Positions 1 through 64,000 are shown, numbered from the stretch's first letter. The stretch: DNA of 64,000 nucleotides from Bacteriovoracia bacterium (GCA_046570105.1 JBKHVI010000005.1:25294-89293); one strand, 5' to 3'. The notes: a model not told the origin generated them from the letters alone. Translations and numbers: made by a program.

Positions 1-358
1 ACGTTCAGCAGGCGCTTATGCTCAGTTGATGGCTAAAGAAGGTGAGTTCGCTCTTCTTCGTTTGCCTTCAGGCGAACTTCGCCGTGTAAAAGCAGATTGC
101 CGCGCGACTATTGGTCAAGTTGGCAAGATCGAACATGAGCTCGAGAAGATCGGTAAAGCTGGTAAAAATCGTCATCGCGGTATCCGCCCAGCGGTTCGCG
201 GTGTTGTTATGAACCCAGTTGATCACCCACACGGTGGTGGTGAAGGTCGTACTTCAGGTGGCCGTCATCCGGTTACTCCATGGGGTCTTCCAACACGTGG
301 TTACAAGACTCGTAAAAACAAACGTACTGACAAGTTTATCGTTAAACGTCGTAAGTAA
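1..358 (+). CDS. rplB: 50S ribosomal protein L2 (C-terminal part, 5' truncated by window)
   Basis: Frame open from base 2 ([14 protein letters not shown]...); [14 protein letters not shown]2 signature. Confidence 0.98.
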
Positions 359-372
359 GAGAGGAAACAAAA

Positions 373-663
373 ATGGCACGTTCACTAAAGAAAGGCCCTT
401 TCGTAGACACTTACCTCTACGACAAGGTTGCAGAAGCGAAGAAAGATCAGAAGGGCAACAAAGTCATCAAGACTTGGTCACGCCGTTCAATGATTATTCC
501 CGATTTTATCGGTTTGACCTTTGCTGTGCATAACGGAAAGAAATTTATCCCCGTCTACGTGACTGACAATATGATCGGCCACAAATTCGGTGAATTCGCA
601 GAAACTCGTACTTTCAAGGGCCACGGAGCTGGCGACAAGAAAGCCGACGAAGCGAAGAAGTGA
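373..663 (+). CDS. rpsS: 30S ribosomal protein S19
   Basis: [12 protein letters not shown]...KTWSRRS...GHKFGEFA; operon order. Confidence 0.98.
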
Positions 664-670
664 GGATTAG

Positions 671-1003
671 ATGATTACAGTAAAAAACAACAATGTTGGA
701 ATCACTGCTCGTAAAGTACGTGGTGTAGCGGATCTTATTCGCCGTAAGAAAGTTGAAGAAGCTCTCAAGATTCTTCGCTTCTCTGAGAAGAAAGAGATCG
801 CCATCATCCTTACTAAGTTGATCAATAGCGGTTTGGCGATTGCTTCTGAATCTAAGAAGTATGACCTCGACAACTTAGCGATCGACGTAGTGAAAGTCGA
901 CGAAGGCCCACAGTTGAAGCGTATTATGCCACGTGCACAAGGCCGTGCTTACCGCATCATCAAGAAGTCTAGTTACATCACTATCGGCTTGAAAGAAGCG
1001 TAA
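671..1003 (+). CDS. rplV: 50S ribosomal protein L22
   Basis: RKVRGVADLIR...VDEGPQLKRIMPRAQGRA. Confidence 0.97.
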   Translation: MITVKNNNVGITARKVRGVADLIRRKKVEEALKILRFSEKKEIAIILTKLINSGLAIASESKKYDLDNLAIDVVKVDEGPQLKRIMPRAQGRAYRIIKKSSYITIGLKEA

Positions 1004-1018
1004 AAGGGGAATACGAAA

Positions 1019-1645
1019 ATGGGACAAAAAGTACAACCTACCGGTTTCCGCCTTGGCTACATCAAGACATGGCATTCAAACTGGTACGTAAAAAACAACT
1101 ACGCCACAATCTTTCAACAAGATTTGGCGATCCGTAACTACATCGATACTGAGTTGGCTCAAGCTTCTATTGCGAAGACTGAAATCACTCGTACGGCTGA
1201 CCAAGTAAAAGTAACTGTTTACTCTGCTAAGCCAGGTGTAGCGATTGGAAAGAAAGGCACAGGAATCGAAAAGATTCGTAACGATCTCAAAAAGATCACA
1301 AACTGCCCTTTATTTTTCAATATTGCTGAGGTAAAGCGTCCGGACGCAGAAGCAAAACTAATTGCAGAAAACATTGCTCAACAACTTGAGAAACGTGTGG
1401 CTTTCCGTCGCGCAATGAAAAAAGTGATGACGTCAGCATTCCGCTCTGGAATTAAGGGTATCAAAGTTAAGTGTTCGGGTCGTCTTGGTGGAGCAGATAT
1501 TGCTCGTACTGAAGGCTACTCTGAGCGCAAAGTTCCTCTTCATACCTTGCGCGCAGACATCGATTACGCCACTGCCACAGCTAAAACAGCCTACGGTATC
1601 ACTGGTGTTAAGGTGTGGGTGTACAAGGGTGAGATTTACAAGTAA
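1019..1645 (+). CDS. rpsC: 30S ribosomal protein S3
   Basis: MGQKVQPTGFRLG...GRLGGADIAR...PLHTLRADIDY. Confidence 0.98.
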   Translation: MGQKVQPTGFRLGYIKTWHSNWYVKNNYATIFQQDLAIRNYIDTELAQASIAKTEITRTADQVKVTVYSAKPGVAIGKKGTGIEKIRNDLKKITNCPLFFNIAEVKRPDAEAKLIAENIAQQLEKRVAFRRAMKKVMTSAFRSGIKGIKVKCSGRLGGADIARTEGYSERKVPLHTLRADIDYATATAKTAYGITGVKVWVYKGEIYK

Positions 1646-1660
1646 GAATCCGAGGTTTTT

Positions 1661-2107
1661 ATGTTGAGTCCTAAGAGAGTTAAATTTAGAAAAATGCAGA
1701 AAGGTCGTATGACCGGCGCTGCTCACACTGGTAACGGTATCACTTTCGGTGACTTCGCCCTTCAAGCGATCTCATGTGGTTTTATCACTAACCGCCAAAT
1801 CGAAGCTGCACGTATCGCTATTTCTCGTGAAACGAAGAAAGGCGGAAACATGTGGATCAAGATTTTCCCAGACAAGTCTCTGTCAAAGAAGCCGGCAGAG
1901 GTACGTATGGGTAAAGGAAAAGGCTCGCCAGAAGAATGGGTAGCCGTTGTGAAGCCAGGTCGCGTTCTGTTTGAAGTGGGCGGTATGAGCAAAGAAGAAG
2001 CTGACAAAGCTTTGCGCTTGGCGAAATACAAGCTTCCTGTTAGAACACGAATCGTCTCAAAAGCCGATTTAGAGCGCGAAGGTCACGTACCTCCGCGTGC
2101 AGTATAA
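1661..2107 (+). CDS. rplP: 50S ribosomal protein L16
   Basis: [11 protein letters not shown]...RMGKGKG. Confidence 0.98.
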
Positions 2108-2119
2108 GTAGAGGTACAT

Positions 2120-2311
2120 ATGATGAAGTATTCTGAAGCAGCGAAAATGAGCGCGAAAGACATCAAAGAAAAAGTCGCTGTATTGAAGACTGAGATGTTT
2201 AACGCCAAGTTTTCTAAACACACTGTAGGTGTTGAGAAGTCACACACCAAGCGCGCACTAAGAAAAGACATCGCTCGTCTTTTAGCCGCGTTGAACAGCA
2301 AAAAGAATTAA
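2120..2311 (+). CDS. rpmC: 50S ribosomal protein L29
   Basis: 63 aa, LRKDIARLL, position between rplP and rpsQ. Confidence 0.93.
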   Translation: MMKYSEAAKMSAKDIKEKVAVLKTEMFNAKFSKHTVGVEKSHTKRALRKDIARLLAALNSKKN

Positions 2312-2320
2312 GGCGGAACT

Positions 2321-2575
2321 ATGAGTGAAGTAGCAAACAAAACAAAACGCAAACTAACCGGTATCGTAGTAAGCGATAAAGCTTCTAAGACTATCGTTGT
2401 GAAAGTAGAGCGCAAGACAATGCACTCGAAATATCACAAGTTCGTAAACAACACTAACAAGTTCCATGCTCATGACGAAAAAGAGCAGGCTCAAATTGGT
2501 AACGTTGTGACTATCGTAGAGTCACGCCCACGTTCCGCTTTGAAGCGCTGGGAACTCGTTTCGATCGTGAAGTAA
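2321..2575 (+). CDS. rpsQ: 30S ribosomal protein S17
   Basis: [14 protein letters not shown]...HAHDE...[11 protein letters not shown]. Confidence 0.97.
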
Positions 2576-2588
2576 GGAGAGGTGCCCA

Positions 2589-2957
2589 GTGATTCAGCAA
2601 CAATCTAATCTTATCGTAGCGGACAATTCAGGCGCTAAAACCGTTCAGTGTATTAAAGTACTCGGCGGATCTAAGCGTATGGCCGCTCACATTGGCGACG
2701 TTATTGTCGTAGCCGTTCAGCAAGCGATTGCTGGCGGTAAAGTAAAGAAAGGCGATGTTAAGCGCGCCGTGATCGTTCGTACTGTTTTCCCTATTAAGCG
2801 TGAAGACGGAACAACAATCAGCTTTGACGAAAACTCATGCGTGATCTTGGCGAACGAAAATGAGCCAATCGGAACACGTATTTTTGGTCCAGTAGCTCGT
2901 GAATTGAGAAACAAGAACTTTACGAAGATCTGTTCTCTCGCTCACGAAGTGCTTTAA
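2589..2957 (+). CDS. rplN: 50S ribosomal protein L14
   Basis: VADNSGAK...[15 protein letters not shown] start. Confidence 0.98.
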
Positions 2958-2967
2958 GGGGAACCCC

Positions 2968-3276
2968 ATGCAGAAGCTAAAATTGAATGACAATGTTGTG
3001 ATTCTTGCCGGTAAAGACAGAGGCAAGTCAGGCAAAATTAAAAACATCAACTGGAAGACAAATCGTGTTCTCGTTGAAGGTATTAACATGGTTAAGAAAG
3101 CCATGAAGCCAACTCAGCAAAATCCACAAGGCGGATTGGTTGATCTTGAGAAAGCTGTGCACATTAGTAATGTTGCAGTAGCTGATCCAAAGTCAGGCAA
3201 ACCTACTCGTGTAAAAGTACAAGTAAAGAACGGTAAAAATATTCGCGTCACAAAGTCTGGCGCGGAAATCAAGTGA
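2968..3276 (+). CDS. rplX: 50S ribosomal protein L24
   Basis: KOW motif VVILAGKDRGKSGKI; VHISNV. Confidence 0.97.
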   Translation: MQKLKLNDNVVILAGKDRGKSGKIKNINWKTNRVLVEGINMVKKAMKPTQQNPQGGLVDLEKAVHISNVAVADPKSGKPTRVKVQVKNGKNIRVTKSGAEIK

Positions 3277-3287
3277 TGGAGTAAAAC

Positions 3288-3833
3288 ATGACGGCTCGTC
3301 TAAAGTCTCTGTACCAATCAGAGCTAAAAAAGAAGATGCAGGAAAAGTTCAAGTATACGAACGTGCATCAGATTCCAAAGCTGGAAAAAATCATCGTAAA
3401 CAGCATCACGCGTGATGCTGTTAGCAACGGCAAAATCGTTGATATGGTTGTTGAAGAAGTAAGCACTGTGACTGGTCAAAAGCCGGTTATCGCTCGCGCG
3501 AAAAAATCAATTGCTTCTTTCAAACTCCGTGAAGGTCAAGCTATCGGCGCCTTCGTAACTTTGCGTGGCGAACGCATGTACGAATTCCTTGATCGCATGA
3601 TCAACTTCTCTCTCCCTCGCGTAAAAGACTTCCGTGGTCTTTCTCCAAAGGGATTTGACGGGAAAGGAAACTATACGATGGGTCTTAAGGAACAGATTAT
3701 CTTTCCTGAGATCAACTACGATCGTATTGATAAAGTTCGCGGTATGGGGATCAGCTTTGTTACCACCGCTGAGAATAACGAAGAAGGCCGTGAGCTATTA
3801 AAGCTATTCGGCATGCCTTTCCGCGAGAAGTGA
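3288..3833 (+). CDS. rplE: 50S ribosomal protein L5
   Basis: PKLEKIIVN...TGQKP...FDGKGNY...FPEI. Confidence 0.98.
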
Positions 3834-3840
3834 GGAATAC

Positions 3841-4146
3841 ATGGCTAAACTAAGCTCAATTATTAAGAACAAGAGTCGTGAAAAATTGGCGATTAAGCTT
3901 GCTCCAAAGCGCATTGAGTTGCGTAGAAAAGCAATTGATCCAAAAGCCACTGAAGCTGAGCGCGAAGCTGCTCGTTTAAAACTTCAGTCGCTTCCACGTA
4001 ACGGAAACCTCAATCGCGTACGTAATCGTTGTGAATTGACTGGTCGTTCTCGTGGCGTTTATCGCGATTTTAAACTTTGTCGTAACAAGTTCCGTGAATT
4101 GGCCCTCCAGGGATTAATTCCTGGCGTAACCAAGTCTAGCTGGTAA
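3841..4146 (+). CDS. rpsN: 30S ribosomal protein S14 (long, 101-aa form)
   Basis: [12 protein letters not shown]...LCRNKFRE...PGVTKSSW. Confidence 0.97.
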
Positions 4147-4157
4147 GGAGAAAGACT

Positions 4158-4541
4158 ATGATGACTGATCCTATTTCTGACCTATTAACCCGTATTCGCA
4201 ATGCGAATAAGGCTGGGTTAGAGAAAGTTGATATTCCAGCTAGCAAAATCAAAGCTGGTGTTTGCAAAGTTTTGAAAGACGAAGGTTTTATTAAGTCTTT
4301 CAAAATCATTGCGAAAGGCCCTGCTGACATCACCCTTCGCGTTTCGTTGAAGGAAGGTGCTTTAGTTGGTTTAGAGCGTATCTCTAAGCCAGGTCTTCGT
4401 GTTTATAAAGGTTATAATGACATGCCACGCGTTTTGAGCGGTTTGGGTGTCTCTATTGTATCTACTTCGTCAGGCCTTATGTCTTCGCGTAAAGCGAAAG
4501 CCATGAAGCTCGGTGGCGAAGTGATTGCCAACGTCTGGTAA
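4158..4541 (+). CDS. rpsH: 30S ribosomal protein S8
   Basis: MTDPISDLLTRIRNA...ISKPGLRVY...GGEVIANVW. Confidence 0.98.
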   Translation: MMTDPISDLLTRIRNANKAGLEKVDIPASKIKAGVCKVLKDEGFIKSFKIIAKGPADITLRVSLKEGALVGLERISKPGLRVYKGYNDMPRVLSGLGVSIVSTSSGLMSSRKAKAMKLGGEVIANVW

Positions 4542-4552
4542 GAGAGGAAATT

Positions 4553-5089
4553 ATGTCTCGTATTGGTAAACAGCCGATTGCTCTTCCTGAAAAAGTGGAA
4601 ATTAAAATTGCCGGTAACGTTGTTGAAGTTAAGGGCCCAAAGGGTCAGCTTACTTACAAAGTTAACCAAGGCATTAAAGTTGAGAAAAAAGACAAAACTG
4701 TAGAAGTGACTGGTACGACAGATCGTATTGGCCGCTCACTCTGGGGTCTCACGCGCACAATCGTGGGCAACATGGTAACAGGTGTCTCTGTTGGCTTCAA
4801 AAAAGAATTGGAGTTTAACGGTGTAGGTTACAAGGCTGCTGTAAGCGGAACAACGCTTCAGTTGAACTTGGGTCACTCTCACCAAATCGACTACAAGCTC
4901 CCAAAGGGCATTGAAGTAAAAGTTAATAAGAACGTTGTTGAAGTCTACGGCGCTGATAAAGAGCTTGTTGGATTTGTAGCAGCTGAAATCCGCGCATACC
5001 GTCCGCATGAGCCTTACAAAGGCAAAGGCATGAAGTATGTAGGTGAAAAAGTAATCCGCAAAGCCGGCAAAACTGGCGCGAAAAAGTAA
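4553..5089 (+). CDS. rplF: 50S ribosomal protein L6
   Basis: MSRIGKQPI...GVGYKA...EPYKGKG. Confidence 0.98.
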   Translation: MSRIGKQPIALPEKVEIKIAGNVVEVKGPKGQLTYKVNQGIKVEKKDKTVEVTGTTDRIGRSLWGLTRTIVGNMVTGVSVGFKKELEFNGVGYKAAVSGTTLQLNLGHSHQIDYKLPKGIEVKVNKNVVEVYGADKELVGFVAAEIRAYRPHEPYKGKGMKYVGEKVIRKAGKTGAKK

Positions 5090-5107
5090 TTAATTAGGTG
5101 GTGAACT

Positions 5108-5482
5108 ATGAGAAAAGTACTCGGTAAAATTAAAAATCCGACGAAAGCAAAAGAATACCGTCGCCGTCTTTCTATCCGTAAAAAAGTAGAAGGCAGTGCT
5201 GAACGTCCACGTGTTTGCGTAACGAAGACAAATAAACATCTTCGCGTACAAGCAGTGAACGATCTCACTAACGTCACTCTTTTCTCCGTCCAAACGTATG
5301 GCAAAACTAAAGTTGCCGATGCTGGAAACGCAGAAGGCGCTAAGAAAGTTGGAGCTGCAGTAGCTGCTCAACTGAAAAAAGCAAACGTCTCAGTAGCTGT
5401 ATTTGACCGTAGCGGCAAGCAGTATACCGGCGTGATTAAAGTTCTAGCGGATGCAATCCGCGAGAACGGCATCCAATTGTAA
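5108..5482 (+). CDS. rplR: 50S ribosomal protein L18
   Basis: [12 protein letters not shown]...[11 protein letters not shown]. Confidence 0.96.
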
Positions 5483-5493
5483 GAGAGGCGGAT

Positions 5494-6144
5494 ATGTCAG
5501 AAGAAAACAACAACAACGAAGCAGAAACAACAAATGAAAACGAAGAGAAAAAAGGTCGTGGCGGAAAGCGCGGCGCTCCTCGCGGAAATGATAAAAAACC
5601 ACCTCGCCGTGACGCTGCTCAAGCTCAAGGTGACGGTCCAAACGTTGATCTCGAAGAACGCGTAGTTGCAGTTAACCGCGTTGCTAAAGTTGTGAAGGGC
5701 GGTCGTCGCTTTTCATTCGCAGCTTTGATCATCGTTGGTGATAAGAACGGCAAAGTTGGATATGGACTTGGTAAAGCCAAAGAAGTTCCAGATGCAATCC
5801 GCAAAGCTGGCCAAAAAGCAGCTAAGCGTATGATTAAAGTTCCTATCGAAAACGGTACTGTTCCTCATGAGATCCTTGGCAACTTCGGCGCTGGTAAAGT
5901 TTTGATTAAGCCAGCCGGAGAAGGTACAGGGATTAAGGCTGCTGGTGCATGCCGTTCAATCTTGGAACTTGCTGGTGTTCGTAACGTTTTGACTAAATCA
6001 CTACGTGGTAGCAACCCACACAATATCGTTAAAGCGACATTCACAGCTTTGAAGGGATTGCGTGCAGTTGAAGATATCGCTAACGCTCGTGGCGTACAGG
6101 CTAAAGGCCTACGTGCTCGTGCGAAAGCTAAAGCAAAAGCTTGA
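5494..6144 (+). CDS. rpsE: 30S ribosomal protein S5 with N-terminal low-complexity extension
   Basis: [19 protein letters not shown]. Confidence 0.98.
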
Positions 6145-6152
6145 GGTGACCC

Positions 6153-6335
6153 ATGGCTAATAAGCAGATCACTGTTAAATTGAAAAAAAGTGTAATTGCC
6201 TGCACAGAAAAGCAGCAAGCAACAGTCCGCGGTTTGGGATTGCGCCGTATCGGCTCAACTAAAACTTTGGAAAATACTCCGGCCGTTCGTGGAATGATTA
6301 AGCAAGTCATCCACATGGTCGACATCTTGAAGTAA
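6153..6335 (+). CDS. rpmD: 50S ribosomal protein L30
   Basis: TVRGLGLRRIG...NTPAVRGMI. Confidence 0.96.
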   Translation: MANKQITVKLKKSVIACTEKQQATVRGLGLRRIGSTKTLENTPAVRGMIKQVIHMVDILK

Positions 6336-6345
6336 GAGGCTCGAT

Positions 6346-6801
6346 ATGTTGAATCTAAACAATTTGAAAAGCCCAAAAGGCGCCCACAAAAACATCAAGC
6401 GTCTTGGTCGCGGCCAAGGTTCTGGTCAGGGTACTCAAGCCGGTAAAGGTCACAAGGGTCAAAAGGCTCGCAGTGGCGGCGGAATCCGAATTGGTTTTGA
6501 GGGTGGTCAAATGCCCCTATACCGTCGTCTTCCAAAAGTCGGCTTTAATAATTCAGTATTTGCCACAACATATACAGTGGTTAATCTTGAAAAAATCGCT
6601 GAAAAATTCGCTAACGAAGTCGTTACACGCGAATCGTTGGTTGAAAAAGGCTTCTTGAGCGGCAAGAATAAGAGCCTGCCGATTAAGATCTTGGCGAAAG
6701 GTGAGTTTGCAAAAGCTCTTACTTTCAAAGGGATTGAGAAATTTTCTACCAAAGCCCAGGAATTGATCTCCAAGGCTGGCGGAAAGATCGTAAACGAATA
6801 A
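6346..6801 (+). CDS. rplO: 50S ribosomal protein L15
   Basis: RLGRGQGSG...GFEGGQMPLYRRLPK. Confidence 0.98.
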   Translation: MLNLNNLKSPKGAHKNIKRLGRGQGSGQGTQAGKGHKGQKARSGGGIRIGFEGGQMPLYRRLPKVGFNNSVFATTYTVVNLEKIAEKFANEVVTRESLVEKGFLSGKNKSLPIKILAKGEFAKALTFKGIEKFSTKAQELISKAGGKIVNE

Positions 6802-6818
6802 TCCCGTAAGGAAGCGCG

Positions 6819-8141
6819 ATGTCGAATAACGTTTCAAAGCTTGAAGAACTCAAGAAGCGTCTGCTTTTCACCATTATCATGTTGGGTGTGTACCGAGTTG
6901 CGACTCAGGTTCCTACTCCAGGTGTAGATGGTGCAGCTCTCGCTTCGTTCTTTGGTGGAATGAAGGGCTCAGTGTTTGGTGTTTTCAATACCTTTAGCGG
7001 TGGTGCTCTCGAGCGCTTCTCGGTTTTGGCATTGGGAATCATGCCTTACATTACGTCATCGATTATTTTCAGCCTTCTTTCGTATTCAATTCCAGCTCTT
7101 TCTGAAATTCAGAAAGAACCAGATGGTCACAAAAAAATCAATCAATACACTCGCTACGCTACAGTCCTTCTCTGTATTTTTCAGGGTTATGGCTTAGCAG
7201 TCGGTCTTGAGAGTATTCGCAGTCCAAATAACGGCCTTCCAGTTGTTATTGATCCAGGTTACGCCTTCCGCTTCCTCACTGTTATCAGCTTGATGGCTGG
7301 TACAATGTTTGTGATGTGGTTGGGTGAGCAAATTACTGAGCGAGGTATTGGTAACGGTATCTCTCTTGTTATTTTTGCTGGTATCGCTGCTGGTATCCCA
7401 ACTGGTATGCGCGACACATTTAACCTTTTAACTAACGGTGAAATCACTGTGGTTGGCTTGTTGATTGTTCTCGCCATCATGTTGATCTCATTCTGGCTTA
7501 TTATCTATATTGAGCGTGCCTTCCGTAAGGTTCCAGTTCAGTACGCAAAACGTGTAGTGAATAACCGTGTCTTCGGCGGTCAATCAACTCACTTGCCGAT
7601 CAAGGTTAATATCTCAGGTGTAATGCCTCCGATTTTTGCCTCGGCTTTGCTTGGTTTCCCAACAACAGTTTCTCAGTTCATTCCAGCAGACAGCCCAGCG
7701 AAAGACTGGTTCAGCAAAATCGAGCAACTCTTGGCTCCAGGACGCATGCTTTATAACGTCGTCTTCATTGGGTTGATTGTATTCTTTGCTTATTTCTATG
7801 CTTCAATCCAGTTCAAGACTGGTGATATCTCTGAAAACTTGCGTAAGCATGGTGGATTTATCCCAGGAATTCGTCCAGGTGAGCAGACAGCAGATTTCCT
7901 TAATACAATCATTAGCCGCCTCACTCTTGTGGGTGCAATTTATGTGGCTTTGATCTGTCTTATGCCAGCCATTTTGTTTAACTATGCCAAAGTTCCTTTC
8001 TACTTCGGTGGAACGTCACTTTTGATTCTAGTAGGTGTCGCCATTGATACAATGGCTCAAGCCGAAAGCTTCATGATCTCCCAGCGTTTTGACTCTGCTT
8101 ACAAAGTTAGAGGCAAGTTCTCTGGCGCGAAGAGGTTCTAG
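6819..8141 (+). CDS. secY: Preprotein translocase subunit SecY
   Basis: LGIMPYITSSII, WLGEQITERGIGNGISL, FIPGIRPG, GGTSLLI. Confidence 0.98.
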   Translation: MSNNVSKLEELKKRLLFTIIMLGVYRVATQVPTPGVDGAALASFFGGMKGSVFGVFNTFSGGALERFSVLALGIMPYITSSIIFSLLSYSIPALSEIQKEPDGHKKINQYTRYATVLLCIFQGYGLAVGLESIRSPNNGLPVVIDPGYAFRFLTVISLMAGTMFVMWLGEQITERGIGNGISLVIFAGIAAGIPTGMRDTFNLLTNGEITVVGLLIVLAIMLISFWLIIYIERAFRKVPVQYAKRVVNNRVFGGQSTHLPIKVNISGVMPPIFASALLGFPTTVSQFIPADSPAKDWFSKIEQLLAPGRMLYNVVFIGLIVFFAYFYASIQFKTGDISENLRKHGGFIPGIRPGEQTADFLNTIISRLTLVGAIYVALICLMPAILFNYAKVPFYFGGTSLLILVGVAIDTMAQAESFMISQRFDSAYKVRGKFSGAKRF

Positions 8142-8142
8142 G

Positions 8143-8775
8143 ATGCAGCATCTCGTCTTCATCGGCGCTCCGGGCTCTGGAAAGGGCACTCAGGCAGGAA
8201 GATTGGTGACAGAGAAGGGTTGCAAGCACATTTCGACAGGCGATCTTCTTAGAGCTGAAATTGCAAAGGGAAGTGAACTCGGTCAGAAAGTTAAAGCGGT
8301 TTTGGATGCAGGTGCACTAGTTTCTGATGATCTTGTGATCAAATTGATTCATGCAAATGCTGATCTAGATAAGAATAGTTATATTTTTGATGGTTATCCT
8401 CGTAATTTAGCCCAGGCTCAAACCCTTGATCGAGAAGTCCTCAAGGGTCGTAAAAGCCTAGCGGTCTATTTCGAAATCGACCTCCCTAAGTTGATTCAGC
8501 GGCTCACAAACCGCCGAACCTGCAAAGACTGTGGTGCGATTTACAACTTGATTACCCAGGCCCCTCAAAAGGCCGGAGTGTGTGATCGTTGTAGCGGTAC
8601 CAATCTCGTACATCGAGATGACGACAAGGAAGAAGTCATCAAGAAGCGGATGGATGTATTCTCGCAGAATACCCAACCCGTCTTAGATTATTACAGAGCG
8701 GCACAACGTCTTATGACGGTGAACGCGGAAAATAGCATTGAGCAGCTTTACGAACAAATATCTCAGAAGCTCTAA
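8143..8775 (+). CDS. adk: Adenylate kinase with Zn-binding LID
   Basis: GAPGSGKGT P-loop, DGYPR, CKDC...CDRC; start moved to ATG 8143 just after secY stop. Confidence 0.96.
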   Translation: MQHLVFIGAPGSGKGTQAGRLVTEKGCKHISTGDLLRAEIAKGSELGQKVKAVLDAGALVSDDLVIKLIHANADLDKNSYIFDGYPRNLAQAQTLDREVLKGRKSLAVYFEIDLPKLIQRLTNRRTCKDCGAIYNLITQAPQKAGVCDRCSGTNLVHRDDDKEEVIKKRMDVFSQNTQPVLDYYRAAQRLMTVNAENSIEQLYEQISQKL

Positions 8776-8793
8776 CGCGAGGCCGGAAAGCGG

Positions 8794-8822
8794 TTGCCAA
8801 GGAGAAGGGGTTTAGTTATAAA
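8794..8822 (+). promoter_or_regulatory. sigma70-type promoter upstream of infA
   Basis: TTGCCA-N17-TATAAA in the adk-infA gap. Confidence 0.65.
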
Positions 8823-8845
8823 GTCGCTTACTTTTTAGTGGAAAA

Positions 8846-9073
8846 ATGATGTCTGAAGCGCAAGATACCATCGAAGTCGAGGGGCAGGTTCTCGAATTGC
8901 TCCCTAACACTAGGTTTAGGGTGAAACTGCCAAATGGACACGTTGTTTTGGCTCACATTAGTGGCAAGATGCGAATGAATTATATCAAGATCCTTCCCGG
9001 GGATAAAGTCGTTGTTGAAATCAGCAAATACGACTTGGACAAGGGACGGATTATTTTTAGAAGCAAAGGTTAA
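8846..9073 (+). CDS. infA: Translation initiation factor IF-1
   Basis: [21 protein letters not shown]. Confidence 0.98.
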
Positions 9074-9076
9074 TTT

Positions 9077-9193
9077 ATGAAAGTTAGATCATCAGTAAAA
9101 CCAATTTGTAAGGACTGCAAAGTAGTTAAGCGCAAAGGAACTTTGCGCGTAATTTGCAAAGGCAATCCTAAACACAAGCAACGTCAAGGTTAG
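9077..9193 (+). CDS. rpmJ: 50S ribosomal protein L36 (38 aa, not in ORF track)
   Basis: Manual translation [38 protein letters not shown]. Confidence 0.97.
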
Positions 9194-9204
9194 GAGACGA
9201 GAAC

Positions 9205-9585
9205 ATGGCACGTATTTTAGGCGTTGACCTTCCCCGTAATAAAGCGATGAAAATCGCGATCCGCGCTCTTTATGGCGTAGGTCCAAAAATCGGCGCAGAA
9301 GTGTTGGCGAAGGTCGGCATCGACCCAGAAAAAAGCTCTAATGATATCACAGAAGAAGAAACACAACAGATTCGTGCTGCTCTAGAAGGGCACTCGGTTG
9401 AAGGTGATCTTCGTCGTGAAGTTGGCTTGAACATTAAGCGCTTAAAAGACCTCGGTTGCTACCGTGGTATCCGTCACCGCAAAGGCTTGCCTGTTCGCGG
9501 TCAGCGTACCCACACAAACGCACGTACTCGTAAGGGACCTGCAGTGGCAATCGCTGGTAAGAAATCAATTAAGGCTATGAAGTAA
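9205..9585 (+). CDS. rpsM: 30S ribosomal protein S13
   Basis: [10 protein letters not shown]...[26 protein letters not shown]. Confidence 0.98.
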
Positions 9586-9597
9586 TAAGGCGGATAT

Positions 9598-10023
9598 ATG
9601 AGCGAAACTAACTCACAAAAAAATGACAACAACACCAAGAAGCCAGCTGCTGGTGGTAAGAAGAAAGCACGCAAAAACATCTCTCACGGTGTTTGTCACG
9701 TTTATGCTTCTTTCAACAACACAATCGTAACCATCAGCGATGCTGAAGGTAACGCTGTTTCTTGGGCATCTGCTGGTCACCAAGGTTTCCGTGGTTCTAA
9801 GAAATCAACTCCGTTTGCTGCTCAGATCGCTTCAGGTGAAGCGGCTAAGAAAGCTATGGAGCACGGTTTGAACTCTGTAGACGTGAAAGTGAAAGGTCCG
9901 GGCGCTGGCCGCGAGAACGCAATTCGCGCTCTTATGGCAGCTGGCTTGCGCATCACTTCGGTCGCAGACAAGTCTCCAATGCCTCATAATGGTTGCCGCG
10001 CACCTAAGCGTCGCCGCGTATAA
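9598..10023 (+). CDS. rpsK: 30S ribosomal protein S11
   Basis: ASFNNTIVT...STPFAAQ...[13 protein letters not shown]. Confidence 0.98.
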
Positions 10024-10060
10024 TTCTAACGCGTAAAACATTTCTGTAAGGAGTCCGCTG

Positions 10061-11077
10061 ATGAGTAATTTTATGAGCAAAAACTGGACTGGCATGATTC
10101 GTCCAGGCGCACTTGAAGTTGATACTGATACTCTCAAGTCAAACTACGGTAAGTTCACTGCTAAGCCACTCGAGCGCGGCTACGGTCTTACTCTTGGTAA
10201 CTCTCTTCGCCGTGTACTTCTCTCTTCACTTCAGGGAGCAGGTATCGTTGCAGTGAAAATTGATGGTGTAGACCATGAGTTCGGCACAATCAACAACATC
10301 AAAGAAGAAGTTTCAGAAATCATTTTGAACCTTAAAGAAATCCGTTTCAAAATCACTGACAAGGAAGAGATGACTCTTGTCCTTGAGAAGAATTCAGAAG
10401 GCGCTGTTAAGGCCGCTGATATCTCTGAAAACGCTAACGTAAAAGTTCTCAATCCTGAGCACGTTATCTGTAACATTTCTTCAGGCGGCTCAATCCGCAT
10501 GGAGCTTAAAGTTGCTCGCGGCAAAGGCTATGTAACTGCACTTGATAACAAAGACTCGTTCGATCTTCCAGTTGGCTGGATCTACCTTGATACTTTGTTC
10601 TCACCTGTTACACGCGTAAATTACACTGTAACAAACGCACGTGTTGGTAAGCGTACTGACTACGATCGTTTGACTCTTGAAGTTTGGACAACATCTGGAA
10701 TTGATCCTTTGGATGCGATCGCAATTTCTGCGAAGATCCTTCGCGATCAATTGACTGTGTTCTTGAACTTTGAAGACAAGGACACTCCAACTGAAGTGAA
10801 GCCTGCTACTCAAGCTAGCGGTTCGGTAACGAACGACGCTCTCTTGAAGCCAGTTTCTGAGCTTGAATTGTCAGTTCGCTCAGCTAACTGCTTGCAGAAC
10901 GCTAATATCAAGTATATTTACGAGCTCGTTTCTAAGACTGAAGGCGAAATGCTTCGTACTAAGAACTTTGGCCGTAAGTCACTTAACGAAATTAAAGAAA
11001 TCCTTGCTTCAATGGGACTTGGCCTCGGCATGAAAGTCGACAACATCATGAAGCAAGTGGGCTCTCAAGCTGAGTAA
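10061..11077 (+). CDS. rpoA: RNA polymerase alpha subunit
   Basis: [42 protein letters not shown]. Confidence 0.98.
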
Positions 11078-11108
11078 GCTTGGGATATAGACGAGAAAAG
11101 GGAAAGTT

Positions 11109-11465
11109 ATGAGACACGGTAATCACAAATATCAGTTAGGTCTTGAGCGCTCACACCGCGTAGCCTTGATGAAGAACCTCGCTATCGAGATGATTGATCA
11201 TGGTAAAATCCATACAACTGAAACAAAAGCAAAAGCTCTTAAGCCATTCATCGAGAAATTGGTGACTTTAGGCAAGAGCGATACTTTGGCAAATCGTCGT
11301 TTGGCTTATTCAAAGCTAAACAACAAAGGTGCTGTTAAGGCCCTTTTTGAGACAGTTGCTCCAAAGTTCAAGCAGCGCCCGGGTGGATACACTCGCGTGT
11401 TGAAAGTCGCTGACTCTCGCCTCGGCGATGGTGCTAAGACTGCTTACTTGGCTTTCGTAGAATAG
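11109..11465 (+). CDS. rplQ: 50S ribosomal protein L17
   Basis: MRHG...TTETKAK...RPGGYTR. Confidence 0.97.
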   Translation: MRHGNHKYQLGLERSHRVALMKNLAIEMIDHGKIHTTETKAKALKPFIEKLVTLGKSDTLANRRLAYSKLNNKGAVKALFETVAPKFKQRPGGYTRVLKVADSRLGDGAKTAYLAFVE

Positions 11466-11491
11466 TTTAAGTTAAAATTCTGATCGATTTT

Positions 11492-11530
11492 AAAACCTTC
11501 CCGTGGACACACCCGGGAAGGTTTTTTATT
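11492..11530 (+). terminator. Intrinsic terminator ending the ribosomal operon
   Basis: AAAACCTTCCCG...CGGGAAGGTTTT stem followed by T-rich tail. Confidence 0.85.
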
Positions 11531-11538
11531 TTGGGGCC

Positions 11539-12081
11539 ATGATAAATCGAATTCTTATTGTTGTTGTTTTGATTGGTGGGGCCTTGGCCTTCACTTGGTA
11601 CTCACGTTACAGCCTTCAACAACAACTCGTCGTTGAAGTGAAAGAGACGCTTCTCGAGCGCCTTCCTCCAGCGACTTTTACCACTTTAGAAGGCTCCGCT
11701 TACGATCTGATTGCGGAGCAGGGCTTTGAAGGCAAAACACTTCTGGTGCATTTCTGGGCCACGTGGTGCGGACCCTGTGAAGCAGAGTTGCCTGAACTTT
11801 TAGCACTCACTGACAAACTTCCAGCGAATGTGCGGGTACTGATTGTAGCAATTAATGATGAAGTCCCGAAAATTCGCAAATTCTTGGCGAGCCTCAAGCT
11901 TCCACTGAATAAGGAAGTGCTGTGGTTGATGGATAATCGCAACGTTCATCGCGATCAGTTTGGTACCACTAAGCTGCCCGAGTCCTACGTTTTTAAGGCC
12001 GATGGAAGTATCTTGAGAAAATTAGTCGGCCCGCAAGAATGGGGAAATCCTCATTTTATCGACATATTTAAAGGGCTTTAG
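11539..12081 (+). CDS. TlpA/ResA-family thiol-disulfide oxidoreductase, membrane anchored
   Basis: FWATWCGPC, cis-Pro LPES, N-terminal TM; start ATG 11539 because the track start lies inside the terminator. Confidence 0.9.
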   Translation: MINRILIVVVLIGGALAFTWYSRYSLQQQLVVEVKETLLERLPPATFTTLEGSAYDLIAEQGFEGKTLLVHFWATWCGPCEAELPELLALTDKLPANVRVLIVAINDEVPKIRKFLASLKLPLNKEVLWLMDNRNVHRDQFGTTKLPESYVFKADGSILRKLVGPQEWGNPHFIDIFKGL

Positions 12082-12198
12082 CCCCCTGATCGTCAAAAAA
12101 ATACGCAAATCGACATAGCTCACTGTCAAGTTCGTCTACGAAGTGACGATAAGTTTGACGAGTACGACCCAAGGCCTGGATGGCCCAAAGGAGCAGCT

Positions 12199-13794
12199 AT
12201 GATTATCGATTGGAAGAGCATTAAAGAACTTCATGTTAATAAGAAGATGGAAGAGATTGTAGGCTCGTGGTTCGACCTCGACTTCTTCTATGTCGATGAG
12301 CAAGGCCGCATTCAAAACGAATTCAAGCACAAAGACTATAAGTACTTCTCACACTTTTTTAAAGTGCAGATGGCACATAGTTATGGCCAAGAATGGCTCG
12401 AGCAAGATGTAGAAAAGATCTTTGAAGGCATCAAGGGTGAAGCTGAGATGATCTATGAATATAAGACATTCTTTCCTCATGTTTATGGCTTTGTCGCTAA
12501 AGTGATGGTGGACGGAGAGTTCTTGGGTGCAGTCTGTTCATATCCATTTATGAAAGACGATGCCACGGCAAAAGACGTCGAAGAACTCACAAAGCATATG
12601 TTGGAGTGCGGAATTTCGGAGGCAGATGCGAAGGCGTCGGTCGCTAAAATGCGCAAACTCTTCCCACGTGAACGCGGTTATCTTAAAGAGATGCTCGATA
12701 TCGTTTCAGACGAAGTCGGCACATTCCATGAAGAAATTTCTAAACGTGAAGCACGTATTCATGACCTTACAAGCGAAGTGGGGAACAAATACCGCTATCA
12801 TAATTTGATTGGTAAATCGAAGCGCATGCAACAGATCTATCATCTTTTGCAAAAGATTAATTCTTCAGAGGCCACTATCCTCATTCAAGGTGAGAACGGT
12901 ACTGGTAAAGAACTGGTAGCGAAAGCCATTCACTACAATTCTCCTCGTAAAGACGCGGTTTTTATGGCGGTGAACTGTTCAGCGTTTAACGACAATCTAC
13001 TTGATTCAGAACTCTTTGGTCACGTGAAGGGATCCTTCACTGGTGCGATCAAAGATAAAAAAGGCTTCTTTGAAGTCGCCAACGGCGGAACACTGTTCCT
13101 CGATGAAATTGGTGATACATCTCTCACCATGCAAGTGAAACTTTTGCGTGTCTTGCAAGAAGGAACCTTCCTTCCTGTTGGTGCCACCACTCCTAAAAAA
13201 GTGAATGTGCGTGTCGTGGCAGCTACCAACAAAAATCTTAAAGAGATGATCGCTAAAGGTGAGTTCCGCGAAGACTTGTACTACCGAATTAACGTCATCA
13301 ACGTTCAATTGCCGGCCCTTCGTGAACGCGTAGAAGATATTCCAATATTGATGGATTTCTTCCTCGAGAAACGTTGTGCGGAGTCAGGTGTTCCATTGAA
13401 GCAGTTTGCGAAAAAGACAATGGAGAAGATGCTGGATTATCCATGGCCTGGTAACGTCCGTGAGCTTGAAAACGAAATTGAGCGCTTAGTGGTGCTTTCG
13501 GGTGAAGATAAGATGATCACTCCTGATATCTTGAATCAGCGTATGCTCGATCACGGCGAAAGCGCACAAACGCGTGAGCACGGCCATGGTCTCAAAGGTG
13601 TAAATACCAATGGCAGTCTGAAAGATGCCCTGGAAGAACTCGAGATTCATATGATCCGCGAAGGTTTGAAGCGCTGTGGCTTTAATAAGTCACGTCTGGC
13701 AAAAGAATTAGGCATCAGCCGCGCAGGTTTGATCATGAAAGTCGAGAAATACGGGCTTGATAAGCGTCTCCTCAAGAGAGCTGTTGGCGAGTAG
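12199..13794 (+). CDS. sigma54-dependent enhancer-binding protein, N-terminal PocR-like sensor domain, C-terminal Fis HTH
   Basis: GENGTGKE, GSFTGA (GAFTGA variant), LFLDEIG, WPGNVREL, NKSRLAKELGISR; PocR call is by pattern only. Confidence 0.88.
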   Translation: MIIDWKSIKELHVNKKMEEIVGSWFDLDFFYVDEQGRIQNEFKHKDYKYFSHFFKVQMAHSYGQEWLEQDVEKIFEGIKGEAEMIYEYKTFFPHVYGFVAKVMVDGEFLGAVCSYPFMKDDATAKDVEELTKHMLECGISEADAKASVAKMRKLFPRERGYLKEMLDIVSDEVGTFHEEISKREARIHDLTSEVGNKYRYHNLIGKSKRMQQIYHLLQKINSSEATILIQGENGTGKELVAKAIHYNSPRKDAVFMAVNCSAFNDNLLDSELFGHVKGSFTGAIKDKKGFFEVANGGTLFLDEIGDTSLTMQVKLLRVLQEGTFLPVGATTPKKVNVRVVAATNKNLKEMIAKGEFREDLYYRINVINVQLPALRERVEDIPILMDFFLEKRCAESGVPLKQFAKKTMEKMLDYPWPGNVRELENEIERLVVLSGEDKMITPDILNQRMLDHGESAQTREHGHGLKGVNTNGSLKDALEELEIHMIREGLKRCGFNKSRLAKELGISRAGLIMKVEKYGLDKRLLKRAVGE

Positions 13795-13818
13795 AGTCAA
13801 AAAACAATTTTAAGACAC

Positions 13819-13849
13819 AAAGGAGTCGTGAAAACGGCTCCTTTTTTTT
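13819..13849 (+). terminator. Intrinsic terminator
   Basis: AAAGGAGTCGT-GAAA-ACGGCTCCTTT stem running into a T8 tract. Confidence 0.85.
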
Positions 13850-13891
13850 GTCATGTGGGGTATAACTTTTGGACATTTCCAGGAGGACTCC

Positions 13892-15451
13892 ATGCTGACT
13901 AATTCTGAGCGTCGCGAACAGCTCGCCCAACTCAATGCCCAAGCTGAATTGGGTGGCGGTGTTGAACGTATTAACAAGCAGCACGAGCAAGGTAAGTATT
14001 CTGCACGTGAACGCTTGGAGAAATTGCTCGATCCGGGCAGCTTTATGGAGTTCGATAAATTTGTCGTTCATAAAAGCCGAGCTTTTGGCATCGAGAAAAC
14101 ACAATACCTAGGCGATGGTGTCATCACAGGAATTGGAACGATTAACGGACAGCAAGTAGCTTTGTTCAGCCAAGACTTCACATGCTGGGGCGGAGCACTT
14201 GGAGCCGCTTACGCAAAAAAAATCTGCAAGGTCATGGACTTCGCCCTTGAGCACCGAATTCCTATCATCGGCTTGAATGATTCGGGTGGTGCACGTATTC
14301 AAGAAGGCGTCGAATCACTGGCCGGTTATGCAGAAATTTTCTGGCGTAACGTCCAGGCATCAGGAGTGATTCCTCAAATTTCTCTTGTCTTGGGTCCTTG
14401 TGCAGGTGGCGCTGTTTATTCACCGGCCATGACTGATTTCATTTTCATGGTTGAGAAAACCTCTTACATGTTTGTCACTGGTCCTGATGTTATTAAGACC
14501 GTCACTCACGAAGAAGTGACGAAGGAAGCTTTGGGCGGGGCCAGTACGCACAATGAAAAATCAGGTGTCGCTCACTTTAAATGCACTGATGAAGACGATT
14601 GTTTTGAGCGCGTTCGCGAGCTCTTGAGTTATCTTCCATCTTCGAGCTCAGTGAAGCCAACAGCGGTTCTCACTGCCGATGCGGCCAATCGAACCAATGC
14701 AAAGCTGAAAGATTTTGTACCAGACAATTCACGCAAGCCTTATGACATGAAAGAGTTAGTGGTTGAAGTGGTTGATGATGGTCACTTCTTAGAAGTTCAT
14801 CGCGATTTTGCTAAAAATATTTTGTGTGGTTTTGCATCAGTAGGTGGAGTGAAGATCGGCATTATCGCTAACCAGCCGGCCGTGCTTGCTGGCGTTCTCG
14901 ATATCGACAGCTCAACAAAAGCGGCACGCTTCGTGCGCTTCTGTGATGCTTTCAATATTCCGGTAGTAACTTTTGTTGATGTGCCAGGATTCTTGCCAGG
15001 TACAGTGCAAGAGTACGGCGGTATTATCCGTCATGGCGCTAAACTTCTCTATGCCTACTGTGAAGCAACGGTTCCATTGATTACGGTCATTACTCGCAAA
15101 GCGTACGGTGGTGCCTATGATGTGATGGCTTCCAAGCACATTCGTTCGGACATTAACCTCGCTTACCCGACGGCCGAGATTGCTGTGATGGGTGCTGAAG
15201 GTGCGGTAAATATTATTTTCCGTAACGAGCTCGCAGGTTTAAAGGGCGAGGCTTTTGATAAGAAGAAAAAAGAGTTGGTTGAGAATTATGAAAATGAATT
15301 CGCCAATCCTTATCGTGCAGCGGAGTTAGGTTATTTGGATGAAATTATTTTCCCAGAGCAAACTCGTGCGCGCATCTATCAGTGTCTGAAAGCTCTGGAG
15401 CACAAGAAAGTTCGTGCACCAGAACGCAAACACGGCAACATTCCACTCTAG
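13892..15451 (+). CDS. pccB: Acyl-CoA (propionyl-CoA-type) carboxylase, carboxyltransferase beta subunit
   Basis: [30 protein letters not shown]-terminal [17 protein letters not shown] before ATG 13892. Confidence 0.9.
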
Positions 15452-15459
15452 AGGTCATC

Positions 15460-16884
15460 ATGTTAGGAAAACGTGTACTAATTGCAAATCGTGGTGAAAT
15501 TGCCATTCGTATTGCCAAAGCACTTAATGAGCTAGGGCTTGTGAGTGTCGGTGTATGGACTGATAACGAACCCGAGGCTGCTCACCTTGAATATTGCCAA
15601 GAGTGGGTTCATCTTGAGGGCAATTCAAATCGTGATACGTATCTTAATGTTCCAAAAATTTTGGAACTGATTAAAAAGTATAAAATCGATGCGGTTCATC
15701 CGGGGTATGGTTTTCTTTCTGAGAACGGAGAGTTTGCCAAAACACTCAAGGCCCAAGGTGTGATCTTCATCGGGCCTAATCCCGAAGCGATTGCCGCCAT
15801 GGGGGATAAAGCGATTTCCAAACAATGGGCGCAGAAGGCGGGAGTTCCCGTGGTGCCTGGTTCAACAGGTGAAGTGCCGACTGTCGAAGAAGCGATTAAG
15901 CTTTGTCAGACCATTGGATACCCCGTGCTTTTAAAAGCTGTTGCCGGTGGCGGTGGGAAGGGTATGCGTCCTTGTTATTCAGACGCCGATGTTAAAACCA
16001 ATTTTGAAGCTGTTCAGCGTGAAGCTCTTTCGAGTTTTGGGAATGCTGGGCTTCTCGTTGAGAAATACGTACAGAATCCGCACCACATTGAAGTGCAAAT
16101 CTTGGCCGATAAAAAAGGCAATGTTTATCACCTCTTTGAGCGTGAATGTTCAATTCAACGTCGTCATCAGAAAATTATTGAAGAAGCCCCATCACCTTTT
16201 ATTGGCGAAGATACAAAATTGCGCAAAGAAATTTGTGAAACGGCAGTCAAACTCGCGAAAGCTGTTGGCTACGATTCGGCCGGTACTGTTGAATTCATTA
16301 TGGGCGATGACCGCAAATTCTATTTCTTAGAAATGAATACGCGTATCCAGGTAGAGCATCCGATCACTGAAGAGATCACAGGGATTGATCTACTCGCCAA
16401 TATGGTGAAGTCGGCTTTCGGTCAGCCACTCGACTTTAAAACTCAGGACGATATTAAGCTGCATGGCCACGCCATTGAATGTCGAATTTGTGCGGAAGAT
16501 CCCGTAACCATGCTGCCAGCTCCTGGAAAGATAGCTGGCTTTGAAACGACTTTTCCGCAAGGGATTCGTTTTGATCATTGCCTCTATCCTAAATTTACCA
16601 TTACTCCCGACTTCGATCCGATGGTCGGGAAATTGATTGCTCGCGGTTATGATCGTGCGGTGGCGATTCGTAAGGTGCGCGCTGCTCTTGATGGTCTTTT
16701 GCTTGATGGTCTTAAAACGAATATTCCTCTCTTGAAAGTTATTCTTGATGAAGAGAGCTTTAAGAAAGGTGAATACACCACTCATTACATTGCAGGTGTT
16801 AAACCGCAAGAGCGAGTGGCGGTAACAGAAAAAGCGGAGAGTCTCTTAATGAGAGTGGCTTCGGTAGAAATGGGGCAGGTATAA
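15460..16884 (+). CDS. accC: Biotin carboxylase
   Basis: LIANRGEIA, HPGYGFLSEN, ECSIQRRHQK, FLEMNTRIQVEH; GAGG RBS before ATG 15460. Confidence 0.93.
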   Translation: MLGKRVLIANRGEIAIRIAKALNELGLVSVGVWTDNEPEAAHLEYCQEWVHLEGNSNRDTYLNVPKILELIKKYKIDAVHPGYGFLSENGEFAKTLKAQGVIFIGPNPEAIAAMGDKAISKQWAQKAGVPVVPGSTGEVPTVEEAIKLCQTIGYPVLLKAVAGGGGKGMRPCYSDADVKTNFEAVQREALSSFGNAGLLVEKYVQNPHHIEVQILADKKGNVYHLFERECSIQRRHQKIIEEAPSPFIGEDTKLRKEICETAVKLAKAVGYDSAGTVEFIMGDDRKFYFLEMNTRIQVEHPITEEITGIDLLANMVKSAFGQPLDFKTQDDIKLHGHAIECRICAEDPVTMLPAPGKIAGFETTFPQGIRFDHCLYPKFTITPDFDPMVGKLIARGYDRAVAIRKVRAALDGLLLDGLKTNIPLLKVILDEESFKKGEYTTHYIAGVKPQERVAVTEKAESLLMRVASVEMGQV

Positions 16885-16885
16885 G

Positions 16886-17365
16886 ATGCGCTATTATTTT
16901 GTGGATCAAGACCGTAATGACACAGTGGTAGACCTCAACAAGGTTGAAACGAACGGTTCCATATCAAAATTCATTTTTAGTGATAAAGCTTTGTATGCTC
17001 GTCGTTTGGCAGGAAAACTTTTTGGCTCTTGGGATCAGCAAAAATGGTTCAAGCTCACGCAATTATCCGCAGGTGAAACAGTGGTCTCAAATACTGTGAC
17101 CTACAAGATGTATCGCGGCTTCAAGCCTTCAGGATTGTTTAGCGGCGGAGCTGGTGCACTTGTTACCCAAATGCCCGGTAAAGTCGTGAAGCTATTTGTG
17201 AAGACAGGAGACACAGTCGAAAAAGGACAAACCATCCTCATCTTAGAGGCCATGAAAATGGAAAATGAGATTAAGGCAGGTGTTTCAGGGGTAGTAAAAA
17301 GCCTCCTGGTTCAACCCGGACAGGCACTAGAATCAGGCGTTTTGATGGCCGAAATCGAGGAATAA
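16886..17365 (+). CDS. Biotin carboxyl carrier protein
   Basis: MPGKVV...EAMKMENE biotinylation motif. Confidence 0.92.
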   Translation: MRYYFVDQDRNDTVVDLNKVETNGSISKFIFSDKALYARRLAGKLFGSWDQQKWFKLTQLSAGETVVSNTVTYKMYRGFKPSGLFSGGAGALVTQMPGKVVKLFVKTGDTVEKGQTILILEAMKMENEIKAGVSGVVKSLLVQPGQALESGVLMAEIEE

Positions 17366-17449
17366 CCCCTTGATTTAGGCAAGATTTGCCGCTTCTGGCC
17401 CTCTTTATGCGGCGGCGTGGTAAAATAGTAGTCAGGGGGCCCTGCTGCT

Positions 17450-18043
17450 ATGACCGAAACCATTCGCAAAATTGTCACCGCCACTGATCTCAAATCCTAC
17501 TTTTTTCAAGGTCTCAACGAACTGAATAATAAATCGCTCTGTCCTGTTCCACAGGAGACGATTTTTTATTCGAGTGTGGTGCTAGATCGCTTTGCTTTGA
17601 GTGCCACTTATTTTGAATTTAATGAAGGCCGCGTTCGCGAAAAGATTCTCGGCATGAAGTTACTCGAAGCCGGCACTCTTCCACTTGAATCACAAAAACG
17701 TACTTACCAAGAAGTAGGCGATACAGCGCTCATGCTCTGTGGTTATTTCTCTGAATCGCTCAATAAGAAAATCGTTGATCTCACTTACTACGCCCAATTA
17801 GGAAAGACGGCCTATGGCCGCTTAAACAATCATCTTCCTCGTCATCTTGATGTGCCGGATTTCTATCATGTGCTGGCCTCAAGCTTTGAAAATGTAACGA
17901 CTTTGATTAATCTTCTAGCTGCGAGTAATAAATTTGAAGACCCACGCCAGATCATCTTCAATAAGGCGATGAGTGATGAGGCTTCAGAGAATGAACTCTT
18001 GAGCGTAGGGATTCTAAAACCTCATCAAAACAAAGCTTCTTAG
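17450..18043 (+). CDS. Hypothetical cytoplasmic protein
   Basis: 197-aa ORF with a VGDTALMLCGYFSESL...YYAQLGKTAY block typical of a widespread uncharacterised family; no function assignable. Confidence 0.7.
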   Translation: MTETIRKIVTATDLKSYFFQGLNELNNKSLCPVPQETIFYSSVVLDRFALSATYFEFNEGRVREKILGMKLLEAGTLPLESQKRTYQEVGDTALMLCGYFSESLNKKIVDLTYYAQLGKTAYGRLNNHLPRHLDVPDFYHVLASSFENVTTLINLLAASNKFEDPRQIIFNKAMSDEASENELLSVGILKPHQNKAS

Positions 18044-18753
18044 CCATTCGTCGTTGCGAGCTCGATGAGCTTTTTTTCAATCTCCTGACATTGCGTATCG
18101 TCTAGTATTCTGTCGTTCGGGACAGAGAGTTCGCGTGTGAGATCGTCCACGAGTGCTTTTGATATCGCGTGGATTTCTGACAAATTTTTAAGAGAAGACA
18201 TCAAAGCTAATTCAAGTTTGTTCAGCTCTTGCAAATTATTCTCGTATGGGGCCCATTTACCAAAAGAGCGATAATAGGGCCGACGAATATTTAACCAATG
18301 TTGGTGCAGATTGTTATGCTGGATATTTAAACGAGTTATTTCTTTTTCTCTTTCTTGATTGAGATCGATATAGATTCGTTTAGCTAAATTCTCTTCGGTC
18401 GCCGAGAGTTGTAAAATCATGGCATCTGAATCCGCAATTTTCTTATCTTTTATCTTTTGAACATTCTCTTTCTGTATTTCAATATCTTCCTTCATTTGCT
18501 TAAGGCGACTATATTCTCCATAAAGAGCCCGATTATTTCTGAAAAAATCGTGTGACTCAAATTTAAGATCAAGGATTCTTCGAGTAAGAGATACAATTTT
18601 GTGGATAAAAGTCTCGACCTCTCCCTCAATACTGCCCACATCGACTGTCATAACTCTTTCGCAGGCAGGAGGGAGTGACCCTTCAAACTTTTTTTTGAAT
18701 GTTTCAGCTTGAGCGAATGGAATTAAAAAACAAAAAACTATAATAAATTTCAT
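18040..18753 (-). CDS. Exported coiled-coil protein (237 aa), similar to the stalk of the 639-aa protein
   Basis: Signal peptide MKFIIVFCFLIPFAQA from ATG 18753; heptad pattern; NRALYGEY and WAPY blocks shared with 20402-22321. Confidence 0.75.
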   Translation of the reverse strand: MKFIIVFCFLIPFAQAETFKKKFEGSLPPACERVMTVDVGSIEGEVETFIHKIVSLTRRILDLKFESHDFFRNNRALYGEYSRLKQMKEDIEIQKENVQKIKDKKIADSDAMILQLSATEENLAKRIYIDLNQEREKEITRLNIQHNNLHQHWLNIRRPYYRSFGKWAPYENNLQELNKLELALMSSLKNLSEIHAISKALVDDLTRELSVPNDRILDDTQCQEIEKKLIELATTNG

Positions 18754-18760
18754 AAAAATC

Positions 18761-19069
18761 CTATTGGTTGAGATCAGGGTTTTTGTCCACAACTTGCTGT
18801 GTGTATGCCGCAATATCGTAATGTCCTGCTTTGCATTCAGCGAAGTTCAAATTTTCAAGTCGCTTGAAGGCATCAGAAGTGTTTGCGGGAGGATCTTTCA
18901 GCCAGCCGAGATGGCGCTCAAGACAGGCCAGCTTCTGGGGTCTGTCAGCATTCACAACCTGCCCGTCAGTATTTTCTTCTACGGAGCTTGAATTTGAGCC
19001 GCCTGATGATGAAGTACTTTTTCCGCAAGAAGTGCTTAGAATCAAAATTATTAAAATAAGCAGCTTCAT
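18761..19069 (-). CDS. Small lipoprotein with Ser-rich linker
   Basis: MKLLILIILILSTS-C lipobox-like; SSSGGSNSSS linker; two further Cys. Confidence 0.75.
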   Translation of the reverse strand: MKLLILIILILSTSCGKSTSSSGGSNSSSVEENTDGQVVNADRPQKLACLERHLGWLKDPPANTSDAFKRLENLNFAECKAGHYDIAAYTQQVVDKNPDLNQ

Positions 19070-19071
19070 AG

Positions 19072-20031
19072 TTACTCCTGAGTCGTCGCTAGGACTGTTT
19101 CAGAAACATCTAGTGTTGTTGCGGGATGAACTTTTTTTACGAAGTCTTCAAAGGTTTTAAAACGATTTAGATAAAGGGAGAATTCATCGTTCTCTATGTA
19201 GTAAGTGAAAAACCGATCAAAGATTTGCTCCACTGAGTAAATATTTTTGAGATTAAATCGTTCCATTTTGTCATTTAGCAAAAGAGATGCGCTAACGACA
19301 GAGTGAAGTTTATTTTTCCATTCCTTGTTATCGAATTCACGATCCCAAGTATTCATAACCGCCAGATAGTAGTTATAGATATGATAAGATTCATTAATGT
19401 CTTGGGGTTTCTCTAGGCGAGTAGAAACAAAGAGAGATGCACTGATGCTGCTTTGTTTATGTAGTAGGGCACAGGTTTGAGCGCGATTCGTAGTGTAAAC
19501 AAACTTCCCATCGTTTCGCAGATTTCCGCCCATGTCGTAATAATTGATAAACTCAGTAAAAATTGACTTTTCTGTTGGAGCTAAATTCAATCGAAGAGAT
19601 GTAATATCCAGAGTAGGATTAATTAAGTTGATATTACTCGCTGGAATGCCTAATTCATCAACAAAATCCTCTGCGGTATTATTGGCTGGTTTGGCCTGCA
19701 CTAGAAACTTGCCATAGGCGTCTCCGAAACGGTACTCCATGAGACCTGTCATGGTGACGTGAGCACCTTTGTAGGTTTCCACACAAGTCGCTGATGTAAA
19801 GTTATTATCTTTGCAATTATCTCTTTTAGCTGTTTCAAGAAAATGCTTAGCGATCCAAGCCAGATGTTCACAGTCATAGCCTTGAACTTTATTAACATGC
19901 TTCAAGTCTAGAGCAACAGTTCTTGGAATAACGACAGCTTTATCGCCTAGACGATGAATGAAGAAATTATCGTTTGCAAAGCTTTTAGAACAGAAGACAA
20001 GGCTGAAAAAGCCTAAAAATAAAAGTTTCAT
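19072..20031 (-). CDS. Exported hypothetical protein (319 aa)
   Basis: Signal peptide ending SFA; tightly coupled to neighbours; motif spacing shared with the 639-aa protein. Confidence 0.75.
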   Translation of the reverse strand: MKLLFLGFFSLVFCSKSFANDNFFIHRLGDKAVVIPRTVALDLKHVNKVQGYDCEHLAWIAKHFLETAKRDNCKDNNFTSATCVETYKGAHVTMTGLMEYRFGDAYGKFLVQAKPANNTAEDFVDELGIPASNINLINPTLDITSLRLNLAPTEKSIFTEFINYYDMGGNLRNDGKFVYTTNRAQTCALLHKQSSISASLFVSTRLEKPQDINESYHIYNYYLAVMNTWDREFDNKEWKNKLHSVVSASLLLNDKMERFNLKNIYSVEQIFDRFFTYYIENDEFSLYLNRFKTFEDFVKKVHPATTLDVSETVLATTQE

Positions 20032-20396
20032 TAGATATCTCCCAAGGATTTCAATTGTTGAATGGAATTTTTCTGATATTGAGCAAACGCTGCGGCAGCT
20101 ACTTTTGAGGCTTTAGCGTAGTTTTGCTCATCTTCATTTGTTAATTCGCCAGCAAGTGCTTTGCGATTGTATTCCTCCGTCACCAATTCAAGTTCTTCTA
20201 GAGCTTCAGTGAAACGAATTTGCTCTTCAGATCGTTGAGCTGGCTCAACTAGTTCTGGACTCTTCTCTTTAGATAAAGAGGCTGAGGGGGTGTTCCCCTC
20301 AGCAATCTGACTCTTAAGCGCTGGCGCTTTGGTTGACCAACCCAACCAAAGTGCTGCTATCGCTAAGATCATGAACATTAAAAGTGTCTTTTTCAT
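20031..20396 (-). CDS. Membrane-anchored/exported helical protein (121 aa)
   Basis: N-terminal hydrophobic segment, linker, helical C-terminus; 1-nt stop/start overlap with next gene. Confidence 0.7.
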   Translation of the reverse strand: MKKTLLMFMILAIAALWLGWSTKAPALKSQIAEGNTPSASLSKEKSPELVEPAQRSEEQIRFTEALEELELVTEEYNRKALAGELTNEDEQNYAKASKVAAAAFAQYQKNSIQQLKSLGDI

Positions 20397-20401
20397 AAGG
20401 C

Positions 20402-22321
20402 CTACTTACAGGTTTGATTGTTAAGGCAAACAGTCATTTCAACTTTTGCTGATCCATTTCCAATTAAATAAGAGGAGAGCTTAAGATCCTTTTTGATCTT
20501 TCCTGTCATTGATTGGCGATGAGATGACGAACCGGTATGGCGTGAGCCGACGAGATCATCGATCGACTTGAGAACAACTCCTCCGAACTCACACATTTTA
20601 TTTTTTCCACAGAGATTCATGACTCCTGCACCGACTTGAGAGAAGAAGCGACTGTCTTCGCCAAGCTCAGTATGTGGAACTTCTGTAATAGTGTATTCCT
20701 TGGCATAAGACATAATGAACATGTGGAAGATGTCTTGATAAAGTGCTTTCTCAACGGCTTCATTAATTAAGGCCGACTCTTCTGGCGTTGACCCCACTGG
20801 ACGCTTATCTAACTCACACTTGAGCCCCATGTTGTTAGAGTAATCATGACGTGTGTGATCCCATGAAGTTGTACGGCGTCTCCAGAATCCACCTGTTTTC
20901 TTCTTACCCGAATCTCTTACGTAGTTAGATGACTTGCTGACATCAAGCTCACATCGACCTTCAATCGGCTCTGCTTTTTGGTAATAGTTATACGCCAATG
21001 AGACATTTTGCGCATAAATAAGACGATCGCTTTTTAATTCAAAAACGGGATAATTAACTTTAGTTTTAACTGTCTCGCCGCTTGCATTTGTAAAAGTGAT
21101 TTCGCGATCAACATAGGTCGGTTCACCACAATAAGAAGCAATCGAAATGGGCATTTCAAAGTCCTGGGCAGCTCCGGCATTATTGTTAAACTTCTTAACT
21201 AAAAACTTTAGGTTTTCTGTTTTTCCATCTTCACTTTCCAACTTGGCTGGCATTTCAAGATATTGATCTTCAACGCCCAGAGAAATGCTGTTTTTGTCAT
21301 CAACTTCATAAGAGGCGAGGCGATATGTTCTATTGTGATCACTGCGAACTTCGCTATCTAAACTAATAACTGATGGATTCATTTTCACGTTGAATACATC
21401 GAGTTGACGGACATCGTAGTCAAGGCCAGCTTCTCTAATTCTCTCACGTAAAATTGATAATTGATCGTTTGAAGCTAAGCTGTAACCAGCTGTTGCTTTA
21501 CCAACCACTTTTTTACCCAGTGTATAGATATAATTCTTGCTGGTTTCCAAGTGATCTTTAGCTTGTTTTTGATAACGCTCCATCGAACCCATTAGATCAT
21601 TTTCAAACTCTCTAATGTAGGCGAGTTCATCACGGAAAGGGGCCCAACCACGACTCGCTTGTGAAAAGCGAGTAGATGCTTCTGTACGATACTGAATGTT
21701 TTGGGCAATTTTTGCACGTAGATCTGAGAAGATTGGTAAATAGGTTTCTCTGATTGCCGCACGATCCGCCTCGGTTAAAACCATCGCCATTTCAGACATG
21801 TAGTTAGCATGAGTTGATTTTAAGTTTTCTTCTAGAGAAGCACCCTCTGCTTTAATGCTTTCGAGTTCTCCATAAGCTGCCTGGTACTCATTATAGAGTT
21901 CGCGGTTATCTTCACGAAGTTGGTTTGCTCGTAGACGGAGGTCAGTGATTTTTTGCTTAAGCACAGATGAGCGTGCTTCAAAAGCTATCGTTGCTTCAAA
22001 TAATGGCGAATAGTATTGACCGCTCGATAGAATTCTCTGTGTTTCTTCTTGCGATGATGGATATTTCAAGAGACCTGTGCGCAAGTTATGTAAATCCGTG
22101 CATGAAATGCCGGCAGAGATTTGAGTGAACTTTCCTGAAACCTTAATATCTGATGGCATGATATAGATAAGCTTAGGATTAAGATCATCTCCCATAATAT
22201 TGTTTATCCCGACCATTGAGACCTGAGAGGTAAGTCCAGTGATGCTGACTTTAGGGTCGGGCATGGCGAAGACAGGCATCGCCATAATTCCTGCAAGTGT
22301 TGTAAGCGCTAATCTCTTCAT
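20402..22321 (-). CDS. Large exported protein (639 aa), coiled-coil insertion in a Cys-containing beta-rich core; function unknown
   Basis: Signal peptide ending VFA; GGAG RBS; coiled coil about aa 115-265; 8 Cys. Confidence 0.8.
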   Translation of the reverse strand: MKRLALTTLAGIMAMPVFAMPDPKVSITGLTSQVSMVGINNIMGDDLNPKLIYIMPSDIKVSGKFTQISAGISCTDLHNLRTGLLKYPSSQEETQRILSSGQYYSPLFEATIAFEARSSVLKQKITDLRLRANQLREDNRELYNEYQAAYGELESIKAEGASLEENLKSTHANYMSEMAMVLTEADRAAIRETYLPIFSDLRAKIAQNIQYRTEASTRFSQASRGWAPFRDELAYIREFENDLMGSMERYQKQAKDHLETSKNYIYTLGKKVVGKATAGYSLASNDQLSILRERIREAGLDYDVRQLDVFNVKMNPSVISLDSEVRSDHNRTYRLASYEVDDKNSISLGVEDQYLEMPAKLESEDGKTENLKFLVKKFNNNAGAAQDFEMPISIASYCGEPTYVDREITFTNASGETVKTKVNYPVFELKSDRLIYAQNVSLAYNYYQKAEPIEGRCELDVSKSSNYVRDSGKKKTGGFWRRRTTSWDHTRHDYSNNMGLKCELDKRPVGSTPEESALINEAVEKALYQDIFHMFIMSYAKEYTITEVPHTELGEDSRFFSQVGAGVMNLCGKNKMCEFGGVVLKSIDDLVGSRHTGSSSHRQSMTGKIKKDLKLSSYLIGNGSAKVEMTVCLNNQTCK

Positions 22322-22466
22322 TTGTTATCTCCAATTAATAGTTATGCCGATGTGCCATCTCACGCATTTCCGGATAAGCGTGGTGCTAATGATCAAATCG
22401 ATTGCGGCGAGTCTTATGTGATCTTTGTTGGGGTTGGAATGCTCAAACTGCGTTGCTGAAGAAAAT

Positions 22467-22485
22467 GTGACAGGTTCTGTGTCAC
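22467..22485. promoter_or_regulatory. Palindromic operator candidate 1
   Basis: GTGACA-ggttctg-TGTCAC (GTGAC-N9-GTCAC). Confidence 0.55.
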
Positions 22486-22530
22486 TTATATTCGATTTGA
22501 GGAGCTAAATAGCTTGAAACATTTACCTAA

Positions 22531-22549
22531 GTGACTTGTTACAAGTCAG
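22531..22549. promoter_or_regulatory. Palindromic operator candidate 2
   Basis: G-TGACTTGT-t-ACAAGTCA-G (GTGAC-N9-GTCAG); same half-site spacing as copy 1. Confidence 0.55.
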
Positions 22550-22572
22550 GAACAGGGATAGAAAGCCAACTT

Positions 22573-23370
22573 ATGCAACAAGTGGTAGCCGAAAATATCG
22601 TGGCGGGGGCGATTCAGAAGGTCATTAATGACCATCTGGAAGCTTATCCACAGGTCAGTCTTCGCGGTATTGCTGCTCGTGAAGATGGTATTGGAAGAGA
22701 ATACATTCGTCGTCTTGCCGCGGGCGAAATTCCTGATCATAAGATAGATCGCGAGAAAGTGCTGCTGATTCTGATGACACTTTCTAAAAAGAAGAATCTA
22801 AAAGACCTTGGTGCATTTTATGGTGACCCAATCACGAGCTGGATCAAGTCTTCAGTTATTGTGAATTGGGAAAATGATACAGAGCTTGCCGAGCGCGAAC
22901 TCGAAGCGATGATGCTGCAGGATGAAGATGACTGTATCGCATTCTTAATGGCTCATACAGATGCAGGTGCTACTGTTGATGAAGTAGTCAAAGTTGTGGG
23001 TGAGACTGGAAAAAGATCGTTGCCTGCTCTTGAACAACGAAGTTTTCTGGTAAAGGATGCTGGGAGATATCGTGGAAAAGAAAACAACTTTTTAACTCTC
23101 TCATTGCAAGCGACTCAAAAAATCATTCAAACACTTGTTGGTTATTATAAGCCGTCGCATTTCGGTAAGAATCGAAATTATATTATGCTTATGACTGGTT
23201 CATTAAATGCAGAAGGCATCAAGGCCCAGCAGGAACTTTACAGAAAGTTTCACCAAGATATCAGACAAATATATGAGAATCCTTCCCACTCAGGTGACAT
23301 CCATAGCTTTTCGGTTTCTTGCATGGACTCATTTACTATGTTAGAAGAGGCGAATCATGAACTTCATTAA
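22573..23370 (+). CDS. HTH transcriptional regulator, TIGR02147/DUF4423-like
   Basis: N-terminal HTH-like SLRGIAAREDGIGREYIRRLAAGE, central winged-helix-like segment, C-terminal LMTGSLNAEG...FHQDIRQI; family call by recognition; start ATG 22573 preferred. Confidence 0.6.
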   Translation: MQQVVAENIVAGAIQKVINDHLEAYPQVSLRGIAAREDGIGREYIRRLAAGEIPDHKIDREKVLLILMTLSKKKNLKDLGAFYGDPITSWIKSSVIVNWENDTELAERELEAMMLQDEDDCIAFLMAHTDAGATVDEVVKVVGETGKRSLPALEQRSFLVKDAGRYRGKENNFLTLSLQATQKIIQTLVGYYKPSHFGKNRNYIMLMTGSLNAEGIKAQQELYRKFHQDIRQIYENPSHSGDIHSFSVSCMDSFTMLEEANHELH

Positions 23371-23755
23371 ATTAGTTTATATACTTACCCTTACGCTTTC
23401 ATTCCAGGTCTTTGGATCATCTGTGGCTCCGTTTTATCTTGTAACCAAATTGGTTACTGTAGAGGGCGAGGTGATTGCGAACAACCAAGTAAAGAAACTG
23501 GTTGTTGAAAAAGCTGGTTTTTCAGACGTTGAAGTAACCTCTGTTGAATTAGTTGATGGAAGAGTGCTGGTTCAAAATGAGATTCAAACAATTGAGTTTA
23601 CAGTTGCACCTAGTCTCAATCGTCCAAATATTAGAAGAACAATTCAAGACGGTAAGTTCGATGAATTGCTACGTCAAAACGTACGCTTAGGGCCACCTAA
23701 CTTTGATTTTTCAACAGAGCTTAGAGATAGTGGAATAAGTTCGGGCGGGGGCTGA
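23357..23755 (+). CDS. Small exported protein with Gly-rich C-terminus
   Basis: Signal peptide; GAGG RBS; 14-nt overlap with regulator; ends DSGISSGGG. Confidence 0.65.
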   Translation: MNFIKLVYILTLTLSFQVFGSSVAPFYLVTKLVTVEGEVIANNQVKKLVVEKAGFSDVEVTSVELVDGRVLVQNEIQTIEFTVAPSLNRPNIRRTIQDGKFDELLRQNVRLGPPNFDFSTELRDSGISSGGG

Positions 23756-23758
23756 GAC

Positions 23759-26314
23759 TCAGATAGGCCCAGCCGTTACAATATTCCATCCATCCTTCAT
23801 AAACATCTGTAAGAACGCTTGGAAATCTTCATATTTTGCCTGACGAATTGTTTCCTGCGAGTTGTGCTGGAAATCAAGTCCATGTCCATGCAGCGCTGGC
23901 ACTGAGTAGAACTGAGCGTAATCTTCGTTCGTTTGCACAGAAAGCTGCTGTTGCCCGTCGAGATTAGTTTTTACGCGCTCAAATTCATCGCGCGTGAGAC
24001 CTGATACTGACATGCGCGTGAGAATATCCAGAATAGCTTTTTCAGCACGCTCTTTCTTATCAGCTCCTGCACCGATATAAATTCCCCAAGCACCCGCTTC
24101 AAGAGCTGTGACATGCACAGGCTGAACGGCGTAGCAGAGGCCTTGGCGATCGCGTACTTCAACAAATAATTCCGAACCTTGGCCTGAGAGGTGAGCTGTC
24201 ACCATCTTCAAATAAAGATCTTCAAGGTCAGTCATCTTGTAGGCCGGCTTTCCAATTACGATTTGAACTTGTTCACGCTTCATCGGAATATCAAGACGCT
24301 GCTTGGTTTTTGGCTTCAAAGAATTTTTACGAGGCTTAGGCCCCTTTCTTCCTTTAAGAGCAACAAAAGCTTTTTGTAATTTAAGAACAACCGTTTCAAG
24401 ATCGAGATCTCCACAGTAAGTGAAGACCATTTCTTCTTTAGCTAAGTGCTGACGGTGAAGAGTTTGCAAAGCTGCTGGGGTCATTTTCTTAAGACTTTCA
24501 GGTGTACCAGAAGCATCAAGCGCGTACGGATGCGCATTGAAAATCATCTTGTACCAATTCTTGAAGGCCTGCTTAACTGGATCTTCTTTTTGGTTATCAA
24601 GCATTCGTAGAATAACTTGTCTCTCATGCTTTAAGAATTTCTCTGGAAGAGTTGGTTTTAATAGTGAGCCAGCAAAATGACCTAACAAACTATCAAAGTT
24701 CGCACTTTGACCATGAAGTGTGAGTCCATAAGCATTTTTTCCAGCAAAGCCAGAAAGTGCAGCGGAACTTTCTTCAAGGTCTTGTTTAAGTTTTTCGTAA
24801 GGCATGCCCTTATACCCATAGGTAATAAGACGTGAAAGCATACCGTGGCGACCACAATCTTTTTCTGATTCAGTCGTGAGTCCACCTTTTACGTAGTGAT
24901 GAAGAACGAAAGTGGGGGTCATCTTATTTTGACGATGAATAAGCTTAACCCCAGGCATAAGTTCAATCATCGAAACGGCAGCATCAAAAGTAGATGTCAC
25001 ACGCTTGAGTGGTTTTTCTTTTTCAAAAGATTTTTTTGCAACAGCTTGTACTTTCTTTTGGAAATTCGTTAATTGCGTCTGAATAGGAGCGATTTTAGTT
25101 CCCTCTGGAACCTGCATAGTTAGATGCATGGCACGTGAAAGAATGCGAGGAAGTGCTACCGCTACCTGGCGAGCAGGAGTTTCTTTAATGCGCTTGATGA
25201 AAGCTTCTTCACAGAAGATATCACCATTTTGAGCGAAGCCATGTCCGAGTGAGAAAGCGAAAGCTTCGATGCTTTCTTTTTCATAGACTTTGCTGGCGAT
25301 GTATTGGTTTTTAATTTTATCAACTTCATCTTCGCGGATATCGCCCGAAAGAGCTTTCGCCAAAGTTTGCTCAAAGACTTTTAAAACCTTTGCAAGATTT
25401 TCTGTCGGCATACTGCACTTGAGCATATGGCAGCCCTTGTGGGCGAAATACATAGTAGAACCTGCTATGCCATTACAAAGAGTCGTTTGTGCGACAAGAG
25501 CTTGATAGAGACGAGAAGTTTCACCGTGGGCCAGACAGTTAATCGCTAGATCTTCTGCCGTAGCAGATGGATCCACATAATCTGGAGCTGCCAGGGCCAG
25601 TGTGAGTGTCGCTTGGCGAATAGGTTTTTCATGGACGCTAACTTTAGAAGTCGTGGGCAAGGTAAATTCACCAAAATGAGATTGTTCACCGGCCGGAAGT
25701 CTAAAAGATGAAATGAGTTTTTCGAGATGAGTGCGCTCACTTAGGTCACCTGCAACAACCAGCATGGCATTTTGCATATTGTAAAAGCGTTGGCGGAATC
25801 CTTTCAGTTGAGCAGGTGAGAATCCCTTGATGGTATCTTCACGGCCCAAGATCGGATGCTTGTAGCCACCCTCGAAACAGTTTTCTTGCAAGCGCATGAA
25901 ATGAAACTGAGAAGGATTATCAAGGGCACGACGGTATTCTTCAAAGACCACATCACGTTCAGAAGGGAAATCCTCATCATTGAACATTGGATTGGCGACC
26001 ATGTCCAAGAGGATAGTGAGCGCATTGCTGGTTTTGCGAGATGGAGCATTGATGTAGTAACAAGTGTAATCAAAACTAGTGAAGGCGTTGATTTCTCCAC
26101 CAAATGTTTCTACTTCTTGTGCAATCGCAGCTCCCGGGCGAGTGGGCGTTCCCTTAAAGAACATATGTTCTAAAAAGTGAGCAATGCCCTGATTGTCTTT
26201 TTCTTCAAGGGCCGAGCCGGCGCGAAACCACATCTGAACAGTTGCGGCAGTTGAACCGGGAGAATGGATAAAAAGGGTTTTAAGGTCACCGAGGCGGGTT
26301 TCTTCGACGTGCAT
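23759..26314 (-). CDS. M16-family (pitrilysin-like) zinc peptidase, two halves fused
   Basis: Inverted zincin HFLEH, NAFTSFDYT, second half with VRDRQGLCY; GGAG RBS before ATG 26314. Confidence 0.92.
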   Translation of the reverse strand: MHVEETRLGDLKTLFIHSPGSTAATVQMWFRAGSALEEKDNQGIAHFLEHMFFKGTPTRPGAAIAQEVETFGGEINAFTSFDYTCYYINAPSRKTSNALTILLDMVANPMFNDEDFPSERDVVFEEYRRALDNPSQFHFMRLQENCFEGGYKHPILGREDTIKGFSPAQLKGFRQRFYNMQNAMLVVAGDLSERTHLEKLISSFRLPAGEQSHFGEFTLPTTSKVSVHEKPIRQATLTLALAAPDYVDPSATAEDLAINCLAHGETSRLYQALVAQTTLCNGIAGSTMYFAHKGCHMLKCSMPTENLAKVLKVFEQTLAKALSGDIREDEVDKIKNQYIASKVYEKESIEAFAFSLGHGFAQNGDIFCEEAFIKRIKETPARQVAVALPRILSRAMHLTMQVPEGTKIAPIQTQLTNFQKKVQAVAKKSFEKEKPLKRVTSTFDAAVSMIELMPGVKLIHRQNKMTPTFVLHHYVKGGLTTESEKDCGRHGMLSRLITYGYKGMPYEKLKQDLEESSAALSGFAGKNAYGLTLHGQSANFDSLLGHFAGSLLKPTLPEKFLKHERQVILRMLDNQKEDPVKQAFKNWYKMIFNAHPYALDASGTPESLKKMTPAALQTLHRQHLAKEEMVFTYCGDLDLETVVLKLQKAFVALKGRKGPKPRKNSLKPKTKQRLDIPMKREQVQIVIGKPAYKMTDLEDLYLKMVTAHLSGQGSELFVEVRDRQGLCYAVQPVHVTALEAGAWGIYIGAGADKKERAEKAILDILTRMSVSGLTRDEFERVKTNLDGQQQLSVQTNEDYAQFYSVPALHGHGLDFQHNSQETIRQAKYEDFQAFLQMFMKDGWNIVTAGPI

Positions 26315-26399
26315 GTCAAACTCCGAGAGCGTTGCCAGTCCGAGTACTTGGACGGTAAGAATCATTATCCTTTTACTCGCAGGAATTTCCAAGGGCCGT

Positions 26400-27512
26400 A
26401 TGACAACTGTTTCGAGTTTGTATGTGCATGTGCCGTTCTGTCGCCATTTGTGCAACTACTGCGATTTTTATAAGCAAAAATTTGAGCGACCTCGTGCGCA
26501 ACTCGAAGAGTTTTCTGCTTATTTACAAGCGAGTTGGAAGCGCCATGAGTCAATATTAACTGAGCAAAAGGCCAGCTGGGGACCACTTCAAACACTCTAT
26601 TTCGGCGGAGGGACTCCTTCTTTGTGGGGAGTCGACGGTGCTCAAGAATTTTCTCACTTATTAGAGCAAGGTTTGAGTCTCGCACCTCATGCTGAAGTCA
26701 CTTTTGAAATTGATCCTGGTGCATGGACTGAGGAAGGGCTTTTGGCCTGGGAAAATATCGGTGTGAATCGTTACTCGGTAGGAACTCAATCGCTAAATGA
26801 GCACTATTTGAAAGTGCTCGATCGTGCGCATGATCGCAGTGAAACTTTTCGATTATTAGAGAGGCTCAAAGGGAAAAACTTCTCGGTGGATTTTCTGTTA
26901 GGCGCACCTGAAGTGAATCACAAACGTGATGTGATTTCCGAACTGACTGAACTTTTGAGTTATGGTCCTAAGCATGTGAGCCTTTATATTTTACAACCTG
27001 CTGCAGGCTATAAACTTAAAACTAAAATTCCTGACGATGAAGTGACTTCAAATGAATATCTCGCTGTGAGTGAGTTTTTGCGCTCGCGCGGTTTTCATCA
27101 TTATGAAGTCTCCAATTTTGGTCTACCTGGCTTTGAGTCCCGTCATAATTTGCGCTACTGGATGGGTGAAAATGTGGCGGCGTTGGGTCCCACTGGAACG
27201 GGTTATTTGGCTTCATCAAATGAGTCGGCGCTTCGTTATAAATGGAAGCCCGGCAGTGCTGAGATTGAGAGCGAAAATCTGCAAAAAACGGAGCTCGAAA
27301 TGGAGCGACTCTATTTGCGTCTGCGCCTCTCACGGCCGTTCACTTCCGCTGAACTAGTCCCTAACCCTCAAATACTCGAGGAACTTCTCACCCAATGGCA
27401 GTCTCGTAAGTTGGTAATAAAAGAAGGCGCCGCATGGCGCATGCAACCTGCCGCATGGGTCATTCTCGATTCTTTAATAAATGAGTACTTCTCCTCTCTC
27501 CAAAAGCTTTAA
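26400..27512 (+). CDS. hemW: Radical SAM heme chaperone HemW (HemN-like)
   Basis: LYVHVPFCRHLCNYCDF, YFGGGTPS, HYEVSNF, HNLRYW; upstream of grpE-dnaK. Confidence 0.85.
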   Translation: MTTVSSLYVHVPFCRHLCNYCDFYKQKFERPRAQLEEFSAYLQASWKRHESILTEQKASWGPLQTLYFGGGTPSLWGVDGAQEFSHLLEQGLSLAPHAEVTFEIDPGAWTEEGLLAWENIGVNRYSVGTQSLNEHYLKVLDRAHDRSETFRLLERLKGKNFSVDFLLGAPEVNHKRDVISELTELLSYGPKHVSLYILQPAAGYKLKTKIPDDEVTSNEYLAVSEFLRSRGFHHYEVSNFGLPGFESRHNLRYWMGENVAALGPTGTGYLASSNESALRYKWKPGSAEIESENLQKTELEMERLYLRLRLSRPFTSAELVPNPQILEELLTQWQSRKLVIKEGAAWRMQPAAWVILDSLINEYFSSLQKL

Positions 27513-27564
27513 TTTTAAGGGTTTATGAGGTATTCCCGGGGAAACTTTTTTCTTCCGCCAAACA

Positions 27565-27592
27565 TTGACACCCCTCACATCAGTCCCATCTT
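27565..27592 (+). promoter_or_regulatory. sigma32 (RpoH)-like heat-shock promoter
   Basis: TTGACA-N14-CCCATCTT directly upstream of grpE-dnaK-dnaJ. Confidence 0.6.
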
Positions 27593-27619
27593 GTGAGTGT
27601 AACAAATGAGGAGTTTATC

Positions 27620-28150
27620 TTGAGCGATTCAAACGAAAACAAAGACAAAGACGCTGCGACTGAAGAGGCTCAGGCGAGTGCTCCAGAAGTGGAAGTATTA
27701 GAGGCGAAGAAAGAAGAAATCGACTGGAAGTCGAAGTACTACTACCTCGCAGCTGAAATGGAAAATGGCCGCAAACGTTTTGAGCGTGAAAAAGAGAATC
27801 TTCTCAAGTATGGCGCTGACAAGATTTTGGGCGATCTTCTTGATGTCGTTGATAATTTTGAGCGCACGGTAGATATGCTCAAATTTGATGAAGACCAAAA
27901 GATGAAAAATGTCGTCGTTGGTCTTGAGATGGTTCGCAAGCTTTTCCTCGATAACTTGGGCAAACACGGTTTGACTCAACTTGAGAGCTTAGGCAAAGAC
28001 TTCGATCCGAATTTCCATGAGGCCATGGGCCAGGAATATAGCGAAGGGAAGCGTCCGAACGAGATCCTTAAAGAATTTCAAAAAGGTTACGTCCTGAATG
28101 GTCGCCTCCTACGAGCGGCTCGAGTGGTTGTAGCTAACGATAAACAGTAA
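27620..28150 (+). CDS. grpE: Nucleotide exchange factor GrpE
   Basis: [43 protein letters not shown] before TTG 27620. Confidence 0.95.
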
Positions 28151-28170
28151 AGAATAACAGGAGAATATAT

Positions 28171-30075
28171 ATGGGAAAAATTATTGGTATCGACTTGGGA
28201 ACAACCAACTCGTGTGTCGCTGTAATGGAAAACGGTGCTTACAAAATCGTTCCAAACAGTGAAGGTCATAACACCACTCCTTCAATCATCGGTTTCTCTA
28301 GTAATGGAGAAAACTTGGTTGGCCAAGTGGCAAAACGCCAAGCTGTCACAAACCCGGCTAAAACTTTATTTGGTATCAAGCGCCTTATTGGTCGCAAAGC
28401 TACTGATAAAGAAGTAACGAATTTTAAAAATGTCGCTCCATTCGAAATCTTCGCTAACAAAAATGGCGATGCTTGGGTGAAAGTGGATGGCAAAGAATTC
28501 TCTGCTCAAGAAATCTCGGCCAAGGTGCTTGAGAAAATGAAGAAAGCGGCTGAGGATTATCTCGGTCAACCAGTGACTGAAGCAGTCATCACGGTTCCAG
28601 CTTACTTTAACGATGCTCAACGCCAAGCTACTAAAGATGCCGGTCGTATTGCGGGTCTTGATGTAAAACGTATCATCAACGAGCCAACAGCAGCAGCTCT
28701 CGCTTACGGTCTTGATACCAAAAAAGACAAAAACGTCGCGGTCTTTGACTTGGGCGGCGGTACTTTCGACGTATCAATTCTTGAGATCACCACTGATGGT
28801 GTTTTCGAAGTGAAATCAACTCACGGAGATACTTTCTTGGGTGGTGAAGACTTCGATTACCGTATCATTAACTGGCTCGCAGAAGAGTTCAAAAAAGAGA
28901 CGGGCATCGATCTTAAAAATGACAAGATGGCGCTTCAGCGCTTGAAAGAAGCAGCTGAAAAAGCCAAGCACGAACTCTCAAGTGTGACTCAAACAGATGT
29001 GAACCTTCCATTCATTACAATGGATGCGACAGGTCCAAAACACTTGAATATGAATCTTTCTCGCGCCAAGTATGAGTCTCTCATCGGCGACTTGATTGAT
29101 CGTTTGGTTGAGCCATGCCGTATTGCGATTAAGGATTCTGGTCTCACTTTGAACGAGATCCACGAAGTGATCTTGGTAGGTGGTGCAACTCGTACTCCGA
29201 TCGTTCAAGCGAAAGTAAAAGAGATCTTCGGCAAAGAGCCTTCTAAAGGTGTTAACCCAGATGAAGTTGTTGCTGCCGGTGCTGCGATTCAAGGTGGCGT
29301 ACTTGCTGGCGACGTGAAAGATGTTCTCCTTTTGGATGTAACTCCCTTGTCACTTGGTATCGAGACATTGGGTGGTGTTTTCACGAAAATCATCGAGAAG
29401 AACACAACGATTCCTTCTAAAAAGAGCCAAGTGTTCTCGACTGCCGCTGACAATCAGCCAGCTGTGAGCATCCATGTTCTTCAAGGTGAGCGTGAGTTCG
29501 CTAACGATAACAAAACACTTGGTAAGTTTGATTTGACGGGTATTACCCCAGCTCCGCGTGGTGTTCCTCAAATCGAAGTTATCTTCGACATCGACGCGAA
29601 CGGAATTGTGAATGTAAGCGCGGTTGATAAAGCGACAGGTAAATCACAAAACATCGTGATCACTTCGAACTCAGGATTGAGTGAAGCTGAAATCAAGCGC
29701 ATGGTTGAAGAAGCTGAGAAGAATCGTGGTACTGACCAGAAACGCCGCGAGATCGTTGATGCTCGCAACAACCTCGACTCATTGGTGTTTGCTTCGGAGA
29801 AAGGCCTCAAAGATGCTGGCGATAAAGTTCCAGCTGATAAGAAAGCCGAAGTGGAAGCAGCGGTTGCTGAAGCGAAAACCAAGCTTACTTCTGAGAACTT
29901 GGATGAAATCAAAGCCGCTACAGAGCGTTTACAGAATGTAGCTCATAGCTTGGCTCAGTTCATGTACCAAGGTCAGGGTGGAGCTCCAGGCGCAGAAGGC
30001 GCGCAAACAGCTGACACGACAGATGAGAAGAAAGACGGCGATGATGTCGTCGATGCAGATTACAAAGAAGTTTAA
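28171..30075 (+). CDS. dnaK: Chaperone DnaK
   Basis: [25 protein letters not shown]. Confidence 0.99.
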
Positions 30076-30092
30076 TTTTTAGTACGTCAAAT

Positions 30093-30118
30093 GGGCCCCT
30101 CTTCGGAGGGGCTCTTTT
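30093..30118 (+). terminator. Hairpin/attenuating terminator between dnaK and dnaJ
   Basis: GGGCCCCTC-TTCG-GAGGGGCTC-TTTT (UUCG tetraloop). Confidence 0.75.
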
Positions 30119-30130
30119 GCATGGGGATAT

Positions 30131-31279
30131 ATGGCGGATAAGCGCGATTATTACGAAATCTTGGGTGTGAATAAGTCATCTTCGAAAGAAGAGATTAAAA
30201 AAGCTTATCGCAAATTGGCGATGCAGTTTCACCCGGATCGTAATCCTGACAATAAAGAAGCCGAAGCAAAATTTAAAGAAGCTTCTGAAGCTGCTGAGGT
30301 TCTACTCGATGACCAAAAGAAGGCTCGCTATGATCAATTCGGTCATGCAGGCATGGGTCAAGGTGGAGGCCCTGGTGGATTTGGTGGTGGAGGATTTAGC
30401 GGAGACTTCGGTGATCTAGGAGACATTTTCGGCGATATCTTCGGCGAGATGATGGGTGGTGGTCGTCGTCGCGGCGGTGGTGGCGGAGGTCGCCGATCAC
30501 GTGCGCAGATGGGCGAAGATCTTCAAGCTGAAATGGAAGTTACGTTTGAAGAAGCGGCCTTCGGAGTAGAAAAAGAAATTCTCATTCAAAAAGCGGCTAC
30601 CTGTGGCGATTGTCATGGAACAGGAGCGAAGAAAGGTTCAAGTGCCACCACCTGTGACATGTGTCACGGTCATGGTGAAGTTCGTCGTCAGCAAGGTTTT
30701 TTTACCATCGCTCAGACTTGTCCTAAGTGTCAGGGTGGGGGGCAGATGATCAAAGACCCCTGCGTAACTTGTCACGGTAAAGGACGAGTTCGTAAGAAAG
30801 AAACCTTAAGCGTAAAAGTACCTGCAGGAATTGATGAAGGTCAGCGCCTTAAACTTTCCAATCAAGGTGATAGTGGTGCACACGGTGGACCTGCGGGTGA
30901 CTTGTATGTTCTTATTCGTTTGAAAGAGCACGATTTTTTCACTCGTGATGGTTTTGATGTGATTTGTGAAGTGCCAGTTAGTTTTTCTCAAGCTGCTCTT
31001 GGTGCTGATGTCGAAGTACCGACCTTGGGCGGTCGAGTTTCGATGAAAGTTCCCGCTGGAACGCAGTCCGGCAAAAAAATGCGACTAAAAAACAAGGGCA
31101 TTGCAAAGTTGGGTGGATATGGGTTTGGAGATCAGATCATCTCGATTCACGTAGAAACACCAACTAAAATCACTGCTGAGCAACGTGAGCTTTTTGAGCG
31201 CCTTGCAGCGTTAGAAGAAAATCAATCCAATCCTATGACTAAGGGCTTCTTCGATAGAGTGAAAGACCTCTTTCAATAA
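30131..31279 (+). CDS. dnaJ: Chaperone DnaJ
   Basis: HPD J-domain, G/F region, four CxxCxGxG repeats. Confidence 0.99.
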
Positions 31280-31329
31280 TTCATAAGTGGGCGGTAAACT
31301 ATTGCACAAATGTTGCAGGAGTTCCGCCC

Positions 31330-33267
31330 ATGAAGTCATTACTTGCCCTCGTTAGTTTTATTCTCATTCTAAATGGTTGTACTACTCCTGCCCCGAAGGT
31401 TGTTGCTACTCCGCAAGTGCGACCAGTCGTACAGCTCAAAATAGATCAGTCTCGCGAAGCTTTAGGTAAAGGCGAAAGTAAAATTGCTCTCACTCGTCTT
31501 GCGGAGCTATCTGACGATCAACTTGAGCCGATTGAAAAAGCAGTGAAGTATAATCTCAAGGGTGTCATCCATTTCTCCGATTCAGAATGGGAGAAATCAT
31601 TAGCGAATTTTGATATCGCCAAAAAATATGTACCAAATGATTCAACTCTTGAATCACAGATTTGGCTTAATATTGCGAGTGTACGTTTTAAGCAAGGCCT
31701 GTATTCAGAACTCAAAAGTGCCTTAGATGCGATAAATCCCAAAGCGCTCCCAGACAATGAAATTAAAAAGTATGCTCAGCTCAATTTGGCCTGGGCTGCT
31801 AAGTATCAACGGCATTATGAAATCGTAGAAACATCGGTTTTGTTATTAAAGGATGCCAAGTCTTTATCTGAAGTTTCCGATTCAATTTTGAAAGAGCGTT
31901 TGAACATCTCCTTCAAAGAATTAAGCGATCGAGAGAAAATCCGTCTCTTGGAAAAGTATGAGAGTGAGAAGTGGCTTCCGCTCGCATATTTAGGTCAAAT
32001 CGAAGCTGAATCACGCTACTTTAAAGGTGATACCAGTGGTGCACGCGATGTCGTCACTTGGCTCTCTGATCGCTTTAAAGAATTTCCTCAGGTCATGACT
32101 TTTGTAAATGATTTCGAGCAACGTTTAGATAGCTCTACTCGTTTGTCTATGGATGGAATCGGAGTGATTTTGCCACTGACAGGGGATAAGGGGAGCTTTG
32201 GTCAAAAGACTCTCATGGGTCTAGATATTGCACTCAAGGGTACCGGCAGAGATATTGAAATTCATACCAAAGACTCCTTTGATTCGCCTTCTGTTGGAGC
32301 TCAAGCGGTCAGAGATCTTATTCAGCAACATCGTGTACCCTTGATTATTGGTGGTCTTTTCCCTGAGAGTGCCCGTGCGGAGTATTTAGAGGCAAAAAAA
32401 TGGGGCGTTCTGTTCATCTCTCTCGCTCCCGTTCATATTCCACGCGATGAAAAAAATCATTTATTGATTGAGATTCAAGGTTCAATTGAGAGTCAGGTGG
32501 CTGCTCTTGTGACCAATGAAATGCTCTCGCGTTTTGGTAAACGTGTTGGAGTTATTTATCCACAAGGTGATGCCGGAAAGTCTTACGCTGACGAGTTTTG
32601 GCGTGCGGCCCTCACTTCTGGCATGCAAATTACTTCGATGGCGGCTTATCCCAAAGGCACACTCGATTTCAGAGAAACCATTAAACACTTCTTGGGACTT
32701 CGATTTCCGCGAGAGCGTTCGGAAGAGTTAGAAGTTTTCCGTGATACTTATGTCCACGAGCGCTCGAGTATTCGACGTATTCAAAATCTACCTCCGTCGA
32801 TTGATTTCGACTGGGTCTTTATTGCTTCATATCCTAATGAGGCCCTTTCACTCGTTCCGACTTTTGGTTATTACGATGCCAAGAATCTAAAAGTTTTTGG
32901 TGGGCCGAGCTGGACATCTCGTTCTATGGTGCAAAAACAGAAAGAACTCGGTCGTCTCTATATGGTTGGGGAGGATCCAGGTAACACAAACCTCGAGCTT
33001 TCTAAAAAGTTTCAAGACACTTACGGAAAAGCTCCGACCTTGTTAGAAATGTTGGGCTTTGATGCTGCCTTACTGGCCGGCCAATTAATGAGCGATGCAG
33101 GCATATCTCAGCGTGCAGCTTTTGATGCTCGCATGAAAGAATTGGCAAAACTCAAAGGAGCTTCAACAGAGTGGGCCCTGACCGAAGGTCTGTGGATTAA
33201 AAAAATGCAGCCACTTGTTTTAAGAGATAACGAAGTTCGGCCTATCTTCGAAGGAGAGTTGCGCTAA
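31330..33267 (+). CDS. LpoA/LppC-like penicillin-binding protein activator lipoprotein
   Basis: LNGC lipobox, TPR-like N-half, IGVILPLTG periplasmic-binding-type C-half. Confidence 0.75.
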   Translation: MKSLLALVSFILILNGCTTPAPKVVATPQVRPVVQLKIDQSREALGKGESKIALTRLAELSDDQLEPIEKAVKYNLKGVIHFSDSEWEKSLANFDIAKKYVPNDSTLESQIWLNIASVRFKQGLYSELKSALDAINPKALPDNEIKKYAQLNLAWAAKYQRHYEIVETSVLLLKDAKSLSEVSDSILKERLNISFKELSDREKIRLLEKYESEKWLPLAYLGQIEAESRYFKGDTSGARDVVTWLSDRFKEFPQVMTFVNDFEQRLDSSTRLSMDGIGVILPLTGDKGSFGQKTLMGLDIALKGTGRDIEIHTKDSFDSPSVGAQAVRDLIQQHRVPLIIGGLFPESARAEYLEAKKWGVLFISLAPVHIPRDEKNHLLIEIQGSIESQVAALVTNEMLSRFGKRVGVIYPQGDAGKSYADEFWRAALTSGMQITSMAAYPKGTLDFRETIKHFLGLRFPRERSEELEVFRDTYVHERSSIRRIQNLPPSIDFDWVFIASYPNEALSLVPTFGYYDAKNLKVFGGPSWTSRSMVQKQKELGRLYMVGEDPGNTNLELSKKFQDTYGKAPTLLEMLGFDAALLAGQLMSDAGISQRAAFDARMKELAKLKGASTEWALTEGLWIKKMQPLVLRDNEVRPIFEGELR

Positions 33268-33269
33268 GC

Positions 33270-33833
33270 CTAGTTGGGATAGCGCAATGAGAAAAGATCT
33301 TCAAAGTTACGGCCAAAGTCTTCAAGATCAAGGCCGTAGCCCACGACGAAAGCGTCATCAAGTTTTTTACCAATTAGCTCTGCAGTGACCGGCACGGCCC
33401 TTTTATAGGGTTTGTCGAAAAGTGTCACAACGCCAATGGAGCGTGGCGACGCAAGTTGCAAACGCTTTTTGAGAAAACTCAGAGCGCGGCCAGTGTCGAT
33501 AATTTCTTCGACAATCAAAACGTTTCGATCAATTAAATTCGTGGTGAGATCTTTTGAAAGAATGATGGTTCCAGCAGATTCTTTGCTACGCCCAACAGAC
33601 TGAAGTTTAACGAAATCGACATAGACTCGAACACCTTGAATAGAGCGAACCAGATCGGCCATAAAGGTCATGCTGCCTTTAAGAACTCCCACTAGTACCA
33701 ATTCTTGGCCGGCATATTTTTGCGAAATGGCGTGCCCCAATGTTTCCACAATAGTTTTGATCTCTTTGCGATCAACGTATTTTACGAATTGCGTGGAAGC
33801 AAAGCTCGATGGGAATTTGTCTTTTTCGTTCAT
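33270..33833 (-). CDS. hpt: Hypoxanthine phosphoribosyltransferase
   Basis: VGVLKGSMTFMADL, VLIVEEIIDTG, FVVGYGLD; start ATG 33833. Confidence 0.88.
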   Translation of the reverse strand: MNEKDKFPSSFASTQFVKYVDRKEIKTIVETLGHAISQKYAGQELVLVGVLKGSMTFMADLVRSIQGVRVYVDFVKLQSVGRSKESAGTIILSKDLTTNLIDRNVLIVEEIIDTGRALSFLKKRLQLASPRSIGVVTLFDKPYKRAVPVTAELIGKKLDDAFVVGYGLDLEDFGRNFEDLFSLRYPN

Positions 33834-33995
33834 ATCAATCCTTGTTAATCGATCTATTCTAGCGAAGGACTTCAAGGCAGGCCATAAACCAGTGAGTTGA
33901 GCGTTTTAGTCGGAATAGAGGAAATCCTGACAAATTCTTGTAGTTAGAGGGGGTGAATGGTAAATTTTTTGGGATAAGGAAGTCACAATAACGCC

Positions 33996-34949
33996 ATGGC
34001 TACAAAGAAAAAAACACGCGCGAGTGCGGTGAAGAAGAAATCACCTGCTCCCAAGCGTATCAAAACTACCAGTAAGTCGACGCTCATGAGGCGTTTGTCT
34101 GAAAAAACAAAAAAACCTAGCTTCAAGCTTACGCCGAGGCTACAAGCGATTCGCAATCGTCGCGTCTATGCCAACGTTGCCAAAAGAAAAATTGCGCTTG
34201 ATATGCTTGAGCGTTACACCGGCCACGAGTTCACGGATTTTCAACCGCAGATTATTCTCACAAACTTTCATTATTATTTTGAACGTTTTCAGAAACTTCT
34301 TCCAGATGCAGTCGCTACGAAAGGATCAGCATTTGCAGCTGCTTCGTCTCCATCAGCTCGTGTGACGATTGTTGAATTTGGTATTGGATCAGCAATGGCT
34401 GCTCTTGTGATGGAATTGTTGGCAGTTGTTGAGCCTCGCGCAGTACTTTTCCTTGGAATGTGCGGAGGAACTCGTAACGACTTGAAGGTAGGCGATTTCA
34501 TTCTACCCATCGGCTCAATTCGAAGTGAGAGCGTTTCAGTTCATTTCATGCCGGCGCAAGTGCCCGCATTACCGACGTTCAAAATTCAAAAGTTCGCCAG
34601 CCAGGTACTTGTTGAGCATGATCTTGATTATCGCACAGGTGTGGTACACTCAACTGACCTACGCTTCTGGGAATTCGACGATACTTTCAAAGAAACATTA
34701 TACGAAGAGCGCGCCATCGCTGTGGAAATGGAAACGGCAGCTCTTTTTGTAACCGCATTCGCCAGTAAAGTGAGTGTGGGTGCGCTCTTGCTTGTAAGTG
34801 ATATGCCACTTCAGCGCGGTGGTATTAAGACGAAGAAAAGTGCTAACAGTGTATTTAGAAATTACACCGATCTACATATCGAGCTAGGTATTGAAATCAT
34901 GGCGGATATCGCAGAACGGGGCGAAGCAATTAGACAATATAAGTGGTGA
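33996..34949 (+). CDS. amn: AMP nucleosidase (short PNP/UDP-family type) with basic N-terminal extension
   Basis: [41 protein letters not shown]. Confidence 0.8.
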
Positions 34950-34965
34950 TAACCGAGGAATAACG

Positions 34966-36003
34966 ATGTTCAAGAAAGTTCTCGATTGGTTCTCAAATGA
35001 TTTAGCAATTGACCTTGGTACCGCCAACACTTTGGTATACGCCAAAGACCGTGGCATTATCGTCAATGAGCCTTCAGTAGTAGCAGTCCACCAAGGTTTC
35101 CGTGGTGAACAAAAAGTTCTCGCTGTAGGTAAAGAAGCCAAAGAAATGTTGGGTAGAACTCCAGGCTCAATCAAAGCCATTCGTCCAATGAAAGACGGTG
35201 TGATCGCTGACTTTGAAGTCACTCAAGCGATGCTTAAGTATTTCATCCAAAAAAGTTTGCACGGCTCAAAGCTAATTAAGCCACGTATTATCATCTGTAT
35301 CCCATTCGGTATCACTCAAGTTGAGAAGCGCGCAGTGAAAGAATCGGCTGAACAGGCGGGAGCACGCGAAGTTTATTTGATTGAAGAACCTATGGCAGCT
35401 GCGATTGGTGCAGGTCTTCCGATTACTGATCCATCAGGCAATATGATTGTAGACATCGGTGGTGGTACAACAGAAGTGGCCGTGATTTCACTCGGCGGTA
35501 TCGTTTACTCTAAATCAGTGCGCGTGGCCGGTGATAAGTTTGATGAGGCCATCGTAAGTTATATCAAAAAGAAATATTCTCTTCTTATTGGTGAACGTAC
35601 AGCCGAGATGATTAAGATCTCAATCGGTAATGCTTATCCGTTTGATGATGAAGTTAAAACATACGAAGTAAAAGGCCGCGACTTGATTGCTGGCGCACCG
35701 AAAACAATTGAAGTCACTTCAGATGAAATTCGTGAAGCATTAGCTGATCCTATTTCTGAAGTGATCGAAGCGATCAAAATCTCTCTGGAAAAAACTCCAC
35801 CAGAACTCGCCGCTGATATCGTGGATAACGGTATTATTTTGGCCGGTGGTGGATCAATGCTCGCCAACCTCGATATTCTAATTAAAGAAAAGACAGGTCT
35901 TCCTGTTGCTCTTGCTGAAGATCCACTTACTTGCGTAGTTCGTGGTTGTGGAATGGCACTTGAGAGCATGAGCTTGTTACGTCAGGTAACAACGCTGACC
36001 TGA
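34966..36003 (+). CDS. mreB: Rod shape-determining protein MreB (no mreCD adjacent)
   Basis: [36 protein letters not shown]. Confidence 0.97.
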
Positions 36004-36023
36004 TAGAATAGAGAAGGGATAGC

Positions 36024-36851
36024 ATGACGCTAGCGCCACAAACGAACTTCACGACTCTAACCGAAGCGGAGAAGAAGAGTAAATTGTGGCAGCTTGCGAC
36101 TCATAAAGGTCAATGTACGCTCTGGCGACGCGGCCAAAAAGAGCGTTCAGTCTTTAGAATCAAAGAGTTTGATAAGGCCGAGGGTAAACTTGTCCTACAT
36201 GTTGAGCCCGGCTCACCAAGCCTCGGCACAGATGTCTTAGGTAGCTTTGAGCTGAAGAATGTCGCTTTCTTTTTTAAATCTAAAATTATCGCCTCTACGA
36301 CGAATACCTTGGTGCTCGACACCTCTGGTGAATTTTATAAGTCAGAGCGCCGTCAGAATTATCGCTTACTCACTTATCCGATCTACGATATCAACGCGCA
36401 CTTTGTTTTGCCGGAAGATTACCAAGGCGGCAAAGTGGTTGATATTCGCAATAAAAATAGCCAAACAGGATTATTTCGCAGCTTCTTAAAGCTCGTTGAG
36501 CCTGAAGGATCTGATCAGCTGGGTAATCGACTGAAGCTACGTGTGCAAGACTTGTCAGTAACAGGGCTCTCCATTCATATCGGTGAAATTGAGCTCCCGT
36601 TTTTCCGCACAGGTGAAGTTTTAAATGGATTAGAGATTGATGTAGCAGGAGAATCTTTGGAGATTCCTCAGACAAAAGTCGTCTATGTTGTCGATCAAAT
36701 CGGTCATTTTGAGACTCACCAGAAAAAATTTAAAGTGGGATTACGCTTTGAGAAGCTTCCCGAAGAGCTCGATTTACGTTTAGGCACTAAAATCAACGAA
36801 CTCTTGCGTCAAGTTGATGCGAATAATGAATTTGAAGATTTTTTAAAATGA
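36024..36851 (+). CDS. PilZ-domain c-di-GMP receptor
   Basis: ERRQNYR (RxxxR) and DLSVTG (DxSxxG); C-terminal GLRF. Confidence 0.8.
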   Translation: MTLAPQTNFTTLTEAEKKSKLWQLATHKGQCTLWRRGQKERSVFRIKEFDKAEGKLVLHVEPGSPSLGTDVLGSFELKNVAFFFKSKIIASTTNTLVLDTSGEFYKSERRQNYRLLTYPIYDINAHFVLPEDYQGGKVVDIRNKNSQTGLFRSFLKLVEPEGSDQLGNRLKLRVQDLSVTGLSIHIGEIELPFFRTGEVLNGLEIDVAGESLEIPQTKVVYVVDQIGHFETHQKKFKVGLRFEKLPEELDLRLGTKINELLRQVDANNEFEDFLK

Positions 36852-37624
36852 AAACGGCAATGCTGGCCTTAATAGCTTTTGCCAGTTGTGCGAGTCATAA
36901 GCCTGAACTCTCTCAATCTGTTGTTCGCAATAATGCTAAGACTTACTCCTACCGTGATGTAAGTGGCCAATTTGAATATGCTCGCGAGGTAAAGCTAGAG
37001 AAAGCTAAACTTGCCAGTAGAGTTCAAGTTATGGCGAGTGGAGAGCAAAAAGAAAAGCTCTTAGAAAAGACTTTCGCTATTTCTAGTATCGGTTCAGTAA
37101 AAACTCGCCGAGGAAGGGCCTTGGCCATTCGACCCGAGATTGCTCAGCATACAGTTTGGCTCGAAGGAAAAAGATATTTTAGTCAGATGAAAATGAACCT
37201 CAAGAAAAGAAAGCTTGAGGTCATCATGGAGAGCCCTGAGTCCAAGTGGAAAGGAACAAAAGAGCTGGCGCTACCGAAAGGGCGAATTTTCTGTTTTTAT
37301 AGTCAATTGCCTGAATGCTTGGTGGCGTCTGGTTTACTTGTAAGCACTCAGAATTCACGTAATCCCGTCTACTTTTATCTAATATGGGACTCATGGCCCT
37401 ATCATCAAGAGCATTTCACAGGTTTGACGGCGTCTGCTTTTGTTAAAGCGAGTGTCTCACTTGAGCGAAAAGAGAAAAATGTTTTGCGTCATGTAGTTGA
37501 AGTGAACGGACAAATAATGAACCTTCATTTTTCAAATGACGGTTCATTCATTAGAATGTTTTGGACGACCCAAGGTTTGAGCATCATTCCTCCGGGTGAA
37601 ATACAAGAGTCTCAAGAACTTTAA
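36848..37624 (+). CDS. Hypothetical lipoprotein
   Basis: FASC lipobox; ATGA overlap with PilZ gene. Confidence 0.7.
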   Translation: MKTAMLALIAFASCASHKPELSQSVVRNNAKTYSYRDVSGQFEYAREVKLEKAKLASRVQVMASGEQKEKLLEKTFAISSIGSVKTRRGRALAIRPEIAQHTVWLEGKRYFSQMKMNLKKRKLEVIMESPESKWKGTKELALPKGRIFCFYSQLPECLVASGLLVSTQNSRNPVYFYLIWDSWPYHQEHFTGLTASAFVKASVSLERKEKNVLRHVVEVNGQIMNLHFSNDGSFIRMFWTTQGLSIIPPGEIQESQEL

Positions 37625-37633
37625 AGGATCGTT

Positions 37634-38716
37634 GTGGAAAATCCTGGTAGCCTCGTTATCACTGGCATTAAAGGCACCTCGCTATCAGCTGAGGAAAAAG
37701 AACTCATTAAAGAAGAAAAATTGGGTGGTGTGATTCTATTTGCCCACAATTTCGAAACGCCTGCCCAGCTTGCGGAGTTGGTAAATTCGATTCAGTCATT
37801 GCGTGATGAGTGGCCACTTTTCATTTCAGTTGATCATGAGGGTGGGAGAGTTATTCGATTCAAAAAAGGATTTACTCAGTTTCCACCGATGTACGAAATC
37901 GCCAGAATGGATTCTCCAAAACTCACTTATGAAGTCCATGCGATTATGGCAAAGGAACTCTCGGCCTGCGGAATTAATCTAAGCTTTTCACCCGTGTGCG
38001 ATATTTGGACAAATCCTGAAAACAAAGTCGTAGGAGATCGTTCATTCGGTCATGATATTGAATCAGTAGAAAAGCATGTCAGTGCCGCCATTCGAGGCTT
38101 GCAGACAAATGGCGTACTCGCTTGTGCCAAACACTTCCCGGGTCACGGTAATACACTCAAAGACAGTCACTATGATCTTCCTTTGATTAAAGAATCACTC
38201 GAAGAGCTTAAGGCGCGTGAGATACAACCTTTTATTCGTGCTTCAAAAAGTCGCGTTGAATTTATGATGATGGCGCATCTTTTGATTGATGCGATTGATC
38301 CGAAGAATCCAACTACTGTTTCAGCTAAGGCCTATCAACTGCTTCGTGATGAAACGAAATTTACTAAGATTGTTGTGACTGATGATATGGAAATGAAAGC
38401 CATTGCTGATCGCCACTCAATTGAAGAAGCTGCTTTTTTGGCGATTGATGCAGGGGCAGATATGGTCCTATATCGCTTTCCGGAAGATGCAGCTAAAGCA
38501 GTGGCTTCTTTGCGAGATGCTTTGAAGACTAAGAAGCTCAAGAAAGAAAAATTTCTCGATAAATTAGCTCGGGTTGAAGCTTGTAAAAAAGAACATTTCA
38601 AAGAGTACAAGCCGATCTATGTGCCTAAGATTACTTCAGCATTTAATACGCAAGATGCAAAAAAAGTGTTGGATATCTATCAAGCATTTTTGCAAGGAAA
38701 GCCGGTTCCAACTTAA
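37634..38716 (+). CDS. nagZ: beta-N-acetylhexosaminidase (GH3)
   Basis: DHEGGRV, KHFPGHG...DSH, TDDMEM. Confidence 0.92.
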   Translation: MENPGSLVITGIKGTSLSAEEKELIKEEKLGGVILFAHNFETPAQLAELVNSIQSLRDEWPLFISVDHEGGRVIRFKKGFTQFPPMYEIARMDSPKLTYEVHAIMAKELSACGINLSFSPVCDIWTNPENKVVGDRSFGHDIESVEKHVSAAIRGLQTNGVLACAKHFPGHGNTLKDSHYDLPLIKESLEELKAREIQPFIRASKSRVEFMMMAHLLIDAIDPKNPTTVSAKAYQLLRDETKFTKIVVTDDMEMKAIADRHSIEEAAFLAIDAGADMVLYRFPEDAAKAVASLRDALKTKKLKKEKFLDKLARVEACKKEHFKEYKPIYVPKITSAFNTQDAKKVLDIYQAFLQGKPVPT

Positions 38717-38789
38717 GCGGAGTTTTTTTCCCTCATCCCGCAATTTCGGTCTCTTGCACCCTTCTCTGTTAATCTAATAGGAAGAAGGA

Positions 38790-40232
38790 GTGTGTCAACT
38801 CGTGGAAATAAGGTTTTTAATAGGCCTGTGGATCATCCTGTGGTTCGGCATTTATGATGCCCGTGCACAGAACTGCGCGCAAGAATTTGGCGCGATTGAT
38901 GAAGAATGTATTCGCAGCAAACAAGCGAAATTTACAGATAAGCCGATCATCCTTTCAAAGGATGTGGTTGATAACATTTATTTTTATCAAACCAATCAAG
39001 GTAGTTTCGGAAAATTAAAAATCATTTCTGTCGTGAGTGACAAAGATCGTTCTGCGGAAGATAGAAGGCGCGGAGTTCTTGAGTGTGTTGCCTACTTTGA
39101 TGCTTCGACATTTGTGAAAGGAAAAGCGTTTTCACCTAATACCATCCTTAGTATTAAGTCAGAATTCAATACATGGTCGCAAGATAGTTTAGGTCTTGAT
39201 CGCAATGGCCCCTTCGATCTTAGACTAGAAAGAGACAATGATAAGTGTGTTATCAAACCACTCTCTGCCAAATGGGTGATTCATCAAAAAGTTGCGGCTA
39301 CTGCCGGTCTGTTTGGTGACAATGCACGTACCACACTCTTTTATGCATCTTTATTCCTTATAGGTCTGGCCATTTTCTTGGTGGCTCGCGCGACTTTAGA
39401 TGAAGAAAATAAATTCAAAGCAGCCGAGACTCTCGAAGAAGCTGATGTTGAGAAAAAACAGCAAGCCACTGACTTCGTACTTAAATACTCTCGTCCATTC
39501 TTTAAGCGATACTTCACGCCCATTGTAATGGGAATGAAAGGCAGACAATCACTTAAAACAAAATATCGTCGTAAACTGGCCAATGCAGGCCTAACTAAAG
39601 AACTCACGCCCGAAGACTTCTTTGCTTTTAAGTTATTCCTCATTATTGGTTTCCCCGTATTGTTCATTATCTTCAGAGCTCTACTTGAAGAAACCTGGTC
39701 ACTTGGCGCCATTCCTGTTCTGGCCGTTGTCGGATTCTTTTATCCCAATATTTGGATGAATGGCCGTATCGACCGACGCAAAGACGACATGATCCGCGGT
39801 ATGCCTTTTATCGTTGATATGCTTGCTCTCTCAGTCGAAGCGGGCCTTGATTTTATGGCCGCAATACAAAAAGTTATTGAGAAAGCGCCTCCTTCGCCTT
39901 TGGTTGAAGAATTTGAAACAATGATAAAAGAAACCAAAATCGGCTCTAGTCGTGCGGAAGGCTTAAGACAGCTTGCGTGGAGAATTGATGTTCTGCCGAT
40001 CAATTCATTTTGCGCGACCTTGATTGCCGCAGACTCCGTGGGTGCATCTATTGCGCCGATTCTGAAGCAGCTTTCAAATGAGATGCGCCAGAAAAGATCC
40101 TCAGAGGCAGAGAAGAAGGGTGCAACTGCAGCAACAAAAATTCTCTTCCCCATGATTATCTTTATTATGCCTGCGGTCTTTATCGCTATTGCAGGTCCCA
40201 TGATTCTCAAATTTATGAGTGGGGGTGGGTAG
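38790..40232 (+). CDS. tadC: TadC-like pilus platform protein (T2SSF family) with extra N-terminal exported domain
   Basis: PFIVDMLALSVEAGLDF...GASIAPILKQ...KILFPMIIFIMPA. Confidence 0.82.
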   Translation: MCQLVEIRFLIGLWIILWFGIYDARAQNCAQEFGAIDEECIRSKQAKFTDKPIILSKDVVDNIYFYQTNQGSFGKLKIISVVSDKDRSAEDRRRGVLECVAYFDASTFVKGKAFSPNTILSIKSEFNTWSQDSLGLDRNGPFDLRLERDNDKCVIKPLSAKWVIHQKVAATAGLFGDNARTTLFYASLFLIGLAIFLVARATLDEENKFKAAETLEEADVEKKQQATDFVLKYSRPFFKRYFTPIVMGMKGRQSLKTKYRRKLANAGLTKELTPEDFFAFKLFLIIGFPVLFIIFRALLEETWSLGAIPVLAVVGFFYPNIWMNGRIDRRKDDMIRGMPFIVDMLALSVEAGLDFMAAIQKVIEKAPPSPLVEEFETMIKETKIGSSRAEGLRQLAWRIDVLPINSFCATLIAADSVGASIAPILKQLSNEMRQKRSSEAEKKGATAATKILFPMIIFIMPAVFIAIAGPMILKFMSGGG

Positions 40233-40585
40233 TGCGCTTTTATAAAATTACTCATCGTGAAACAGGAAAGCTTGTTGCTACTCAAGTTCGCAAGGCCGAT
40301 AACCTTGCCACAAGATTACTTGGCCTGATGTTCAAAGCAAATTTACAAGATATGGATGGTCTCATGCTTCAGCCTTGTAATTCCATTCACACATTTTTTA
40401 TGCGTTTTCCAATAGATGTTGTGTTTTTAACTGCTAATAACGAAGTCGTTAAAGTGATTCGCTCACTTAAGCCATGGAGAATGACGTGGATGTATCTGCG
40501 CGCTGTAAAAACATTAGAGCTTAAAGCAGGAGCTCTCCCTTCGGAAGTCTTAGAGGGAACGAGTTTAGAGGTGACTCATGTATAA
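40232..40585 (+). CDS. DUF192 family protein
   Basis: RLLGLMF...PCNSIHTFFMRFPIDVVFL...LELKAG. Confidence 0.85.
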   Translation: MRFYKITHRETGKLVATQVRKADNLATRLLGLMFKANLQDMDGLMLQPCNSIHTFFMRFPIDVVFLTANNEVVKVIRSLKPWRMTWMYLRAVKTLELKAGALPSEVLEGTSLEVTHV

Positions 40586-42146
40586 ACTCGTTGCCGTCGG
40601 CGGGAAAATCCGTGGTCAAGAAATTGAGTTGCGTGAAGGTGAAAATACACTCGGTCGTTCCTCAGAATGTGATCATCAAATTTCAGTAGATGGTGTTTCA
40701 AAGAAGCATATGCAGGTAACGGTTAATAACGATTCTGCCTACGTAGAAGACTTAGGAAGTTCAAACGGCACGTTTATTAATGGCAAATTGATAAAAAAAG
40801 CGACCGTTAAGGATGGCGATAAGATTGCTTTACCTAATGTTATTTTCCAAGTGGTCTATGTCACAGAAAAGAAAATTGTCGTTAAGAAGAAAGTCGCCAA
40901 GATGGCGAATGACGACGATGATGCCCAAATAGATTTAGATGGAAAAGAAGCTCCACCTTCAAGCCTGGGTGGAAAGATGATTTGGATGTTTAAGCAAAAG
41001 CTTATGCCAATTATCTACAATTTTAACGAGCAATATGAATGGGCGGCCTTAGTTGGGATTTTGCTTTTTATCTTTATCGGTATCAACATCAGTCTAACGA
41101 TCTTCCCAGTTCTGCGTGATTCTAAGCGCCTACTTATTCTAGAAGTTGCTCTTCGCGGTAAGCAGTATGCAGCCGAAGTTGCAAGGACAAACTCTGTTCC
41201 GCTGTCTCGAAGAGAGTTGGATAAAATTGATACCAACTTTTTAGATGGGGTTGAAGATATCGACTCATATGAGTTGTTTGACTTTGATGGACGTATTGTT
41301 CGCCCTATCAGTAAGCTCAATAACTATATTAATGATGCTCTCTCAGTTGAAGCGAAGAATTTTTATAATGATTCAGCCAATCAATCGCGAGAGTTTATCA
41401 GTAGCTTGGGTGGAAGCAAGATCGGAATTGCCCGACTGCTTAAAGCCTATGATGTAAAAACGGGACGAGAAGAAAACGTCGGGATTATTGCAATTAGATT
41501 TGCCCCTAAAACACTCGTCGCTCAAGCGGCCAATAATTCAAAGGCTTACCTTGAATCGTTAGTCACTTCAGGCATGGTTGCTCTTATTTTCTTTGGTGTA
41601 CTCTACTTTATGACAACTCGCCCGCTCGAAGAAATGCGTCTTCAAGCGGAAAACGTTCTTCGTGGAAAATTAAAAGAACTCAATTCAAACTATCTCTTTA
41701 AAGAGATCTCTCCTTTAAGAAATACCATAAATTCAGTTTTGCAACGAATACGTGAATTACAAAACACAGATACTGGTGAGATGGCAGCGGCAGAAGAAGA
41801 TGGTCCTTATGTCAGAACGATGATGGAGTTTTTGCAAGGAGCACAGGGCCCTGTGATGGTGCTAGATTCTGAAAAACTAATTCAAGGTCTTAATCTTGAA
41901 GCGGAAGATTTAATTGGAATTCGTCAAAATGCATCACAAGGACAGAGTATGCTCGATGCTGCTCGAGACCAAGGCTTCGCTGCTACTGTGATTGATCTCT
42001 GTGATCAATCAGCAAACAACGGCGGAGTAAATCAAAAAGAAAATTACGAAATTGGTGGCAAAGATATTGCTGTTAACGTTGTTGCATTAATGGGTAGAGA
42101 TAAGTTTGCCAAAGGATTTTATATAACATTCGTAAAGCCAGATTAA
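40578..42146 (+). CDS. FHA-domain membrane protein (FHA-TM-periplasmic-TM-HAMP-like-PAS-like)
   Basis: LGRS...VSKKH...DLGSSNGT; two TM segments; RPLEEM...EISPLRNTIN. Confidence 0.82.
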   Translation: MYKLVAVGGKIRGQEIELREGENTLGRSSECDHQISVDGVSKKHMQVTVNNDSAYVEDLGSSNGTFINGKLIKKATVKDGDKIALPNVIFQVVYVTEKKIVVKKKVAKMANDDDDAQIDLDGKEAPPSSLGGKMIWMFKQKLMPIIYNFNEQYEWAALVGILLFIFIGINISLTIFPVLRDSKRLLILEVALRGKQYAAEVARTNSVPLSRRELDKIDTNFLDGVEDIDSYELFDFDGRIVRPISKLNNYINDALSVEAKNFYNDSANQSREFISSLGGSKIGIARLLKAYDVKTGREENVGIIAIRFAPKTLVAQAANNSKAYLESLVTSGMVALIFFGVLYFMTTRPLEEMRLQAENVLRGKLKELNSNYLFKEISPLRNTINSVLQRIRELQNTDTGEMAAAEEDGPYVRTMMEFLQGAQGPVMVLDSEKLIQGLNLEAEDLIGIRQNASQGQSMLDAARDQGFAATVIDLCDQSANNGGVNQKENYEIGGKDIAVNVVALMGRDKFAKGFYITFVKPD

Positions 42147-42152
42147 GGGAAT

Positions 42153-43136
42153 ATGTCTAAGAACGTTCTAGCCATGAAACACTTCGAGATGCCCCGTGAG
42201 GAGGGTACTTGGTGGCGTTTAATGTGCTTGACCGGCCAGACCAAGGGAGAAGCCTATATCATTACGGGTAACCGAATTGTGATGGGTCGCTCTGAAAAAG
42301 CAGATGTTCGTGTTCTTGATATTAAATCATCGCGAGAACATGCAGAAATTGCGAAAGTCGGCAAAGACTGGGTTTTAACAGACCTAGGCTCGCAGAATGG
42401 AATCGTGGTTAACGATAACAAAGTCTCTCAGGTCAAACTGAAAGAAGGCGATAAAATTGTTATTGGTCAGACGGTCTATAAGTTTGCCAAGGTTGAAGTA
42501 AAAGGTGCTGAATCCGGCAAAGCCAAAAAACTTGATTCTCTAGACCCAAACGAAGCTGCCCCACCAGAGAAAAAGAAAAATTCAATGCTGCTAGGATTGG
42601 TGGCCATCGTAGCGATAGCCATGATCTTTTTAGATGACTCAGGATCACCTAAGCCCAATGCGGGTGCAAAACAGAAGCAGAGCAATGCCACTAAAGATGT
42701 GACTGACGAATATCTAAATCTGGTTCGCCAAAAGCAGATGATGGAAGATAAGGCCCTTAAGCAAAAGATGAATACAATTTTTCAGCGAGGGTTAAGAGAG
42801 TATCGTGAAAAAAATTACTTTCGTGCCATTAATGAATTCAACCTAGCACTTATTTTGAACCCGAGCGATCCATTGGCAGACTTCTATCTCCGTAAAGCCA
42901 AAGAGGAGCTAGATAAAGTTATTGCTGACCAATTCATCAAAGGAAAACGTGATGAAGAGGCACTTCGTTATCAAAATGCCATTGTGACTTACTGTTCAAT
43001 TATTCGATTGCTGTATCAGTATGAGGATGATCCTCGTTACAAGAATGCGGAAGAAAATATTAAATCGTTAGAAGGTAAACTAGGACTAGAACCAGGTGAA
43101 AGTAACTGTCTTAAAAAGCAACAAGCCGATCAGTGA
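42153..43136 (+). CDS. FHA-TM-TPR protein
   Basis: MGRS...SSREH...DLGSQNG; one TM; TPR-like C-terminus. Confidence 0.82.
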   Translation: MSKNVLAMKHFEMPREEGTWWRLMCLTGQTKGEAYIITGNRIVMGRSEKADVRVLDIKSSREHAEIAKVGKDWVLTDLGSQNGIVVNDNKVSQVKLKEGDKIVIGQTVYKFAKVEVKGAESGKAKKLDSLDPNEAAPPEKKKNSMLLGLVAIVAIAMIFLDDSGSPKPNAGAKQKQSNATKDVTDEYLNLVRQKQMMEDKALKQKMNTIFQRGLREYREKNYFRAINEFNLALILNPSDPLADFYLRKAKEELDKVIADQFIKGKRDEEALRYQNAIVTYCSIIRLLYQYEDDPRYKNAEENIKSLEGKLGLEPGESNCLKKQQADQ

Positions 43137-45438
43137 GGCCAGCTGGCCAGATACTGATGTGGAAGAGGGGTTTGAGGCCTTTATTGGGCGCTCAGAGGAC
43201 TGTCATGTCCATATTGAAGACCCTTTGGTTTCAAGGCATCACGTTGTCTTGAAGTTTGAGCGCAAAGAATGGCGTATTGAAAAACTGAGTCAGCTTGCAC
43301 CTGTAAGTGTGAATGGCCAAGTGCTCAACGGAGAACTTGTCGTCCATCAAGGTGACCTCATCGCCTTCCCACCTTACTCTGTTCGTTTGGATACTCTTTC
43401 AGGTGTTCAAGCTACTCAACCAAAAGTGACTAATGAAGTCACCACTAGTTCCTCTCCGGATTTTGATGATAGCGGCATGCTTGATGATATTCCAGTTGCT
43501 GAAAATATGGATGCGACAGTTTTTATGGCTTCTCCGCCACAAACAACAGTCCAACCGAAAAGTACTCCTGCTGCACCTGCTGCGCCAATTGATGAAGAGT
43601 TGGCCGAAGACCTCACAGATTTGCCAGGTGGTGAATTTTTAGCGGAGGATAATAGTGAGGCTGAGGAATCATTTAGTCCAATAGATGAGGATGATAAGCC
43701 AATTGGCGAACAGAGTCATACGGAAGAAGAAAAAATGTCTGACGATAACACTGAAAATGATAAGCCAATGGAAGATGAGCCATCTTCTAATGACTTTGGC
43801 AGCTTTAGCGAGGATCAAGGTACTCAGGCCGATATCGGTGGTGATAATTCACCAGCAATGATTGACGATGGTACAGAATCCACCCGTGTTCTACAAAAAT
43901 TTGCCAGTTACGAATTATTACTTTTTGGAGAGTTTGCTCCCTACGATCGCTTTGCGCTAGATCGTGCCGAAGTATTTATTGGTCGTGATACAAAAAAATG
44001 CCAGATCGTCCTTAATGACTCGGAAGTGTCTTCGGTTCATGCTGTCTTGAGGAAAAACTTAGTCAGCTTAACGTTGGAAGATCTTAATTCATCGAATGGT
44101 ACTTTGTTGAATGGTCAGCGTATCAACAAAGCTGAACTTACTAATGGCGACGAATTCATTGTGGGTTCAACGACATTTACTGTTCAGGTGGTCTCTGATC
44201 TTTTAGATGCGGAAAATGATCGCTTGATGCCAGTTGAGTCAGGTCAGGTCATTGAAAAAATTGAAGAGATTGAAGAAGAAGTTGAAATCACAACGGATGG
44301 TTCAGGTGCGGCGGGAATTGATTTCTCAGGCACAGAAGCTGCTCCTGAGAAAAGTTTCATTAAGCGTATTCTAAAAGATCCCAAGAAGAAGAGAATCGCC
44401 ATCATTGTAGTAGTATTACTTATGGTGGTTATGTTGTTGGACACTGAGACAACTCCAGTGAAAGAAGAGCCCAAGAAAGAAGAAGCTAAGACTGAGCAAC
44501 CTGTAGAGAAAGCTGACCCAACTAAAAAAGTACTGACACCAGAAGAGATTCGTTCTCTTGAAGCGAAATATAAAATTGCTGAAGCCTATGTTAAGGAAAA
44601 GAAACTTGATGAAGCACTGGCCGAGCTAGAGCAAATCTTGGCGTTTAGTCCAGATTACGCCAATGCCAAAACACTCTATCAGTATGTGCAAGAGCAAAAT
44701 AGGAAATTTAAAGAAGAGCAAGAGCGCTTAAAGCTAGAAGCAGCACGAGCGAAAATTCGCGAAGAAGTAAAATTGCTTTTGGTCGATGCCAAAGAAGCGG
44801 TTGCTCAAAGAAATGTTCCGCGAGCGGAACAACTCTTTAGTAAGATTCTCGAAAAAGATCCTGAGAATATGGATGTGACTCCTTTAAAACTAGAGCTAGA
44901 AACCTGGCAAGCTGAAGAGCGTGCCAAGAAAGAAGCTGAAGCCCGCAAAAAAGCGGAACGTCAAAGACAAGTTGATTTACTTGTGCCAGGAAAGAAGCTC
45001 TATCTCAGTAAAGAGTGGTACAAAGGTATTCTGAAACTAGAAGAGTTTCTGACCCAAAAACAACTCGATGAAGATTTGATTAAAGAAGCTTCTGATATGC
45101 TGACAGATGCTAAGGCTCAGTTAGCTTCAGAAGTGGCACCGATTCTGGGCCGTGCTCGTTCCTTGAAAGAAGGACAGGATTTAAAAGGTGCTTACGAAGC
45201 TTATCTTGAAGTTTTAGCGATTGAGCCGACCAACAAAGAAGGCCTCGACGAAGTAGATTTGATTCGAGAAATTTTGGATACTCGCTCAAAGAAAGTTTAT
45301 CGTGAAGCCATCATCTCAGAGAGTCTTTCTCTTTTTGGTGATGCAAAAGAGAAGTTTCAAGAGGTTCAACAGATCTCTCCGACAGATAGCGAGTACTATA
45401 AGAAAGCCACAGATAAGTTGAAAAATTATTTGGAGTAG
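43096..45438 (+). CDS. Double-FHA, acidic linker, TM, TPR/coiled-coil protein
   Basis: IGRS...VSRHH and IGRD...VSSVH...SSNGT; TM IAIIVVVLLMVVMLL; TPR-like repeats. Confidence 0.82.
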   Translation: MKVTVLKSNKPISEASWPDTDVEEGFEAFIGRSEDCHVHIEDPLVSRHHVVLKFERKEWRIEKLSQLAPVSVNGQVLNGELVVHQGDLIAFPPYSVRLDTLSGVQATQPKVTNEVTTSSSPDFDDSGMLDDIPVAENMDATVFMASPPQTTVQPKSTPAAPAAPIDEELAEDLTDLPGGEFLAEDNSEAEESFSPIDEDDKPIGEQSHTEEEKMSDDNTENDKPMEDEPSSNDFGSFSEDQGTQADIGGDNSPAMIDDGTESTRVLQKFASYELLLFGEFAPYDRFALDRAEVFIGRDTKKCQIVLNDSEVSSVHAVLRKNLVSLTLEDLNSSNGTLLNGQRINKAELTNGDEFIVGSTTFTVQVVSDLLDAENDRLMPVESGQVIEKIEEIEEEVEITTDGSGAAGIDFSGTEAAPEKSFIKRILKDPKKKRIAIIVVVLLMVVMLLDTETTPVKEEPKKEEAKTEQPVEKADPTKKVLTPEEIRSLEAKYKIAEAYVKEKKLDEALAELEQILAFSPDYANAKTLYQYVQEQNRKFKEEQERLKLEAARAKIREEVKLLLVDAKEAVAQRNVPRAEQLFSKILEKDPENMDVTPLKLELETWQAEERAKKEAEARKKAERQRQVDLLVPGKKLYLSKEWYKGILKLEEFLTQKQLDEDLIKEASDMLTDAKAQLASEVAPILGRARSLKEGQDLKGAYEAYLEVLAIEPTNKEGLDEVDLIREILDTRSKKVYREAIISESLSLFGDAKEKFQEVQQISPTDSEYYKKATDKLKNYLE

Positions 45439-45441
45439 AGC

Positions 45442-46179
45442 ATGAAGCTTAAGTCCTATGCTGCCGTTACACATCAAGGTCCTCACCTCGAGACCAATGA
45501 AGATGGTTATGATTTTGATTTAGATCATCAGTTCTTTTTTGTTTTAGATGGATTTGGCGGAACGGGAATTGGTGATCGTGCTGTCACCAAACTGAAAGAA
45601 GACCTCAAAGGCTTTCTCTCTCAATTGGCCGATGATCCAGATGCTACTATGCCGCTGTATTGGAGCAGTCGTTGGTTATTGGAAGGAAATGCTTTGGCCA
45701 ATGCCATGATTAATGCTCATCAAGCGCTCCATAAAGAAAATTCTTCAAAGAGTCTCAATCACAGAGCGGGTGCCAGTGCGGCTTGTGCGATTAAGGCCGA
45801 CGATATCTTAGTTCTATCTCAAGTCGGTGGCTGTCAGGCCTACTTGGCCCGCCATGGAAATGTCGAAGCACTTTTTGTGCCCGATACTCACCAGTACCTT
45901 TCTCACGACCCTCATGCTGCAGGCGCACTTAGGGCTCCAGTGGGAGCATTTGGTTGCTTTCCTGAATTAAGCTGGCATATGCGGGAAGTTCGACTGCAAG
46001 AAGGTGATCAATTTATCTTCCTTACCGAGGGAGTTGCTCCTTGGCTCAGTCCCCAAGAAATAGCCCATACACTCTCTAAGAGTGGCGAAGATGCTCATCA
46101 AAAACTGAATGGGCTACTGAAATTGTCCAATTCTCGAGGCAATACTGCTAATCAAACTGGGATGATTCTCGAGTTTTAG
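45442..46179 (+). CDS. PP2C/PPM-fold phosphatase homologue, catalytically degenerate
   Basis: TNEDG and VLDGFGG present; later motifs read GGCQ, LTEG, TANQT. Confidence 0.78.
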   Translation: MKLKSYAAVTHQGPHLETNEDGYDFDLDHQFFFVLDGFGGTGIGDRAVTKLKEDLKGFLSQLADDPDATMPLYWSSRWLLEGNALANAMINAHQALHKENSSKSLNHRAGASAACAIKADDILVLSQVGGCQAYLARHGNVEALFVPDTHQYLSHDPHAAGALRAPVGAFGCFPELSWHMREVRLQEGDQFIFLTEGVAPWLSPQEIAHTLSKSGEDAHQKLNGLLKLSNSRGNTANQTGMILEF

Positions 46180-46228
46180 ATTCGTTTTCGCTTTTCGCAC
46201 CGGATTTCAATTGCCTATAATGTTGAAC

Positions 46229-47509
46229 ATGGGCGTTAAAATTTTATTGGCCGACGACAGTCCCACCGTTCATAAAGTCATCAAGATTATCTTGAAGGAT
46301 GAGCCGTGTGAGATAGTTGAGTGTGCGCGTGAAACTGACTTAGTTGATAAGTTGAATGCCACTCAACCTGCAGCTGTTTTTCTTGATTTCAATTTTTCAG
46401 AATCTCAAACGGGGTATGACCTTTGCCGACAAATTAAAAAGATTTGTCCAAAAGCTAAGATCCTCGTGATGTACGGAACATTTGATACGGTAGATGAAAG
46501 TGCCTTGCGAGATGCCGATGCAAGTCAGCATGTCGTCAAACCATTTGATACTGCGAAGTTTATCATCCAGGTTAGAAATTTAATCGATGGCACAGCAACA
46601 CCTGTGGCGGCTGCTTCTCAATCGATTGAAATCGATGAGGGCTGGAGCATTCGTGAAACGGTAGAAAAAAAATCTCCAGACATCGGCCGCATGACGGACG
46701 ACACAGTTTCCCCACTCAATGATGATTTGAGTGATTGGGGCATGATGATCCCAGGTGTGATTGGTAAATCTGCTGGTGCTCCTGATTTGCCACCTGTGAT
46801 TGGTGAGGCCCCTGTAGCAAAACCAGCAGCTCCCGTTTTACCTAAAGCTGCACCTGTTGCAGTTGCTCCCGTACAAGTTCATAACGAAGTTCAACTTCCT
46901 TCCGATGATGATCTTGAGTATCCGGATATGGGAAGCTCGAGCGACTTAGAAATTGATACCTCACCTGCAGAAGCACCAAAGTCAAAACTCATTTCACTCA
47001 ACGAATTAGTATCGACTGAAGAGGAAGAAGCTCTCAGCATAACAGATTTAGCTGAATCAACCGGCATGTCCGCTGATGAAGAGATTGCTATGCGAATCGC
47101 CGATCAAATTCGCGATGAAGTGGAAAGTGATTTGTGGGCCGCTGATGCTTTTGAAGAAACTCAGCCAAAGCTCTCTGTTGTAAAAGAGCAAAAATCAATT
47201 GAGCCACAATTTAGTGCACAATCTGAAGAGTTTGAAGACAGTGGCGTAACATTTGATGATTCGCTTTTTGAACCTCTAGATAAGCAGGATAAATTGCCTC
47301 AGTACAATACAGCAAAAGCCGCTCCTAACTTTTCTGGTGATCTCGAAGCTCTTCGTCCGATGTTAAAAGATATTGTGCGTGAAGTAGTGGCTGAATACTG
47401 TCGCCAAGGCGTCGATAAGGTTGCTTGGGAAGTCATTCCTGATTTAGCAGAAAATCTCATCAAGAAAGAACTGCAAAAGCTCAGTGATAAAGTGACGAAA
47501 GACCTTTAA
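46229..47509 (+). CDS. romR: RomR-like polarity response regulator
   Basis: N-terminal receiver, Pro/acidic linker, C-terminal KVAWEVIPDLAENLIKKEL signature. Confidence 0.8.
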   Translation: MGVKILLADDSPTVHKVIKIILKDEPCEIVECARETDLVDKLNATQPAAVFLDFNFSESQTGYDLCRQIKKICPKAKILVMYGTFDTVDESALRDADASQHVVKPFDTAKFIIQVRNLIDGTATPVAAASQSIEIDEGWSIRETVEKKSPDIGRMTDDTVSPLNDDLSDWGMMIPGVIGKSAGAPDLPPVIGEAPVAKPAAPVLPKAAPVAVAPVQVHNEVQLPSDDDLEYPDMGSSSDLEIDTSPAEAPKSKLISLNELVSTEEEEALSITDLAESTGMSADEEIAMRIADQIRDEVESDLWAADAFEETQPKLSVVKEQKSIEPQFSAQSEEFEDSGVTFDDSLFEPLDKQDKLPQYNTAKAAPNFSGDLEALRPMLKDIVREVVAEYCRQGVDKVAWEVIPDLAENLIKKELQKLSDKVTKDL

Positions 47510-48162
47510 TCAATCCAGCGCAGACTACCGTTAAAAACCGATTTACCACTCACGATGGCTTCGCCATGAGTGCCGATTCCTTCAAATATCCCCTCGATGA
47601 TTTCATTGCTATCTGTAATGGTGACTTTGCGACTGAGGTGCACACAGCGCTTGAGCCATTGGTTTCGGATCATTTCAATTGATTGTGAACAATTGGAAAG
47701 ATAGCGTTCAACAAATTCCAAGGGCATTTGATGGGCCCAATCAGAATCTAATTTCTTTTGATGATTCCAAACACTTCCCCAGTTAGCAGTTGAATCGGGG
47801 AGAAGATTGATGCCTACACCAATCAACATACGAGGGGCCTGATACTGTAATAAAATTCCGCCGCATTTTTTTCCATCGCGATACAAATCATTGGGCCACT
47901 TGAGATCAAGTGAGACTCCCCACAATTCCTCAAAGCTCAAGGCCAATGAAACGGCCACTTCTAGCGCTTGCCACGTCAGTTGGGGGTGAGCGGGTGCGAC
48001 AAAAGAGAAGGCGAGGGCGCCCGTGAGATGATCCCAAGTGTGAGTACCACGACCACGCCCCGCATTTTGTTGCTCCGTGCTCACTAAATCATAGCGATCG
48101 AGCTGGCGTTTCAGTTCGTCTTGGGTAGAATCACACTGCGCTAAGCGTAAATGTTTCACCAT
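47506..48162 (-). CDS. birA: Biotin-protein ligase (no HTH)
   Basis: DSTQ, QNAGRGR, LKWPNDL, KCGGIL, GVGIN; start ATG 48162. Confidence 0.9.
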   Translation of the reverse strand: MVKHLRLAQCDSTQDELKRQLDRYDLVSTEQQNAGRGRGTHTWDHLTGALAFSFVAPAHPQLTWQALEVAVSLALSFEELWGVSLDLKWPNDLYRDGKKCGGILLQYQAPRMLIGVGINLLPDSTANWGSVWNHQKKLDSDWAHQMPLEFVERYLSNCSQSIEMIRNQWLKRCVHLSRKVTITDSNEIIEGIFEGIGTHGEAIVSGKSVFNGSLRWID

Positions 48163-48177
48163 ATCGACGAGGTTACC

Positions 48178-48885
48178 ATGTCTCTGATCAAACGCGATAC
48201 TCCCCGTCCTATTCGCTTCACTCCCAATATTAATCCCTACGCCCATGGCAGTGTCATGGCGGAGTTTGGAAATACAAAAGTTCAAGTCACTGTGAATGTG
48301 CAAGAAAGTGTTCCACCGTTTTTGAAAGGCAAGGGACAAGGATGGCTGACGGCCGAATACGCCATGTTGCCTTCTGCAACTCACACTCGTGGTGATCGCG
48401 AACGCAAAGGGGCTTCGGGGCGGACGCAAGAGATTCAACGTTTGATCGGCCGTGCTTTGCGCGCGATTACAGATATGACAAAACTCGGCGAGCGCACCTT
48501 GATGATCGATTGTGATGTGATCGTCGCTGATGGTGGAACTCGCACGACGGCGATCTCGGGAGCCTATGTCGCACTTGAATTGGCGATCAGAAAATTACAG
48601 AAAGATGGTTTGCTTAAAACTCATCCTTTGAAAGAAGGCTTAGCTGCCGTGAGTGTAGGTCTTGATAAAGAAGGCAAAGCGATTGCTGATCTTAACTATC
48701 AAGAAGACTCAACTTGCGAAGCGGATGTGAACGTCGTCATGACAGCGAGTGGAAAATTCGTCGAGCTGCAAGGTACTGCTGAAGGTGATCCGTTCTCGGA
48801 AGAACAACTGCATGCTCTTATCAGTTGTGCTCGTTCAGCCATAGGAAAAGTCGTTGAAGCGCAACAGGCCGTTTTGAATGCCTGA
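48178..48885 (+). CDS. rph: Ribonuclease PH
   Basis: GWLTAEYAMLP, RTQEIQRLIGRALR, ADGGTRT. Confidence 0.96.
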   Translation: MSLIKRDTPRPIRFTPNINPYAHGSVMAEFGNTKVQVTVNVQESVPPFLKGKGQGWLTAEYAMLPSATHTRGDRERKGASGRTQEIQRLIGRALRAITDMTKLGERTLMIDCDVIVADGGTRTTAISGAYVALELAIRKLQKDGLLKTHPLKEGLAAVSVGLDKEGKAIADLNYQEDSTCEADVNVVMTASGKFVELQGTAEGDPFSEEQLHALISCARSAIGKVVEAQQAVLNA

Positions 48886-49468
48886 GTTTATTTTAGCTTC
48901 TGGAAATGCTCATAAGGCACAAGAGTTCGTTGAGCTCTTTGGCGATAAGATTGTTGTGAAGGCAGCGCCGCACGGTCTAAACCCGGAAGAGACTGGCACA
49001 ACTTTTTTAGAGAACGCACTGATTAAGGCGCGTGCTTATTACGACACATTTAAAGTTCCCGCTCTGGCCGATGATTCCGGCCTAACGGTGACAGCGCTTC
49101 CAGATATTTTGGGCGTTCAAAGCGCTCGTTTTCTTGCTGAAAAACCAGACTACAAAGATAAGTGCCTTGAGCTGATGAAGCTTTTGGGAGCTGAAAATAC
49201 CAAGCGCGAGGCCCACTTCACTTGTGTGCTGTGTTTTTATTTGAGTCCCACTGAGATCTACTTCTTTGAGGGCCGAGTTCAAGGCAAGATTGGCCATGAA
49301 TATAAAGGGGCCTATGGTTTTGGCTACGACCCCATATTTATCCCACTTAGAAACGAGAACGACGGTAAAACCCTGGCCGAACTTCCTGAATGGAAAAATT
49401 TGCACTCACATCGGGCACGTGCAGCGAAAGAAGCGCTGACTTTTTTCAATCCCAAGCCCATTGCGTGA
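48878..49468 (+). CDS. rdgB: Non-canonical purine NTP pyrophosphatase (RdgB/HAM1)
   Basis: ASGNAHK, ADDSGL, GFGYDPIF, SHRARA. Confidence 0.94.
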   Translation: MPEFILASGNAHKAQEFVELFGDKIVVKAAPHGLNPEETGTTFLENALIKARAYYDTFKVPALADDSGLTVTALPDILGVQSARFLAEKPDYKDKCLELMKLLGAENTKREAHFTCVLCFYLSPTEIYFFEGRVQGKIGHEYKGAYGFGYDPIFIPLRNENDGKTLAELPEWKNLHSHRARAAKEALTFFNPKPIA

Positions 49469-49500
49469 CGCATTAAAACAATCTTTACACCTACTCTGCC

Positions 49501-49529
49501 TGGACAAATCCTGGGCCAGCGTTCATACT
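49501..49529 (+). promoter_or_regulatory. sigma70-type promoter of tRNA-Pro
   Basis: TGGACA-N17-CATACT, 10 nt before the tRNA. Confidence 0.55.
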
Positions 49530-49539
49530 CGTCCGACGT

Positions 49540-49616
49540 CGGGGTGTAGCGCAGTCTGGTAGCGTATCTGCTTTGGGAGCAGGTGGTCGCTGGTTCGAAT
49601 CCAGTCACCCCGACCA
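49540..49616 (+). tRNA. tRNA-Pro (TGG)
   Basis: CGGGGTG/CACCCCG acceptor stem, anticodon loop TT-TGG-GA, GGTTCGAATCC T-arm, encoded CCA. Confidence 0.97.
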
Positions 49617-49653
49617 CTTTTATCATTTCGTTAAAATCACCTATAATCTCATC

Positions 49654-50727
49654 ATGGCAACACTTCTTAAAACACGCGAAGAGGTTCTCGAATTTCGCAA
49701 AAAATTGCCATCGCACTTCTGTCCGGTGCCTTTCACTACAATCATTTTTGAACCAGATGGGCTAGTAGGTATTTGCCGCGCCAAGGGACATGTCTTTCCT
49801 ATTGGAAATTTAGGTCATGGATCGATTCGTGAGATTTGGAATTCTCCCAAGGCAGTTAAGTGGCGTGAAGAATTTCTCAAAAATGAACACGAGATTTGCG
49901 AATACGAAGTTCAACATTATTTATGCAATCACAATACTCAAAATAACGATCTACTGCCGGTTATTCAATATGAGTCACAGCAGACTCAGCCCATTTTGAA
50001 AATGACAGCAAATTTCAACGGTAAGTGTAATATGCAATGTCCGTCTTGTAATGTTTGGAAGCTCCCAAATGGGCTCTATACGGAAGAAAATTTTTGGGGC
50101 CCGGCACGAGAAGAGCTTTTCCCCAATCTGAGACAAATTGAAATGCTCTCGGGTGAGCCCTTTATTCAAACGGATACCTTTAAGTTGATGGATGAGATGT
50201 TGGCGATAAATCCTAATTGTGAATGGAATATTACAACCAATATGTTTTGGAATCTCACTCCTAAAATTAAGGATTATCTTGATCGCTTAAAAATTAAAAA
50301 TATCTCAATGAGTATCGATAGTTTGATTCCTGAGGTTTATGCCAAGCTTCGTCCACCCGGCAAGCTGGATATCATTTTGGAGAATGTGCGAATTTTTAAT
50401 GAATACTGTAAATCTCGACCTGATCCATTCAAGCTCAGTATTAATTTTGTTTGGCAGCGAGATAATTTTTATGAGCTTGGCCCGATGATACGGTTTTGTC
50501 GAAAAAATGGTTATGAACTTTATTTCCCCTATGCTTATGAACCACTCGAGATTGCATTGATTGGCCTTCCTTGGCAGCAACGCTTTGAGATGATGATGAA
50601 TCTCGTTGATGGCTTGGCATCAGATGAACTGAACAAAGCCTTTGTGGCGATTAAACCTCAGATTCATGATTTTCCAGCAATTGAAAAAGCTCAGTTGTTA
50701 GATAAAATCACGGCGAATTTAAAATAG
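49654..50727 (+). CDS. Radical SAM protein with N-terminal SPASM/twitch-like domain
   Basis: CPVPF...DGLVGIC...GNL...IREIWNS, then CNMQCPSC and SGEPF; start ATG 49654. Confidence 0.85.
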   Translation: MATLLKTREEVLEFRKKLPSHFCPVPFTTIIFEPDGLVGICRAKGHVFPIGNLGHGSIREIWNSPKAVKWREEFLKNEHEICEYEVQHYLCNHNTQNNDLLPVIQYESQQTQPILKMTANFNGKCNMQCPSCNVWKLPNGLYTEENFWGPAREELFPNLRQIEMLSGEPFIQTDTFKLMDEMLAINPNCEWNITTNMFWNLTPKIKDYLDRLKIKNISMSIDSLIPEVYAKLRPPGKLDIILENVRIFNEYCKSRPDPFKLSINFVWQRDNFYELGPMIRFCRKNGYELYFPYAYEPLEIALIGLPWQQRFEMMMNLVDGLASDELNKAFVAIKPQIHDFPAIEKAQLLDKITANLK

Positions 50728-50730
50728 AAT

Positions 50731-51135
50731 TTATCTGCCGCTGTCTGCCTTCCAGTTTGGAAAAGCTCTCAAATTGGCGATGATGGCGATTGCGGCATTA
50801 ACAACATAAAAAAATCCATTACCATCTGCGCTCATAAAGCTGGCAATAAAACCAAAGATGGCGATTGATTCGTTCAGGGCCCAGTAAACGATATGCGCTG
50901 ATAAGAATTGTTGATTGGTTTTAGCGGAACTTGATCTCTTTCGAAACAGCAAGAGGTTCACAACTAGGATTGTAGGTGCCAGCAAGGCGATAAGATCGAT
51001 CTCAGAAGGTTGAGTTGGCATTTCAAAAATGACCAACTTGCCTAGCGTGTGAAGTACGAAACCATAAAGTAGGATGCTCATTTGCAGAGCACCCCACAAA
51101 ATTTTTGCTATTTGAAGCGGTTGATTCATTACCAT
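50731..51135 (-). CDS. Small integral membrane protein
   Basis: About four hydrophobic segments, WALNESIAIFG; overlaps end of DHS gene. Confidence 0.65.
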   Translation of the reverse strand: MVMNQPLQIAKILWGALQMSILLYGFVLHTLGKLVIFEMPTQPSEIDLIALLAPTILVVNLLLFRKRSSSAKTNQQFLSAHIVYWALNESIAIFGFIASFMSADGNGFFYVVNAAIAIIANLRAFPNWKADSGR

Positions 51136-52118
51136 CCTAAGATATGAGCAAACATCAACGGAGCCACAATCGTTGCATCTGATTCAACGATATAGCTTGG
51201 TGTGTTCACTGACAGTTTACCCCAAGTGATTTTCTCATTGGGAACTGCACCCGAGTATGAACCGTAAGAAGTGGTTGAATCAGAGATCTGACAGAAGTAA
51301 CCCCACAGACGGATATCATCTTTCTCAAGGTCTTGGCGGATCATCGGAACCACACAGATTGGGAAGTCACCAGCGATACCACCACCGATTTGGAAGAAAC
51401 CAATCGAAGTTGTCTTAGCCGTTTCCATATACCAATCAGCCAGGCTCATCATGTACTCGATACCGGTGCGCACAGTGTGGACGTTTTTCACTTCACCTTT
51501 CATGCAGAATGAAGCGTACATATTTCCAAGAGTAGAATCTTCCCAACCTGGAACGACCATCGGAATATTCATTTCAGCAGCTGCCAGCATCCAAGAATTT
51601 TTTGGATCGATTTGGTAGTGTTGAGCAAATTTGCCTTTCTTTAAAGCACGGAAGAAAAATTCATGAGGGAAGCAGCGCTCATTTTTCTTTTCTGCTTCGG
51701 CCCACTCATCCGCCATGATTGACCAGATTTTTCTCATCGCTGCTTCTTCTGGAATACAGGTGTCAGTCACGCGATTCAAATGTTTGTCGTAAAGTTTTTG
51801 CTCGGCTTCACGAGTGAGACCGCGCCAATCGGGAATGCGCTCGTAATGATTGTGAGCGACGAGGTTGTAGATATCTTCCTCTAAGTTTGCGCCCGTGCAA
51901 GAGATAGCGTGAACTTTTCCTTGGCGAATCATCTCAGCAAGAGAGAGACCAAGCTCCGCAGTACTCATCGCACCTGCGAGAGTGACCATCATCTTTCCAC
52001 CAGACGCGAGATGGGTTTCATAACCCTTCACCGCATCCATCATGGCCGCTGCATTGAAGTGGCGGTAGTGATGATTCATAAATGTTGAAATAGGACCTGT
52101 TGACTTCGACGTGCTCAT
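51129..52118 (-). CDS. Deoxyhypusine synthase family protein (probable homospermidine synthase)
   Basis: TLAGAMSTAELG, CTGANLEED, IGGGIAGD, YSGAVPNEKITWGK with catalytic Lys. Confidence 0.9.
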   Translation of the reverse strand: MSTSKSTGPISTFMNHHYRHFNAAAMMDAVKGYETHLASGGKMMVTLAGAMSTAELGLSLAEMIRQGKVHAISCTGANLEEDIYNLVAHNHYERIPDWRGLTREAEQKLYDKHLNRVTDTCIPEEAAMRKIWSIMADEWAEAEKKNERCFPHEFFFRALKKGKFAQHYQIDPKNSWMLAAAEMNIPMVVPGWEDSTLGNMYASFCMKGEVKNVHTVRTGIEYMMSLADWYMETAKTTSIGFFQIGGGIAGDFPICVVPMIRQDLEKDDIRLWGYFCQISDSTTSYGSYSGAVPNEKITWGKLSVNTPSYIVESDATIVAPLMFAHILGW

Positions 52119-52230
52119 GAAAGACCTCATGGGCTAAGCAGCTAGGAGGCCGCGGCTCGCTTCCGGAACGGGTTATTGCCCTTCACTCCGGGTGCGATCG
52201 CATTTCAACCTATTGGAGAGCGCTGGTCAA
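52119..52230 (-). promoter_or_regulatory. Promoter and structured GC-rich 5' leader of the DHS-like gene
   Basis: TTGACC-N17-TGAAAT on minus strand, then nested stems and an anti-SD GGCCTC complementary to GAGGTC. Confidence 0.5.
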
Positions 52231-52279
52231 GGGGGGAGGGGTGGACAATGCGAATGGTCATGTGGTGAGCTATTCCTCT

Positions 52280-53227
52280 ATGAAAAACCTAGTTTTTACC
52301 CTGCTTCTTGCCTTCCCTTCTTTTGCTGCCGAGTGGCCTAATTTAACTGCATCCGAGCGTCGTTTTCGTTTGGCCGAATTGACCGCTATGCCATGGGGTG
52401 GCGAGGTTAAGGAGTCGAAACCTAAGGAAGTTAAAGGTTGTGTGCTTTCAAAAGTGACAATCAAAGTTCGCTCACCTGAGGGCAAAAGCTGGAATTTTAA
52501 ATTTGATTTGGTTCGTCCTAAAGGAGTAAAGAAAACTCCTCTGGTCATGGTGCTACCGACAATTGAACGGCTGACTCCACTTGAGCCCACAATTGCTTAT
52601 CAGCTATGCAAGGCTAACTACTCAGTAGCGGTGATCGATGCCAATGATAATTCTCAACCTGATAACCTCCCGGCCTGGGGCCATGAGGACCTGGTACTTC
52701 GTAAAACCATTCTCACTTTGCGCACGATTATTGACTGGGCACAGACGGACGTGCGTTTTTATAAAACTAAAATCGGACTTTTCGGTCACAGTTTGGGTGG
52801 CATCACTTCTTCACTCATGGCCGGAGTTGAACCTCAACGCTTGAAAGCGATTGTTGTCGCGGTGGGTGCGGGTAATATGCCAGGCATTCTCACTCATAGC
52901 ATTTATCCGCGTGTGGCACTCCTGCGCTGGAGACGCTTTGCTGCAATTAGGAATATGTCTTCAGAAGATTATGAGAAAGAACTGCAAAAGCATCTTCGTT
53001 ATGATCCGTTGATGTTTGCCAAGCGAGTGAAAACGGAGAATCTATATTTTGTCATGGCTTCCTGGGATCAAAGTGTTCCCTATGAATACCAACTCGAAAC
53101 CCATCAAGCCTTTGGATCCCCAGACTATCATACCTTCTCGCCAGGTACGCATATTGATGGCCTGATTCGACTAGCGACGATTGATTTTGATAAGGTGGTT
53201 GGCTTTCTTGATGCGCGCTTGAAATAA
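52280..53227 (+). CDS. Exported alpha/beta hydrolase
   Basis: Signal peptide from ATG 52280; GHSLG nucleophile elbow, DQSVP, C-terminal His. Confidence 0.82.
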   Translation: MKNLVFTLLLAFPSFAAEWPNLTASERRFRLAELTAMPWGGEVKESKPKEVKGCVLSKVTIKVRSPEGKSWNFKFDLVRPKGVKKTPLVMVLPTIERLTPLEPTIAYQLCKANYSVAVIDANDNSQPDNLPAWGHEDLVLRKTILTLRTIIDWAQTDVRFYKTKIGLFGHSLGGITSSLMAGVEPQRLKAIVVAVGAGNMPGILTHSIYPRVALLRWRRFAAIRNMSSEDYEKELQKHLRYDPLMFAKRVKTENLYFVMASWDQSVPYEYQLETHQAFGSPDYHTFSPGTHIDGLIRLATIDFDKVVGFLDARLK

Positions 53228-53701
53228 TTAGGCGCTTTGAATCTTTTCTATCTCTGGAAGAGGCAACTCGGTTGTCTCTTTCTCTGAACCCATTACTACA
53301 CTTGTATAAACGCGTGTAACTCCCGCTAGAGACTTGATTCCTTGATTCACAATTTGATCGAGATGCTTGGAATTGATAGTGCGGATCTTCAATAGGTAAT
53401 CGTATTCACCGGTGATCTGATGGCACTCTTGAATTTCGGAGAGTGACTTGATGCGCTTGAGAAAGTTTGAGCGGTGAGTGGGTTTCTCTAAGCTAACTGA
53501 TACGAAGGCCAGAATATCCAGACCCAGAGCTTCGGGGTCGATGATAGCTTTGTAACCTCGGATAATCTTCTTCTCTTCGAGACGACGGATGCGGTCCATC
53601 AGCCCGGGAGCTGATAGGCCAACTTTCTGGGCCAGATCGGCCCAGGTCGCGCGTCCTTTTTTCATTAATTCGCTGATAACAGCAAAATCCAAAGAATCCA
53701 T
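53228..53701 (-). CDS. Lrp/AsnC family transcriptional regulator
   Basis: GRATWADLAQKVGLS...RIRRLEEKKIIRGY...ECHQITGEYDYLLK. Confidence 0.93.
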   Translation of the reverse strand: MDSLDFAVISELMKKGRATWADLAQKVGLSAPGLMDRIRRLEEKKIIRGYKAIIDPEALGLDILAFVSVSLEKPTHRSNFLKRIKSLSEIQECHQITGEYDYLLKIRTINSKHLDQIVNQGIKSLAGVTRVYTSVVMGSEKETTELPLPEIEKIQSA

Positions 53702-53730
53702 GATCTTAAGGTTTCACCACATTTAGTTTA

Positions 53731-53768
53731 ATAAAATAAGATAAAAATGCATTTTTATCTTATTTTAT
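53731..53768. repeat. 38-bp perfect spacerless AT-rich palindrome
   Basis: ATAAAATAAGATAAAAATG|CATTTTTATCTTATTTTAT, all 19 pairs checked. Confidence 0.95.
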
Positions 53769-54028
53769 AATATTGCATCGAATAAACAGTATTAAATAAC
53801 TAAAGCTTATAAATGTGGAGTGTTTGCAGCGATGTCAAAAAACCACCACGCTTTCTAACTGCTTCTCTCTAGGGTGTGGTGCGTAGTTTTAAAAAATAAA
53901 TTCGCCCCGATGAAAAACTAGACAAGTTGAAAAGGCCTGGGCGAGACTATCTCCATCGCTCGAATTCCCAAAGCAGGACGCCGTTAAGACCGCGCGATAC
54001 ACACACCGACCATCGAGAGGACCAGTTC

Positions 54029-57000
54029 ATGAAACTCGTTCGTTTGTACATTCAAGGTTTCAAATCTTTCAAAGATCGCACCACCATCGAGTTCGATGAT
54101 GGCATCACAGGGATTGTCGGGCCGAACGGCTGCGGTAAATCCAATATCGTTGATGCACTCTTCTGGGTCATGGGTGAGCAGTCCGCCAAGCATTTGCGCG
54201 GAACCAATATGAAAGATTTGATCTTCGCCGGATCATCAAAATATTCACCAGCAAGTTTTGCTGAAGTCACTCTTGTTCTCGAAAACACCAACGGCAAACA
54301 CATTCACATCAGTGGAACTGTCGCTCGTCCGGCCGAGATTCAGCTGACACGTAAACTTTATCGCAACGGTGAAACAGAATACCGTATCAATGGTGAGCCA
54401 GCGCGCTTGAAAGATATTCATGAAGTATTCATGGATACCGGTGCTGGTGCGAAGTCTTATTCAATTATCGCTCAAGGTGAAATCAATAAGCTCGTTCAGG
54501 CGAAACCTGAAGAGCGTCGAACCATGATCGAAGAAGTAGCAGGCATAACGAAATTCAAACTTCGTAAGCGCGACTCTTTGAAAAAGATCGAGCAGACTCA
54601 GATGAACCTCACACGCTTGGAAGATCTTCAGCAGGAGATTTACAAGAATTTGAAGTCGCTTGAGAAGCAAGCGGAGAAAGCTGAGCGCGCTCGCAACCTT
54701 CGTGAGCGTATCAAGCGCTATGAATTGATCTCAGACTCTCACAAAGAACTAGAGTTCCTGCAGGATTGGACAAACGCCGATAAAATTCTTGAAGCTCGCA
54801 AAATTGAAATGGAGCAATTGTCTCTACGTCGTCAGCAGCTTGATCTTCTTTTAGAAGATGAGCGCGTGCAGAAAGCTGATGCCATGGACAAGATTAATGA
54901 CGCTCAAGAGGATTTCAACAATCACTCTCGTCAGCTAGCAGCTTCTGAAGAGCGTATGAAGCACTTGAAGCGTGCTATCGCCGAAAAAGAGAAGTTGATC
55001 GCCAATCGAATTAAAGAAAATGAAGAATTAGCAGTTGATACTGAAAATAGAACAAGGCGCGCGGAAGAGCTCAATTCACAGCTATCCGAGTTGGAAGGAA
55101 CCGACTACGGCGCCATGGATTTTTCTGATCGTGAAGAACGCGCAGAAATCCTTAAGACTCAGTTGCAAGATCTTGAAGAAGAGTTGCAAGAAGCTCGTCG
55201 TTCAGCTGCGGGTGCTAAAGATGAGTTGTTGGCGCTGGATCAACAGCAATTCCGTAATACTTCAAAACTCGAAGAATATTCTCGTCTGTTGCAAGATATT
55301 GCCGCCGAGATTGAAGTCTTAGAAAAACAAGACTCCTCTTCTCGCGATGAATTGATTCGCGAACGTGAGCGCTTCCAAGCGGCCAAGGTGCGCTTTGAGG
55401 AGATCCAAGCTCAGTTGCCTCAGGCCAAAACGAATCTAGAAAATATTATTGCTGAGGTTAAGCTTCTCGATGGAGAGATTCGTACTCTTCAACGTGATGT
55501 CATTCAAACGGAAAGTAAGCGTGATTCATTGATCGAAGTGAATCAGCAAGCCGAAGGTAAGAAGCTTGGAGCGCAAGACTTGGTTCAACGTCATGCAGAC
55601 GGTGGTATCGAAGTTCTTGGACGCCTGCTTCAGTGCGAAGATGGCTTCGCTCCAGCGGTTGAAGAATTATTAGACGACGCGCTCGATAGCGTTTTGATTG
55701 CAGGTGGAAAAGATGTGGTGGCCCGCCTGGGTGTTGATTTCGCCCACGCTGCAGACATTATCTTTGCTATGGAAGACGGAGTCTCTAACGAGTCGGCTGA
55801 ACGTCTTCGTCTTACGCTCACAGGGTTGCGTCCATTGAGTGAAGTGGTGAAATCTTCTGACGCTAATTTTAGCACCGCCCTTGAGCGTTTGCTCTCTGGT
55901 TACTTTATTGCTGAAAACTTAAATGAAGAGACAGCAGCCCAATTGAATCCAGCGATTGGTTTCAAAGGAATTGTTTCTGTTGATGGTAAGACGCTTATTC
56001 GTAAGTCGTTGAACACGATTACGTACGGCCTTCGTCGCACTCCCGAATCTGAACAAGTCATGGGTGTGGTTGAACGTAATGGTCTTATTGAGCGCATGGG
56101 ACTTGAGCTGGCCGATAAGAAAGCTAAGCTTGCGGAGTTAGAAGCAAGCCTTGTAACAAAAGAAGCGACTTTAGCCGAAGCGCGTACCGAGGTTGATAAA
56201 CTCTCTAATCTTTTCCAAGAAGCTTCAACAGCGCATGCCTCAACCAAGGCAAGTCTTGAATCCAAAGAGAAGACATTCGGTAATAGCTCTAGTCGTCTGG
56301 AGATTTTGCAAAGCCGTAAGTCAGAAACTTCGGGTTTGCGCCTTTCACTCTTAGAAACTGAAGAGAAGATTGCCCGTGATCGTAAAGCGGTTGCTGATAA
56401 AAATGAAAACAGTGCAGCTCACATGCAAGAACTTGAGAATCGTCATATTGACCTCAAGATCAGCTTTGAAAACGAGCGCGATGAGTTAATTGAACTTAAA
56501 GTGAAAGCTCAGTCATATGAGCAGCAGCTGAAATCACTTCGCTCTCAGATCGCTGATACCGAAGGTCAGCTCGAGCGCCTCAATCAGAAAGCCGAGATGA
56601 ACAAACTTCAGCTTGAACAAGCTGAAGAAGAGATGCAGCAAGCCGAGACTGAAGTGGCGCAAGGTGAAGAAGATAATCGTACTCTTGCTGAGCAGTTAGC
56701 TGATAAAGAGCAGTTCTTGAGTCTCTTGAAAGATCAGTTCTCGCAAATCTTGCTTGGTATGCAAGATAAGGAGACTGAGCTCAAAGAAGCGACAGCTCGC
56801 TTGAACAAGTTAGAAAAAGAAAACGTTGAGCTTGAACTTCGCCAAGAGCAAATTCTCGCGGAAGAAGAAATTCTTGTGAAGAATGCTTTTGAAAAGCATC
56901 GCGTAGATCTTCGTCAAACCATTATGAAGCATCTAGAGCTTGCGACTGAGCAAGTGGTGGGTCTCGCTGATGTTTCAACGATGTACTTGATGGAAGGTGA

Positions 57001-57706
57001 AGAGGGCCCGATCACGATTGAGCGTGAGGAATATGAGTTTCAAAAACGCTTCCCGGCCGAGCTTCGTGATTACCGTGAAAAACTAAAAGAATGCCGTACT
57101 GAGTTTAACCGCCTTGGAGAGATTAACTGGCAGGCGATCGAGGATTACGACCGCCAAAAATTACGCCATGATTTCTTGAAAACTCAGGAAGAAGAACTGA
57201 AGAGAAGTTTGGTCGACCTGCAAACGGCCATCCAGCACATTGACGATAAATCTCGTGAGCGCTTCAAAGAAGCATTCCATGAGGTCAATGAGCGATTCAG
57301 TAAAGTCTTCCCGATTATCTTTGGTGGTGGTTCAGCGCGATTGGATATGACAGGTGATATTGATTCTCCAGAGGCGGGCGTAGATATTATCGCTCAGCCT
57401 CCGGGCAAGAAGATGCAATCAATCACCTTGATGTCGGGTGGAGAGAAAGCCATGACAGCAGTGTCACTGATTTTCTCAATCTTCCTTGTGAAGCCATCGC
57501 CGTTCTGTCTTCTGGATGAGGTTGATGCTCCGTTGGATGATGCCAACGTGGGTCGCTTCAACGAGCTCTTGCGTGAAATGAGCTCGGAGACACAATTTAT
57601 TTTGATTACGCACAATAAGAAAACAATGGAACTCAATGACACGCTTTACGGCGTGACCATGCAAGAGCCTGGAGTCTCTAAAGCGGTTTCGGTTCAACTC
57701 CACTAA
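54029..57706 (+). CDS. smc: Chromosome segregation protein SMC
   Basis: GFKSF, GPNGCGKSN, long coiled coils, MSGGEK, LDEVDAPLD; GAGG RBS before ATG 54029. Confidence 0.96.
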   Translation: MKLVRLYIQGFKSFKDRTTIEFDDGITGIVGPNGCGKSNIVDALFWVMGEQSAKHLRGTNMKDLIFAGSSKYSPASFAEVTLVLENTNGKHIHISGTVARPAEIQLTRKLYRNGETEYRINGEPARLKDIHEVFMDTGAGAKSYSIIAQGEINKLVQAKPEERRTMIEEVAGITKFKLRKRDSLKKIEQTQMNLTRLEDLQQEIYKNLKSLEKQAEKAERARNLRERIKRYELISDSHKELEFLQDWTNADKILEARKIEMEQLSLRRQQLDLLLEDERVQKADAMDKINDAQEDFNNHSRQLAASEERMKHLKRAIAEKEKLIANRIKENEELAVDTENRTRRAEELNSQLSELEGTDYGAMDFSDREERAEILKTQLQDLEEELQEARRSAAGAKDELLALDQQQFRNTSKLEEYSRLLQDIAAEIEVLEKQDSSSRDELIRERERFQAAKVRFEEIQAQLPQAKTNLENIIAEVKLLDGEIRTLQRDVIQTESKRDSLIEVNQQAEGKKLGAQDLVQRHADGGIEVLGRLLQCEDGFAPAVEELLDDALDSVLIAGGKDVVARLGVDFAHAADIIFAMEDGVSNESAERLRLTLTGLRPLSEVVKSSDANFSTALERLLSGYFIAENLNEETAAQLNPAIGFKGIVSVDGKTLIRKSLNTITYGLRRTPESEQVMGVVERNGLIERMGLELADKKAKLAELEASLVTKEATLAEARTEVDKLSNLFQEASTAHASTKASLESKEKTFGNSSSRLEILQSRKSETSGLRLSLLETEEKIARDRKAVADKNENSAAHMQELENRHIDLKISFENERDELIELKVKAQSYEQQLKSLRSQIADTEGQLERLNQKAEMNKLQLEQAEEEMQQAETEVAQGEEDNRTLAEQLADKEQFLSLLKDQFSQILLGMQDKETELKEATARLNKLEKENVELELRQEQILAEEEILVKNAFEKHRVDLRQTIMKHLELATEQVVGLADVSTMYLMEGEEGPITIEREEYEFQKRFPAELRDYREKLKECRTEFNRLGEINWQAIEDYDRQKLRHDFLKTQEEELKRSLVDLQTAIQHIDDKSRERFKEAFHEVNERFSKVFPIIFGGGSARLDMTGDIDSPEAGVDIIAQPPGKKMQSITLMSGGEKAMTAVSLIFSIFLVKPSPFCLLDEVDAPLDDANVGRFNELLREMSSETQFILITHNKKTMELNDTLYGVTMQEPGVSKAVSVQLH

Positions 57707-57770
57707 TGGTTGGTGGGGGGATGGGTCCAGGATGAGACGCCATCCCTCTCCCTTTTTCAGGAGCCCCCAA

Positions 57771-58397
57771 TTGAAAATTTTATTCTTTCTAATTATCGGT
57801 GCGTTTGCGGCCAGCTCCTTTGCTGATGATTTTCTGCCTGGGACATTCTCAACCGGCTATGAGGAGAGCTTTAAAAGCGCCACGAATGGGAAGATGAAAA
57901 AATCATTTGGTAAAATCGATTACAAATACCCACGTCATATTCGTTTTGAAGTGGTCTCTGAAGATAACCCATCAACCTTTGTCGCTAATCCTCGCACTAG
58001 CTGGCTCTATACTCCGCCATTTGTTGAAGGCGAAGAGGGCCAAGTTGTCGTTCAGCGTTCAGAAGATTTAGTGATTACAAAATTTCTGGATTCGCTCAAA
58101 AATGGAGCGAAGAGCAACAAAGCTTACTCTGTGGCTTTTGATAAAAACAAGCTGACGATGACTTTCTCTGCAGCCTTGAAGAAAGATCTACAAATGAATA
58201 AAGTCATCCTTACCACTAAGGGTGGGAATGCGGTTGATGCGAAAGCACTTGGTCTTTTCAAAGAGCTTGAACTTTTTTACAGCAATGGCCGTCAGGTGAA
58301 GATGGTATTCTTGGATTTTAAGGCAGGTGCAAGTTTTGCTGCGGATCACTTCGAATTTAAAATTCCACCTAAGACTAAGGTGAGTCAGGGGAAGTAG
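57771..58397 (+). CDS. lolA: Outer-membrane lipoprotein carrier LolA family
   Basis: Signal peptide; GKIDYKYPRHIRFE...SWLYTP; C-terminal FEFKIPP; AGGAG RBS before TTG 57771. Confidence 0.72.
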   Translation: MKILFFLIIGAFAASSFADDFLPGTFSTGYEESFKSATNGKMKKSFGKIDYKYPRHIRFEVVSEDNPSTFVANPRTSWLYTPPFVEGEEGQVVVQRSEDLVITKFLDSLKNGAKSNKAYSVAFDKNKLTMTFSAALKKDLQMNKVILTTKGGNAVDAKALGLFKELELFYSNGRQVKMVFLDFKAGASFAADHFEFKIPPKTKVSQGK

Positions 58398-58399
58398 GT

Positions 58400-59212
58400 T
58401 TATTTCAATTCAGCAGGATTGGTAAAGTACTTCTCAATCCTTTGGGCCATCTGTGCTCCATGAACTCCATCAATAATTCGGTGATCAAAAGTGCAGCAAA
58501 AGCTCACACGTTTTTTGACCGCAGGCTTTCCATCGACTACACAAACACGATCAACGACTTTTCCCAGGGCCACCACAAAGGGAACTTTGGAATAAGGGGG
58601 AAGCGGAACAAAAGCTGATTCAAAACCTAGTGAGCCAATATTTGTCAGCATCATGCTACCAAAAGCATCACGAGGAACACCCATGCCTTTGATGTAGCAG
58701 TTACAAGAATAAAAAATAAATCCAATGGTATTGAGTACCGTCATCGCCAAAAACGAGGGGATATACTTCCAACTGTTTTTTATTTTTTTAAAACTCTCAT
58801 CCTTGCCCGACTTAATCGACTTCGCGCCTGAGTTGAGTTCAGTGGCGATCTCGCCAAGGGATTTGTTATCGATGGAACGAACGACGTGTCCGGAGAGATC
58901 TTTGTCCGGTTGCACGACATGAAAAAAGATATCCACGTCACGGCGCGGATAGATTTTTCCAAAACGCACGATGCTGTTAAGGTCAGGCACTTCGCGCATG
59001 ACTTGGCCTAAAACTTTTCCTGCGAGGTGAGTGATAGTAATTTTCTCAGAATGATTTAGATTCTCTTTTTCAAGCCATGCGAGAGCAGGTTCAGCATCCA
59101 GATCAAGTTCGCAATAGACTTGGGAATCACCAACGGGTTTCCATGATCCAACGGAGATCTTTCTCCAGGGAGTCATGCGTACGGCGGGCAAAAGATTAAC
59201 GTTCTTTTTCAT
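58400..59212 (-). CDS. Stand-alone 2-oxoacid dehydrogenase E2-like acyltransferase catalytic domain
   Basis: LTNIGSLG, TFDHRIIDG; no lipoyl domain. Confidence 0.85.
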   Translation of the reverse strand: MKKNVNLLPAVRMTPWRKISVGSWKPVGDSQVYCELDLDAEPALAWLEKENLNHSEKITITHLAGKVLGQVMREVPDLNSIVRFGKIYPRRDVDIFFHVVQPDKDLSGHVVRSIDNKSLGEIATELNSGAKSIKSGKDESFKKIKNSWKYIPSFLAMTVLNTIGFIFYSCNCYIKGMGVPRDAFGSMMLTNIGSLGFESAFVPLPPYSKVPFVVALGKVVDRVCVVDGKPAVKKRVSFCCTFDHRIIDGVHGAQMAQRIEKYFTNPAELK

Positions 59213-59213
59213 A

Positions 59214-60011
59214 CTATAAACCCAAAGTCTTCATTACACGTGAGGTCTTATGTGCCTCTGTCTTGGCCTTAATCGCGCGATATTCATCTGCGTATTTGGC
59301 GTGGTTGGTTCCACAAAGATTGTCCCAGAAGTTATAGTAAATGCCGAAGTTTTTGTGATGGTACTTGTGATGCAAATTATGATGCGTCGGCGTATTGAGA
59401 ATCTTTTGTAGAGGTTTATCTAGCAGGTCTTTGTGCCAGAATTCATAACCGGTATGTCCCCACATATTGATATAGAACATAAAGCTATAGAATCCCCAAA
59501 CCCACAGAACATGAGAGGGGATGAGAAACGCAATAATGAGCCAGAAGAAGCCTTGGCTTACGGCCTCAACGGGATGAAAAGATAATGAGGCAAAAGGAGT
59601 GGGCGGCTGAGAGCGATGATGAACCATATGGTATTTTTTGAGCCACTTCACCTCATGCATCCAGCGGTGAGTCCAATAAAAGTATGTGTCATGGGCCAGT
59701 TGAATCAGAATGAAATTAATGAGGAAATAAAAGACGCCACGCTGATCCCATTGAGTATAGATCTGAGTCCAGCCGGCCTTATACATAAACCAAATAATCA
59801 TCCCGATGCCCCAAAATATGGCCTGGGTAGAAAGGGAGTGTTTAAACTCGCTCATAATCTGGGCAGTGGTGGGTTCAACGTTGTGAATAGCGCGATGAGG
59901 AATCTTCGGACCCAAGAATTTATAGAAAAACCACCATCCGCCCACAGCGAAAAAGAGGAAATTCCCCAATAGAAAGAGCGCCAAGAGCGCGCCAAAAAGC
60001 CATGTGTCCAT
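59214..60011 (-). CDS. Sterol desaturase / fatty acid hydroxylase family (ERG3/ERG25-like)
   Basis: DTYFYWTHRWMH, HMVHH, SFHPVE, HHNLHH, NFGIY. Confidence 0.88.
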   Translation of the reverse strand: MDTWLFGALLALFLLGNFLFFAVGGWWFFYKFLGPKIPHRAIHNVEPTTAQIMSEFKHSLSTQAIFWGIGMIIWFMYKAGWTQIYTQWDQRGVFYFLINFILIQLAHDTYFYWTHRWMHEVKWLKKYHMVHHRSQPPTPFASLSFHPVEAVSQGFFWLIIAFLIPSHVLWVWGFYSFMFYINMWGHTGYEFWHKDLLDKPLQKILNTPTHHNLHHKYHHKNFGIYYNFWDNLCGTNHAKYADEYRAIKAKTEAHKTSRVMKTLGL

Positions 60012-60121
60012 AAACTCATTTTAAGCCTCAAAGACCCTTGAATGAGGCGGGTATGAAGTTATTACACGTTCAACCCGCCGGTAGGGGCTGAGGAGCTAAA
60101 ATACTAAAAAAAGGAACACTT

Positions 60122-60802
60122 ATGGCGAAGCCTACTTTCACAGTAGAGAAGCATCCCTGGCTTATAAAGTACTTTGCTTCACGCAATCCGCTGCATCTTT
60201 TGCTGATGATTTTGCCGCTCTTGGGTTGGCTCATCAGTAAGACGATGAGCGAAGATTTGAGTGCTTTGAATTGGAGTTTGATGCTCGGGCTTGGTGTGTT
60301 CTGGTGGACTTTTCTTGAATACGCGATTCATCGTTGGGCCTATCACAGCAAGTATCCTACGAAGTGGCTTCACTCGTTTATGGGTTCATTTCATCTTTAT
60401 CATCATATCGATATGTCTGATCGCCGCGTTTATAACGCTGGTTTTTTGATGGTGTATTTTATTGCACCGGTTGTGCTTTTTCCGATGTGGCTTGTCACTC
60501 AAAGCATGGCCATGACTGCGGCCTTTGGTTTGGGCACTTTGGGTGCTTATTACGCTTACGAATGGGTGCACTTCTTGTTGCACTATAAGGTGTATGACTC
60601 AGGATATTTAGGTTGGATTCAACGCTATCACTTTTATCACCACGAGCGTCGCCCTGATAAAAACTTTGGCAACTCAAACGCCCTTTGGGACATGTTGCTC
60701 GGCACTCACGACATCGCTTACAAGACGTTTAATATTAGTGCTAAGGCACAGACAACCATGATCACTGCGCAAGGAGAGAATGTTGACGTCAGGCATGCTT
60801 GA
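60122..60802 (+). CDS. Fatty acid hydroxylase family (FA2H/Scs7-like catalytic domain)
   Basis: WTFLEYAIHRWAYH, HLYHH, YEWVHFLLH, HFYHH, NFG...WD. Confidence 0.88.
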   Translation: MAKPTFTVEKHPWLIKYFASRNPLHLLLMILPLLGWLISKTMSEDLSALNWSLMLGLGVFWWTFLEYAIHRWAYHSKYPTKWLHSFMGSFHLYHHIDMSDRRVYNAGFLMVYFIAPVVLFPMWLVTQSMAMTAAFGLGTLGAYYAYEWVHFLLHYKVYDSGYLGWIQRYHFYHHERRPDKNFGNSNALWDMLLGTHDIAYKTFNISAKAQTTMITAQGENVDVRHA

Positions 60803-61571
60803 TCACTACCAATATCTTTTTGTCGGTGGAATTCTAGGAGAACTCCTAGCGCTTCCTTTCGTGGGCTCATATTTCAAAGAGACTCAAGAGATTTTGCGTG
60901 AACAAGGTGCACGCCATGTTGAGATTTACTTCCCTAACTCTTATCGTTCAGCCGAAGACAATGCCCGTGATCTCGCGCGCGAAGTATTGCGCCTCTATCG
61001 CTTAAACGGAAAAAAAGTCATTTTATTCTGTCATAGCAAGGCCTGTCTTGAAGCGGTCTTGGCGCTTTTAGATTGCCCAGGACTATTTAAAAAATCCGTT
61101 CATAAAATATTTTGTATTCAGCCCCCCTTTAAGGGCTCTTCATTAACTGAAAAACAACCTGGCCTTGCCCGTAGTCGTGTGGTCAATCGTGTCTATCGCG
61201 CCTCTTCAAAAGTGTGGCCGGCATTGAGATCCCTCAAGAAAGATCGCTACACAGCTCGTTTTGAAAATTTAGCTCAAACTCGTCCCGATCTCGCTGCCCT
61301 CATGACGGATAAAGTGGTGGCGGTCAAAGGTGCGAAGTATCAAATTGATAAAGTCGCTTGGGTGCTTAAAATATCTCATGGTTTATTGTGGCAGAGTGGT
61401 GAAGAGACGGATGGTCTTTTGTCGATGCGCGATCAAGAGATGCCAGGCTTTAAAGTTCGTGAAGTGAAAATCCCGATGGATCATTCTGATCTCTTCACTT
61501 CAAAAAACATCTCAAATGAAAGTTTGCAATTTAAAACGGATATCCTCGAAAAGCTTCTGACACTAGCTTAA
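60795..61571 (+). CDS. alpha/beta hydrolase (lipase/acyltransferase-like)
   Basis: CHSKA elbow, QPPFKGS, TDGLL, MDH. Confidence 0.7.
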   Translation: MLDHYQYLFVGGILGELLALPFVGSYFKETQEILREQGARHVEIYFPNSYRSAEDNARDLAREVLRLYRLNGKKVILFCHSKACLEAVLALLDCPGLFKKSVHKIFCIQPPFKGSSLTEKQPGLARSRVVNRVYRASSKVWPALRSLKKDRYTARFENLAQTRPDLAALMTDKVVAVKGAKYQIDKVAWVLKISHGLLWQSGEETDGLLSMRDQEMPGFKVREVKIPMDHSDLFTSKNISNESLQFKTDILEKLLTLA

Positions 61572-62504
61572 AATTTCTTTTTTTAATTCATGAGCAAATT
61601 TTTGCGCCTCAACGGGAGTCCATCGCAGGCTTGGATGAAACTGAACACCTAAACCTAATTGGCCATTCACCTCCAACATACCCACTCCAACGGGAGACAT
61701 CTTAACGGTGGTGACTTGCACGGCCCACCATTCTTCCGCTGGAATCCCAGGAATACTCCATGACCCAACATTAGTGAGTGTGCCTGTTCGTCTAAAAAAA
61801 TGATGCATGAACTTTAATGAGAACAGAAATCCACTTTCACCTAAAAGATCAACGATATGCAAAGTCAGAATACTTCCCCAATAAAGTCCTTTGGGAAGGT
61901 CACGCTTGAGTTGAGATTGAATAGCTTCTTTTTGATGACCCTCACTCCATAAACTCACATCGACAAATGCGACTTTGTTTTGTGGATGAAGTGCGCGATC
62001 AATCTTTTCATATAATCCTACGGGTACCATCCATAGACGAGGTAAGGGAGAGTCTGTCAGATATTTTTGTGCCACTAAATCAAGAGTAGAAAGAATGGCA
62101 GCTGTGCCAGCTCCTTTGCGAGCTTGAACATCACTCCATTCCTTTTCACTTAAATTCACAAAGGCCTGAGCGGCCATGCGTACACCCGAGCCAGTTTTCC
62201 ATTGGCGACCAAGTCCTGGGAAAAGCTGACGGCTCCAAGTCAGAAGCATTATCCATCTTTTAAATAAGCTGGGCTTTGGAGCAACCTTAAATTGCGGTGG
62301 CACAAATCCTTCCAATGGTAATTTTCTCGCCATTTCACAAATGGCCGAAACACCATCGTACAGACGATGATCAAAGGTGAGCTTTTCAAGCGGTCTTTCC
62401 GCGCGATAACGATGTATGGTGAAGTTCGTTTCTTCGCCACTTTGTTTTAAGACATCAAAATAGCGCCAAACGATGTCACGTTTTGCAGGGTGCTTGGTAT
62501 CCAT
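61563..62504 (-). CDS. CoA-dependent acyltransferase, condensation-domain-like
   Basis: FDHRLYDG (HxxxDG), TLTNVG in second lobe. Confidence 0.6.
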   Translation of the reverse strand: MDTKHPAKRDIVWRYFDVLKQSGEETNFTIHRYRAERPLEKLTFDHRLYDGVSAICEMARKLPLEGFVPPQFKVAPKPSLFKRWIMLLTWSRQLFPGLGRQWKTGSGVRMAAQAFVNLSEKEWSDVQARKGAGTAAILSTLDLVAQKYLTDSPLPRLWMVPVGLYEKIDRALHPQNKVAFVDVSLWSEGHQKEAIQSQLKRDLPKGLYWGSILTLHIVDLLGESGFLFSLKFMHHFFRRTGTLTNVGSWSIPGIPAEEWWAVQVTTVKMSPVGVGMLEVNGQLGLGVQFHPSLRWTPVEAQKFAHELKKEILS

Positions 62505-62528
62505 ATGCTGTCATCATACAATAAAGCT

Positions 62529-63164
62529 ATGAAACTGGCCCGCTACCGAAATCACTTTCGCGCCAAAGTTATTCCAAAGAAATACTCTGCTCGGGTACAT
62601 ATCTTCCTTTTCGTTTTATTTGAAGTGACTGCCTTGATTGTTACTTTTACGAGAGTGGAGTGGAGTGCTCTTTCTGCGATTTGGATTTTATTATCGGTGG
62701 CCTGGGCGAGTGTGGCACTTTATCTCGTTCATCGCTATATGCTTCATCGCAAGCTTCCGGGTTTTTCTTGGGCCCATAAAATGCATCACTGGCATCATAC
62801 TTTTTATCAGGCCCATGAAATGGAATATGATGAACTGAATGACGTTTACATGCTCTTGATGCCACCGTGGTTACAAGCGACTTACTTCTTAGTTTATTTG
62901 CCACTCATAACCTGGTTATTCTCTTTCATACTTCCTGCCGTATTTGTTCCCCATCTGATTTTTACGCTGACACTTTGGTATGGGCTCTATGAGGCGATTC
63001 ATTGGATAGAGCATTTGCCCGACTCTCATCCATTAATGAATTATAAATGGTCGCGTTTTATGAAACGCCACCACATTGGTCATCATCATCCGAAATACAA
63101 AGATGTTTGCAACTTTGGAATTGTGGAACCTTCGCAAGACTACTTGTGGGGAAGTAAATTATGA
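62529..63164 (+). CDS. Fatty acid hydroxylase / sterol desaturase family
   Basis: HRYMLH, HHWHH, YEAIHWIEH, HHIGHH, NFG; start could be 62505. Confidence 0.85.
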   Translation: MKLARYRNHFRAKVIPKKYSARVHIFLFVLFEVTALIVTFTRVEWSALSAIWILLSVAWASVALYLVHRYMLHRKLPGFSWAHKMHHWHHTFYQAHEMEYDELNDVYMLLMPPWLQATYFLVYLPLITWLFSFILPAVFVPHLIFTLTLWYGLYEAIHWIEHLPDSHPLMNYKWSRFMKRHHIGHHHPKYKDVCNFGIVEPSQDYLWGSKL

Positions 63165-64000
63165 AATCTGTGGCGGAAGTGGCGCGAGTTATAAGTCCGG
63201 AGCATCGCAAACAAGATGCAACTCGCGCGTGGCTAACATTCATGCGCATTATTTCGATGGTGATCATCACTCAATGGCTCCTGTGGATTACCCCCAATGA
63301 ACTCATCTGGTGGCCACTCAAAGCTGTATTAATTTTCTTCGCAGGTCTCTCGTTTGTTGGAATATTTGTTCTAGGTCACGATTGTGGTCACTACAGTTTT
63401 TCCCACAAGCGCTGGGTGAATGATGTGGTGGGTACGATCTGTCATCTTCCTATCTTAAATGGCTTTTATGCTTGGCGGGCCGCCCATGATTTTCATCACC
63501 GCCAGACACAAATTCGTAAAGTGGATCCTGATTGGCCGGAGCTTCTTTATACCAAAAATGAAAATCCTCCTTGGTATGAAAAACTCGCTGTGCGCTTGGG
63601 GCCTGGATCACCTATAGGAATTTTTGTTGGTTTTTGGGTGGGAATGATTAAACGTGCTTTCTTTGGAATTCTGATTCCGCAAATGCAGGTGAGAACTGAG
63701 GATAAATGGAAGATTTATCTTCACACGGCTCTTTCGATGATAGCCGCGATTTATCTATTAACCATCTATCACTCAATTATTGGCACAGAGAAATTTATCG
63801 AGATGTATGTGCTACCAGCGATTGTGGGGACAAGTTTTGGCGCACTGTTAACTTTCATGCACCATACCCACGAGGGCAGTCCTGTTTTTGATAAAGAATC
63901 TTATGAACCCTTCACGGCCCAAGTTGAAGGAACCTGGAATGTGCGTTTTCCGCGTTTCATGGAGTGGATGTGGCTCGATATCAACATTCATCTTCCACAT
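63161..64000 (+). CDS. Membrane fatty acid desaturase, Delta12/omega-type (3' truncated; absent from ORF track)
   Basis: Manual translation MKSVAEVARVIS...GHDCGH...AHDFHH...FMHHT...DINIHLPH, open to window end; ATGA overlap with previous gene. Confidence 0.9.
   Translation, partial: MKSVAEVARVISPEHRKQDATRAWLTFMRIISMVIITQWLLWITPNELIWWPLKAVLIFFAGLSFVGIFVLGHDCGHYSFSHKRWVNDVVGTICHLPILNGFYAWRAAHDFHHRQTQIRKVDPDWPELLYTKNENPPWYEKLAVRLGPGSPIGIFVGFWVGMIKRAFFGILIPQMQVRTEDKWKIYLHTALSMIAAIYLLTIYHSIIGTEKFIEMYVLPAIVGTSFGALLTFMHHTHEGSPVFDKESYEPFTAQVEGTWNVRFPRFMEWMWLDINIHLPH

Follow-up and report, generated by a model that had tools for sequence, protein, structure and literature searches.

An inserted, order-conserved operon of five exported proteins in a Bacteriovoracia bacterium is a candidate for an undescribed cell-envelope device

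A 5.7-kb AT-rich insertion in the genome of a Bacteriovoracia bacterium comprises an operon of five genes (A to E) and a divergent pair encoding proteins of 279 and 132 aa. The inserted block probably encodes an undescribed cell-envelope device, given that it specifies five exported proteins, that these belong to no described family and that their genes recur together in the same order. We tentatively favour the interpretation that the region was acquired horizontally as a seven-gene module, the A-E operon plus the divergent pair, and that the five operon products form an envelope complex that is conditionally expressed, disulfide-bonded and anchored at both membranes. Such a device would be new in that no component falls into a described family, which does not imply a new working principle. 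The following features were located in the window, i.e., the whole 64,000-nt stretch of DNA that was analysed:

20402..22321, minus strand: gene A, 639 aa (ORF)
20031..20396, minus strand: gene B, 121 aa (ORF)
19072..20031, minus strand: gene C, 319 aa (ORF), its start overlapping the gene B stop by 1 nt
18761..19069, minus strand: gene D, 102 aa (ORF)
18040..18753, minus strand: gene E, 237 aa (ORF)
21515..22006, minus strand: hairpin insertion of A, residues 106-269 (AF2 model)
18166-18597, minus strand: hairpin part of E, residues 53-196 (hhalign to A)
22322..22530, no strand assigned: divergent intergenic region
22531..23370, plus strand: 279-aa ORF (265 aa if the Met at 22573 is the start)
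23357..23755, plus strand: 132-aa ORF, overlapping the 279-aa gene by 14 nt

The five minus-strand genes of 639, 121, 319, 102 and 237 aa described in an earlier, sequence-only reading of this DNA are real, co-directional ORFs at 18040-22321, and the tight coupling it reported (gaps of 7 nt or less) was borne out by measured gaps of 5, -1, 2 and 7 nt. The ATG at 18753 is the start of the 237-aa form of gene E, for which the ORF has a maximal length of 257 aa. The local AT-richness was likewise upheld, with a GC content of 40.6% in the module versus 44.6% in the remaining window and none of 188 equal-sized windows as low, as was the description of the genes as wedged between core genes: gene E and a convergent 197-aa gene overlap at their stops, and only 3 nt separate the end of the 132-aa gene from the stop of an M16 peptidase gene. 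An insertion is indicated by this low GC content, by the direct abutment of the flanking genes in four of the five congeners examined and by the presence of the same module between different genes in genome G169. Both junctions are bridged by contigs of other sequencing runs. The borders were searched for flanking repeats, direct or inverted, and for mobility genes, and none was found; the window contains neither secretion system genes nearby nor phage genes adjoining the operon.

Related loci were searched from an 11-row alignment of A. The gene-neighbourhood survey showed that the A-B-C-D-E order is kept in all 10 sufficiently long loci (the window, L015-L020, L061, L062 and L067), which come from several Bacteriovoracaceae/Halobacteriovoraceae genera with A identities of 31-53%. 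Three loci on contigs that end early (L008, L021 and L023) show this order up to their contig ends. Among 201 family genomes in one sample, 10 contained A; strong C matches were found in nine, each on the contig that carries A, the exception being a second C copy in G156 on another contig (C9). Matches to E occurred in eight of the A-holding genomes and in one more (G164), and the A-holders without C or E are cases cut by contig ends.

It is quite unlikely, in our judgement, that the operon is a small secretome island of co-regulated but independent exported proteins that form no complex. The accessory genes do differ between distant A clusters, and we infer hetero-oligomer formation here from the operon structure. 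However, the order is strict and the genes overlap, or nearly so, across genera over this range of A identity, and A, C, D and the anchor stay together even when reordered.

Localisation was assigned by simple sequence rules, not by a trained predictor or experiment. Under these rules each of the five products carries a signal peptide, an anchor or a lipobox, in agreement with the export signals previously claimed for all of them. The N-termini of A, C and E are signal-peptide-like. B has a single N-terminal hydrophobic segment (Kyte-Doolittle 1.87, residues 1-23) and no other, followed by an acidic, probably helical remainder, and is a probable bitopic inner-membrane anchor. D is a probable small lipoprotein: its Cys 15 lies behind a hydrophobic run in a lipobox that is loose in the window (S-T-S-C) and canonical in four of the six aligned orthologues, and it has two further conserved Cys. 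Four Cys are invariant in the orthologues of C, and E has a conserved Cys close to each end. Conserved, even-numbered Cys sets of this kind, combined with export signals, fit an oxidising compartment. A Sec signal alone is also compatible with onward secretion. An HMM built from positional orthologues of B matched loci that had not been used for it (L061, 6.9e-28; L023, 6.1e-16; L062, 9.1e-9; L067, 2.4e-8), and the D HMM matched L061, L062, L067, L070, L072 and L073.

None of the proteins A to E matches Pfam, NCBIfam, PHROGs, PADLOC or PDB sequences, which accords with the earlier statement that no named family was recognisable; no enzyme family was matched either. PDB sequence searches with profiles of A, C and E turned up nothing beyond coiled-coil noise (best E 0.055), and the only PHROGs match for B and D at E ≤0.1 was one of unknown function (0.067) on the signal region of D. 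No publication was found for the accession numbers or locus tags of six family members, and literature listings on Bacteriovoracaceae sigma-54 secreted coiled-coil proteins and on DUF4139/DUF4140 gave only unrelated publications. A phage spanin, which pairs an inner-membrane coiled-coil subunit with a small lipoprotein, was considered and rejected, as there was no spanin-family match and no lysis-cassette context. Two sub-threshold structural rows (ESM Atlas TM 0.19, BFVD E 0.22) had led to DUF4139. Identity with DUF4139/DUF4140 was also rejected: there was no Pfam match, and when A6, A7 and the short A forms were compared by hhalign with PF13598 proteins, using a profile built from three proteins of the phylum only, the probability was at most 1.4%.

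Behind its signal peptide, protein A has a conserved mature N-terminus (A-x-A / L-P-D-P) and an N-terminal beta part; a helical hairpin comes next, then a beta-rich domain, and the C-terminal region is highly conserved. All eight of its Cys are invariant in the 11-sequence alignment, while P21, D45, P56, C74, C398, C457, C502, C571 and C577 are invariant in a 44-sequence alignment. In the AF2 model, helices at residues 106-138, 140-180 and 184-269 (pLDDT about 85-95) make up a hairpin spanning residues about 106-269, whose two antiparallel arms, about 75 and 86 residues long, have the mid-arm motifs N-R-x-x-Y-x-x-Y and W-A-P-F/Y in common. The C-terminal half is modelled with beta-strands up to 27 residues long.

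No Pfam or NCBIfam family was found for A, nor any Pfam family for 44 of its relatives. The beta-rich half, for which the model pTM is only 0.58, had no Foldseek match at E ≤0.001 (probability no higher than 0.15 in the ten rows ranked best by E-value), and none of 48,161 chains reached Z 5 against it in VIA (best Z 4.9). Neither Foldseek nor VIA gave a structural match for the C-terminal 375 residues. A BFVD fold search returned nothing at E ≤0.001, and ESM Atlas, whose own models were poor (pLDDT 0.36 and 0.50), yielded no usable feature matches for A or C and structural rows all at TM ≤0.33. If the module is an envelope-spanning device, it would be a new type of assembly, and the modelled beta-rich and C-terminal parts of A would probably be a new fold.

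The earlier claim that the 237-aa product matches the coiled-coil insertion of the 639-aa protein was confirmed by BLASTP (E 2e-5) and by hhalign (98.9%, E 1.7e-17), the latter aligning A 118-255 to E 53-196. On sequence comparison, E is a true paralogue of the A hairpin, a predicted exported stand-alone copy, and searching a library of 1.84 billion proteins with the A profile yielded about 25 E-type proteins, 227-327 aa in length. A complex prediction of A (20-639, 44 rows) with E (17-237, 21 rows) gave a score of 0.00; it was uncontrolled and has no bearing either way. The companion claim, that the 319-aa product matches the beta-core of A, failed: the best BLASTP E-value was 3.7, hhalign probabilities against three A profiles were 0.5%, 2.3% and 0.3%, and four profile tests in all were negative. 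C is related to the C-like proteins of clusters with A proteins of ~550 aa (hhalign 98.8%, E 1e-16).

The sequence-only reading had suggested an envelope or secreted hetero-oligomer, such as a multi-component pore-forming or membrane-attack device directed at prey or competitors. As parts of a secreted toxin, A and E, with their paralogous helical modules, would co-assemble in a target membrane like bi- or tripartite alpha-pore-forming toxins. ClyA-type toxins of this sort (YaxAB, AhlABC, Hbl and Nhe) have paralogous helical components, and the operon resembles them in encoding several exported components, two of which (A and E) share a paralogous helical hairpin. The patchy, island-like distribution in a predatory lineage and the long beta-strands of A would also suit a toxin, and AhlC (E 0.022-0.032) and Tc-toxin chains appear in the Foldseek list of A, at E 0.02-0.04 only and among many generic coiled coils. 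However, A has no hydrophobic head or tongue, and a scan of A, C and E found no 19-residue window with Kyte-Doolittle ≥1.6 besides the signal peptides, and no hydrophobic segment for membrane insertion. There was no toxin-family Pfam match in A-E at E ≤1 or in the 44 A relatives, no aerolysin, MACPF or other pore-former fold match in the beta-rich half as modelled (pTM 0.58), no fold or profile match above generic helical hairpins, and no secretion system encoded nearby. The operon also adds an inner-membrane anchor and a lipoprotein, unexpected for a released toxin, which favours an envelope-resident assembly. We consider the toxin distinctly improbable; were it true, it would represent a new toxin family. 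What stands of the earlier proposal is an undescribed multi-component exported set with conserved neighbours and order, an anchor and a lipoprotein, together with the significant one of its two paralogies, that of E; the paralogy of C and the pore-forming device do not.

Structural matches of the hairpin raise two further alternatives. In the first, A would oligomerise via its hairpins into a tube like those of the periplasmic adaptors HlyD, EmrA and MacA, with the outer-membrane channel encoded elsewhere and E as a capping or extra subunit. EmrA (4tko) is the best Foldseek match of full-length A (E 2.6e-4, probability 1.00), VIA matches include HlyD (Z 10.4), MacA (Z 9.9) and Spr0693 (Z 9.5), and A, like EmrA, HlyD and MacA, is an exported envelope protein in which a long antiparallel hairpin lies between beta segments, the arrangement of adaptor lipoyl domains. 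This reading is nevertheless very unlikely: the EmrA match has a TM of 0.13/0.24 and an rmsd of 21.9, and the VIA matches cover the hairpin only (108-260) and lie under the tool's level of roughly Z 13 for helical arrangements. The similarity stops at the hairpin, leaving the C-terminal 375 residues of A unmatched. Moreover, neither A nor its 44 relatives has an HlyD or lipoyl-type Pfam match, no ABC, RND or MFS transporter or outer-membrane factor was found in the window or the related loci examined, and A has a cleavable signal, not an anchor.

The second alternative, which we regard as extremely improbable, is a coiled-coil protein that regulates or carries a cell-wall hydrolase (cf. EnvC, PcsB and RipA), with B as the membrane partner gripping the hairpin and the C-terminal half of A acting on peptidoglycan. 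The best VIA match is indeed the coiled-coil peptidoglycan hydrolase Cg1735 (Z 11.5), SteB-RipA reaches Z 10.4 and the RipA N-terminal domain a Foldseek probability of 1.00; like A, EnvC, PcsB, RipA and Cg1735 are exported and have a globular part behind an N-terminal helical hairpin. Yet these matches are again limited to the hairpin and within the noise range for helices. Pfam and fold searches revealed no LytM, NlpC/P60, CHAP or other hydrolase domain, and A differs from these proteins in having no detectable LytM-type domain; no FtsEX-like partner genes adjoin the operon, and the conserved Cys occur in pairs, as disulfides would.

In the favoured reading of an envelope complex anchored at both membranes, the five Sec-exported products would assemble in the cell envelope, with B as the inner-membrane anchor, D as an outer-membrane lipoprotein and A, C and E located either in the periplasm or on the cell surface. 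The hairpin, roughly 11 nm long and present once in A and once as free E, would serve as a spacer or docking arm, a role modelled on the hairpins of periplasmic adaptor proteins and coiled-coil wall-hydrolase regulators, and would make contact through its conserved mid-arm motif. A bolder, somewhat unlikely version is a Bdellovibrionota-specific envelope machine built on a new-fold A and the free hairpin E, spanning the periplasm from the B anchor to D, induced by the environment or prey and used for prey contact or invasion. Predatory Bdellovibrionota have many genes without a known function, and the parts with which they contact or breach prey envelopes are only partly known. A role in predation is not implied by the distribution of the family, since one member comes from Oligoflexus tunisiensis, which is not known to be an obligate predator.

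Judged from sequence searches, the family has so far been seen only in Bdellovibrionota and appears undescribed in the sources searched. Its A-type proteins there include forms of ~550 aa and of 413-435 aa, linked by distant homology (A6 versus A7, 99.9%, E 2e-31; A7 versus the short forms, 100%, E 1.7e-43). The hairpin is absent from the 413-435-aa forms and is thus a separable module, found within A, free as E, or not at all. These short forms occur in cultured Bdellovibrio and Bacteriovorax stolpii. Homologues of A in cultured predators (Bacteriovorax stolpii DOM21_10835; Bdellovibrio sp. KM01, ZAP7 and HCB209; Bdellovibrio sp. qaytius CIK05_08910) are annotated only as hypothetical, and their presence in cultured strains makes genetics possible. 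As in the window, they are clustered with other exported proteins and a small lipoprotein, but the gene order and partner set are different and no E-type subunit was detected. The partners detectable beside the ~550-aa A are relatives of C and D, and four distant clusters (L042, L070, L072 and L073) again combine an A-like and a C-like protein with a small lipoprotein and an anchor, though in a different order. This defines a recurrent mobile gene set with these four components as its core. The partner set is not universal, since searches with profiles of B, C, D and E missed the accessory genes in the 6-Cys A clusters L043-L045.

Expression of the module would be conditional and, in many relatives, driven by a sigma-54 promoter and a dedicated NtrC-type response regulator. 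A sigma-54-type promoter is present in half of the relatives, frequently together with an NtrC-type regulator: 7 of 14 loci have TGG-N9-TGC at 52-80 nt upstream of A (0.34 expected), and a Pfam-confirmed sigma-54 response regulator is encoded near the cluster in L015, L017, L020, L023, L066 and L067. In the window, no such promoter (-24/-12, TGG-N9-TGC) precedes A; TGGCAC is present at 22352-22357 (minus strand), about 30 nt before the A start, with the GC element missing at the -12 spacing. A library run labelled as cDNA, flagged as probably DNA, contained two identical contigs, both confined to gene A (20965-21268 and 21550-21787); these were not taken as evidence of expression, and no listed holder is recorded as RNA. 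In the genus of the window, the divergent 279/132-aa pair would replace the NtrC-type regulator, a regulatory role that we put forward as a proposal. The earlier identification of the 279-aa protein as an HTH regulator could not be confirmed: Pfam and PDB sequence searches gave no match, and the NCBIfam MbpA score was 15 bits, below the cut-off of 90. The protein is cytoplasmic and adjoins the operon in the closest relatives only, and the 132-aa protein, which has a signal-peptide-like N-terminus, travels with the module.

Genes A to E lie on the minus strand in the order and with the near-zero spacing that had been claimed from the sequence alone, the intergenic gaps being 5, -1, 2 and 7 nt, and a purine-rich stretch stands 5' of every start.

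Genes A to E in the ORF listing of the window
20402-22321, minus strand: A, 639 aa
20031-20396, minus strand: B, 121 aa
19072-20031, minus strand: C, 319 aa
18761-19069, minus strand: D, 102 aa
18040-18753, minus strand: E, 237 aa from its ATG (longest ORF 257 aa)

Export signals in all five products, also claimed previously, were borne out by simple sequence rules. The N-termini of A, C and E are signal-peptide-like, the one hydrophobic segment of B, at its N-terminus, probably serves as an anchor, and D, a putative lipoprotein, has a cysteine at position 15 after a hydrophobic run. The lipobox of D is loose in the window and canonical in four of six aligned orthologues. Across 44 relatives of A, P21, D45, P56 and six cysteines are invariant, rising to eight invariant cysteines in the subfamily of the window; C has four invariant cysteines, E has two conserved ones and D has two besides that for lipid attachment. 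These paired conserved cysteines are consistent with disulfides formed in an oxidising compartment.

By their record titles, relatives come from metagenome-assembled genomes of Bacteriovoracaceae, Halobacteriovoraceae or Bdellovibrionales. A is present in 10 of the 201 sampled genomes of the family (8 of 69 genera). Strong matches to C occur in nine genomes of the same sample, each on the contig that carries A, with a second copy on another contig (C9) in one of them (G156) and four weaker matches elsewhere; E is matched in eight of the ten A-holding genomes, and once as a stand-alone E-like gene (G164). A gene-neighbourhood survey, proposed together with the sequence-only reading, found the order A-B-C-D-E in every one of the ten loci long enough to show it (the window, L015-L020, L061, L062 and L067), with identity between A proteins falling as low as 31%, and three shorter contigs (L008, L021 and L023) agree with it up to their ends. 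It is unlikely that the five are independent exported proteins that are merely co-regulated, as this fits poorly with the strict gene order and the overlaps. In the metagenome locus L067 (7728-9586 and 10049-10645), A is split into ORFs of 497 and 110 aa and C is only 198 aa long; this copy is either decaying or affected by errors in sequencing.

The local AT-richness noted earlier is confirmed, as 18040-23755 has a GC content of 40.6% against 44.6% in the remaining window, and none of 188 equal-sized windows is as low. This block, comprising A-E and a divergent plus-strand pair encoding 279 and 132 aa, is flanked by a gene for a 197-aa protein and one for an M16-type peptidase, both of which retain normal C-termini. 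In four of five same-genus genomes examined (G071, G102, G006 and G151) the two converge and adjoin each other directly, while in the fifth (G163) there is a different neighbour in the 3.2 kb read; A, E and the 279-aa gene are absent from all five loci. Only one other genome of the genus (G169; 1 of 10) has the module, with the same seven genes between different neighbours. Neither flanking repeats nor mobility genes were found at the block borders. Contigs of other sequencing runs bridge the junctions (9,879 nt spanning 17081-25000 with 37 differences, 4,742 nt spanning 19977-24718, and 345 nt spanning 17879-18223), so an assembly artefact is ruled out as the source of this arrangement. Taken together, the observations agree with an accessory operon that is mobile and encodes a set of exported, disulfide-bonded proteins acting jointly. 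Upstream core genes at 13853-17365, judged by eye on their translations, resemble an acyl-CoA carboxylase set (carboxyltransferase, biotin carboxylase and biotin carrier protein), which also flanks the empty site of the congeners.

A sigma-54 activator with a receiver domain, confirmed by Pfam, lies divergently upstream of A in five loci (L015, L017, L020, L023 and L067); in a sixth (L066) it lies 4.5 kb downstream. Seven of 14 loci have the motif TGG-N9-TGC at a distance of 52-80 nt upstream of A, where shuffles predict 0.34. Neither feature is present in the window, L019 or L061; in their place these carry the 279/132-aa pair and a conserved word resembling TGGCAC that lacks a -12 element. 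In the window (22352-22357) and L019 this word, TGGCAC or TGGCCA, is followed by ATCGG and lies about 30-45 nt before the start of A; the word may be what remains of a -24 box, or else a target of the 279-aa protein. The latter has only six relatives in a collection of 5.8 billion proteins and no known domain in Pfam or NCBIfam, and its earlier label as an HTH regulator is a guess.

The sequence-only reading had proposed two partial paralogues of A, and one of them stands. E matches the helical hairpin inserted in A (residues about 106-269) by BLASTP (E-value 2e-5) and between family alignments (hhalign probability 98.9%, E-value 1.7e-17, 138 columns, A 118-255 on E 53-196), and the two have the motifs N-R-x-x-Y-x-x-Y and W-A-P-F/Y in common; the A-E paralogy is real. 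The supposed match of C to the beta-core of A was not recovered, either by BLASTP (best E-value 3.7) or by hhalign against A (0.5%), the profile of its ~550-aa relatives (2.3%) or that of the hairpin-less forms (0.3%).

That the proteins belong to no recognised family also held, with nothing above noise in Pfam, NCBIfam, PHROGs or PADLOC for A-E or the 279- and 132-aa proteins. The 44 aligned A relatives hit only scattered coiled-coil families in Pfam, none in more than four of the 44, and profile searches of PDB sequences returned only coiled-coil noise. Because no component falls in a described family and a literature search with the identifiers of six family members found no paper, we rate the system as outside the known kinds, which expresses a lack of matches, not a demonstrated new mechanism.

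An AF2 model of whole A (mean pLDDT 65.4, pTM 0.43) has two confident regions, a small beta part at the N-terminus and the hairpin, whose predicted helices (106-138, 140-180 and 184-269) give a calculated length of ~11 nm. The best PDB match by Foldseek was EmrA (E-value 2.6e-4, probability 1.00), but with TM of only 0.13/0.24. A Foldseek-independent search matched the hairpin only (residues 108-260), with Z scores for Cg1735 (11.5), SteB-RipA (10.4), HlyD (10.4) and MacA (9.9) that are all under the tool's meaningful level for helical arrangements. The modelled likeness to the periplasmic adaptors EmrA, HlyD and MacA, as to Cg1735 and SteB-RipA, would be confined to the hairpin. An adaptor-like assembly, which has this resemblance as its whole basis, is very unlikely, and a hydrolase factor, proposed on the same hairpin resemblance and nothing else, is still less likely. 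Residues 265-639, modelled with a 61-row alignment (pLDDT 76.5, pTM 0.58), are beta-rich with very long strands and found no match in the PDB by Foldseek (best E-value 2.8e-3, probability 0.13), in BFVD, or by VIA-align, where none of 48,161 chains reached Z 5 (best 4.9). For sub-range 187-352 of this model, TonB-family C-terminal domains account for 4 of the top 50 VIA rows (Z 3.3-4.1, over 51-54 aligned residues), a likeness that is recurrent and far too weak for naming a fold.

Nothing specific was found in favour of the pore-forming or membrane-attack device suggested earlier, and the anchor and lipoprotein speak against it; a pore-forming toxin is quite unlikely. An anchor in the inner membrane, together with a lipoprotein and hairpins of 11 nm, leads us to suggest, tentatively, that A-E form an envelope-resident, possibly periplasm-spanning assembly.

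Among 1.84 billion representative proteins, the A profile matched only 109 at E-values <= 0.001 (59 at <= 1e-30), about 25 of which are E-type, judged by length (227-327 aa) and a match to the hairpin region only. A profile of ~550-aa relatives (A7) is homologous to A over 531 columns (hhalign 99.9%, E-value 2e-31). At E-values <= 1e-10 it finds a match in 50 of the 401 genomes sampled across the phylum, spread over 35 of 203 genera and ten families or more. These relatives (A') sit in clusters ordered A'-C'-D'-anchor at L070, L072 and L073, and in a slightly different order in Bdellovibrio sp. qaytius; C' is homologous to C (hhalign 98.8%, E-value 1e-16). Many A7 matches are proteins of 413-435 aa that lack the hairpin and align to the stretches before and after it (A7 positions 1-114 and about 220-545; hhalign 100%, E-value 1.7e-43). 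Bdellovibrio sp. KM01, ZAP7, HCB185ZH and HCB209 and Bacteriovorax stolpii have such proteins, annotated as hypothetical in every case; their neighbours are a small lipoprotein and further exported proteins. The hairpin is thus a separable module, an insertion in A, a free protein as E, and missing from these short forms. One full-length family member comes from Oligoflexus tunisiensis. Three clusters with a six-cysteine A (L043-L045) have accessory genes that seem similar in kind (a ~150-aa anchor, exported proteins and a lipoprotein) and that the B-E profiles do not detect.

Several further loci deserve mention. In Bdellovibrio sp. HCB209, Bdellovibrio sp. KM01 and Bacteriovorax stolpii (L084, L085 and L086), hairpin-less A relatives (413-435 aa) belong to clusters that encode four to seven exported proteins. 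L086 has a second protein, of 506 aa, whose match to the A' profile is confined to the N-terminal part; just downstream lies a 458-aa putative response-regulator-like gene. The stand-alone E-like hairpin protein at L071 (G164:C2:229000-245000; 292 aa, E5 profile 3.8e-19) is encoded divergently from a run of six exported proteins, the last a D-like lipoprotein. Within this run, a 526-aa ORF (G164:C2:232580-233281, 527-aa frame) aligns with the A' profile in the C-terminal part of the latter (E-value 4e-30, positions 302-547) and was not flagged by the local A HMMs. An A'-type gene with one in-frame TAG is found in a complete 2.7-Mb genome (L081; G222:C1:2065615-2067207). A protein of 364 aa encoded beside the Bdellovibrio sp. 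qaytius cluster (L042, 12535-13626) is exported and matches Fic/DOC (E-value 2.5e-6, 28.7 bits against a cut-off of 24).
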